From positions 1 through 43,861 of the IMG/VR virus record IMGVR_UViG_3300030329_000605: a stretch of 43,861 bases of DNA; one strand, written 5' to 3'. Each line of letters begins with the position of its first letter. Position 1 is the stretch's first letter. The stretch is from a virus (taxonomy: Duplodnaviria; Caudoviricetes). The position numbers and the translations under genes were made by a program. This document shows, one piece after another, positions 1 to 43,861 of this stretch. A model generated the notes under the pieces. It searched no databases and had not been told where the DNA came from. It was given only the letters and a program-made list of their open reading frames with translations.

Positions 1-3
1 AAA

Positions 4-275
4 TTAATTAACAAAGAAGGATATTTACAATAATGGGATTAATAAAAGAACCTAATTATAATGTCACAGGTATTGTTGTACCAAAAGATACAACTGCATT
101 TGATACTTCTATAGATGACCCATTTAATTATGATTTTGCTATAAGACGAGCTGAAGAAGAAAAAAGAAAGTATGATGCGATGAAAAGAGCTGAAAGAAAA
201 AAGATGGCTCTTGATAAATTAATGTCTGATGAGTTTAGTGAAACACTTAGAAGATTTTACACAGCGAATCAGACT
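4..275. repeat. 272-bp direct repeat of 43588-43859 (circular assembly overlap, not the physical terminal repeat)
   Basis: Identical sequence at both window ends (offset 43584); it spans the gp15 stop and gp16 start, so it lies inside coding sequence. Confidence 0.93.
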
Positions 276-3200
276 GGACTTGAAGATGATGCTTCAACAA
301 TGTCTAAACAAGAATTAATACATAAATTTTATTCTGATAGAATTTGGAGTGAGTGGAATACTGTTGGTATTGGAAAAGATGTCCAAAATGTTTTAATGAA
401 AGATAAATTATACAAAGGTGATTGGGCTGAGATAACTCAACTTTATGCTGACCTTCCTTATTTTGGAAGAGGTGCAATCCCTTTTTGGAGATGGGCTAAA
501 GATTTTGTTCCCGCTCTTATTGTAGACCCAGTAAACTTATATACTTTAGGTGCAGGAAAAGTAGTGGCTTCAACAGCCGCTAAAACTGCTACTACAGTTG
601 CTAGAACACAATTTGTTAAAGAAGCTCAAAAGAAAGCGGCTATAAGTATAGGTTTAAAAGAAGCGGCGGCAGGAATGGTGATTGGCGGTGGAGCTGATAT
701 TGCTCGTCAAAAAGCTGAAATTGAAGCTAATCTTATGTCCGATTATAATGTTACTCGTTCTATGATTGCCGTATTAGGAAGTGGTGTAGCTCAAGGAACT
801 GTTGGTGCAGGTATGACTTATTGGGGAACTAAAGGAATTGCAGGAAAATTTTATGATAAAGGTGATGGTTTCTTAGGTGATGCGGCTAGAGATTTTGGTA
901 AGGCGGCTAGTAAAAAGCAAAAATCATATTCAGGTAAAACAGGTAAAGTAGTAGAATATGAACCGATTGATATAGGCACAAAAGTAAAAGCGGCAGATAG
1001 AGGTAATTTTGGAACAGTAATATCTATTGTTGATGATGTTGCTAAAGTTTTATTTGTTTCTAAAGATGGAGCTCAAAAAACTAAAATGTTTAAAGTTTCT
1101 GAATTAACTTCTGTTAGTAGAAAGAAAAAAACAAAATTAGAAATGCCTAAAGAAGATATTAAGGTTAAACCAAAGCCTGATGAAACTCCTACAATTAATA
1201 AAAAAATTGATGAATTAGATAGAAGAACTCCTTTTATTAATTTAAGTAAAATTGATGATAAAGGTTTAAGAAATGAAATAGAAAATATCGTACAAAAATT
1301 AGATAAAGATGGTAAACTTAGAAGAACTGAAAGAAAAGGTCTTTTACAAACTATAAAAGAAGAGGGTTTAGATTTATGGAAAAACAGTAAGAAATTTACA
1401 GAAGAATTATTATTAGCTAATAGAGTTGCTCCTCATTTAGCAAAAACTATATTTGCAGGAAGACATAATATATTAGCTATGGCACATAAAATTAGACAAT
1501 TAAGAGTATTAGCTGATGAAGCTGTTACAGTTAAAGAGAAAGAACTTATTAGAAGTAAATTATTAGATGCTGTAAAACAAAAAATGGTTTTAGTTAATCA
1601 ACACATTAAAAATGTAGAAGGTGTGTCTGATGCTTTGAATCAACAAAAATTAATCAATGAATTATCTGATGCAGATAAATTAAGAATTGATACTGATAAT
1701 GCTATTAATGAAGGTTTACCTGCTATTATTGCAAATATAGAAAAATTACCAGTTAATAAACAGTTACAGGCTTTAAAAGTTTTATCTGAAGTAGCGGGTG
1801 GTTCTAATGATTTTGCTATGAGAAAACTTATTAATGGTGTCAATAGAAAAATGAAGAAAAAAGATATAGGTTTCTTTGACGCTTGGAATGAATATGCTAC
1901 TGCTAATTTATTAGGAGATTTAACAACACACGAAGTAAACATTATATCTGCGGCGATTAGATACCAAATGAATTGGGCTGAGACATATTTTTCAGGTATT
2001 TTAAGTGTAAAAGGTGGTGAGTTTAAAAGAGGGTGGAATCAAATACAATTAGCAACTGATTTGTTAGCCGCTCAGTTTAGATTTTTTAATATGGGTTTTA
2101 AAAAAGCGGCACTTGCTTGGAAAAGTAAACAGAATATTGGAGATATTTTAGAACATAAATTAGATGGTACTAAAATGCACAGTATGGAAACTTGGTTAAA
2201 GCAAATGAAAGAAACTGATAGTGCTTGGAAAAATATAGTAGGGCATACAGGAACTCCTTTATCTAGGCTAGTCTATACTACTTTAAGAGCTTTACAAGCA
2301 GGTGATGCTTTTATGAAAAACGTATTTCAAAGAGCGGCAAGAGTAGCTGTAGTAAATCAAAGAATGAGAGCTTCTTATCCTGAATTGTGGAAAAAAAGAA
2401 CTAAGTGGAATAAAGTAAAAGCTATTAGACACGAAGAAAACATAAGAGATTTAAAACAAAACATAAGATGGGAAAGAGCTAAAGATAATGTTAATGAAAA
2501 ATTACTTACAAAATTAAATAAAAAACTTTTAAAGTTAGAAAAAGAAAAAGTAGAATTAACTTCATTTGAACAAAAATGGAAAGAATTATATTTTCAATAT
2601 GAAGATGAATTTGGTAATTTTAGACAAACAAGAACTTTTAATGAAGTTGAAGGTAAAGATTTAGATGAATTATCTAAGTCTGTAGTTAATGACCCAACTT
2701 ATATAGCTAGAATAAGTACCTTTACACAGAATATGAAAAATGAAGCTCTTGACCCTAATCAATTTTTCCCTGACCAAAAACAAAGTCCTCATAACTTAGG
2801 AAACTTTTTATTAAAAACAGCTAATAAAGCTCCCCTTTTAAGAGTATTAACAGGTTTACACTTTCTTAAAACTCCAATAAACTTATTTAAAGATGGTTGG
2901 AAAATGACTCCTGTTTTAAATAAATTGAATATGGAATTTAGAGCGATGACAACTGCGTCTGACCCTATAGTAAGAAGTAAAGCAAGTGGTATAAAAGCAT
3001 TAGGTGCTACTGTTTATGGAGTAGCAACGTATATGGCTATGAATGGTATGATGACAGGTATCAGAGAAAAAGACCATAAAAAAAGATTAGCTTTTGTATT
3101 TACTGATGACAATGGAGATAAAAGATATGTAAGTATGATGAGATTGTTTCCATTAACAATTCCATTTATGGTAACATCTATTATAGCTGAAAAAGTAGAA

Positions 3201-4319
3201 GAATTTGGTGATATGTGGAGTGATAAAACACATAGTTTAGAGCAATCTATGCTTACTGATTTATTTACTCATATATCTAGTACAAGTTTTGCAATATGGT
3301 CTAATGTCTTTTCAAGTCAATTAATGACTCAAGACTTTTTTGAAATGATGGGACACATTATGCAGACAAATGCAACAGAAGAAGAAGCTAATGCTTCTAT
3401 AGATTTCTTTGAAAGATGGTCAGGAAAAACAGGTTCTAAACATATTCCATTAGCGACATTTTGGAGATGGAGTAATAAAGTAATGGCTGAAGGAGAAGCT
3501 CAATTAATTAAATGGCAAGACCATTTTTTAAAATCAAGTCCTTACGCATTTTTACAATGGGCTAATGAAATGATGGGTGGTAACACTCCTATTAAAAACT
3601 TTGGTAATTCTCTATCAAGAAAAAGAGATGCTTTAGGAAATTTCTATCCTAAATCTAAAGGATTAATATTAGGTGATTTACAAGATGTATTTCCAACAAC
3701 TGTTCATTGGAGTGTTAATATGGTGGATAAGAATGGTGAGAAAATTGAATTATCTCTCAGAGCTAAAACAATATTACAAAATTCAAAACTAAATTGGGAA
3801 AGACCCGCATTTACTTTTGATGCAGGTTTTGCTAAAAGATTAAATATGAAGGAACTTATGTTAGTTCCTGTTAATGGAAATTATGTTAAAGAAAATTATA
3901 ATTCAAGTAAAGGTTTATATATTCATTATCCTTACACAGGGAAAGAAAAAACTTTAACATTTAATGAAGGAGCTACATTATATGAAGCTCTACAAGAAGT
4001 AAAAGCTCATATCACATTATTAGATGGTATGACTTTAAATGAGAGATTTCAACACGAATTAGAAAATCCTAATTCTATGTATAATACTTATTATTCTCTC
4101 AATAGAAGAAAATCAGGAAAATATGAAGGTGATACATATTTATTATCTATTATAAGAGAATATGAATCAGCCGCTAAAGAATATATATTTCAAAATGCGT
4201 ATGTAGAATATGGGGGTAGAGTGTCTACTATCAATGATTTGAAAGAATATGTCATATCTCAGGAAGCTGAAGGAGCTGTACCTATTCCTGAAAATCTTAG
4301 AATGATTATACCAAACTAA
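33..4319 (+). CDS. Internal virion protein D (T7 gp16-like position)
   Basis: 1428-aa ORF directly after the gp15-like ORF (TAATG overlap across the circle junction) and before the tail fibre; synteny and size. Confidence 0.72.
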   Translation: MGLIKEPNYNVTGIVVPKDTTAFDTSIDDPFNYDFAIRRAEEEKRKYDAMKRAERKKMALDKLMSDEFSETLRRFYTANQTGLEDDASTMSKQELIHKFYSDRIWSEWNTVGIGKDVQNVLMKDKLYKGDWAEITQLYADLPYFGRGAIPFWRWAKDFVPALIVDPVNLYTLGAGKVVASTAAKTATTVARTQFVKEAQKKAAISIGLKEAAAGMVIGGGADIARQKAEIEANLMSDYNVTRSMIAVLGSGVAQGTVGAGMTYWGTKGIAGKFYDKGDGFLGDAARDFGKAASKKQKSYSGKTGKVVEYEPIDIGTKVKAADRGNFGTVISIVDDVAKVLFVSKDGAQKTKMFKVSELTSVSRKKKTKLEMPKEDIKVKPKPDETPTINKKIDELDRRTPFINLSKIDDKGLRNEIENIVQKLDKDGKLRRTERKGLLQTIKEEGLDLWKNSKKFTEELLLANRVAPHLAKTIFAGRHNILAMAHKIRQLRVLADEAVTVKEKELIRSKLLDAVKQKMVLVNQHIKNVEGVSDALNQQKLINELSDADKLRIDTDNAINEGLPAIIANIEKLPVNKQLQALKVLSEVAGGSNDFAMRKLINGVNRKMKKKDIGFFDAWNEYATANLLGDLTTHEVNIISAAIRYQMNWAETYFSGILSVKGGEFKRGWNQIQLATDLLAAQFRFFNMGFKKAALAWKSKQNIGDILEHKLDGTKMHSMETWLKQMKETDSAWKNIVGHTGTPLSRLVYTTLRALQAGDAFMKNVFQRAARVAVVNQRMRASYPELWKKRTKWNKVKAIRHEENIRDLKQNIRWERAKDNVNEKLLTKLNKKLLKLEKEKVELTSFEQKWKELYFQYEDEFGNFRQTRTFNEVEGKDLDELSKSVVNDPTYIARISTFTQNMKNEALDPNQFFPDQKQSPHNLGNFLLKTANKAPLLRVLTGLHFLKTPINLFKDGWKMTPVLNKLNMEFRAMTTASDPIVRSKASGIKALGATVYGVATYMAMNGMMTGIREKDHKKRLAFVFTDDNGDKRYVSMMRLFPLTIPFMVTSIIAEKVEEFGDMWSDKTHSLEQSMLTDLFTHISSTSFAIWSNVFSSQLMTQDFFEMMGHIMQTNATEEEANASIDFFERWSGKTGSKHIPLATFWRWSNKVMAEGEAQLIKWQDHFLKSSPYAFLQWANEMMGGNTPIKNFGNSLSRKRDALGNFYPKSKGLILGDLQDVFPTTVHWSVNMVDKNGEKIELSLRAKTILQNSKLNWERPAFTFDAGFAKRLNMKELMLVPVNGNYVKENYNSSKGLYIHYPYTGKEKTLTFNEGATLYEALQEVKAHITLLDGMTLNERFQHELENPNSMYNTYYSLNRRKSGKYEGDTYLLSIIREYESAAKEYIFQNAYVEYGGRVSTINDLKEYVISQEAEGAVPIPENLRMIIPN

Positions 4320-4339
4320 TAAAGTACCCCTTTTAGAAG
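4320..4339 (+). promoter_or_regulatory. Putative phage RNAP promoter TAAAGTACCCCTTTTAGAAG (phi17-like position)
   Basis: Intergenic copy of a motif repeated six times, upstream of the tail fibre gene. Confidence 0.8.
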
Positions 4340-4374
4340 AGATAAACGAATAAATACAAGGAATTTAATAAAAT

Positions 4375-6207
4375 ATGGCAAATAGTTTTGTACGATATAC
4401 AGGTAATGGTAGTACATCTTCCTATGCAGTCCCATTTAGTTATAGGGCTCAGGGAGACGTAGCAATAACCATTGATGGTGTCGCTACAACAGCTTTCACT
4501 TGGGACGGAGCAGGAACTAATATTACATTTACAAGTCCACCTGCTGATACATCTTCTATTGAAATTAGAAGAACAACAAGTCAAGCGGCAAGATTAGTAG
4601 ATTATGCTGATGGTTCAGTATTAAAAGAAAATGATTTAGATACTGATAGTCAACAAGGTTTCTTTATGGGTCAAGAAGCCATTGATGATGCGGCAGATAA
4701 GATTAAATTAGATAATGCAGATTTTCAATGGGACGCTCAAAGTAAAAGACTTAAAAATGTAGCTGACCCTACAGGAGCACAAGATGTTGCCACAAAGAAT
4801 TATATAGAGAGCACTTGGTTATCGGCGGCAGATAAAACTACTCTTGAAAATGTTAATAGCAATATATCAGCAATTAATACTGTTAATAGTAACATATCAG
4901 CTATTACAACTAACAATTCAAATTCTACAAATATAAATACTGTAGCTACAAATATTGGCTCAGTTAATACTGTAGCATCTGATATTACAAAAGTTGTAGC
5001 TGTAGCTAATGATTTAGCTGAAGCAGTTTCAGAAGTAGAAACTGTTGCAGATGACTTAAATGAAGCAACATCAGAAATTGATACAGTTGCAAGTTCAATA
5101 ACTAATGTTGATGCGGTTGGTACTAATATTGCAAATGTTAATTCAGTAGCGGGTAACGAAACTAATATTAATGCTGTAAATTCTAACAGTGCAAATATCA
5201 ATACTGTCGCAGGAGCAAATGCAAACATAACTACTGTTGCAGGAGCAAATGCAAATATAACTACACTAGCGGGTATTAATGCTGATATTACAACAGTAGC
5301 AGGTATAAGCTCTAATGTTACTTCAGTAGCAGGTAATGAAACTAATATTAATGCGGTAAATACTAACAGTTCAAATATTAACACTGTTGCGGGTTCAATA
5401 GCTAATGTTAATACAGTAGGTGGAGATATAGCTAATGTTAATACTGTTGCAGGAAATATATCAGGAGTAAACTCTTTTGGTGATAGATATAGAGTATCAA
5501 GTTCAGCTCCCGCAAGTTCACTTGATGTCGGAGATTTATACTTTGATACAACGGCAAATGAATTAAAAGTCTACAAAAGCTCAGGTTGGGCGGCGGCAGG
5601 TTCTACAGTTAATGGAACTTCAGCAAGATTTACTTATACTGCAACGGCGGCTCAAACAACATTTACTGGTGCAGACGTAAACGGGGAGACACTTGCTTAC
5701 GATGCAGGTTACGCTGATGTCTACCTAAATGGTGTAAGATTATCAGGAGCAGATATTACAATTACTTCAGGTACTTCTGTAGTTTTAGCTTCAGGTGCTA
5801 GTGCAGGAGATATTTTAGATATAGTTGCTTATGGAACATTTAATGTTGCGGCAGTAGATGGTTCGGCAATTAATTCAGGAACAATTAATGAAGCAAGATT
5901 ACCTGCTTCAGCTTTAGGTGCAGTTTGGGAAAGTAAAAATGCTGATTTTACAGCAGAAGCAAGAAAAAATTATTTTATAGATACAACAAGCACTGATATT
6001 GATGTAACTTTACCATCAGGAACTATAGGAGATGAAATAAGATTTCTTGATGTAGCGGCTAATCTTAGCACAAATGATTTAACAATATTAAATGGCTCAA
6101 GTAAAATTCAAGGTGCTTCAGCTAATTTAGATGTTACAACTAATAGAGCAGGTTTTGCTTTAGTTTATTATAATTCAACACAAGGGTGGTTATTAAAAGA
6201 TAAATAA
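4375..6207 (+). CDS. Tail fibre protein (T7 gp17-like N-terminal adaptor)
   Basis: N-terminus MANSFVRYTGNG..F..PF.Y..RRTT..RLVDYADGSVL.E.DLD is typical of the gp17 N domain; about 10-aa N/T/V/A/G repeats form a shaft. Confidence 0.88.
   Translation: MANSFVRYTGNGSTSSYAVPFSYRAQGDVAITIDGVATTAFTWDGAGTNITFTSPPADTSSIEIRRTTSQAARLVDYADGSVLKENDLDTDSQQGFFMGQEAIDDAADKIKLDNADFQWDAQSKRLKNVADPTGAQDVATKNYIESTWLSAADKTTLENVNSNISAINTVNSNISAITTNNSNSTNINTVATNIGSVNTVASDITKVVAVANDLAEAVSEVETVADDLNEATSEIDTVASSITNVDAVGTNIANVNSVAGNETNINAVNSNSANINTVAGANANITTVAGANANITTLAGINADITTVAGISSNVTSVAGNETNINAVNTNSSNINTVAGSIANVNTVGGDIANVNTVAGNISGVNSFGDRYRVSSSAPASSLDVGDLYFDTTANELKVYKSSGWAAAGSTVNGTSARFTYTATAAQTTFTGADVNGETLAYDAGYADVYLNGVRLSGADITITSGTSVVLASGASAGDILDIVAYGTFNVAAVDGSAINSGTINEARLPASALGAVWESKNADFTAEARKNYFIDTTSTDIDVTLPSGTIGDEIRFLDVAANLSTNDLTILNGSSKIQGASANLDVTTNRAGFALVYYNSTQGWLLKDK
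4850..5470 (+). repeat. Degenerate 30-nt (10-aa, NINTVAGxxA-type) coding repeats of the fibre shaft
   Basis: e.g. gcaaatatcaatactgtcgcaggagcaaat / gcaaacataactactgttgcaggagcaaat at 5191-5250. Confidence 0.75.
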
Positions 6208-6209
6208 TT

Positions 6210-7811
6210 ATGACAAAATATAGAGATATAAAAGAAGTAGCTTACGATAATATTGTAGATTCGGGTACTGAAGGTACTAAAGTTGCTACAGGCACAACGG
6301 CACAAAGAGGTTCTACACAAGGTCAATTTAGATATAATACTACAACAGGTCTTGCTGAATATTATACAGGTACAATATTTAAAAGTATTGATAGTCCACC
6401 ATCAGTTACAAGTGTATCTCCAACAAATCCAAATGGAAGTGGAGTGACTGTAACTGTAACAGGTACTAATTTTAATACTTTAGGAACTACAGTAGTTAAA
6501 TTTATTGATGGAGCAGGAACAGAATTAACAGGAACAAGTGTAAGTGTAACTAACGATACAACACTTACTGTTGTTACTCCTAGTTTAGTAGGAACTAATG
6601 CTCCTTATGATGTTAAAGTAGAAAACCCATCAGGATTATCAGCTTCAGGTATAGATTTAATTTCAGTAGGTGCATCACCAGTATTTACAACTGCGGCAGA
6701 TACTAATGTTGGTTCAATAGATGAAGGAACTTCCGATTATAGTTCATTTACAACAATGGCGGCAACAGATGCAGATGGTGATACAATTACTTATTCTGCT
6801 ACAGGTTTACCAACTGGGGTCACTATGAACTCATCTACTGCGGTTTTATCAGGAACAGCACCATCAGTCGATACAGATACAAATTATACAATAGCTGTTA
6901 CAGCTACAGATGCTAAACTTAATGCTACATCAAGAAACTTTCTTATGACAGTATCAGATGTTGTTAGAATATCCGCTACAGGTGGGACAATAACAACTGA
7001 TGGAGATTATAAAGTACACACATTTAATAATTCATCTAACTTTGTTGTTTCACAAGTTGGTACAGGAACAGAAAACACTTCAGTGCAATATTTAGTTGTT
7101 GCAGGTGGTGGTGGCGGTGGCGGCGGAAATGCGGCTGACGGAAATCACTGTGCAGGTGGTGGCGGTGGAGCAGGTGGAATGAGATATAATAACACTAATG
7201 ACTTTACAGTTTCGGCATCAACTTATGCTATTACAGTAGGTGGTGGTGGAGCAGGTGGAAACGGACAATCTAAAGGAACAAGCGGAAATACAAGTACATT
7301 TTCTACTATATCATCTTCAGGTGGCGGTGGTGGTGGTTCATCACAATCACAAAACGGAATTAATGGTGGCTCAGGTGGTGGAGCAGGAAATGATTTTACA
7401 TCAGGTGATAATGGTGGAAACGGAAATTCAGGTGGCTATACACCTGCTGAAGGAAATTCAGGTGGTAACACTACTGGCGGCGGTGGAAACGCAGGTTCAG
7501 GTGGTGGTGGAGCACACGGAAATGCAGGTCAAAACGGCACTACCAGTGGTGGCGGAACTGGCGGAAATGGAACAGCAAGTAATATAACTGGCTCATCAGT
7601 CACATATGCAGGTGGTGGCGGTGGTGGAGATTACTCTAATTCATCTTTTGCAGGTGGAAATGGTGGTGGCGGACAAGCGTCTACAAGTCCCCAATCAGGC
7701 ACAGATAATCTTGGCGGCGGCGGCGGCGGAGTTTGTGAACCCGATGGTTCAGCATCTCAAGGCGGTAGCGGCGGTAAAGGTGTAGTTATTTTAAGGTATA
7801 AATTTCAATAG
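6210..7811 (+). CDS. Tail fibre/receptor-binding protein with IPT/Ig-like domains and glycine-rich C-terminal domain
   Basis: PSVTSVSP..VTVTGTNF (IPT/TIG-like), ATDADGDTITYS..LPTG (Ig/cadherin-like), Gly-rich C-terminus ending GGKGVVILRYKFQ. Confidence 0.72.
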   Translation: MTKYRDIKEVAYDNIVDSGTEGTKVATGTTAQRGSTQGQFRYNTTTGLAEYYTGTIFKSIDSPPSVTSVSPTNPNGSGVTVTVTGTNFNTLGTTVVKFIDGAGTELTGTSVSVTNDTTLTVVTPSLVGTNAPYDVKVENPSGLSASGIDLISVGASPVFTTAADTNVGSIDEGTSDYSSFTTMAATDADGDTITYSATGLPTGVTMNSSTAVLSGTAPSVDTDTNYTIAVTATDAKLNATSRNFLMTVSDVVRISATGGTITTDGDYKVHTFNNSSNFVVSQVGTGTENTSVQYLVVAGGGGGGGGNAADGNHCAGGGGGAGGMRYNNTNDFTVSASTYAITVGGGGAGGNGQSKGTSGNTSTFSTISSSGGGGGGSSQSQNGINGGSGGGAGNDFTSGDNGGNGNSGGYTPAEGNSGGNTTGGGGNAGSGGGGAHGNAGQNGTTSGGGTGGNGTASNITGSSVTYAGGGGGGDYSNSSFAGGNGGGGQASTSPQSGTDNLGGGGGGVCEPDGSASQGGSGGKGVVILRYKFQ

Positions 7812-7819
7812 GAGATAAT

Positions 7820-8284
7820 ATGGCATATTTTGCAAAAATTGGAAATAATAATAAAGTTATAGATGTTATAGCTGTTGCAGATAAAGATTGTTTAAAACCA
7901 AATGGAGAACATTCAGAAGAAGTAGGAAGAGTTTTTTGTGAAAGTTTAACTAATCACGCTGAATGGAAACAAACATCTTATAATACAGCTTTAGGAAAAT
8001 ATTATAAAGCAGGAAAAACTGGTGGTAATAAAGAAGAAAATTTACACGAAGACCAGTCTAAAGCATTTAGATATAATTATGCAGGTGTAGGTTATGAATA
8101 TAATGAATTTTATGATGCTTTTATAGAACCAAAACCTTACCCATCTTGGGTATTAGACAAAAATACAATGAGTTGGAAAGCTCCTGTAGATATGCCTAAT
8201 GATGAATATTTTTATATTTGGAGAGAAGCTACGGAAAGTTGGGAAAAAGGAGATTTAAGACCTAACCAACCACCTTTACTTTAA
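7820..8284 (+). CDS. Hypothetical phage protein, tail-fibre associated
   Basis: RBS aggag; MAYFAKI..WKQTSYN..RYNYAG.G..Y...DAFI.PKPYPSW.L motif seen after Gly-rich fibres in marine phages. Confidence 0.65.
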   Translation: MAYFAKIGNNNKVIDVIAVADKDCLKPNGEHSEEVGRVFCESLTNHAEWKQTSYNTALGKYYKAGKTGGNKEENLHEDQSKAFRYNYAGVGYEYNEFYDAFIEPKPYPSWVLDKNTMSWKAPVDMPNDEYFYIWREATESWEKGDLRPNQPPLL

Positions 8285-8286
8285 TA

Positions 8287-8892
8287 ATGTTAAAAGAGCA
8301 CAATATTAACAAATTAAATAATTTTATATCAGGATATTATACAGACAAAAAAGTATGTGATAATTTAATTACATATTTTGAAAAATCAAATAATAAAAAA
8401 GATGGTGTATTACTTTCTGCATACGGAAAGTATGTAGTCAATAAAGATAAAAAAGCATCTACTGATTTAGGTTGTAGAGTTACTGATAATAATAAAGACA
8501 TACAAAATTATTTATCACAATTAAATTTAGCATTAGAAGCCTACAAAAAACAATATCCATATTGTGATAAACAACAGGATAAATGGGCTATTTGTGAAGA
8601 TTTTAATATTCAAAAATATAAACCTTCTGAAAGTTATTCTCAATGGCATTGTGAAATGTCAGGGATTCCAAGTATTTATAGACATTTAACTTTTATGACA
8701 TATCTTAATGATGTTAAAAAAGGTGGTGAAACTGAGTGGTTTCATCAAAAATTAAAAATAAAACCTGAAAAAGGTTTAACTGTTATTTGGGGAACTAATT
8801 GGCAAACGATTCATAGAGGTGTCCCCGCACTAAAAGAAACAAAATATATAGCTACAGGTTGGTATGGTTATATACCTTATACTGTTAATTAA
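8287..8892 (+). CDS. 2OG-Fe(II) oxygenase superfamily protein
   Basis: WHCE (HxD/E), MTYLNDVKKGGETEW, HRG..KYIATGW motifs. Confidence 0.88.
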   Translation: MLKEHNINKLNNFISGYYTDKKVCDNLITYFEKSNNKKDGVLLSAYGKYVVNKDKKASTDLGCRVTDNNKDIQNYLSQLNLALEAYKKQYPYCDKQQDKWAICEDFNIQKYKPSESYSQWHCEMSGIPSIYRHLTFMTYLNDVKKGGETEWFHQKLKIKPEKGLTVIWGTNWQTIHRGVPALKETKYIATGWYGYIPYTVN

Positions 8893-8914
8893 TATAGGAG
8901 AAATATAAATAAAA

Positions 8915-9232
8915 ATGACAAAAGCAAGAGACTTAGCTGATATAGTCAGTAATTTAAGTGCAAATGCAGGTAAAGCAGTTGTAGTTAAATCAGATGGAAC
9001 AGAATTAACATTTGGAGACGCAGGGTCTTCAGATATTTACGGATTTGTAAAAACGAATGGTACAGGTACACAAAAAGAAGACCTTATCCTTCATTATACA
9101 AATGGTGCAGACGATTTGTCTGTAGCAACAAATGATGGAACTCAATCAAATTTATATGATGAAAGTTTTGTCGCAAAAAGAGGACTTACGTTTACAGTAA
9201 ACGCTGATGGCGAACTGACAACTACAGTCTAA
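8915..9232 (+). CDS. Small tail-fibre-associated protein
   Basis: MTKARDLAD N-terminus, located in the fibre cluster. Confidence 0.55.
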   Translation: MTKARDLADIVSNLSANAGKAVVVKSDGTELTFGDAGSSDIYGFVKTNGTGTQKEDLILHYTNGADDLSVATNDGTQSNLYDESFVAKRGLTFTVNADGELTTTV

Positions 9233-9261
9233 TCAATAATAAATAAATAGGAGAAAAAATA

Positions 9262-10080
9262 ATGGCAACATTAAATTTAGGTAGAATCAAGCCAGTATTC
9301 AGAGGAGCATACGCAGGTGGAACTGCTTATGTCGTTGATGACATTGTAACGTCAGGAAACGAAACTTTCATTTGTATACTTGCTTCAACTGGTAACGCAA
9401 CGTCTAATGCTACCTATTGGACAAAGTTAGCGGCTAAAGGAACAGATGGAACTGATGTAGGTACTACAATTACTACACAAGGTGACATTTTATATAGAGA
9501 TGGAAGTGGATTACAAAGATTAGCAAAGGGTACAGCAGGTCAAGTTCTTCAAATTAATACAGGAGCAACTGCTCCAGAATGGGCTGATAGTTCTGGTGGA
9601 GTAATTTCAACAGGTGGATTTTCAGCAGGACAAAATATATTTACTCACTCGTGGTCAGACCAAACTTCTACAAGCACTGCTTGGACAAGTAGTACATTAA
9701 TTACAGGAAGTGAATGGGATTTAGGTAGTTCACTTACTGCTGATAAAACTTGTATTTTTACTTATAGTGTTACTGCATTTGAACAAGATTGGAATCACAC
9801 ATTTGTAAGAGCAGAATATTCTATAGATGATGGAAGTAATTATGTTCAATTTAATAGTACAGAAGATATACATGATATGTGGTTTAAACCATCTAGTTCT
9901 ACAGGAAGTAATTATCAATCTATCAGGTCAAGAACCTATATACAGGCATTTACTTCGGGTCAAACACCTAGATTTAGGTTGGTTGGTGGAAGACATGGAA
10001 GTTCAAATAATTTAAAAGTTAATTACGACAAAGGTGATGATGGAACTGTAAAAAGTTACATGACAGCTTGGTTTATATAA
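9262..10080 (+). CDS. Tail fibre protein
   Basis: RBS aggag; MATLNLGRIKPVFRGAY..TTQGDILYRDGSGLQRLAKGTAGQVL fibre motifs. Confidence 0.72.
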   Translation: MATLNLGRIKPVFRGAYAGGTAYVVDDIVTSGNETFICILASTGNATSNATYWTKLAAKGTDGTDVGTTITTQGDILYRDGSGLQRLAKGTAGQVLQINTGATAPEWADSSGGVISTGGFSAGQNIFTHSWSDQTSTSTAWTSSTLITGSEWDLGSSLTADKTCIFTYSVTAFEQDWNHTFVRAEYSIDDGSNYVQFNSTEDIHDMWFKPSSSTGSNYQSIRSRTYIQAFTSGQTPRFRLVGGRHGSSNNLKVNYDKGDDGTVKSYMTAWFI

Positions 10081-10089
10081 GGAGATAAT

Positions 10090-10362
10090 ATGAAAACATT
10101 TTTAGATAATGGAATAAATAAATTAGGTACTTGGAATTATCAAATAGAAGATGAAGATTTAAGTAAAATTAAATTTTTTGATAATGATGGTAATGAAATT
10201 GCAAAACCATCTGACTTTCCAACTGATGAGCAGATTAAAACTGCACAAGCAGAAGAACAAGCTAGATTAGATAATTTACCTAATGTTAAAGCCAGTGCTA
10301 AAGCAAAGTTAATTGCAGGTGAAGCATTAACTGAAGCTGAAGCTGATACAATAGTATTGTAA
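10090..10362 (+). CDS. Putative tail fibre assembly/chaperone protein
   Basis: RBS aaggag; small ORF after the fibre, PTDEQI..KASAKAKL..LTEAEA motif. Confidence 0.5.
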   Translation: MKTFLDNGINKLGTWNYQIEDEDLSKIKFFDNDGNEIAKPSDFPTDEQIKTAQAEEQARLDNLPNVKASAKAKLIAGEALTEAEADTIVL

Positions 10363-10387
10363 TAATTAAACAAGGAGTAACAACAAG

Positions 10388-10756
10388 ATGCTACCAGTAG
10401 GAACACTTTTAAATATAGGTGGAAAACTTGTGGGCGGATATATGTCTCGTAGAAGAGCTATATCTGACCAAAAGCATAAAGTAGCTTTAGAAGAAATTAG
10501 AACAGGTAATGAAAGAGCTAAAAGAAATGGCTCATTATTTCTTGACTTAGTTCTCGGTGCTTTTATTTTAGCACCATTAGGTATTTTAGCGTATGGAACA
10601 TTTTGGGGAGACCCTGCGATGTTGGCAAAAACTAAAGATTATTTTGACTTACTAAAAGAGATACCTGAAGTATATTTATACTTAATCTTTATAGTAGTCG
10701 GGGGTAACTATGGAATTTCTGTCACGAATCTATTATCGGGTAAAAAGTTTAAGTAA
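10388..10756 (+). CDS. Putative holin
   Basis: RBS aaggag; 122 aa with two clear hydrophobic segments and a basic C-terminus; follows tail genes as T7 gp17.5 does. Confidence 0.6.
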   Translation: MLPVGTLLNIGGKLVGGYMSRRRAISDQKHKVALEEIRTGNERAKRNGSLFLDLVLGAFILAPLGILAYGTFWGDPAMLAKTKDYFDLLKEIPEVYLYLIFIVVGGNYGISVTNLLSGKKFK

Positions 10757-10799
10757 CTTTTGGAACGTATACTTAGGTAGCACTATAGCAATTATTTGT

Positions 10800-10979
10800 A
10801 TGGTTGCCTTTATACTTTTAACTGGTTGCCAAAATGTTTGTCCTGATAAGACAACAGTTACATATGGTGTAACTGAGACAGATTCTTTAGATAAAGATAA
10901 CGATAAACACCAAGAGAAAAAGACTATTAGTCAATCTTGGAAATGGGGGAAAAAACATTGTAAAGATGAAAGACATTAA
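10800..10979 (+). CDS. Putative lipoprotein (spanin-like candidate); start uncertain (10710 or 10800)
   Basis: Hydrophobic stretch followed by lipobox LTG-C, next to the holin. Confidence 0.45.
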   Translation: MVAFILLTGCQNVCPDKTTVTYGVTETDSLDKDNDKHQEKKTISQSWKWGKKHCKDERH

Positions 10980-11175
10980 TGAATTAAACTTAGAAGTTGA
11001 AAGAGTACGAGGCGATATTAACCTTATCAAACAATCTGTAGACACTATTAAAGATAATCATTTAGTACACTTAGAAAAAAAAGTGGCTGGAATTAATAGA
11101 GTTTTATGGACAGTTGGTATATTAATATTTACTCAATTAGTCATTACTATTAAGACTTTACTTATGACACAATAA
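10966..11175 (+). CDS. Hypothetical protein, coiled coil plus C-terminal TM helix
   Basis: IKDNHLVHLE motif then hydrophobic tail; coupled to neighbours. Confidence 0.6.
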   Translation: MKDINELNLEVERVRGDINLIKQSVDTIKDNHLVHLEKKVAGINRVLWTVGILIFTQLVITIKTLLMTQ

Positions 11176-11176
11176 T

Positions 11177-11575
11177 ATGAAAAAAGATAGAATAGATGTA
11201 TCAGATAAAACGGCAATTTCTATGCCGATGCGTAATTTAATAGGAATAATCTCAGCCGTAGCTGTTGGGGTGTACGCATTTTTTGGTATACAAGAGACTC
11301 TAAACAAACATAGTACAACTTTAGAGTTAATGGAAAAAGACTTAAATCAAAATACAGAATTTAGAATCAAATATCCTCGTGGAGAATTAGGTCAGTCAAG
11401 TGGGGAAGCGGAGCTTTTTATGCTCGTGGAACATATGAGTGGTTTAATTGAGGGTATGGAAGAAGAATTAAAAAATATGAGAAACAATAAAGTTAATATT
11501 GATTTCTTAAAAGAACAAGTTTCAAAACTACAAATAGATGTAGAAAAATTAATAAGAAAGAATGGAGCACATTAA
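11177..11575 (+). CDS. Hypothetical membrane protein
   Basis: N-terminal TM segment and coiled coil; tight gene packing. Confidence 0.65.
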   Translation: MKKDRIDVSDKTAISMPMRNLIGIISAVAVGVYAFFGIQETLNKHSTTLELMEKDLNQNTEFRIKYPRGELGQSSGEAELFMLVEHMSGLIEGMEEELKNMRNNKVNIDFLKEQVSKLQIDVEKLIRKNGAH

Positions 11576-11791
11576 ATGGTAGAGATAGTTTTTGCACTAT
11601 TATTAATCTCAGACCACAAGATTATTGAACATCGTATTCAAGATTCATTAAGTCAATGTTTAAAGGCTAAGCGTTATGCGATGAAGGATAAATCATCTAC
11701 TGATAGAGTTGTATATAAATGTATTAAGTCTAAAGCAAACGTAGAAGTTTATATGGGAGAGAAGAAGATTACTTCTTTAATATTAGAATAA
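11576..11791 (+). CDS. Hypothetical protein (signal-like N-terminus, two Cys)
   Basis: Starts immediately after the previous stop. Confidence 0.6.
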   Translation: MVEIVFALLLISDHKIIEHRIQDSLSQCLKAKRYAMKDKSSTDRVVYKCIKSKANVEVYMGEKKITSLILE

Positions 11792-11792
11792 T

Positions 11793-12113
11793 ATGAATGG
11801 AATGAAATTTAATGCCGCTTTAATTTTTGCAGTTATACTACAAGCTGTGGGATTAGTGTGGTATGTTAGTAAAATTGATAGTAAAGTTAATATACTTTAT
11901 GAAAAATATGCTGAAGATAGCAAAACTGAAGTAGTTGAAAATCAGGTTCGTATGAAACTTGATATAGAGAATTTATTAAAAGATGTTGAAGAAATTAAAA
12001 AAGAATTAAAGAAATCTCTTAAAAAAGACAAAAAAATTATGAAGCAACACGAAGATATATTTAAGTTGCTTAAAAAGAAGAAGAAAGTAGATAGTGGATA
12101 TAGTTATGAGTAA
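11793..12113 (+). CDS. Hypothetical membrane-anchored coiled-coil protein
   Basis: N-terminal TM segment, Lys-rich coiled coil. Confidence 0.6.
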   Translation: MNGMKFNAALIFAVILQAVGLVWYVSKIDSKVNILYEKYAEDSKTEVVENQVRMKLDIENLLKDVEEIKKELKKSLKKDKKIMKQHEDIFKLLKKKKKVDSGYSYE

Positions 12114-12387
12114 GATTTTACTCGTAATTACTTTCTGCTCTAATTTAGGTTGTCTACCCCCAATGACGAATGAAAAATGGGTGTTTACAAATGAAAATGA
12201 TTGTTATAAAAAAGGATATTACGCTATTGCAGAAATTGCTGAAACTTATATGGACACTGTAGGTGTTCAAGAGTTTAAAGCGATGCAAGTTAGAATGTTT
12301 TATAGCTGTGTATCAAAAGACCAATGGGATAAAGAAATGAAACCAGTAGAGGAAGGAAAGCCGTCAGCATTTGAACAAGATGCTTAA
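12106..12387 (+). CDS. Hypothetical secreted Cys-containing protein
   Basis: MSKILLVITFCSNLGC; overlaps the previous stop by 8 nt. Confidence 0.55.
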   Translation: MSKILLVITFCSNLGCLPPMTNEKWVFTNENDCYKKGYYAIAEIAETYMDTVGVQEFKAMQVRMFYSCVSKDQWDKEMKPVEEGKPSAFEQDA

Positions 12388-12390
12388 TAT

Positions 12391-12633
12391 ATGCCAAAAT
12401 TAAAACCTTTAATTTACGCATTTTTCTTTTTTTACTTTGTAGGTTATTGTACCTTAAACAAGATAACAAACTTTACAGAGGAGTCTTCTTATGATTATGA
12501 CCATAATAAGATTTATACACCGAATTACAACAAGAATAAATATGTGGGCTTACAAAAAAGAAGTGTATCACAGATACTACAAACACCGAGAAAAGAAATA
12601 AATGGCGAAAGCACCAAAGTGGGGAGTAAATAA
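12391..12633 (+). CDS. Hypothetical protein with N-terminal TM segment (overlaps two alternative small ORFs)
   Basis: ORF track; hydrophobic LIYAFFFFYFVGYC. Confidence 0.4.
   Translation: MPKLKPLIYAFFFFYFVGYCTLNKITNFTEESSYDYDHNKIYTPNYNKNKYVGLQKRSVSQILQTPRKEINGESTKVGSK
12491..12601 (+). CDS. Small hypothetical protein (36 aa, MIMTIIRFIHR...YKHREKK)
   Basis: Read manually; strong RBS gaggag at 12478-12483; stop abuts the next ATG. Confidence 0.45.
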   Translation: MIMTIIRFIHRITTRINMWAYKKEVYHRYYKHREKK

Positions 12634-12730
12634 TTATGTTAGAGACAAGCCCAAAAAAAGAAAAGGAAGACACGCAAAGTCTCCAAACAAAAGCGTCACA
12701 AGAAAAAAATACAGAGGGCAAGGACGTTAA
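12602..12730 (+). CDS. Small basic protein ending KKYRGQGR (42 aa)
   Basis: Read manually; MAKAPKW..KKRKGRHAKS..RKKYRGQGR resembles a recurrent small basic marine phage protein. Confidence 0.6.
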   Translation: MAKAPKWGVNNYVRDKPKKRKGRHAKSPNKSVTRKKYRGQGR

Positions 12731-12923
12731 AATAGAAAAAATTATAGAAGAATTACCTGAATTATTAGTTAAACACGCATACCAAAAATTAAAATCAGGA
12801 GAAGAGCTAACTGCTTCAGAAATGAAAGTATGTTTAGAAGTTTGTAAAACTTATAGCTCTGAAAAATTAGGTGCAAAACCTGATAACATTCTTGAGAAAG
12901 TACCTTTTGACACAAATGGATAA
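12636..12923 (+). CDS. terS: Terminase small subunit (T7 gp18-like)
   Basis: Directly upstream of and overlapping terL; L..KLKSGE.LTASEMKV..L.KVPF pattern. Confidence 0.65.
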   Translation: MLETSPKKEKEDTQSLQTKASQEKNTEGKDVKIEKIIEELPELLVKHAYQKLKSGEELTASEMKVCLEVCKTYSSEKLGAKPDNILEKVPFDTNG

Positions 12924-14556
12924 TCGCTTAAAAAATTTTAAGAATTTTTTGTATTTATGTTGGAAGTTTCTTAACCTACCTAACCCAACTCCCATACAAT
13001 ATGATATTGCAGACTATCTACAGTCAAAAGAGCGTAGATTAGTTATAGAAGCCTTCAGAGGCGTTGGTAAATCTTGGATTACGTCAGCATTTGTCTGTCA
13101 TCAACTTTTACTAAATCCTCAAAGGAATATATTGGTAGTTTCAGCTTCTAAAAACAGAGCTGATGACTTTAGTACCTTTACTCAAAGACTAATCAATGAA
13201 ATGCCAATATTACAACATCTAATTCCTAGAGATGACCAAAGACATTCTAAGATTAGTTTTGATGTAGCTCCTGCTATAGCATCTCACGCACCTAGTGTGA
13301 AATCTATGGGTATTACAGGGCAACTTACAGGTTCTCGTGCAGATTTAATTATTGCCGATGACGTAGAATCAGCAAATAACTCACAGACACAATTAATGAG
13401 AGACAGATTAAGTGAAACTGTGAAAGAATTTGATGCGATTATTAAACCCGATGTGGGTCGTATCATATTCTTAGGAACACCTCAAACTGAAATGAGTTTA
13501 TATAACACATTAGAGGAAAGAGGTTATAAGACAAAAATATGGACAGCGTTATATCCAACTAAAGAACAAACTATCGGTTATGGTAATAAGTTATCTTCTA
13601 TTATTTCTAATATTACAGATAAAGAAGGTGAACCTACTGACCCTGAAAGATTTGATGGTATAGATTTGTTAGAGCGTTTGTCTTCATATGGACGTTCAGG
13701 ATTTAACTTACAGTTTATGTTAGACACTACAATGTCTGACGCTAATAGATACCCTTTAAAGCTCAACGATTTGATTGTAGCTTCAGGTTGTACTACTTGG
13801 AATAAAGCTCCTGCTCAAATTCAGTGGGCTTCAGGTACACAACAGATTAAAGGGATAGACCCTGATATACCTAATGTAGGATTAAAGGGTGATTATTACG
13901 TTGCTCCTTTACACATATCTGACGAATACGCAGATTTTGAAGGGGTAGCTATGTCTATAGACCCTGCGGGTCGTGGGGAAGACAAAACAGCGTATGCGGT
14001 GCTTAAAATGCTTCACGGAGTGCTTTATTTGACCGACATAGGAGCTTTAGATGGTGGTTACTCAGATGCTACCTTAGAAGAGCTTTCAGCTATAGCTAAA
14101 CGTAACAAAGTGAATAACGTGGTTATTGAATCTAACTTTGGTGATGGTATGGCTACAGCGTTATTAAAGCCTGTTATGGCTAGAATACACCCTTGCCAAA
14201 TTGAAGAGGTAAGGCATAATATACAAAAAGAGAAAAGAATTATAGATACCTTAGAGCCTATTATGAATACTCATAGGCTAGTGGTAGACGAGAATACGAT
14301 TAAAGAAGATTTCAAGTTAGAACCTAATCATCAACTGTTTAGGCAAATGACTAGAATAACTAGAGATAAAGGTGCGTTAAGACACGATGACCAAATTGAC
14401 GCATTAGCTATTGCGGCTAATTACTGGGTTGAGAGAATGGACAGAGACCAAACTTTATCTTATCAACAACATAAAGACGAACTAATCAACAAAGACTTAG
14501 AAAGGTTTATGGAGCACACAGTTGGTAGACAACCTAGACGGGATAGGTTCATTTAA
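12916..14556 (+). CDS. terL: Terminase large subunit (T7 gp19-like)
   Basis: Walker A AFRGVGKS, GSRADLIIADDVE, DPAGRGEDKT, ESNFGDG, HDDQIDALA. Confidence 0.97.
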   Translation: MDNRLKNFKNFLYLCWKFLNLPNPTPIQYDIADYLQSKERRLVIEAFRGVGKSWITSAFVCHQLLLNPQRNILVVSASKNRADDFSTFTQRLINEMPILQHLIPRDDQRHSKISFDVAPAIASHAPSVKSMGITGQLTGSRADLIIADDVESANNSQTQLMRDRLSETVKEFDAIIKPDVGRIIFLGTPQTEMSLYNTLEERGYKTKIWTALYPTKEQTIGYGNKLSSIISNITDKEGEPTDPERFDGIDLLERLSSYGRSGFNLQFMLDTTMSDANRYPLKLNDLIVASGCTTWNKAPAQIQWASGTQQIKGIDPDIPNVGLKGDYYVAPLHISDEYADFEGVAMSIDPAGRGEDKTAYAVLKMLHGVLYLTDIGALDGGYSDATLEELSAIAKRNKVNNVVIESNFGDGMATALLKPVMARIHPCQIEEVRHNIQKEKRIIDTLEPIMNTHRLVVDENTIKEDFKLEPNHQLFRQMTRITRDKGALRHDDQIDALAIAANYWVERMDRDQTLSYQQHKDELINKDLERFMEHTVGRQPRRDRFI

Positions 14557-14572
14557 GTACCCGTATTAGGGA
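14553..14572 (+). promoter_or_regulatory. Putative phage RNAP promoter TTAAGTACCCGTATTAGGGA
   Basis: Motif copy overlapping the terL stop. Confidence 0.7.
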
Positions 14573-14636
14573 AGACAAAGGTTAAAGCTATTACTATAGC
14601 TGTTTACTTACTCACTCTTCTTATGAATATAGAATT

Positions 14637-14774
14637 ATGGAGAAATGTGAAAATTGTGGACACGAGTGCCACTGCGACAAAACGACTCATCAAGATGATT
14701 GCTGTGGGTCTTGTAACTGCGATACTTCTAGGGACAACGATAGGACATACGAAAGAGAAACAAATAATGGATAA
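14637..14774 (+). CDS. Small Cys/His-rich metallothionein-like peptide (45 aa)
   Basis: MEKCENCGHECHCDKTTHQDDCCGSCNCDTSRDNDRTYERETNNG*; 8 Cys and 3 His; ATGGATAA overlap with the next gene. Confidence 0.6.
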   Translation: MEKCENCGHECHCDKTTHQDDCCGSCNCDTSRDNDRTYERETNNG

Positions 14775-15348
14775 AGTAAATTGGAATTTTATAAGTGAAT
14801 TAGAAGGTAAGGCTGTAGATACAGCATATGTACCTTTTGAATATGGTGAAAGAACACGACATAAAGTAAAACAAATATTTGATGATAATTCAGGAGTAAC
14901 TATAGGTACTGGTGTGGATTTAAAAACAAAGAACGCTGAGTTCTTAGAGACTCTTGGAGTCCCTTTAGATATAATAGAGGTATTAGAACCTTATTTTGGT
15001 CTTAGAGGTGAGGAAGCGGGTAAGTTTTTAAAAGACAACCCATTGGTGTTATCACCCGTAGATGTTAAAATACTAGATGAGGCTATTCAGAAGTATCACG
15101 CTAATAAAATTAAAAGTGATTATGAGAAGGATAGCGGTAAGTCTTGGAGTGACTTAACATCAAATCAACAAACAGTTATTACCTCTGTAGGTTTTCAATA
15201 TGGAAATATGAAGCATAAGACTCCTAATTTTTGGAATGGAGTTATAAGTAATGATTGGAAAGCAGTCACTAATGAGTTATTAGACTTTGGTGATAACTAT
15301 TCTACAAGAAGAAAGAAAGAAGCAAAGCTGTTAAACAGTAAATTTTAG
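14767..15348 (+). CDS. Pesticin C-terminal-like muramidase (putative endolysin); frame is open from 14623
   Basis: VNWNFISELEG..AYVP..NSGVTIGTGVDL..QQTVITSVGFQYG..TPNFW..RRKKEA motifs of the T4-lysozyme-like pesticin domain. Confidence 0.8.
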   Translation: MDKVNWNFISELEGKAVDTAYVPFEYGERTRHKVKQIFDDNSGVTIGTGVDLKTKNAEFLETLGVPLDIIEVLEPYFGLRGEEAGKFLKDNPLVLSPVDVKILDEAIQKYHANKIKSDYEKDSGKSWSDLTSNQQTVITSVGFQYGNMKHKTPNFWNGVISNDWKAVTNELLDFGDNYSTRRKKEAKLLNSKF

Positions 15349-15412
15349 CAGAAAAATGTGAATGGATATCCACTGTAGCGGCGGCTCAGGTTTCCCCGTT
15401 GGCATATCACAG

Positions 15413-15449
15413 GAGCGGGAGCGTTGGGCGTCCCCTCAGCTCTTTTTTT
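15413..15449 (+). terminator. Rho-independent terminator-like hairpin after the late genes
   Basis: gagc-ggga...tccc-ctca-gctc followed by T7 tract. Confidence 0.55.
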
Positions 15450-15805
15450 GGGTCGGCTTCGGCTCTATATAGGGGTCGCTTTGGTTTTTTGTGGCGTGTG
15501 TGTGCTCTCGTCTGTTTTTTTCGGTAGGGTATTCAATTCAATTATACTTTTTATTTCTCTTATATATTCTCTTTTGTTTTTGTCTTCTCATTCTCTTTAA
15601 TATCCAAAGCAACACATCAAGACAAACAAACAAGACAACATTACTTTATTAATGCTGAAGCAATCAAAGTAAATGCAATTAATATAATCCAAAATAAAAT
15701 ATATAATATCTTCTCTTTAATTCTTTTCATTCCTTTTTAATTCCTCTTTTATTTAATTAGTTAATAAGTAAGTAAGTATCTATAATAGCTGTATTTAGCT
15801 TTTAA

Positions 15806-15825
15806 TATCTATAATGGGTACTTTA
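15806..15825 (-). promoter_or_regulatory. Leftward putative phage RNAP promoter TAAAGTACCCATTATAGATA
   Basis: Reverse complement of tatctataatgggtacttta matches the five + strand copies. Confidence 0.7.
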
Positions 15826-15871
15826 ATACCTGCGACAATTTGTCATAAATTAAATTAAAATAATTTATATA

Positions 15872-15900
15872 TTGCCTTATTCTAGACATATTTGTATAAT
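15872..15900 (+). promoter_or_regulatory. Host sigma70-type early promoter
   Basis: TTGCCT (15872-15877), 17-nt spacer, TATAAT (15895-15900); AT-rich UP-like tract upstream; precedes the early genes. Confidence 0.75.
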
Positions 15901-15917
15901 AGTTTGTAATTATGTTC

Positions 15918-16102
15918 AGTAATTTAGATGAATAAATTATTTGTGTAGTTCATCAAGGTTCAAGTAGTCTAAATTGCTTCTCTCAGGCTCAGCAGATATA
16001 GAGCCCTACCGCCAAAAGTGATTTTGGCTACAATAAGAGGGACACCTCAACAGCGAAGCAATAGGGTTTCGGGAGCAGGTTTAGAGCTGTAGCCAGTCAG
16101 CC
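15918..16102 (+). ncRNA. Structured early leader RNA (unknown family)
   Basis: Several stems, including gccaaaa-GTGA-ttttggc, gagg-gaca-cctc, gagcccta/tagggttt and tggctaca/tgtagcca, in an ORF-free leader. Confidence 0.4.
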
Positions 16103-16175
16103 AATAAAGTAAGTTTGTTTGTATCTAGTAATTTACTAGAATTTATATAAATCAATTAATAATAGGAGTTGATAT

Positions 16176-16427
16176 ATGTTTGTATCTGATATGGTAGGCT
16201 CAAAAAATGTAAAAGTTGAGCACAACCAACAAGAGACAATATTTCAGGAAAAAGACGGCGACACTAACTATTCAATAGTTAAGGGCGTTTTTTATATTCC
16301 TGATTTAAAAGCTAAAATGAGAGCTTTTAGAGTTATGAAGCACACTAATTATTCTAAGCCGATTGTAGAATATTGCTTTGAAAAAGTTAAGGCTGAAATA
16401 GTTTTAAAAGACTTAATGAAAGCATAA
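16176..16427 (+). CDS. Early hypothetical protein
   Basis: RBS aggag; first ORF after the early promoter. Confidence 0.7.
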   Translation: MFVSDMVGSKNVKVEHNQQETIFQEKDGDTNYSIVKGVFYIPDLKAKMRAFRVMKHTNYSKPIVEYCFEKVKAEIVLKDLMKA

Positions 16428-16475
16428 ATTTTAAAAATTACGGGCTTAGGCGGTCTAGTATCGCCTGAGCTCACA

Positions 16476-16531
16476 GCTAGACTGACGAGGCTTAAAGAGC
16501 CGAAACAATTAAACTATTTATTGTCTCTAGC
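16476..16531 (+). ncRNA. Hammerhead ribozyme, type I
   Basis: Stem I GCTAGA/TCTAGC, core CTGACGA, stem II GGCT/AGCC, GAAA, stem III (A)CAAT/ATTG(T), GTC cleavage triplet at 16523-16525. Confidence 0.92.
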
Positions 16532-16576
16532 AATTATGTTAGAAAAAACAAACAAACAAAAAAAGGAGTAAACACT

Positions 16577-16954
16577 ATGCGAAGCTATCCGATATGGGTT
16601 GATACCTACAATAATAGTTATAAATCTTCTATGGCTAAGTCTCAGGGTATTAGAGACTATGCAAAAAATCAGGTTTATATAGGAACATCAGCCTCTAATA
16701 GTTATCCATTTTTAACAAATGAGTTGGAAGTTCAAGATAATGGAAATAAAAGGACTTTTAACTTTTATGTTGATAATGAGTTGATGAAATCAGCTACTTA
16801 CAACAAAAGTAAAAAAGTATTTGAAAACGCTGAGGGACTTTTAGAGCCTCAGTTAAAAGCCAAATACTTTGAAAAGTGGAAAGCTGAAGAAGAAGCAAAA
16901 GAGCAGGAGTTCAGAAATAAAAGATATGCTGAAAGGTTGGCTGTCAATGGATAA
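16577..16954 (+). CDS. Early hypothetical protein
   Basis: RBS aaggag after an (aaac)n tract; 125 aa. Confidence 0.72.
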   Translation: MRSYPIWVDTYNNSYKSSMAKSQGIRDYAKNQVYIGTSASNSYPFLTNELEVQDNGNKRTFNFYVDNELMKSATYNKSKKVFENAEGLLEPQLKAKYFEKWKAEEEAKEQEFRNKRYAERLAVNG

Positions 16955-17051
16955 TAAAACACTTGAACGAATTGCAAAAGCTCTTGAGCGTCTTATTAAA
17001 TTAGTTGAAGATGATATAAAAGGCGTTCATAGAAAAAAATCAAAAATATAA
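16947..17051 (+). CDS. Small early hypothetical protein (MDNKTLERIAKALERL...)
   Basis: ATGGATAA overlap with the previous gene; LERIA.ALE amphipathic helix. Confidence 0.55.
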   Translation: MDNKTLERIAKALERLIKLVEDDIKGVHRKKSKI

Positions 17052-17056
17052 GACCT

Positions 17057-17082
17057 AAAGCGGTTTAGAAATAGACCGCTTT
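17057..17082 (+). other. Intergenic GAAA-tetraloop hairpin (processing or stability element)
   Basis: aaagcggttta-GAAA-tagaccgcttt. Confidence 0.6.
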
Positions 17083-17131
17083 GAGACTTATATAAATAAG
17101 TCAAACAAGCAAACAATTTAACTAATAGGAG

Positions 17132-17491
17132 TTGAAAAACAAATACGAGTTAAATATAATACCTGAGACAAACAAGTATTATCCTGATTATACAAAAGAA
17201 GACTTTGTATATATTGATAGGATATACGGCGGACTAAACGGCGTTAGTAGGTTAATACAAAAGGACGGCTCAACTTATAAAGGTTATTTAAAAACTTTTA
17301 AAATAGGAGTATCAACTTTTAGTTTAACTGAAGACGGGAGATGGTTCAATGGTTCAGGTATGCCTTGCCAATGTCCAAACGGCGTTAATGAAAAGGACAA
17401 GCTGAGCTCATTGAAAGCTGAGCTGAGCCGAGTTAATGCTGAAAAGAAGTGGCAAGACTACAAGAAAAAAGTCTTCAAGAATAGGCGTTAA
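17132..17491 (+). CDS. Early hypothetical protein (start uncertain, TTG)
   Basis: 119-aa ORF; aggag lies immediately upstream. Confidence 0.6.
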   Translation: MKNKYELNIIPETNKYYPDYTKEDFVYIDRIYGGLNGVSRLIQKDGSTYKGYLKTFKIGVSTFSLTEDGRWFNGSGMPCQCPNGVNEKDKLSSLKAELSRVNAEKKWQDYKKKVFKNRR

Positions 17492-17499
17492 AACCTATC

Positions 17500-17528
17500 G
17501 GAGCTAGGCGGGGAAACTCGCCTACTCC
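17500..17528 (+). other. Intergenic GAAA-tetraloop hairpin
   Basis: ggag-c-taggcggg-GAAA-ctcgccta-ctcc. Confidence 0.6.
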
Positions 17529-17569
17529 AAAACAACAAACCAAAAACTAATACAACATAAAGGAGTAAT

Positions 17570-17656
17570 ATGTCTTGGTTAGTATATAAAGGAAAAGTGG
17601 TTGCAACCTATACTTTTATCTATGCACAAAAGCTATGGGGTTTGTTGCCATTTTAA
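17570..17656 (+). CDS. Small early hydrophobic peptide (28 aa, MSWLVYKGKVVATYTFIYAQKLWGLLPF)
   Basis: Read manually; RBS taaggag; flanked by hairpins. Confidence 0.55.
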   Translation: MSWLVYKGKVVATYTFIYAQKLWGLLPF

Positions 17657-17664
17657 GTAAACCT

Positions 17665-17699
17665 GAAATGGAGCTGAGCTTAGAGCTTGGCTCTATTTC
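17665..17699 (+). other. Intergenic long hairpin (RNase III-like or stability element)
   Basis: gaaatggagctgagc-ttaga-gcttggctctatttc. Confidence 0.6.
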
Positions 17700-17723
17700 T
17701 TTAACACAAACAACGGAGTAAAA

Positions 17724-18056
17724 ATGAATAAAGAAAAGTTGTTAGACAAAATAAGATTATATTGTGAATATGAATTAAGAGAAACACAAACAGATAATCT
17801 TTATTTTGGTTATGATAAAGCCAAACAATCTTGTAAAGGTTCAATTTATTGGGTTGAGGGCAGTGAGTGTTGGGCGTATTTAAAAGGCTTAAAAACTCAA
17901 TGGGGTGAAGCTGACGATTTGTTGGCTTGTGTTCCTAAAAAAGATTTATTGTTTTATTATAATGACAATAAAGAAGATATTGATGAGTTTGTTCCATATA
18001 ATACTTGTTGGAATGAAATATCAATAAAAACAGACCAACAAAACAAAGGAGTATAA
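17724..18056 (+). CDS. Early hypothetical protein
   Basis: RBS ggag; 110 aa. Confidence 0.68.
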   Translation: MNKEKLLDKIRLYCEYELRETQTDNLYFGYDKAKQSCKGSIYWVEGSECWAYLKGLKTQWGEADDLLACVPKKDLLFYYNDNKEDIDEFVPYNTCWNEISIKTDQQNKGV

Positions 18057-18057
18057 T

Positions 18058-18273
18058 ATGTCAATTTATATTGATAGTTATAACATTAAGGTAGAGGGCG
18101 AAGACCACGACTCTAAAAGCAAAAAACCACCTTTAGTTGAAAAAATGAGTATGTCTTCTAAAGATGGTATGAACAGCAAAGCGTTTATAGATATGGTTGA
18201 GCAGATAGGCGACAGCCACGACGCTAGATGTGATGTTCATTTTAAAGTAATAATGAAACAACATAGGTATTAA
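18058..18273 (+). CDS. Early hypothetical protein
   Basis: RBS aaggag; tight packing. Confidence 0.68.
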   Translation: MSIYIDSYNIKVEGEDHDSKSKKPPLVEKMSMSSKDGMNSKAFIDMVEQIGDSHDARCDVHFKVIMKQHRY

Positions 18274-18276
18274 TCT

Positions 18277-18480
18277 ATGAAGACGTTTCAGTTTAAAGTA
18301 GCGGAACAGACTGAAGTTGAGTCTGTTTCGTCTATGAGCTATAAAAAAGCTGTTAAGTCATTTCAAGCTAAACACCCTGAGCTTAAAATAGTTGGAGTTT
18401 ACCACCCGAATAAAAAAGGGGAAACTCTATTGACTTGGCAGAAACTTCCAATGGGTAGAAAAAAGAAGATAGGACGATAA
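18277..18480 (+). CDS. Early hypothetical protein
   Basis: SMSYKKAVKSFQ..KLPMGRKKKIGR; tight packing. Confidence 0.68.
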   Translation: MKTFQFKVAEQTEVESVSSMSYKKAVKSFQAKHPELKIVGVYHPNKKGETLLTWQKLPMGRKKKIGR

Positions 18481-18481
18481 T

Positions 18482-18757
18482 ATGTCAAAAAAAGTAATAG
18501 ATGTAATAAAAGACTTACAACATTATGTAGATAATTATGGAAAAAATGTTGAAGTTGATTTTGTTATGGTTGCACCCGAAACTATATGTGATACTGATGA
18601 TGAAGATATAGGTATTCATTATAGTGGTGAAATTGGTACTTCATTACTTGATGATTATGGTTATAAAGATAGACCCAATCCCATAGTAGAGATTGGTTTC
18701 ACTTTTAATCATAAAAAAGATTGGAATGAAGAGTGGAAAAGGTTGGCTAAAAGATGA
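18482..18757 (+). CDS. Early hypothetical protein
   Basis: Acidic 91-aa ORF; tight packing. Confidence 0.65.
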   Translation: MSKKVIDVIKDLQHYVDNYGKNVEVDFVMVAPETICDTDDEDIGIHYSGEIGTSLLDDYGYKDRPNPIVEIGFTFNHKKDWNEEWKRLAKR

Positions 18758-18864
18758 TTGAAATATTTGAAATCTTTTGGTCAGCACCTATTGAATTAAG
18801 AGTTATAATATTAGGCGGGTTAATCTCGCCTTTTATTCTATTAAGAAATTCTGATAAGCGATAG
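18754..18864 (+). CDS. Small membrane peptide (36 aa, MIEIFEIFWSAPIELRVIILGGLISPFILLRNSDKR)
   Basis: Read manually; ATGA overlap with the previous gene. Confidence 0.55.
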   Translation: MIEIFEIFWSAPIELRVIILGGLISPFILLRNSDKR

Positions 18865-18945
18865 TTATTGGCTACGAAAGTCATTAAGTATGCGGTGAAC
18901 TCGGTGCACTATAAGAAAAGAGCGAGTATGCTAACTTATAGCTTA

Positions 18946-18994
18946 TGAGATAGGGGGTACTCCTAGCGGGGTGCTCCCGACCTTATTTTTTTTA
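18946..18994 (+). terminator. GC-rich hairpin with T tract upstream of the RNAP gene (terminator or RNase III site)
   Basis: gggggtactcc-tagc-ggggtgctccc then gaccttatttttttt. Confidence 0.5.
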
Positions 18995-19006
18995 TGAGCA
19001 TTTTGG

Positions 19007-19054
19007 GAGCTGAGCTGAGCTGAGCCATTAGAGCTGAGCTGAGCTGAGCCATTA
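19007..19054 (+). repeat. Perfect 2 x 24-bp tandem repeat built from GAGCT pentamers
   Basis: (gagctgagctgagctgagccatta)x2. Confidence 0.95.
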
Positions 19055-19073
19055 AAGTGCCCGTATGTAGAAG
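19053..19073 (+). promoter_or_regulatory. Putative phage RNAP promoter TAAAGTGCCCGTATGTAGAAG upstream of the RNAP gene
   Basis: Motif copy. Confidence 0.75.
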
Positions 19074-19116
19074 CCAAAAACATAAACACAATAACTTATA
19101 GGAGTTTATACAATAT

Positions 19117-21576
19117 ATGGATAGTAAACAAACATTACTAGAAATAATGCCTAAATACTCAGACCAATTAAAACACGAAAAAGAAATGGCTGAGCTAGGT
19201 AAACACAGAACTAACAAAAGACGAGTCTCTCACGTTGAGCGTGAAGAGGAGTCTGTTACGAGCTATGGTAAAGTTATGGTTGCCAACACAATCAGACCTT
19301 TAGCCAATGCGATAGCTGAGTATATACAAGAGACAGCTAAGAAGACTATAGGAAAACCACCTATTGCTTTTGTTAAGATGTGCGAAGTCCCACCTGAAAT
19401 ACTTGCTCTAATCACGGGTAAGCATATAATCAATACAATTACACAATACAAACCTTTAACTGCTACTTGTATTAGTCTTGGTGGTAAGATTGAGACTGAG
19501 ATAGCTTTAAAGAATTTTAAGTTTTTAAATCCTGAGCTTTATGAAGCTGTTAAACAAGATTTAGATAAAAGGTCTTGGAATTATGTTTATAAAAGACGTA
19601 AGCTAAGAGAGAGTGCTAAGCGTGGAATAGTTAAATGGGAAGAGTGGACTACACCTGAGAAATTGCACGTTGGATTAAAACTAATTGAGATGTTAATTAT
19701 CTCAACGGGCTTAATTGAAATTGGTATGGAAACTATCAATCATAAAAAAGCTAAGATTATTAAACAGACTCATAAAACAAGAGAGTGGATTAAAAATAGA
19801 AATAGCTTTAATGAACTTTTGAATCCTGAGTATCTTCCAACAGTTTTACAACCTAAGATGTGGAGCTCAGTTGTTGGCGGTGGGTATTGGACTAAGGAAT
19901 TACCTGAGTTGGATTTAGTAAAACAAAAGAATAAACAATTTAAGAGAGAGCTTGAAAACTTTGATATGCCTGAAGTTTATAGTGCAATCAATATAATGCA
20001 AAGTACACCTTTTAAAGTTAATAAGTTTGTTTTAAGTGTTATGCAAAAGGCTTGGGATAATGGAGATGCTATTGGTGGTATGCCACCTAATAGAAATTTA
20101 GATATACCAAATAAGCCTCACGACATAGAGACAAATAAAGACTCAAGAAGAGATTGGAAGAGAAGAGCTGTTATCGCTCATACTGAAAATGCTCGTATGT
20201 TTTCTAAAAGATTATTGTATGCTAAAATAATTTGGTTAGCTCAAAAGTTTAAAGACTATGCGACATTATATTATCCTTTACAATTTGATTTTAGAGGAAG
20301 AGCTTATTGTGTCCCTGCATTTTTAAATTATCAAAGTATTGGTGGAGCTAAAGCATTACTTGTGTTTTCTAATGGTAAAGAAATAACTGAAGAGAATAGA
20401 GGTGAGTTTTGGTTAGCTGTACACGGAGCTAATATGTATGGTAATGATAAAGTGTCTTTAGAAGATAGAGTTAAATGGGTTAATGACAATGAAGAGTGGA
20501 TAGTTAATTGTGCTCAAGACCCTTTTAGACATAGAGAATGGGAAGATGCCTCAAATGCTTTTCAATTTTTGGCGTGGTGTGATGAGTGGAGAAGATACCA
20601 AGCTAGAGGAATTGGAGAAAAGTTTATATCTCATTTACCAGTTAATGTTGATGGGAGCTGTAATGGTCTTCAATTATATTCTTTAATGTTAAGAGATAGT
20701 GTTGCGGGTAAGTTAGTTAATTTACTTCCGTCAGAAAAACCTCAAGACATTTATCAATTAGTTGCTGACGCTGTTAATGAAAAGTTAAGAGTACACGCTT
20801 CAGAAGATAGACCTTATGCTCAGCAGTGGTTAGATTATGGAGTTAAGCGTTCTACTACTAAACGAAGTATTATGACAATTTGTTATGGCTCAACAAGATA
20901 CTCTTGTACGGACTTTGTAATAGAAGATTTAACCAAGAGAAAAGATAAAGGAGAGAGCCACCCTTTTGTTGATGATTTATTTAGACCCGCTTCTTATTTG
21001 GCTAGTGTCATTTGGGATAGCATTGGGGACAATTTAAAATCAGCTAGAGTTGGTATGAAGTATCTTCAGGATATAGCTAAGATTGTTTCAAAAGAACAAT
21101 TACCTATACATTGGGTTACACCAGTAGGATTTCCAGTTTATCAATCCTATCCTGAAATGAAGTCTAAAAGAGTTAAAGCTATGCTTATGGGAGAAGTTAT
21201 AAAACCCCGTATTAATGCTGAGACTGATAAGACAGATAAATTGCGTATGTCAAATGGGGTTGCTCCTAATGTGGTGCACTCGGTTGATTCTGCGGGTATG
21301 ATTAAGACTGTTAATTTTGCTCATAAAAACGGAGTTAAGAATTTCTGTAATGTGCACGACAGCTTTGGCACGACTGCGGGTGATGTAGAAATGTTAAATA
21401 AAAGTTTAAGAGAAGCCTTTATTGATATGTTTTCTAATCACGATGTATTGGCAAAGTTCAGGGAAGATGTTGAGAAACAATTACCTGATAAATTGAAGGC
21501 TAAATTACCTGAAGTCCCTCAAAAAGGTGATTTAGATATAAATAAACTGAGGGAAAGTAAGTTCTTTTTTGCGTAA
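19117..21576 (+). CDS. Single-subunit DNA-directed RNA polymerase (T7 gp1-like)
   Basis: DFRGRAY, DGSCNGLQ, RSTTKRSIMTICYG, PNVVHSVD, HDSF motifs. Confidence 0.98.
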   Translation: MDSKQTLLEIMPKYSDQLKHEKEMAELGKHRTNKRRVSHVEREEESVTSYGKVMVANTIRPLANAIAEYIQETAKKTIGKPPIAFVKMCEVPPEILALITGKHIINTITQYKPLTATCISLGGKIETEIALKNFKFLNPELYEAVKQDLDKRSWNYVYKRRKLRESAKRGIVKWEEWTTPEKLHVGLKLIEMLIISTGLIEIGMETINHKKAKIIKQTHKTREWIKNRNSFNELLNPEYLPTVLQPKMWSSVVGGGYWTKELPELDLVKQKNKQFKRELENFDMPEVYSAINIMQSTPFKVNKFVLSVMQKAWDNGDAIGGMPPNRNLDIPNKPHDIETNKDSRRDWKRRAVIAHTENARMFSKRLLYAKIIWLAQKFKDYATLYYPLQFDFRGRAYCVPAFLNYQSIGGAKALLVFSNGKEITEENRGEFWLAVHGANMYGNDKVSLEDRVKWVNDNEEWIVNCAQDPFRHREWEDASNAFQFLAWCDEWRRYQARGIGEKFISHLPVNVDGSCNGLQLYSLMLRDSVAGKLVNLLPSEKPQDIYQLVADAVNEKLRVHASEDRPYAQQWLDYGVKRSTTKRSIMTICYGSTRYSCTDFVIEDLTKRKDKGESHPFVDDLFRPASYLASVIWDSIGDNLKSARVGMKYLQDIAKIVSKEQLPIHWVTPVGFPVYQSYPEMKSKRVKAMLMGEVIKPRINAETDKTDKLRMSNGVAPNVVHSVDSAGMIKTVNFAHKNGVKNFCNVHDSFGTTAGDVEMLNKSLREAFIDMFSNHDVLAKFREDVEKQLPDKLKAKLPEVPQKGDLDINKLRESKFFFA

Positions 21577-21582
21577 AAGCAT

Positions 21583-21603
21583 TAAAGTACCCCTACTTAG
21601 AAC
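21583..21603 (+). promoter_or_regulatory. Putative phage RNAP promoter TAAAGTACCCCTACTTAGAAC (class II genes)
   Basis: Motif copy between RNAP and SSB. Confidence 0.78.
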
Positions 21604-21623
21604 AATAAAAAAGAGGAGACAAA

Positions 21624-22238
21624 ATGGCGAAGAATAATAACGTCAAGGTAGTATCACCAGTTGGAGTTTCGCAATATGCGTGGCTAACGACACCTGATAC
21701 TCGTTTTGATGAGACTGGTCATTATAAGACTAATCTTATTATAAACGGAAAAGAAGCTCAGTCATTGAAAACTCAAATTGATGCTGAGATAAAGAAAAGC
21801 GTTGCTCTTGCTAAAGAGAAGGCTAAAGGAAAAGCTATTAAAGAAGCTCCTCGTCCTTATGAAGATGAATTAATTGATGGTAAAGCGTCAGGAAATGTTA
21901 TCTTTAAATTTAAGACGAAGGCAAAAATTATAGCTAAAGATGGAAAGGTTATACCTAATAGAGTTGCATTATTTGATAGTGCAGGTAAACCTATGATTGA
22001 CGCTAATGTTTGGTCAGGCAGTGAAATGAAAGTATCAGCAGAATTGATACCTTATTACACAGCTATGGCAGGAGCAGGTGTGTCAATGAGACTAAGAGCT
22101 TGTCAAATAGTTAAGCTAGTTGAAGGTGGCTCAAGTAATGCTAAAGGTTATGGCTTTGAATCTGTTAAAGATGGCTATGAACAACCTGAAGCAGTCGCAG
22201 AAGAAAATGTATCGCAGGAAACTCAGGCTGACTTCTAA
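21624..22238 (+). CDS. Single-stranded DNA-binding protein (T7 gp2.5-like)
   Basis: SPVG..YAWL..PD..GSE.KV...PY..GVSMRLRACQIVKLVEG; acidic tail ending in F. Confidence 0.92.
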   Translation: MAKNNNVKVVSPVGVSQYAWLTTPDTRFDETGHYKTNLIINGKEAQSLKTQIDAEIKKSVALAKEKAKGKAIKEAPRPYEDELIDGKASGNVIFKFKTKAKIIAKDGKVIPNRVALFDSAGKPMIDANVWSGSEMKVSAELIPYYTAMAGAGVSMRLRACQIVKLVEGGSSNAKGYGFESVKDGYEQPEAVAEENVSQETQADF

Positions 22239-22614
22239 ACAAGTCGGAATACGATACGGATTTCGTTCAGGCTTGGAAGAGTCTATAGCGAAAGAGCTTA
22301 AAGATAATCGTGTAGTGTATGAATTTGAAAAGACTAAGTTGAAATATACTAAGCCTCAAAAGATTCATACCTATACGCCTGATTTTCATTTAACAAAGAA
22401 AAAAATTTTTATAGAAACAAAAGGATTATTTACTACTCAAGATAGACAGAAAATGAAATTGATTAGGGAGCAATACCCTAATTTAGATATTAGATTTATA
22501 TTTTCTAATTCAAGAGCTAGGATAAGTAAGAAATCAAAAACAACTTATGGAATGTGGTGTGAAAGATACGGATATAAATATGCCGATAAACACGTTCCGA
22601 AGGATTGGTTATGA
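22207..22614 (+). CDS. Endonuclease I / Holliday junction resolvase (T7 gp3-like)
   Basis: FRSGLE, YTPDF, IETKG, DRQKM, LDIRFIF motifs. Confidence 0.95.
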   Translation: MYRRKLRLTSKQVGIRYGFRSGLEESIAKELKDNRVVYEFEKTKLKYTKPQKIHTYTPDFHLTKKKIFIETKGLFTTQDRQKMKLIREQYPNLDIRFIFSNSRARISKKSKTTYGMWCERYGYKYADKHVPKDWL

Positions 22615-22778
22615 TAGGTAGAGTAATTTATAAACAAGAGAGCGTTCAATACTATTCAGAATCAAAAGATGAATGGATTGATGTAGATAATATGGACGAA
22701 CAACATTGTCGTAATGCTCTTAAAAAAATTATCAGGAAGTATGGAGTGATAAGTGAGCAACATAAGAAAAGAAACTAA
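22611..22778 (+). CDS. Small hypothetical protein (55 aa)
   Basis: Read manually; ATGA overlap; YYSESKDEWIDVDNMDEQHCRNALKK. Confidence 0.55.
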   Translation: MIGRVIYKQESVQYYSESKDEWIDVDNMDEQHCRNALKKIIRKYGVISEQHKKRN

Positions 22779-23178
22779 ATATATTGTTATTCATTCTTCA
22801 GACACTAATCCTACACAGAATTTTGACGTAAAGGATATTGACATACAGCATAGAAAAGAAGGTTTGTTTTCGTGTGCATTTCACAAAGTAATTACTAGAG
22901 AAGGCGAAGTGCAAGACGGAAGAGACATACAAATCGCAGGTGCTCACGTTGATAGTAATGTTAAATTGTCAAATAAAAATTCTATTGGTATCTGTCTAAT
23001 CGGTGGACAGTCAGTAGATGGTAAGCCCGATTGTAATTTTACTTTTAAACAATACGAAGCTCTTTTAGAGTTAATTCGTGATTTAAAAAAAGATTATAAA
23101 GAGGTTAAGATAGTTGGTCATAGAGATATGACCGACTCCTTATCTCCGCATTTCAACGTAACTGAATTGCTGAGATAG
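22753..23178 (+). CDS. T7 lysozyme (gp3.5)-like amidase-fold protein, probably catalytically inactive
   Basis: IVIHSS, GR..GAHV, NSIGICLIGG, NFT..Q, VGHRD; lacks the Tyr46, Lys128 and Cys130 equivalents. Confidence 0.88.
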   Translation: MSNIRKETKYIVIHSSDTNPTQNFDVKDIDIQHRKEGLFSCAFHKVITREGEVQDGRDIQIAGAHVDSNVKLSNKNSIGICLIGGQSVDGKPDCNFTFKQYEALLELIRDLKKDYKEVKIVGHRDMTDSLSPHFNVTELLR

Positions 23179-23188
23179 TTTGTTTGTA

Positions 23189-23263
23189 CCCCTTGAGAGA
23201 GTATATAATACTCAACGGAAAATCTTAAATGATTGGAATTGTGAGGCTAAAGCTCTCAAGGGG
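23189..23263 (+). other. Long-range stem ccccttgagag/ctctcaagggg upstream of primase (RNase III-like site)
   Basis: 11-bp perfect inverted repeat enclosing 53 nt. Confidence 0.55.
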
Positions 23264-23286
23264 GAAATATTTTAACAGAAAATTTT

Positions 23287-24882
23287 ATGGAAAAACAGGA
23301 AAGCAACTTTTTATATCATACGCCGTGCAATAATTGTGGCTCGTCAGACGCTAATTCCGTCTATGATGATGGACACTCTTATTGTTTCTCGTGTAATACA
23401 ACAACAAGAGGAAATGATTTGACACAACCCGCAAAAGAAAAAACAAGTAGTGAATTTATTAGTGGAGCAGTAGCACCTTTAATAAAAAGAAAAATAGATT
23501 TAGATACAGCAAGAAAATTTAATTATCAAACAGGAGCTTGGTTTGGAAGACCAGTTCAGATAGCTAATTACTATGATAAAGATAAAAATTTAGTTGCTCA
23601 AAAATTAAGAAACCCTGACAAGACATTTCAATGGTTAGGAGACGCAAAGAAGTCAGGTTTATTTGGACAACACCTTTGGAGAGATAAAGGTAAGATGATA
23701 ATAATTACAGAAGGCGAGATAGATTGCCTTAGCGTTTCTCGTATCAACCAAAATAAATTTCCAGTAGTAAGTGTAAAGAGTGGAGCTCAAGGAGCTAAAA
23801 AAGATATTCAAAGAGAGCTAGAATGGCTTGAAGGATTTGATTCAGTAGTGTTAATGTTTGACCAAGATGAACAAGGTAAACAAGGAGCTATTGAATGTGC
23901 TAAATTATTCTCACCTAACAAAGCTAAGATATGTAGTCTTCCTTTAAAAGATGCTAATGAAATGTTAGTTGAAGGTAAGACTAGAGAATTAGTAGATTGT
24001 ATATGGTCTAGTAAATCATATAGACCTGATGGAATAGTTTTAGGTGCTGACTTATGGAATGAAATTAAAAAAGAAGATACTTATGTTACAGTTCCCTATC
24101 CTTTTGAGTGTTTAAATTTAAAGACACACGGATTAAGAAAAGGAGAGCTTGTTACTATTACAGCAGGGACAGGAGTAGGTAAAAGTTCTTTTTGTAGGCA
24201 CGTTGCATTACATTTATTAGAAAAGGATATGAGCGTAGGTTATATTGCTTTGGAAGAGAGCGTTAAACGTAGTGCTCTTGGAATTATGGGTGTATCTATG
24301 AAGAAACCCTTACATTTAACTAGAGAAGGAACAGATGAATCGGAACTTAATAAGACTTTTAAACATACTATTGGTAATGGGAAGTTTTACCTATATAATC
24401 ACTTTGGTAGTACCCTCGCTGATAACTTATTGTCTAAGATAAGATATTTAGCGAAGGCGTGTAGTGTAGACTTTGTAATATTAGACCATTTACATATGGC
24501 TCTATCATCTATTGGTGATGAACATACAAATGATGAAAGAAAACTAATTGATTATACTGTTTCTAAATTAAGAACATTAGTAGAAGAGACTGGTATAGGA
24601 TTAATATTAGTTAGTCATTTAAGAAGGTCTGAGGGAGACAAAGGATTTGAAGATGGTAAGAGTGTAGGATTAAATGCTCTTAGAGGTAGTCAAAGTATTG
24701 CTCAATTATCAGACATAATTATTTCAATGAATAGAAATTTACAGGCAAACAATAATCTTGCTCAAGTAAATATATTAAAGAATAGATTTTCAGGAGAAAC
24801 AGGAAAGGCTTGTAATCTTTATTATGATTTAAAGACTGGTTGTTTAAGTGAAGTCAAAGGAGATATATCTGATGAGTTTTAA
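23287..24882 (+). CDS. DNA primase/helicase (T7 gp4-like)
   Basis: Zn finger CNNCGSSD..CFSC, TOPRIM ITEGEID/MFDQD, Walker A AGTGVGKS, ILDH, LRGS.SIAQLSD, KNRFSGETG. Confidence 0.98.
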   Translation: MEKQESNFLYHTPCNNCGSSDANSVYDDGHSYCFSCNTTTRGNDLTQPAKEKTSSEFISGAVAPLIKRKIDLDTARKFNYQTGAWFGRPVQIANYYDKDKNLVAQKLRNPDKTFQWLGDAKKSGLFGQHLWRDKGKMIIITEGEIDCLSVSRINQNKFPVVSVKSGAQGAKKDIQRELEWLEGFDSVVLMFDQDEQGKQGAIECAKLFSPNKAKICSLPLKDANEMLVEGKTRELVDCIWSSKSYRPDGIVLGADLWNEIKKEDTYVTVPYPFECLNLKTHGLRKGELVTITAGTGVGKSSFCRHVALHLLEKDMSVGYIALEESVKRSALGIMGVSMKKPLHLTREGTDESELNKTFKHTIGNGKFYLYNHFGSTLADNLLSKIRYLAKACSVDFVILDHLHMALSSIGDEHTNDERKLIDYTVSKLRTLVEETGIGLILVSHLRRSEGDKGFEDGKSVGLNALRGSQSIAQLSDIIISMNRNLQANNNLAQVNILKNRFSGETGKACNLYYDLKTGCLSEVKGDISDEF

Positions 24883-25093
24883 TAAATTTTTAAAACAAAA
24901 AAGACAATCTATACAATGGACTGCATATGTTTTAGAAGCTGTAGGTAAAGCTAAAAAATATCAAAGACCAGTTACATTAGATGTAGCTAAAGAAAGTTCA
25001 GCTTTTATGTTAGAAGACGCTCTTTTAAATTTAGCTTTGAATGGTGAAAATGCGGCGTGGAGAGTAGAAGTTAAACTACATACATTACAATGA
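24872..25093 (+). CDS. Hypothetical protein
   Basis: Overlaps both neighbours. Confidence 0.6.
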   Translation: MSFNKFLKQKRQSIQWTAYVLEAVGKAKKYQRPVTLDVAKESSAFMLEDALLNLALNGENAAWRVEVKLHTLQ

Positions 25094-25368
25094 AAAAGAA
25101 ACCTAGTGAACCACTTATAATAGGCGGTAAAAAATATTATAAATATAAAATTATTTGGGAAGATATTGTTGGCGATTCAACGTTAGCTACTGCAAATGAT
25201 TTTGCTAAGATGACTTGTGCTGATGTGCATACGGAGTGTTGGATATTTGATAAGACAGATGATTATGTTTATTCTTTTGCAAGTTATTTTACAGATGATG
25301 GAGAAATAGAATTTGGGGATAGAAATATTTATCCTCGTAGTGTTATTAAAAGTATGAAGAGAATATAA
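25090..25368 (+). CDS. Conserved hypothetical phage protein (W.D..GD motif)
   Basis: IIWEDIVGD..CWIF..FASY..GDRNIYP. Confidence 0.68.
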   Translation: MKKKPSEPLIIGGKKYYKYKIIWEDIVGDSTLATANDFAKMTCADVHTECWIFDKTDDYVYSFASYFTDDGEIEFGDRNIYPRSVIKSMKRI

Positions 25369-25369
25369 T

Positions 25370-25552
25370 ATGTCAGACTATCAAAAATTATTAGAAATGT
25401 GGAGAGAGGAAAAGCAAAAGCGACAGCAACTTGAAACAGAAAATAATAAATTAAAAAATGATTTGAAGACAGAAAAGTTAGATAGAGCATACGACAAATC
25501 AGTACACACACAAGAAATAGAAGATTTAATGAAAGGTAAATTTAAAAAATGA
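25370..25552 (+). CDS. Hypothetical coiled-coil protein
   Basis: Tight packing; ATGA overlap with the polymerase gene. Confidence 0.6.
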   Translation: MSDYQKLLEMWREEKQKRQQLETENNKLKNDLKTEKLDRAYDKSVHTQEIEDLMKGKFKK

Positions 25553-27279
25553 AATATTGTTTTGATATAGAGACAGATGGTTTTTTAAATCAATGCACTA
25601 AAGTACATTGTATAGTATTAAAAAATATTGATACTAATGAAATACTAAAATTAGATAATGAAACAGCTATAAAAGAATTAGAACAGGCGGATTTAATTGT
25701 TGGTCATAACATTATTAAATTTGACATACCCGTCCTAGAAAAGTTTTACGACTTTAAACCTAAAGGAAAGGTTTTTGATACAATAGTAGCAACTCGTTTA
25801 CTTTACCCTGATGTAAAGGAGCGAGATTTTAAAAGAAAAGACTTCCCTACTAATTGTATAGGACGACACAGCTTGAAAGCGTGGGGGTATAGGGTGGGTA
25901 ACTACAAGGAAGTCTTTGATACTGACTGGAAAGAATACAGTCCTGCGATGTTGGACTATTGCGTTCAAGATGTTGAAGTAACGGATAGTCTATACAAAGC
26001 TATGGAACGTAAAGGTTATTCTTGTCAAGCGATGGAGTTAGAGCACGAAGTAGCAACTTTAATTTTTAAACAAGAGCGTTATGGCTTTATGTTTAATACA
26101 GATGAAGGAGTTAAATTGTATTCTAAATTAAATGCTAGACGTTTAGAGTTGGAAGAGCAATTACAAAAATTGTTTCCACCTAAGTTAGAACGTACACCAT
26201 TTATTCCTAAAGTTAATAATAAAGCTAGAGGATATATTAAAGGTGAAACTTTTTATAAAGAAAAGACTGTTACTTTTAATCCTAGTTCAAGACATCACAT
26301 AGCAGATAGATTAATTGAGAGACACAACTGGAAACCTGAAGAATATACTAATGATGGTAAACCAAAATTAGATGAAACAGTTTTAGCTAGTCTTCCATAT
26401 CCTGAAGCAAAAGTTTTATGTGAACACTTTTTATTAGATAAAAGGATAGGACAATTAGCAACTGGTGCTCAGGCTTGGTTAAAGAATGAAGTTAGTGGTA
26501 GAATACACGGCACTTGTAATACTAATTCAACAGTAACAGCTCGTGCTAGTCATACAAACCCTAATTTAGGACAAGTTCCAAGTGTTACAGTTCCTTATGG
26601 AAAAGAATGTAGAAGTTTATTTACTGTTCCTAAAGGAAAAAAATTAGTTGGTATAGATATATCAGGATTAGAAGTTAGATTGTTAGCTCACTTTATGTCT
26701 AAGTTTGATGAAGGAGAATATTCTAAAGTAGTTTTAAATGGTGATATACATACAGAAACAAAAGAATTAGCAGGGTTAGATTCAAGAGACCTTGCAAAAA
26801 GATTTTACTACTGCTTCCTTTATGGTGGTGGTGTAAAAAAGATTGCCTTAGTAACAGGTAAAAGTACAAAAGAAGCTAAGAAGATAAGAGAAAGATTTTT
26901 AAATAATCTTCCTGCTTTGAGTAAGTTATTAAAGCAAGTACAACAAGCGGCTGAAAGAGGATATTTAATAGGTCTTGATAAAAGACAGATTAAAATTCGT
27001 TCAGTTCACGCCGCACTCAATTCACTTTTACAAAGTGCAGGAGCTATTGTTTGTAAACAATGGTTAGTTGAGTTTAATAAAGCTGTTAAAGAATATTCTG
27101 ATGTTCAACAGGTTGTTTGGGTTCACGATGAAATCCAAGTGGAGTGTCCTGAAGAAACAGCAGAAGAGATAGGAAAGTTAGCTGTAGAATCTATCAAACG
27201 CACTGGCAAACATTTCAATTTAAGATTACCTTTAACTGGTGAATATAAAATCGGAAATAATTGGAGTGAAACACATTAA
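25549..27279 (+). CDS. DNA polymerase family A (T7 gp5-like)
   Basis: FDIETDG exonuclease I, GHNIIKFD, DISGLEVR motif A, AKRFYYCFLYG motif B (Tyr at the 762-equivalent), VHDEIQ motif C. Confidence 0.98.
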   Translation: MKYCFDIETDGFLNQCTKVHCIVLKNIDTNEILKLDNETAIKELEQADLIVGHNIIKFDIPVLEKFYDFKPKGKVFDTIVATRLLYPDVKERDFKRKDFPTNCIGRHSLKAWGYRVGNYKEVFDTDWKEYSPAMLDYCVQDVEVTDSLYKAMERKGYSCQAMELEHEVATLIFKQERYGFMFNTDEGVKLYSKLNARRLELEEQLQKLFPPKLERTPFIPKVNNKARGYIKGETFYKEKTVTFNPSSRHHIADRLIERHNWKPEEYTNDGKPKLDETVLASLPYPEAKVLCEHFLLDKRIGQLATGAQAWLKNEVSGRIHGTCNTNSTVTARASHTNPNLGQVPSVTVPYGKECRSLFTVPKGKKLVGIDISGLEVRLLAHFMSKFDEGEYSKVVLNGDIHTETKELAGLDSRDLAKRFYYCFLYGGGVKKIALVTGKSTKEAKKIRERFLNNLPALSKLLKQVQQAAERGYLIGLDKRQIKIRSVHAALNSLLQSAGAIVCKQWLVEFNKAVKEYSDVQQVVWVHDEIQVECPEETAEEIGKLAVESIKRTGKHFNLRLPLTGEYKIGNNWSETH

Positions 27280-27280
27280 T

Positions 27281-27682
27281 ATGGCATTAAATACAAGTGT
27301 AAAAGCAAAGTCAGATTTTGATTTTGATTTAAAGTTTGGGAGAAAAAGAGAAAACAGACTTCATAAACTCTTAGGAATGAGAGCTGAAGATAAAGTTGAA
27401 GTGAAGACAGAAAGAGATTGGTGGCAGAAGACAGGTAATATTGCAATAGAGGTTGAGTGTAATGGTAAGCCTTCAGGTATTACTTCCACTAAAGCTGAGT
27501 ATTGGATTCAGTCCTTAGCAAATGGTGATAAAGATTATTGTCATTTAATCTTTTCTACAAAAACAATGAAGCGTCTTGCAAAAAAGTATGTCAAAAATAC
27601 TAAGAGCGTGGGAGATGGTAATAGAAGTAGAGTAGTATTGATTCCACTATCCGAAATATTTGACAGAAAAAATTTAACGTAA
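27281..27682 (+). CDS. Hypothetical protein, PD-(D/E)xK-like
   Basis: FDFDL.FG..VEVKTE..TGNIAIE..KPSGI..TKAEYW. Confidence 0.62.
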   Translation: MALNTSVKAKSDFDFDLKFGRKRENRLHKLLGMRAEDKVEVKTERDWWQKTGNIAIEVECNGKPSGITSTKAEYWIQSLANGDKDYCHLIFSTKTMKRLAKKYVKNTKSVGDGNRSRVVLIPLSEIFDRKNLT

Positions 27683-27698
27683 AATGAGGAAAACAAAA

Positions 27699-28451
27699 AT
27701 GAAAAAAAAGGTGTTATTAATAGACGGAGATATATTAGCATATAAGATAGCTACTGCTAATGAAGTAGATACTCATTGGGGTAATGGCTTTTGGACATTA
27801 CATTGTGATGAGATTCAATGTAAGCACGAAGTTGATTCTAAGATAGATGACTTAGGACAAAGCCTAGAAGCTGACGATTATATTGTAGCTTTAACTGATA
27901 AGAATAATTTTCGTAAAGATGTTCTTCCAAGTTATAAAGATAATCGTAAACAAAGACGTAAGCCTATGGTTTTAAATGCTTTGCGTGATTACATTATGGA
28001 AAAACATAATGGAGTTATGTGGAAGAACCTAGAAGCTGACGATGTTATGGGTATTCTAGCGACTGAACCTTGTCCTACTGAGGACAGGATTATTGTTTCT
28101 ATTGATAAAGATATGAGACAGATACCTGCTAAAGTAAGTAGAGATGGTGAGACAGTTGAGGAAATACCACAAAGATTAGCTGATTATTGGTTTATGATAC
28201 AGACATTGGCGGGTGATAGTACAGATGGTTATACTGGACTTCCAAATGTGGGGGTAAAAACTGCTGAGAAAATGATTAAGCAGTACACTAATGTTCCCCT
28301 TTTAGACCTATGGAAGATAGTGGTAGGTGCTTACAAAGCTAAAGGTTACTCTAAGAAAGAGGCTTTACAACAAGCTAGAGTTGCACATATTCTTAGACAC
28401 AAAGAATATAATAAGAAGACTGGGAAGGTGAAACTATGGCAGATAAAGTAA
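27699..28451 (+). CDS. 5'-3' exonuclease (T7 gp6-like)
   Basis: LIDGD, NFRK..YK.NR, EADD, SIDKD, GDSTDGY.G motifs; RBS gagg before 27699. Confidence 0.95.
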   Translation: MKKKVLLIDGDILAYKIATANEVDTHWGNGFWTLHCDEIQCKHEVDSKIDDLGQSLEADDYIVALTDKNNFRKDVLPSYKDNRKQRRKPMVLNALRDYIMEKHNGVMWKNLEADDVMGILATEPCPTEDRIIVSIDKDMRQIPAKVSRDGETVEEIPQRLADYWFMIQTLAGDSTDGYTGLPNVGVKTAEKMIKQYTNVPLLDLWKIVVGAYKAKGYSKKEALQQARVAHILRHKEYNKKTGKVKLWQIK

Positions 28452-28732
28452 AAGAACCACCTCACTATTTTAGATTTAAGATAGAACCTATTACCTTTAT
28501 TATGCAGAATGAAATTCCGTATGCTGAAGGTAATGCTATTAAATATTTATGTCGTTGGCGTTTTAAACATAAAACTAAAGAGGCACAAATAGAAGACTTA
28601 AAGAAAGCAAAACAGTACATTGATTTAATACTAGAACACGAAGAGAATAAATCAGATGACACAGTGAAACTTAAACTTGGTAAAGAATCTTGGGTAGAAG
28701 GATATAGAAAGTGGAAAAAAGGTAAGCCGTGA
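28436..28732 (+). CDS. DUF3310 family protein (T7 gp1.7-like nucleotide kinase)
   Basis: V..P.HY..IE.I..GNAIKY..R..K..EDLKKA..Y. Confidence 0.85.
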   Translation: MADKVKEPPHYFRFKIEPITFIMQNEIPYAEGNAIKYLCRWRFKHKTKEAQIEDLKKAKQYIDLILEHEENKSDDTVKLKLGKESWVEGYRKWKKGKP

Positions 28733-29100
28733 TAAAGCACAATCATATAATTATCAAAGCACAAATTAATAAACCACCTAAAGATATTCGTTTTATTAGA
28801 AAATGGATAAAGAAATTAATTAATGCAATAGGTATGAAAAGATTAGGACAACCTAATGCACATTATGTTAATGACAAAGGGAATAGAGGACTAACTTGTC
28901 TTGCTGTTCTTAGTACATCACACATCGCTTTACATACTTGGGACGAAGTGTCCCCTGCATTATTACAATTAGATGTTTATTCGTGTAGTGATTTAGATAA
29001 AAAAATTGTGTTCAAACACATAGAACAGTTTGAACCGAAGGAGATAGATTATGTTACGATTGACAGGGATAAAGCTCTTTATATTAATAATCCTTCTTAA
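28729..29100 (+). CDS. speD: Pyruvoyl-dependent AdoMetDC/SpeD-family decarboxylase proenzyme
   Basis: GLT..VLSTSHIALHTWDE..QLDVYSC motif. Confidence 0.85.
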   Translation: MIKHNHIIIKAQINKPPKDIRFIRKWIKKLINAIGMKRLGQPNAHYVNDKGNRGLTCLAVLSTSHIALHTWDEVSPALLQLDVYSCSDLDKKIVFKHIEQFEPKEIDYVTIDRDKALYINNPS

Positions 29101-29293
29101 TGGCTGTAGCCAATTTGCTATAGTAACAAGCGGGTCAAGTTTAGCAATAAGTAATAATGTTTATGCTAAAGCCTATAGTGGTGTAGATTTAATGACAACA
29201 CTTACTACTGAAAAAGATATTAAAACTCACGCATATTATTATGCAACTAAAGTAAAAAAGGAATTAGAATGGGAAGAATTGGAAAAAAATTAA
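29051..29293 (+). CDS. Putative lipoprotein
   Basis: LFILIILLNG-C lipobox. Confidence 0.6.
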   Translation: MLRLTGIKLFILIILLNGCSQFAIVTSGSSLAISNNVYAKAYSGVDLMTTLTTEKDIKTHAYYYATKVKKELEWEELEKN

Positions 29294-29568
29294 AAGGTAA
29301 AAACCTTAATATGTTTGGTAATCCGATACATCAACCTACTAAAGAATATAAAGAAGGTTGGAATAGAATCTTTGGAAAAAAAGAACAAGATGAATTAAAA
29401 GAATCTTACGAACAATCACTAAGAAATAAAAAAGAAAGAACTGAATCAGAGAAATCACAGGAAGAATTAGAACCTATTGATAAAGAAACAGAAAAGTTTT
29501 TTGATGATATAGCAAACAACACACCTAATGATAAACAATTTAATGAAGATGAATTTAACGGAGCATAA
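29269..29568 (+). CDS. Hypothetical protein
   Basis: PTKEYKEGWNRIFGK motif; ends adjacent to nrdA. Confidence 0.6.
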   Translation: MGRIGKKLKGKNLNMFGNPIHQPTKEYKEGWNRIFGKKEQDELKESYEQSLRNKKERTESEKSQEELEPIDKETEKFFDDIANNTPNDKQFNEDEFNGA

Positions 29569-31320
29569 ATGGATTACGAGAAAGATAACTTACTAACAGA
29601 TTTTGGGAAGACTACATTAAAAGATAGATATTTATTACCTGACGAACAGTCTCCTCAAGATGCTTTTATGAGAGCGGCGAAAGCCTTTTCTGATAATGAT
29701 GAAATGGCTGAAAGAATATATGAATATGTATCTAATCTTTGGTGTATGTTTTCTACTCCTATATTAAGTAATGCAGGAACTAAAAGAGGTATGCCTATCT
29801 CTTGTTTTTTAAATTACGTTGGAGATAGTAGAGGTGAACTTGCAGAACACTACACAGAAAATGCTTGGTTAGCTTCTGTTGGTGGTGGTATTGCAGGATA
29901 TTGGGGAGATGTTAGGTCTGATGGAACTTTAACTTCAGGTGGAAGTCAAAGCTCAGGTGTCATTCCTTTTATGCACGTTGTAGATTCTGAGATACTTGCT
30001 TTCTCACAAGGTAAAACAAGAAGAGGAAGTTATGCTTCTTATATGGATATATCTCACCCTGAAATATTAGAATTTTTAGATATAAGAAAACCTAGTGGTG
30101 GAGACATACATAGAAAATGTTTAAACTTACATCACGGAGTAAACATTCCTAATAAGTTTATGGAACTTATAGATAATTGTATTAAAGAACCTACTTATGA
30201 TGACAGTTGGGATTTAATAGACCCACATACAAAAGAAAAAGTAAGAACAATATCAGCACGAGATTTGTGGCAAAAAATTTTAGAGAATCGTGTTGCTACT
30301 GGTGAGCCTTATGTTTGTTTTAGTGATACTATAAATGAAGGACTTCCACAACCACAAAAAGATTTAGGATTAACAGTACATCATTCTAATCTTTGTACTG
30401 AAATTACCCTACCTACTAATGAAACACGAACAGCCGTTTGTTGTTTATCTTCCCTTAACTTAGAAAAATATGAAGAATGGAAAAAAGATAGTTTATTCAT
30501 TCCTGATATGATTCGTTTTTTAGATAACGTATTACAATACTTTATTGACTATGCACCTGATGAATTGTTTAAAGCTAGATTTAGTGCTAACAATGAAAGA
30601 AGTATTGGTCTAGGTACTATGGGTTTTCACGCTTATTTACAATCACAAAACATTCCGTTTGAATCTGCTTTAGCCAAAGCAAAAAATCTCCAAATATTTA
30701 AAAAGATTAAAGAACAAGCTGTAGCTGAATCAAAAAGATTAGCAATTAAAAGAGGTGAAGCTCCTGATATGGAAGGCACTGGTATGAGAAACTCACACTT
30801 GTTAGCTATCGCACCTAATGCTTCTTCATCAATTATTTGTGGTACTACTTCACCATCAATAGAACCTTATAGAGCTAATGCTTATGTTCAAAAAACTATG
30901 TCAGGTTCTTTTTTAGTTAAGAATAAATATTTAGAAAAGATTTTAGAAAAGAAAGGCATTAATACTGAAGAAGTATGGTCAAGTATTGTATCTAATAGAG
31001 GTTCAATATTACATTTAAAAGAATTAACTGATTATGAAAAAGATGTTTTTAAAACAGCTATAGAAATTAATCAACAATGGATTATAGAACACGCCGCAGA
31101 TAGACAAAAGTTTATTTGTCAGGCACAAAGTGTTAATGTATTTGTTCCTGCTGATGTAGATATAAAAGAACTACACGATATACATATGTTAGCTTGGAAA
31201 AGAAAATTAAAAACTTTATACTACTGTCGTTCTGAAGCAATTAAAAGAGCGGAATTGGTATCTAAAAAAATAGAAAGAACAATCATACCTGAAGCTGATT
31301 GTTTAGCGTGTGAGGGATAA
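29569..31320 (+). CDS. nrdA: Ribonucleoside-diphosphate reductase class I alpha subunit
   Basis: STPILSN, PISCF, SNLCTEI, IAPNASSS, KTLYYCR, C-terminal CLACEG; no ATP cone. Confidence 0.97.
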   Translation: MDYEKDNLLTDFGKTTLKDRYLLPDEQSPQDAFMRAAKAFSDNDEMAERIYEYVSNLWCMFSTPILSNAGTKRGMPISCFLNYVGDSRGELAEHYTENAWLASVGGGIAGYWGDVRSDGTLTSGGSQSSGVIPFMHVVDSEILAFSQGKTRRGSYASYMDISHPEILEFLDIRKPSGGDIHRKCLNLHHGVNIPNKFMELIDNCIKEPTYDDSWDLIDPHTKEKVRTISARDLWQKILENRVATGEPYVCFSDTINEGLPQPQKDLGLTVHHSNLCTEITLPTNETRTAVCCLSSLNLEKYEEWKKDSLFIPDMIRFLDNVLQYFIDYAPDELFKARFSANNERSIGLGTMGFHAYLQSQNIPFESALAKAKNLQIFKKIKEQAVAESKRLAIKRGEAPDMEGTGMRNSHLLAIAPNASSSIICGTTSPSIEPYRANAYVQKTMSGSFLVKNKYLEKILEKKGINTEEVWSSIVSNRGSILHLKELTDYEKDVFKTAIEINQQWIIEHAADRQKFICQAQSVNVFVPADVDIKELHDIHMLAWKRKLKTLYYCRSEAIKRAELVSKKIERTIIPEADCLACEG

Positions 31321-31487
31321 TGGAAGAGAAGAAACCTGATGTTATACAAGTAGAGTATAATGATAAAAAGAAAGTAATATATGTTAATAAGGATAAACAA
31401 ACTGTATTGTGGACTGTATATCATACAATATTAGCATTAGAATTATTAGCAATTATTATTATAGAAGGGATTGAATTATTAAGATGA
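31320..31487 (+). CDS. Small membrane protein between nrdA and nrdB (55 aa)
   Basis: Read manually; TAATG and ATGA overlaps on both sides; C-terminal hydrophobic helix. Confidence 0.6.
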   Translation: MEEKKPDVIQVEYNDKKKVIYVNKDKQTVLWTVYHTILALELLAIIIIEGIELLR

Positions 31488-32437
31488 GTTTATTTAAAGA
31501 TAGATTATATTATAAACCATTTGATTATGAATGGGCGTTTGAATCATACGATACTATGCAAAAGATGCACTGGCTTCCTAGTGAAGTTCCATTACACGAA
31601 GATATAAGAGACTGGAATGAAAGACTTACTAAAGAAGAGAAGAATTTAATTAATCAAATATTAAAATTCTTTACTCAAGGTGATGTAGATATAGCTAAAG
31701 CATATTTAGATAATTACATTCCTAAGTTTAAACCACCTGAAGTTAGAATGATGTTGTCTGCTTTTGCTACAGCAGAAGCTAATCACGCTCACGCTTATGC
31801 TTTACTTAATGATACTATAGGTGAACCTGAATTGTTAGACTTTAAAGCATTTCAAGAATACAAAGAGATGGCAGATAAACACGAATATTTATTTACAGAT
31901 AAAGGAAAAGGTATTCAAGGTTTAGCTAGAGAGATAGCTTGTTTTTCTGCATTTGGAGAAGGACTACAACTGTTCGCTTCATTTGTTATGCTACTTAACT
32001 TTCAAAGATATGGTAGAATGAAAGGTATGTGTCAAATAGTTACTTGGTCTATTAGAGATGAAACACATCACGTTGAAAGTATGATTAAATTATTTAAAAC
32101 ATTGGTAAAAGAAAACCCGAATATTTGGACAGAAAAATTTAAAGCAAGTATCTATCAAACAGCTAGAGATATGGTAGATTTAGAAGATAAATTTATAGAC
32201 TTGGCTTTTAGTATGGGTGGTATAAGAGGACTAAGTGCTGATGAAGTTAAAAAATATATAAGATATATAGCGGATAGAAGATTACTACAGCTATCATTAA
32301 AACCTAATTATGGTGTTAAAGATAACCCTTTGGGTTGGTTAGATTGGGTATTAAATGGTGTAGAACACGCTAATTTCTTTGAGAATAGAGCAACAGAATA
32401 CAATAAAGGAACTATCACGGGTAAACTTTGGAACTAA
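31484..32437 (+). CDS. nrdB: Ribonucleoside-diphosphate reductase class I beta subunit
   Basis: HWLP.EV, FFTQGD, EANHAHAY (radical Tyr), EGLQLF, RDETHH, NFFE.RATEY. Confidence 0.97.
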   Translation: MSLFKDRLYYKPFDYEWAFESYDTMQKMHWLPSEVPLHEDIRDWNERLTKEEKNLINQILKFFTQGDVDIAKAYLDNYIPKFKPPEVRMMLSAFATAEANHAHAYALLNDTIGEPELLDFKAFQEYKEMADKHEYLFTDKGKGIQGLAREIACFSAFGEGLQLFASFVMLLNFQRYGRMKGMCQIVTWSIRDETHHVESMIKLFKTLVKENPNIWTEKFKASIYQTARDMVDLEDKFIDLAFSMGGIRGLSADEVKKYIRYIADRRLLQLSLKPNYGVKDNPLGWLDWVLNGVEHANFFENRATEYNKGTITGKLWN

Positions 32438-32454
32438 AGTGCCCGTTTTAGAAG
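32435..32454 (+). promoter_or_regulatory. Putative phage RNAP late promoter TAAAGTGCCCGTTTTAGAAG
   Basis: Motif copy at the start of the structural module. Confidence 0.8.
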
Positions 32455-32460
32455 AATTAT

Positions 32461-32646
32461 ATGGCAAAAAACAACGAAGAAGATTTAGTTTTACCTATTA
32501 AATCAGAAGATTTGGTAAAACTTTTGAATAACGTATACCCTGAGAAATCACCTAATTTAAAAGACGATACTAAGACTATCTATTTTAAAGCAGGTCAAAG
32601 GGACGTAGTGCGATTCATAAACACACTTAAAGAGAGGACTAAATAA
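32461..32646 (+). CDS. Conserved hypothetical protein preceding the head genes
   Basis: L..VYP.KSP..FKAGQRDVV motif common in T7-like marine phages. Confidence 0.7.
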   Translation: MAKNNEEDLVLPIKSEDLVKLLNNVYPEKSPNLKDDTKTIYFKAGQRDVVRFINTLKERTK

Positions 32647-32648
32647 CT

Positions 32649-32876
32649 ATGTGTATGTCATCAAGAGCACCCGCTCAAGCTCCAATTCAAAGAGCACCTG
32701 TTCAGGTTGCTTCAAGAATGGAAGAAGTAGAGGAGAAGCCGATAGAGTTAATAACAGCAGATAAAGATGTTAAGAAGAAAAAGAAATTAGCTTCTAAAAC
32801 TGGAACAACAGCTTTACAAACTGGTGTGAACACTGCAACAGATGCTTCAAGTTCAGGCGTAACTTATACTTCATAA
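32649..32876 (+). CDS. Small virion assembly protein (gp6.7/7.3-like position)
   Basis: MC N-terminus, upstream of portal. Confidence 0.6.
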   Translation: MCMSSRAPAQAPIQRAPVQVASRMEEVEEKPIELITADKDVKKKKKLASKTGTTALQTGVNTATDASSSGVTYTS

Positions 32877-32885
32877 GGAATATAA

Positions 32886-34463
32886 ATGGCAACTAAAAAG
32901 AGCAACGAAACAATGCTACAGGTAAACCCTACAGCAAAAGAACGATATTTAAAATTAAAAGATAAAAGAGAAATGTTTGTTGATAGAGCTCAAGAGTGTA
33001 GTGAACTTACAATATCTTCTTTAATCCCAACAGACGGACACAATCATTCCGCAAAAATATACAATCCCTTCCAATCGGTAGGAGCTAGAGGCGTAAACAA
33101 TTTAGCCTCTAAGTTACTTCTTTTATTACTCCCACCAAATTCCCCATTTTTTAGACTATCCGTTAGCGGAAAAACAAAAGAAGAACTTGATAAAAATAAA
33201 GAATTAAATTCAGAAATAGAAAAATCTTTAGCAAGAATTGAAAGAGAAGTTTCTAAAAAGATTGAAGAGTTAGCTTTAAGAGTTAGTGTATTTGAAGCTC
33301 TTAAACATTTAATAGTATCAGGAAATGTATTAACTTATCTTCCTAAAAAAGGAACGATGAGAGTATTTCCTATTACTCATTATGTATGTAATAGAGATGC
33401 GTCAGGAAACATATTAGAAATAGTTATTAAAGAAAGTATTAGTCCTTTAAGTTTAGATTCAGAAGTTAGAAATATGGTAGTACAAGATGCTGACTATAAA
33501 AAAGATGAAGACGTAGAATTGTATACACATATCTATAAATTAGCAGATGGAAAATTTTATATATGTCAAGAAGTTAATGGAATTAAACTTCCTGATTCAG
33601 TAGGTACATACCCTGAAGACCAACTTCCTTATTCAGCTTTAAGAATGGTTAGAATTGATGGTGAAGATTACGGAAGAGGTTATGTAGAAGAATTTTTAGG
33701 AGACCTTAAATCATTAGAAGGATTGTCTCAAGCACTTGTTGAAAGTGCGGCGGCTTCTTCTAAAGTAGTATTTATGGTAAGACCTAATTCTGTAACTAAG
33801 AAAAGAGATTTAGCTTTAACTAGAAATGGTGATATTATTACTGGTTCAGAAGAAGATGTATCTGTGTTACAAGCACAAAAACAATATGATTTACAAGTAG
33901 TAGAAAGAAGTATTCAAAAATTAGAAGAAAGAATGTCTTATGCTTTCTTATTACATACAGCAATTCAAAGAGATGCTGAAAGAGTTACTGCTCAAGAAAT
34001 TAGATATATGGCTGAGCAATTAGAAACAGCTATGGGTGGAGTATACTCATTATTATCACAAGAGTTTCAACTTCCATTAGTTAAAATACTAATGAAACGT
34101 ATGCAAGAAGCAAAAGAAATTCCTGCATTACCTAAAAATTCAGTTAAACCTACAATTATTACAGGTATTGAAGCATTAGGTAGAGGAAATGATTTACAGA
34201 AATTAAGAGAATTTGTGGCTGAGATAGTTAATCTAGCTCAGGTTAATCCACAAGTAGTTCAATCATTAAATGAATCTGATTTAATTAAACGTATCGCTAC
34301 AAGTTTAGGAATAGAGATGGAAGGTTTAATTAAAACTCAAGAACAATTAGCGGCTGAACAAGAAGCACAGCAACAGCAAATGCAACAACAACAAATGATG
34401 CAGATGGCTGAGAAAGCTGTAGCTCCTGTGGCAAGTAATATGACTAAGCCACAACCACAATAA
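32886..34463 (+). CDS. Portal / head-tail connector (T7 gp8-like)
   Basis: QSVGARGVNNLASKL..LLPP, GEDYGRG, AERVTAQEIR, GIEALGRG.DL. Confidence 0.97.
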   Translation: MATKKSNETMLQVNPTAKERYLKLKDKREMFVDRAQECSELTISSLIPTDGHNHSAKIYNPFQSVGARGVNNLASKLLLLLLPPNSPFFRLSVSGKTKEELDKNKELNSEIEKSLARIEREVSKKIEELALRVSVFEALKHLIVSGNVLTYLPKKGTMRVFPITHYVCNRDASGNILEIVIKESISPLSLDSEVRNMVVQDADYKKDEDVELYTHIYKLADGKFYICQEVNGIKLPDSVGTYPEDQLPYSALRMVRIDGEDYGRGYVEEFLGDLKSLEGLSQALVESAAASSKVVFMVRPNSVTKKRDLALTRNGDIITGSEEDVSVLQAQKQYDLQVVERSIQKLEERMSYAFLLHTAIQRDAERVTAQEIRYMAEQLETAMGGVYSLLSQEFQLPLVKILMKRMQEAKEIPALPKNSVKPTIITGIEALGRGNDLQKLREFVAEIVNLAQVNPQVVQSLNESDLIKRIATSLGIEMEGLIKTQEQLAAEQEAQQQQMQQQQMMQMAEKAVAPVASNMTKPQPQ

Positions 34464-34478
34464 TAAAAGGAAAATAAA

Positions 34479-35249
34479 ATGGTAGAACAAGTAGAAGTTA
34501 AACAAGCTGAAACTACTGCTGAGAAACCAGTGGAAGAGAATAAGCCTACACAAAGTAAGCCTGAAGGTTTGCCTGAAAAATTCAACTCAGTTGAAGAATT
34601 AGTCAAATCATATTCAGAGTTAGAGAAAAAACTTGGTGAGCAATCTCAACCTACTAAGGAATCAGTAGACCCAGTTTCAAAGACAGAAGTAAAAGAAGAA
34701 ACAAAAGAAGAACAACCTAAATCTGATTTAGATATTGCTACAAAAGCAGTAGATAGTGCAGGTTTAAATATGGATTCTCTAGCAGAAGAATATGCTAAAG
34801 ATGGTAAACTTGCTGATAAGTCTTATCAATCATTAGAAAAAGCAGGAATACCAAAAGAGTATGTGGACAGATTTATTGCAGGACAACAAGCAATAGCTGA
34901 CCAACAATCAGCGTCAGTTAAAAATATGGTTGGTGGAACTGAATCATATGATGCTATGTCTGAATGGGCTAGTAATAATTTATCTGAAACTGAAAAACAG
35001 GCTTATAATACAGCAGTAAACAGCAAAGATTTAGAAGCTGTTAAGTTAGCTGTAGTAGGTCTTAAAGCAAGATATGCACAAGCTACAGGAAGTGAACCTA
35101 AATTAGTAGAAGGTAAAGCATCTCCTAGTGGTGAACAAGGTTTTGATTCTTGGGCTCAAGTAACACAAGCTATGTCTGACCCTAGATATTCTAAAGACCC
35201 TGCTTATCAAGCTGAAGTTAAAAATAAACTAGCTAATAGTAAGATATAA
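34479..35249 (+). CDS. Capsid scaffolding protein (T7 gp9-like)
   Basis: LPEKF..YSELEKKLG, VGG..Y..WA, AMSDPRY..DPAY. Confidence 0.93.
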   Translation: MVEQVEVKQAETTAEKPVEENKPTQSKPEGLPEKFNSVEELVKSYSELEKKLGEQSQPTKESVDPVSKTEVKEETKEEQPKSDLDIATKAVDSAGLNMDSLAEEYAKDGKLADKSYQSLEKAGIPKEYVDRFIAGQQAIADQQSASVKNMVGGTESYDAMSEWASNNLSETEKQAYNTAVNSKDLEAVKLAVVGLKARYAQATGSEPKLVEGKASPSGEQGFDSWAQVTQAMSDPRYSKDPAYQAEVKNKLANSKI

Positions 35250-35250
35250 T

Positions 35251-35313
35251 ATGAAAAAGAAAAAAAAGAAAAAAGATAAAAAGAAGAAAAAAAATAAGAA
35301 AAAGAAAAAATAA
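35251..35313 (+). CDS. Poly-lysine micro-peptide (20 aa: M-K7-D-K5-N-K5)
   Basis: Read manually; ATG..TAA in frame, mixed AAA/AAG codons, 1-2 nt from both neighbours. Confidence 0.6.
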   Translation: MKKKKKKKDKKKKKNKKKKK

Positions 35314-35315
35314 TT

Positions 35316-35504
35316 ATGTGTATAGGTAGTAAAAGTAGTCAAACAATGATTAAAGCAAAACCAACCGCTAAAAAAACAAAGAAAAGAAATGTTGGCACTG
35401 TAAGCGAAACTACTACCTCATCACCTGATAAGAAAATTGCTAAATTAAATAATACTTCAGGAATGAGTAATTATGATACAGGTAGCAATCTTAATATAAC
35501 ATAG
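35316..35504 (+). CDS. Small basic hypothetical protein (MC N-terminus)
   Basis: 62-aa ORF between scaffold and capsid; resembles 32649-32876 in composition. Confidence 0.6.
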   Translation: MCIGSKSSQTMIKAKPTAKKTKKRNVGTVSETTTSSPDKKIAKLNNTSGMSNYDTGSNLNIT

Positions 35505-35647
35505 TTGTGCAACCTTTATAGGTGGCAACTGCCAAGTAAATAAGTATATTATCTTTACCTTCCTGCGGGAAGACAATTTAGTATAAGAAGCTGAAAGTAC
35601 AAGGCTTTTATTAACAACAATAACCATAAATTCAAAGGAGAATAATT

Positions 35648-36625
35648 ATGGCAAACGCAACACCAGTTTCCGTTGGTCTAGTAAACAAAGCGGGAACAGA
35701 AGATGCACTGTTTCTAAAAGTTTTTGCAGGAGAAGTTCTTACTTCTTTTGACAGAGCTTCTAAGACAACAGGGCAAGAGATGGTTCGTTCTATCTCTAGT
35801 GGGAAGTCAGCAACATTTCCAGTAATGGGAAGAATTGATGCGGCTTATCATACAGCAGGAGCAGAAATTACTGGTTCTGATGTAAACCACAACGAAAAGG
35901 TTATTACAATTAATGACCTTTTAATATCTTCAGTGTTTTTATCAAACATTGAGGAAGCAAAAAATCACTGGGACGTAAGAAGTGCATACTCTGCTGAAAT
36001 CGGTAGAGCTTTAGCTTTCGTTAAAGACAAGCACGTTTTACAAACTATTGGTTTAGCGTCACAAGCGGCGGCAAACGTATCTGATACAGGATATGGTGCA
36101 GGTTCAACTGTGACAAATACCGACATCGCTAATGCGACTGCGGCTACAAGTGCTAATGGGTTTATCACAGCATTATTTGACTGTGCTAAAAACTTAGATA
36201 ACAACTACGTTCCTTCAGAAGGTAGAAAATGTTTCTTAGACCCTGAAATGTACTACAAGTTAGCTAATGCAACTAATGCTATTAACGTAGACTTTAGTGG
36301 TAAAGGCTCAATCGCAGAAGGTAAAGTAACAAAAATAGCAGGTATTGAATTAGTACCTATGGCTCATTTTGTGAAAGATGATGTAGGAACTTCAGACGTT
36401 GATGCAGGACAAACAGCTACAGGTGGTACACCTCAATCTGTGAACCTGACAAACTATGAAGGTCTTGTATCTCACCCTTCAGCAGTTGGTACTGTTAAAC
36501 TTATGGACTTGGCTGTTGAGTCAGAATATGACATCAGAAGACAAGGTACATTAATGGTCGCTAAATATGCTATGGGACACGGCGTCCTTAGACCTGAAGC
36601 GGCTGTAGGAATTAAAGAAGCGTAA
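35648..36625 (+). CDS. Major capsid protein (T7 gp10-like)
   Basis: ALFLKVFAGEVL.SF, SGKSATFP, EIGRALA, KYAMGHGVLRPEAA. Confidence 0.97.
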   Translation: MANATPVSVGLVNKAGTEDALFLKVFAGEVLTSFDRASKTTGQEMVRSISSGKSATFPVMGRIDAAYHTAGAEITGSDVNHNEKVITINDLLISSVFLSNIEEAKNHWDVRSAYSAEIGRALAFVKDKHVLQTIGLASQAAANVSDTGYGAGSTVTNTDIANATAATSANGFITALFDCAKNLDNNYVPSEGRKCFLDPEMYYKLANATNAINVDFSGKGSIAEGKVTKIAGIELVPMAHFVKDDVGTSDVDAGQTATGGTPQSVNLTNYEGLVSHPSAVGTVKLMDLAVESEYDIRRQGTLMVAKYAMGHGVLRPEAAVGIKEA

Positions 36626-36651
36626 TAGTTTCTTTATTACACCAATAGATT

Positions 36652-36674
36652 AGGGGGATTAACGTCCCCCTTTT
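36652..36674 (+). terminator. Terminator after capsid gene (T-phi-like position)
   Basis: agggggat-taac-gtccccct then T tract. Confidence 0.75.
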
Positions 36675-36689
36675 CTACTTATAATAACT

Positions 36690-36745
36690 TCAAGATATGC
36701 CTAGTGGGTATCTTGATTAACTCGCCTAAGAAAGGGGGAAATATG
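36690..36745 (+). promoter_or_regulatory. ROSE-like RNA thermometer leader of hsp20
   Basis: Hairpin tcaagatat(g)cc-tagt-gggtatcttga, then CTC(G)CCT pairing with the SD AGGGGG with a bulged G. Confidence 0.6.
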
Positions 36746-37138
36746 ACACTAGACTTAACACCATTCCGAGCTTTTTCGGTAGGTTTTGATGACCTATTTG
36801 ATGAGCTTAGAAGTTTTAAGACAGTTGGTTATCCGCCATATAACATTGAAAGAATGTCAGATGGTTTGTATAACATTTCAATGGCTGTTGCAGGGTTTTC
36901 AAAAGATGACCTTACAATTTCTGTCAAAGAAAATGTCTTAAAAGTAAAAGGAAAGAAAGAAAGTAAAGAGAAAGATTATCTTTACAAAGGTATTGGTGAA
37001 AGGTCTTTTGAACAATCATTTAAACTTGCGGAATTTACGGAAGTAAAAGAAGTTAAGTTAGAAGATGGTGTTCTAAACATTTCTTTGATTCAGAATTTAC
37101 CTGAAGATAAGAAAGAAAAGACAATCAAAATATCTTAA
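36743..37138 (+). CDS. hsp20: Small heat-shock protein Hsp20 (IbpA-like)
   Basis: VGFD.LF..YPPYNI..AVAGF..YLYKGI..RSF..F.LA..L.DGVL.I.L...PE. Confidence 0.95.
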   Translation: MTLDLTPFRAFSVGFDDLFDELRSFKTVGYPPYNIERMSDGLYNISMAVAGFSKDDLTISVKENVLKVKGKKESKEKDYLYKGIGERSFEQSFKLAEFTEVKEVKLEDGVLNISLIQNLPEDKKEKTIKIS

Positions 37139-37147
37139 TAACAAAGT

Positions 37148-37171
37148 CTAGGGGGGAGAAATCCCCTCTAG
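37148..37171 (+). terminator. GC hairpin after hsp20 (terminator-like or stabiliser)
   Basis: ctagggggga-GAAA-tcccctctag, 10 bp. Confidence 0.6.
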
Positions 37172-37201
37172 TTAATTTTAATAGAAGGATATAAATATAA
37201 T

Positions 37202-37312
37202 ATGATAAATAAAATAACAGAAATTATGTTAGAAGCAAAACACTTTTGGAGTGAACATAAAAAAGTAAGTATTGCTTTTGCAATAATTTTATTAATAGCA
37301 ATAATAATATAA
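37202..37312 (+). CDS. Small membrane peptide (36 aa)
   Basis: Read manually; HFWSEHKKVSIAFAIILLIAIII*. Confidence 0.55.
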   Translation: MINKITEIMLEAKHFWSEHKKVSIAFAIILLIAIII

Positions 37313-37316
37313 TATA

Positions 37317-37928
37317 ATGGCAACACAAATTACACCTACTACTGAATTACAAGCAGTTAATCAAATGTTGAGTGTTATAGGAGAAGCTCCTGTAAACTCA
37401 ATTACAGGGACAGTAACTACCGATGTATCTGTCGCTAAAAACATTTTAGATGAAACTTCAATGTCAGTTCAATCAATGGGGTGGAATTTTAATACCCATT
37501 ATGCTTATACACTCGCAAGAGATACAGACAATAAAGTACCTTTACCATCTAACTGCGTACAAGCCGATGCTTCTGCACAATACCGAGATAGAAATTTAGT
37601 TATTCGTAATGGTTTTCTATATGATATGGACGACCATACCGATGTGTTTGGAACATCAACAACCCTACCTACAGTGGACTTAGTCTTAGTCCAACAATTT
37701 GAACAACTCCCTGAATATGCAAGGCAATATATAGCAACAAAAGCCGCTAGACGTTTTGCTTCAAGATTTATTGGAGATAAAGGAATTACTGAATTGGCAG
37801 GAAATGATGAGCAAGAAGCACTAGCCGCTTTTAGACAAGCGGATAGCAGAAGTGCTGATGCTAATATGTTAGAAGGTGATATGAATACTTATTCAATCAT
37901 AAACAGGACTACTAGAAGGACTTACTAA
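37317..37928 (+). CDS. Tail tubular protein A (T7 gp11-like)
   Basis: TELQAVN.ML..IGEAPV, VQS.GWNFN, F..LPE.AR.YI..KAAR.F. Confidence 0.95.
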   Translation: MATQITPTTELQAVNQMLSVIGEAPVNSITGTVTTDVSVAKNILDETSMSVQSMGWNFNTHYAYTLARDTDNKVPLPSNCVQADASAQYRDRNLVIRNGFLYDMDDHTDVFGTSTTLPTVDLVLVQQFEQLPEYARQYIATKAARRFASRFIGDKGITELAGNDEQEALAAFRQADSRSADANMLEGDMNTYSIINRTTRRTY

Positions 37929-40423
37929 TGGGACAAGTGATTTCACAATCCGTACCAAATTTTCTAAATGGTATGTCTCAACAAACCCCTTCACAACGTG
38001 GTATTAATCAAGGTCAAGACCAAGTTAATTGTCAAAACAACATTGTAGATGGGTTATCAAAGAGACCACCTTTAGAATATGTAGCTACACTAGATTCTAC
38101 AAATGTATTTCCTAATACTGCTAAGATATGGAGTATACAAAGAGATGCGTCAAATAGATATTTATGTGCGTTCTATGACAATGGAGTTAAAGTTTATGAT
38201 TTAGCAGGTAATGAAAAAACTGTAAGTTATCCTGATGGTGATACTTACCTTAATTCTACAAATCCTAAAAATGATTTTCGTATGGTTAATATTGCGGATT
38301 ATACTTTTGTAGTTAATAAGTCAATTACACCTGCGGCTGACAGTACAACAACTGCGGCAAAAGTAGAGGAATTTCACGTCTACTGTAAATCAACTAATTA
38401 TGGTAGAGAATATAAAGTAGCATTAAAACACGAAGATTGGGCTTATGAAATAGAATGTATATTTCAAATTCCCACAGGAAATGATGCGTCTACAGATAGT
38501 AAATATAGAGATACAAATAAAGTAACAGATATATTAATGAAAGGACAATCTAGTTCTCATTATAATTCTAGTGCAAATGGTATTGATTTTAAAACAATTA
38601 GAACAGATACAGGAGCAACATTATCTACAAATGGATTATCAAACTTTTCTGATATAAATACTTATTTTGATTTTGAACAATTTGATTCTGTTATTTATGG
38701 AAAAATTATTAACCAAGCTAAAACTTATACAATAAGTACGGCTGATGGTTCAGGTAATACAGCGATGTATGCAATTAAAGATACAATACAAGATTTTACA
38801 AAATTACCTTACTATGGAAAAACAGGAACTATTGTTAAAGTAACAGGTGATGAAGGAGATACTCTTTCTGATTACTATGTTAAATTTGATGGTATGGGTG
38901 TGTGGACAGAAACTATTGCACCTGCAACAAGTGTCGGTTTAGATGATACTACAATGCCTCACGCATTAATTAATAATAATGATGGTACATTTACATTTAA
39001 AAAATTAGATTGGACAGATAGAGTTTGTGGTGATGCTACAGACACTAATCCTAATCCTTCATTTGTAGGAAAAACAATACAGAATTTAACATATTATAAA
39101 AATAGATTAGGACTGTTATCAGGAGAGAATTTAATTTTAACTGAAAATGCTAGTTACTTTAATTTCTTTGCTACAACAGTTACACAAGTTTTAGATACTG
39201 ACCCTATTGATATAGCGGCTTCAGGAACACAAGTTAATACATTGAAACACTCAGTAGGATTTAATGAAACATTATTATTATTCTCTGATACAGCTCAATA
39301 TAAACTTGACCACGCAGGAGATACTATAAGTCCAACTACTGCTATCTTAAATGAAGTGTCAAGTTTTGAACACGATGATTCAGTAACACCGATTGCGGCG
39401 GGTAAGTTTGCTTACTTTGCTCAAGCTAGAACAAACAATACAGCAATAAGAGAATATTATGCTGATGATGATACATTAACAAATGATGGTTTAGATATTT
39501 CAGTTTCAGTACAAAGTCTAATACCTTCTAATGCTTATCAAATTGTAAGTAATACTGTTGAAGATTGTATGGCAATTCTATGTGATGACACAGCAGACAC
39601 ACAAGTTGCACCTTATACTATAGGTACAGATATAGCACCAACTAATGCTGATACTATGTATATTTATAAATATTTCTTTGATGGTGGAGAAAAAGTACAA
39701 ACAGCTTGGTCTAAATGGGAATTTAGTGGTGTTAAAATATTAGGTGGTATGTCTGTAGAAAGTAATATTTATTTATTTACTGTTGAAGGACAAGATACAA
39801 AATTATTTAAAATAGATTTAAGAAATTTAAAAGATGAAACATTAGGACACGGAATATACCTTGATAAAAGAACTTCAGTTACAGGTTCATATTCTAGTAC
39901 AACAGGTTTAACAACTGTAACTTCTCCGTATGGAGCTAAAACAGGTTTAAAAGCTGTAGATAAAACTGATGGAGCAGATTATACTTTAACATTTGTTAGT
40001 GGTTCTAATTATACTTTAGAAGGAAATCATACAGATTTATGGATAGGTGTACCTTTTGAATCTAAGTATACATTATCAACACAATACGTTAGAGAAAATA
40101 CTGGTAGAGGGCTTTTAGCTGTAACTACAGGTCGTTACCAAATTAGAAATATAGCATTAACTTATGAAAATTCAGGTTTCTTCACAGCAGAAGTAACACC
40201 TGAGAATAGAAGTAAATCTACAACTGTAATGAACGGATATGTTCTAGGGACATCAGGTAGTACCATTGGGTCTGCCGCATTGTCTTCAGGAACTATTAAA
40301 GTACCAATACAATGTAGAAATACCGATTTTACTTTTGACATTATCTCTAGTTCACACTTACCTATGTATATAGCAAGTGCTGAAGTAGAAGGTTTATACC
40401 ATAACAGAGCAACAAGGATATAA
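37928..40423 (+). CDS. Tail tubular protein B (T7 gp12-like)
   Basis: ISQSVPN..NGMSQQ, GL.KRPP, ADYTFVVN, PSFVG, KNRLG, DPID, Q.AWSKW. Confidence 0.96.
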   Translation: MGQVISQSVPNFLNGMSQQTPSQRGINQGQDQVNCQNNIVDGLSKRPPLEYVATLDSTNVFPNTAKIWSIQRDASNRYLCAFYDNGVKVYDLAGNEKTVSYPDGDTYLNSTNPKNDFRMVNIADYTFVVNKSITPAADSTTTAAKVEEFHVYCKSTNYGREYKVALKHEDWAYEIECIFQIPTGNDASTDSKYRDTNKVTDILMKGQSSSHYNSSANGIDFKTIRTDTGATLSTNGLSNFSDINTYFDFEQFDSVIYGKIINQAKTYTISTADGSGNTAMYAIKDTIQDFTKLPYYGKTGTIVKVTGDEGDTLSDYYVKFDGMGVWTETIAPATSVGLDDTTMPHALINNNDGTFTFKKLDWTDRVCGDATDTNPNPSFVGKTIQNLTYYKNRLGLLSGENLILTENASYFNFFATTVTQVLDTDPIDIAASGTQVNTLKHSVGFNETLLLFSDTAQYKLDHAGDTISPTTAILNEVSSFEHDDSVTPIAAGKFAYFAQARTNNTAIREYYADDDTLTNDGLDISVSVQSLIPSNAYQIVSNTVEDCMAILCDDTADTQVAPYTIGTDIAPTNADTMYIYKYFFDGGEKVQTAWSKWEFSGVKILGGMSVESNIYLFTVEGQDTKLFKIDLRNLKDETLGHGIYLDKRTSVTGSYSSTTGLTTVTSPYGAKTGLKAVDKTDGADYTLTFVSGSNYTLEGNHTDLWIGVPFESKYTLSTQYVRENTGRGLLAVTTGRYQIRNIALTYENSGFFTAEVTPENRSKSTTVMNGYVLGTSGSTIGSAALSSGTIKVPIQCRNTDFTFDIISSSHLPMYIASAEVEGLYHNRATRI

Positions 40424-40905
40424 TGGAAAAAGAAAACTATGTACGTCCCGCAGTATTAGCTGACGTATTACAATTAGCACCTAAAATGCGTAAAGCAGAT
40501 AGGGAAGAAGTAAGAGCATCAAATGGAGTTTCTCCGTTAGAGGCTTTAGTTACTCCGTTTACTTATGACGGAAGTAGAAATTATACAATCATTGGCACAG
40601 CCAGTGAAGGAGTAATAGGTATGTTTGGGGTTGCTCCAACAAAAGACCCTGAATATGGTGTAGCTTGGTTATTATCAAGTGAAGACTTATTTAAACATAC
40701 AAAACAATTTATTAAGGAATGTCCTTACTGGGTTTCTAAAATGGGTCAAGGATATACTTATATATACAACTGGGTTGATAGAAGAAATTGGAAGTCATTA
40801 AAATGGCTACAGTTTCTAGGCTTTGAACCTAAAGAAGAAATTAAAGAATACGGGGTAGGAAAATTACCCTTCTTATTAATGATAAAGGAGACAAATAAAG
40901 AATAA
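40423..40905 (+). CDS. Internal virion protein A (T7 gp13-like, acetyltransferase-like fold)
   Basis: R.ADREE..A, AWLL, N.VD.RN..S.KWL.FLGF. Confidence 0.85.
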   Translation: MEKENYVRPAVLADVLQLAPKMRKADREEVRASNGVSPLEALVTPFTYDGSRNYTIIGTASEGVIGMFGVAPTKDPEYGVAWLLSSEDLFKHTKQFIKECPYWVSKMGQGYTYIYNWVDRRNWKSLKWLQFLGFEPKEEIKEYGVGKLPFLLMIKETNKE

Positions 40906-41429
40906 TGTGTGGAGCTAATGCTATGATGGTCGCTTCGGCGGCACTACAAGTAGGTACAGCAGTCTTAGATTATCAAGATAAGAAAAATGCGGCTAAAATG
41001 AAAAGAGCCGATAATCAAGTTGCTATGGGTCATTATAATGAAGCCTACTTATATGATTTACAGAAAATTGATAATGAAGCAGGTAATGCTCATAGAGAAA
41101 AAGCATTAGAAGAATTTAAAATTAAACAAGAAAAAAATAAAAATATGGCTATGGCTCTCAATGCAGGATTTGGAAATCCATTTAGAGTAGTACAAGATAT
41201 TTCAGGTGCGGCAGATTTAGATTATAACTACATTGGTTTTCAATATAATAAAGATATGGTTACATTACAAAACCAAGAGAATGAAGCATATGCTAATTTG
41301 GTTAAAGGATATAGTAGTCTTACTTCTCCTACTGAACCTAGTCTAATAGGAACAGGATTACAAATTGCTAGTGCAGGAGTAAACTATAGAACTGAAGATT
41401 TAAAACGACAAGGTAAATGGAATACATAA
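40905..41429 (+). CDS. Internal virion protein B (T7 gp14-like position)
   Basis: MC N-terminus, size and synteny. Confidence 0.7.
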   Translation: MCGANAMMVASAALQVGTAVLDYQDKKNAAKMKRADNQVAMGHYNEAYLYDLQKIDNEAGNAHREKALEEFKIKQEKNKNMAMALNAGFGNPFRVVQDISGAADLDYNYIGFQYNKDMVTLQNQENEAYANLVKGYSSLTSPTEPSLIGTGLQIASAGVNYRTEDLKRQGKWNT

Positions 41430-41430
41430 T

Positions 41431-43617
41431 ATGGCATATAAATCACAAGTAACTAATAAGTATATGGGCTCAGGATTCAAAGGAGCTCCTAAAAGCAACA
41501 CAACTACAGAATTAACTCAGATTGTTAAAGCTCTTAAAGAAGACTTTAATCCTGCTTTTAAGAACTATGTTGATACTTATATAGATAAAAAACAAGATGA
41601 TGCCGCTATAAAAGTACAAGGTCTTTATGCGTCAGGTATGACTGCTGATGCAATATCTAAAGAAATACTTGATGGTAAACACCCTGATTTAGAAGGTAAA
41701 TATGTTAAAGCAGTTGTTGATGGATATGCAGGAACATTTGAAGCAGGTGAAGTTATTAAAAAGATTAATGAAGCTAAAGCGGCGGGAGATTACAGCATAG
41801 AAGATGGTATAAGTATTGAAACATTTTGGAAAGGACATCTTCCTAAATTTACAGATAAAAGTTCAGCGTGGACTACAGGTTTTGCTACTATATTTAATAA
41901 ATATAGAGCTACAGAATTACAAGAAGATGCTAAATTAAGAGGAGCATTTAGAGAAAGTAAAAAAGTAGAAGGTATACACGGAGTTATAGATGCACATATT
42001 ATTACAGAAAATGCGGCAAAAAAGAAAGTTAATGGTTCAGATTTATGGGCTATTGTCAATTCCTATATCGGAAAACTTCCTAAAGTAGATGGATATAAAG
42101 AAAATGTTTTTATAAGTAAAGAAACAGCTAATAATGCTATGTATGAATATGCTTATAAATTATGGCGTGATGCTGAGACTCAAGAAGAATTAGAAATTGC
42201 TAAATCTATTCTCTATGATAAAAGAGTGGATATAAAAGGAAATACATTAGATTCATTATTTAAAATTGGTAAAAAAGAAGTTGTTGATTTAGTAGGTAGT
42301 ATTGAAACTAAAATGATAACCTTAGAAAATCAAAGAGTTCAAGAAGAAGAAAGAGAATGGGTACTAGAACGAAGAAGTGGTTTAGTTGAATTATTTTCAT
42401 TAGAAAATGGTTCTGAAGAATTTAAAAAGAAAAGAGATGCCTTAGTTGCACTACACCCTGACTTACAAGATGACATACAAACTATTATAAAATACAACGC
42501 TATGGCATCAGAAGATTCAGGTAAAATTGCAGATATTACAAATAATGCAATCAATGGAGAATATAATTATAAAGAAGCAGATTTAAAAGAAGCATTAAAT
42601 GATGCTAATGCTACATCTGAGACAAGAATATCTATATATAAATCAGTTAAAGAAGCTGAAAGATATGAAATGAATGGTTGGCAAAGTCCTTATAATGATA
42701 CTAGAGTAAATAACTTGGTTTCTTCTATTGCTGATGTCTTACAGAAGAAAATGCCAGTAATGGCTAAATATGATTCAGGTAAGGGTGCACAGATTCTTTC
42801 AGATTTAGTAGAATTTGATGTTAGAAGAGAATATATAGCGTGGTTAAAAAATAATAAAAGACCTGATGCTAACTCTACACCTGCTGACCACGATAAGTGG
42901 GAAATAGCCAAACAAGAATTTATAGAAAAAACATATAATGATAAAATAAAATTATATGATAATAAGGATTGGAAAGAGACTTTAAAAAACATTATTATGT
43001 TAGATAGTGAAAATGATGACTTTGATTTAGATGATGTTCCAACAGAATATTATGATGAAATTGTTAAATCTACTATTAAAGAATGGAACGTAAAAGACTC
43101 TGAAGGTAAAACAGGTTTTGCAAAATTAATAGAAACAGCAGATAGAGATTTAATGCCTCTTGTGGAATTAATCCAAAAAGATGATAGATTTAAGAAATTA
43201 ATAAGTAGCTCAGGATTTCAAGCATTTTTAAAACTTGATAAAACAGGAGCATCAGCAGAAAGAATAGCTCAAAAGATATTACAAGATGCAGGTATAGTCG
43301 GAAAAGATTATACAGAAGCACTTATACAAGCGGCAGATACAATTAATAGTTTTGTCGGTGAAGGAGTTATATTACCTGAAATTCAAAAAGATGATTTTTG
43401 GAGTTTTAAAGTAGATGAAAAACAGGAAAGTATTGATGCTAGAAAGAAGATATTTAAAGATACTTTAACTTCAATTATAGGAAGAGATGCAACTCAAGGA
43501 TTGTTAGTTCAATTACAAAAATATCAACCTGAAATTATAACTACTTTAGCTCAAGCATTTAATTTATCCACAGAAGACTTTGGAAACTTAATTAACAAAG
43601 AAGGATATTTACAATAA
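41431..43617 (+). CDS. Internal virion protein C (T7 gp15-like position)
   Basis: 728 aa between the gp14-like and gp16-like ORFs. Confidence 0.68.
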   Translation: MAYKSQVTNKYMGSGFKGAPKSNTTTELTQIVKALKEDFNPAFKNYVDTYIDKKQDDAAIKVQGLYASGMTADAISKEILDGKHPDLEGKYVKAVVDGYAGTFEAGEVIKKINEAKAAGDYSIEDGISIETFWKGHLPKFTDKSSAWTTGFATIFNKYRATELQEDAKLRGAFRESKKVEGIHGVIDAHIITENAAKKKVNGSDLWAIVNSYIGKLPKVDGYKENVFISKETANNAMYEYAYKLWRDAETQEELEIAKSILYDKRVDIKGNTLDSLFKIGKKEVVDLVGSIETKMITLENQRVQEEEREWVLERRSGLVELFSLENGSEEFKKKRDALVALHPDLQDDIQTIIKYNAMASEDSGKIADITNNAINGEYNYKEADLKEALNDANATSETRISIYKSVKEAERYEMNGWQSPYNDTRVNNLVSSIADVLQKKMPVMAKYDSGKGAQILSDLVEFDVRREYIAWLKNNKRPDANSTPADHDKWEIAKQEFIEKTYNDKIKLYDNKDWKETLKNIIMLDSENDDFDLDDVPTEYYDEIVKSTIKEWNVKDSEGKTGFAKLIETADRDLMPLVELIQKDDRFKKLISSSGFQAFLKLDKTGASAERIAQKILQDAGIVGKDYTEALIQAADTINSFVGEGVILPEIQKDDFWSFKVDEKQESIDARKKIFKDTLTSIIGRDATQGLLVQLQKYQPEIITTLAQAFNLSTEDFGNLINKEGYLQ

Positions 43618-43859
43618 TGGGATTAATAAAAGAACCTAATTATAATGTCACAGGTATTGTTGTACCAAAAGATACAACTGCATTTGATACTTCTATAGAT
43701 GACCCATTTAATTATGATTTTGCTATAAGACGAGCTGAAGAAGAAAAAAGAAAGTATGATGCGATGAAAAGAGCTGAAAGAAAAAAGATGGCTCTTGATA
43801 AATTAATGTCTGATGAGTTTAGTGAAACACTTAGAAGATTTTACACAGCGAATCAGACT
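43588..43859. repeat. Second copy of the 272-bp assembly overlap (includes the gp16-like start at 43617)
   Basis: Identical to 4-275. Confidence 0.93.
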
Positions 43860-43861
43860 AG

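Follow-up and report, generated by a model that had tools for sequence, protein, structure and literature searches.

The window analysed here, meaning the whole stretch of 43,861 bases, is a complete-looking virus record with T7-type gene order. Its early region extends from about 15900 to the gene for a T7-type RNA polymerase (19117-21576, plus strand), which was 79.6% identical to that of pelagiphage EXVC025P. The identity was 79-80% across EXVC025P, HTVC168P, HTVC142P and HTVC031P, and 69% with HTVC019P. On the basis of this polymerase the genome is, by its sequence, an HTVC019P-type pelagiphage, which bears out the label 'T7-like' given in an earlier note on this DNA, and the host was taken to be Pelagibacter because the polymerase resembles those of pelagiphages. 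The first two early genes, gene 1 (16176-16427, plus strand, 83 aa) and gene 2 (16577-16954, plus strand, 125 aa), belong to no known PHROG or Pfam family; an Atlas search returned unnamed viral clusters only for gene 1 and nothing for gene 2, and an alignment of the two proteins was uninformative. Before gene 1 there is a structured leader (15975-16110) common to HTVC105P, HTVC121P and several contigs; it is swapped for unrelated structured leaders in close relatives and had no Rfam match. Upstream of it, positions 15872-15900 on the plus strand match the sigma-70 consensus at 10/12 bases. However, this match alone is not significant, as 12 sigma-70-like sites were found against 13.5 expected.

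Between genes 1 and 2 lies a type I hammerhead ribozyme motif (16476-16531, plus strand). In stem I, GCUAGA (16476-81) pairs with UCUAGC (16526-31). The core CUGACGA (16482-88) is followed by stem II, GGCU (16489-92) with AGCC (16498-501), by GAAA (16502-05) and by stem III, ACAAU (16505-09) with AUUGU (16520-24). The core consensus CUGANGA, the GAAA and U16.1-H17 were thus all present, and the open stem I with loop-closed stems II and III is the type I layout. The GUC triplet (16523-25) predicts a cut after C16525, 51 nt before the start codon of gene 2 at 16577. The earlier note had described this core, its stems and its triplet on the sense strand between early genes 1 and 2, about 50 nt before a start codon, and every element was found in its place. 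A structural scan of both strands of the genome gave 16476-16531 as the only hammerhead match. In dinucleotide-shuffled strands, stems of 6/4/4 pairs were reached in 0/3,000 and stems of 4/3/3 pairs in 4/3,000. The Infernal search with Rfam hammerhead models, proposed earlier as a check, turned out negative at the gathering score: no hammerhead was returned for the genome or the early region at gathering and E-value thresholds, and no ribozyme reached the gathering score at 13 relative loci. A 161-nt query gave weak matches only, to RAGATH-1-hammerhead (22 bits, E 0.087) and Hammerhead_3 (16.3 bits, E 0.45).

A metagenome scan with a pattern made of the hairpin end, the stem I 5' strand and CUGANGA gave 31 matches, and the full ribozyme was found in 29 of them, including stem II, GAAA, stem III, the UH and the stem I 3' strand, though these lay outside the search pattern. 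One of the two remaining sequences was a chance match (L107) and the other had lost the 3' half (L106). Both were left out of alignment A1, together with duplicates and insertion variants (L019 group, L110, L115 group, L092 group and L124). In the 24 compact orthologs, 98.7% of cells pair and both-sided changes occurred in 21 cells, against 4.9 after shuffling (0/500 shuffles) and at most 5 with slid partners, counts that are not a probability because the ortholog sequences are related. These compensatory changes fell in stems II and III. Two stem II pairs were G-C in 18, C-G in 5 and A-U in 1, and C-G in 18 and G-C in 6, respectively, and a stem III pair was A-U in 19 and U-A in 3. Stem I was invariant, its 5' strand having been part of the search pattern, and so was the core apart from N7 and H17 (CUGANGA was likewise in the pattern). 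The cut triplet was GUC or GUA only. All 24 orthologs have U at position 1 and A at position 4 of loop II, as well as an A and a UA in the tail that follows stem I, and no conserved Watson-Crick pseudoknot between loop II and the stem I periphery was seen by eye. The conservation and covariation at the same locus in relatives, which had also been suggested as a check, were therefore found.

The fold survives in the insertion variants, whose extra sequence is one U or one to two hairpins following A9, or some 110 nt within stem III. In the L019 group, L110, the L115 group and L230, one or two hairpins (26-34 nt) separate A9 from stem II, the core and stems being otherwise intact. L092 (3682-4000), L124 and L131 carry two additions of about 110 nt each, one in stem III and, beyond it, a structured one ahead of the gene 2 spacer. 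As a control, we took 40 viral matches to the 5' half-pattern. The matching 3' half was present in only nine, of which eight were orthologs of the same locus and one was another phage with the same product hairpin. L171, a viral contig of 38,258 bases from a different phage, has two type I hammerheads on its minus strand near 1225 and 1790, one of them with the window's stem I and product hairpin.

Judged from these comparisons, the motif at 16476-16531 is a genuine, conserved and covarying type I hammerhead. The failure to reach Rfam gathering scores could speak for a chance match, but the shuffled strands, the conservation with covariation and the concentration of complete half-pattern matches at this one locus leave that reading practically no room. 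A more serious objection is that the motif may be slow or inactive in its native context, where the flanking hairpins and a misfold of the core would outcompete the active fold. In ViennaRNA predictions for the 56-mer, the lowest-energy fold was a misfold lying 2.9 kcal/mol below the hammerhead fold. The local stem III is weak in the window's clade (2-7 bp, AU-rich). In equilibrium folds of uncut RNA from 23 orthologs, stem I had a median P of 0.01 and the 3' hairpin one of 0.83, and the 26-34 nt between A9 and stem II in several orthologs point the same way. However, ViennaRNA ignores tertiary contacts and folding order, and the invariant core, the covarying stems and the restriction of the triplet to GUC or GUA imply selection on catalysis, so we consider inactivity quite improbable. 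Since the uncut folds barely form stem I, cutting must be co-transcriptional or use tertiary contacts outside the model. Taken together, the conserved motif probably cuts the early transcript after C16525. RNA evidence consisted of contigs with small shares only (8 runs compared of 16), none of which bridged or marked the cut site; one contig covers 16345-16532, only 7 bases beyond the predicted cut.

The ribozyme is flanked by two hairpins which, like the upstream half-site described below, were absent from the earlier note. A 13-bp hairpin (16442-16472, plus strand) stands just past the gene 1 stop; its stem is kept, its loop is variable, and one of its pairs shows a both-sided change (G-C in 15, A-U in 6). 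This hairpin, seen in a predicted fold, would stay near the 3' end of the upstream piece after cutting, and it likely guards the 3' side of that fragment. We also considered a conserved switch in which the loop of this hairpin (16453-59) forms a pseudoknot with stem I; the pairing is possible in the window and the loop differs in many orthologs, so the candidate was rejected. On the other side, a hairpin at 16526-16543 (plus strand) is predicted to form the very 5' end of the downstream product and competes with stem I. Five of its six pairs were kept in 24/24 orthologs, with one-sided changes only, and the product starts with this hairpin after 0-1 unpaired bases. Of 31 distinct type I product starts, 25 could fold a 5'-flush hairpin of at least 5 bp, whereas shuffling gave 7.7 on average and 16 at most, but these rows are related and the specificity is modest. 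When stem I strands were exchanged between families, hairpins still formed in 67/142 cases, a weak control because stem I sequences are alike. In type II and III hammerheads, stem I itself is the closed 5' hairpin of the downstream product. Type I products can fold the same kind of end, since a sequence closely resembling the stem I 5' strand usually lies just after the stem I 3' strand. Next comes 16544-16576 (plus strand), comprising an A/C-rich spacer (ACAAACAAAC at 16548-57), which recurs in orthologs, and the Shine-Dalgarno GGAG of gene 2 (16565-68).

One gene upstream, positions 16113-16129 (plus strand) resemble half of a hammerhead, namely a substrate-type strand. It consists of a 10-nt U-rich strand ending in GU, A16123 at the cleavage position and then UCUAGU, which is complementary to the stem I 5' strand. 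This strand pairs in register with the downstream core, with 6/6 pairs in stem I and 9/10 in stem III, the latter between 16113-16122 and the stem III arm with the conserved part of loop III (16505-16514, plus strand). It was the best-scoring substrate genome-wide, ahead of the local one. Such a distant strand, complementary to both arms in register and with an NUH, is one feature of split hammerheads. By complementarity alone, the half-site was present in 23/23 ortholog groups with at least 400 nt of upstream sequence, 306-524 nt before the core. It was not seen in L113, L121 and L132, whose 316-360 nt of upstream sequence may be too short. A reverse search with the upstream pattern gave 17 viral matches, of which 14 had the core downstream, two ended too soon and one was unrelated; L230 was found by the upstream pattern alone and also has the core. 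Positions -10 to -5, which the search did not fix, were 92-100% conserved against 29-62% just upstream, the conservation beginning sharply at position -11. The cut base was A in 16/24 and C in 8/24, never G or U. Furthermore, in the leader comparison the block before gene 1 was fixed while the leader upstream of it was replaced. In sister phages the position of the half-site is occupied, after the same leader, by an intact type III hammerhead, and the local hairpin that follows the half-site (16124-16140, plus strand) corresponds to stem I of that ribozyme.

What this upstream strand does can be read in two ways. In addition to the local cut, the same core may engage 16113-16129, forming a split type III hammerhead whose loop I contains gene 1, and cut after A16123. 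This would free gene 1 on a 402-nt RNA bearing a 5'-OH and a cyclic phosphate, ends that the core could in principle ligate into a circle. We put this forward tentatively and think it somewhat unlikely. The superior score and pairing of the upstream strand, its presence in every group with enough upstream sequence, the discovery of the L230 core from the upstream pattern, the conservation of positions -10 to -5, the restriction of the cut base to A or C and the intact type III hammerhead of sister phages at the same place all agree with it. The arm was bound more strongly by the upstream than by the local strand in 20/23 orthologs, the window's 5' product formed the long-range stem III unforced with P 0.73 at 37 C (stem III only), and L106 keeps the core, the arm and the upstream site without the local site. 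However, L106 is a single contig whose arrangement was not found again in viral contigs. The unforced long-range stem III exceeded P 0.5 in only 3/24 orthologs at 15 C and 1/24 at 37 C, and forcing the upstream hammerhead cost a median of 8.3 kcal/mol against 3.5 for the local one. In addition, the upstream stem I strand stayed in its own hairpin in 22/23, the upstream strand preferred the gene 2 spacer to the arm in 21/23, and no both-sided change was seen between the upstream strand and the arm. Two further points count against it: RtcB was found in 0/41 Pelagibacter genomes, which led us to reject RtcB-assisted circularisation, and the unit length varies modulo 3, which led us to reject rolling-circle translation of a gene 1 circle.

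Alternatively, and with a probability that we put not far below even, the upstream strand is uncut: it would descend from the left half of an ancestral type III hammerhead and have been retained for a long-range pairing that masks the gene 2 spacer until the local cut, or only as a leader hairpin. The orthologous intact type III ribozymes explain the half-site sequence by descent. Pairing of the upstream strand with the gene 2 spacer amounted to -9.9 to -12.1 kcal/mol in 21/23, exceeded P 0.5 in 18/23 uncut RNAs, and showed one both-sided change, in L119. However, that is the only compensatory event, and the complementarity is partly generic, since A/C-rich spacers precede most early genes. 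Descent with masking also leaves unexplained why the cut base is A or C only and why the hairpin has gone on matching the stem I strand of the core when stem I of type III ribozymes is free to vary. We also rejected the idea that the upstream strand activates the ribozyme by removing the 3' hairpin: stem I formed no less when this strand was scrambled, and its UCUAG was paired downstream in 0/23.

The local cut most likely serves to process the polycistronic early RNA. The ribozyme would cut the early transcript co-transcriptionally, soon after synthesis, whereupon positions 16526-16543 of the downstream piece would rearrange into a hairpin that begins right at the 5'-OH end; this would release the product from the core and hinder re-ligation. 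Gene 2 onward would thereby gain a 5' end that is poor for RNase E (no monophosphate) and for RNase J (no single-stranded entry), and the cut would undo the pairing predicted between the leader strand 16113-22 and the A/C-rich gene 2 spacer, leaving the spacer free. Whichever of the three permutations of the ribozyme is present, the product begins alike, with a 5'-OH, a flush hairpin, an A/C spacer and a ribosome-binding site, which points to one testable function. The idea in the earlier note that a phage might split its early transcript without host enzymes stood in part. Processing was retained, but the idea is not new (Perreault, 2011), and RNase III was found in 33/41 Pelagibacter genomes. 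A host lacking RNase III was thus rejected as an explanation; as Pelagibacter encodes RNase III, the phage ribozyme is no substitute for a missing enzyme.

The other host nucleases bear on the stability of the product. RNase E/G was found in 40/41 Pelagibacter genomes, and RNase E is described as short in Pelagibacterales (accessible text of PMC5436854). RNase J was found in 33/41 genomes by E-value, of which 14 were over the cut-off, and RNase J1 degrades the 5'-OH product of glmS (accessible text of PMC3997798). The proposal that a 5'-OH end resists 5' decay therefore had to be dropped: the 5'-OH alone gives no protection, because the host group encodes RNase J, a degrader of such a product. 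Protection, if any, likely comes from the conserved hairpin modelled flush with the new 5' end. In B. subtilis, mRNA is made more stable against decay from the 5' end by a 5' hairpin (PMC3997798, in part). The glmS case also suggests the opposite outcome, namely that the cut destabilises the downstream RNA, with RNase J entering at the 5'-OH and switching the early genes off. Like glmS (PMC3997798, in part), the phage motif would cleave itself ahead of an ORF and give the downstream RNA a 5'-OH end in a host that encodes RNase J, but it has no ligand-binding fold. The RNase J homologues and the fate of the glmS product favour this analogy. However, the phage product starts with a conserved hairpin that should hinder 5' entry, so the effect is expected to be opposite to that in glmS, and the same product end arises from all three ribozyme types. 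We consider destabilisation unlikely, and processing with a hairpin-protected end is our preferred reading.

Hammerheads are widespread in related phages. In cultured pelagiphages, 11 of 14 early regions carry one to three of them, with types I, II and III all represented, and no hammerhead was found in the early regions of the other three; none of these records annotates a hammerhead. In seven whole genomes, all 11 hammerheads were on the coding strand between the terminase and RNA polymerase genes, against 0.017 hammerheads per shuffled genome in the same relaxed scan. Over the fetched loci, 113 distinct sequences were collected (55 type I, 22 type II and 36 type III), a tally that is no frequency, the loci having been gathered partly with hammerhead patterns. 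HTVC031P, HTVC109P and EXVC025P have at least two complete ribozymes flanking genes, and the HTVC121P ribozyme has a long loop II. No ribozyme was found directly upstream of the gene 2 homologues in L062, L090 and L094. Because of these homologues and the three cultured phages without any hammerhead, the ribozyme appears dispensable in relatives.

The arrangement may be compared with several known systems. The early RNA of T7 is cut at RNase III sites between early genes; the present motif likewise lies between early genes, but would cleave itself rather than be cleaved by the host. RiboJ is an engineered ribozyme insulator in which a ribozyme is followed by a hairpin, a spacer and a ribosome-binding site, an order that the phage shows in natural form; the phage motif would act as a natural insulator of this sort and fill the role of the T7 RNase III sites. 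The best Rfam match, RAGATH-1-hammerhead (RF03152), also has a hairpin 5' of the core, and in that family the loop of the upstream hairpin has a conserved pairing with the ribozyme. The window differs from it in scoring 22 bits against a cut-off of 56.3, in a stem II with four covarying pairs and in an upstream loop whose complementarity is not conserved, the loop differing among orthologs. Hammerheads between phage genes are a kind known since 2011, when clustered type I-III hammerheads flanking prophage genes were described, with cleavage in vitro and in E. coli and with examples from Agrobacterium tumefaciens, Azorhizobium caulinodans and Clostridium scindens as well as PaP3/LUZ24 and halovirus HF1/HF2 (Perreault, 2011; PMC3088659). 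In the accessible text of the same study, processing of long transcripts into single-gene mRNAs was proposed, and spliced or circular products were looked for and not found. The pelagiphage hammerheads are similar in that types I, II and III occur between phage genes, intergenic and on the sense strand of a polycistronic region, with similar neighbours in relatives (marR and an integrase in HTVC019P; ardA in EXVC014P). However, the window is from a SAR11 phage, has one complete core and no integrase among 59 ORFs scanned, and carries a conserved second substrate strand one gene upstream, which is new here. 'Pelagibacter' does not appear in the readable supplements of that study, and some relatives may be among its 860 environmental type I entries.

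Split hammerheads have been described in the 3' UTRs of rodent lectin mRNAs (Martick, 2008, via PMC2920678 and PMC6765202, each in part). Their substrate and enzyme segments are also hundreds of bases apart in one transcript, but in the phage an entire gene separates the two, a local substrate is available to the core as well, and the distant cut is putative. No report of a pelagiphage hammerhead was found in the literature searched, most subscription papers lying outside its reach, and no two-site or gene-spanning phage hammerhead was found there by title or the start of the abstract. The accessible parts of PMC10085705 and PMC13725137 contained nothing bearing on DNA phage operons. The function of hammerheads was called unresolved in the accessible text of Weinberg (2019; PMC6765202). 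Pelagiphages offer a tractable case, as cultured phage-host pairs carry hammerheads (11/14 records), and an infection RNA-seq set exists for HTVC022P, a phage with a type I motif (PMC12753301, in part). If the half-site is cut by the same core, gene-containing split hammerheads would be a form missed by compact-motif searches and a route to single-gene or circular phage mRNAs, and a DNA phage of the most abundant bacteria in the ocean would carry a naturally occurring cis ribozyme with two sites. If it is not cut, the locus would be a sound new example of the 2011 observation.

Several other features were observed in the window and its relatives. In HTVC105P (L099, about 480-630 and 1990-2060), in which no hammerhead was found, the leader ends in a long imperfect stem of about 22 bp by eye, which looks as expected of an RNase III substrate. 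A full tRNA gene is present in the early region of a relative (L054, 1442-1512), and partial tRNA matches occur at L060 4767-4822 and L068 6813-6900; these are possibly attachment sites. In the window, 17105-17188 is a stretch common to many strains and seen in contigs of all 8 RNA runs compared. It includes the best sigma-70 match of the early region (17132-17160, 11/12), and the TTG-started ORF at 17132-17491 may therefore start elsewhere. Short repeated GAGCT-type units form clusters ahead of the RNA polymerase gene and in two further gaps of the early region (17400-17430, 17670-17690 and 19005-19050), and are possible candidates for protein-binding sites. Further downstream, the replication module contains an S-adenosylmethionine decarboxylase-like gene (28729-29100), and an Hsp20 gene (36704-37138) lies between the capsid and tail genes. 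A second conserved intergenic RNA module is found at 17051-17103, where a 12-bp hairpin is followed immediately by a shorter AU-rich hairpin and then the A/C spacer. The same two-hairpin module occurs in HTVC019P at 1494-1578 and 1832-1924 (L095) and in HTVC105P, HTVC121P, HTVC120P and HTVC021P. Its first hairpin resembles the one upstream of the ribozyme, and the module is possibly a processing or stabilising element without a hammerhead core.
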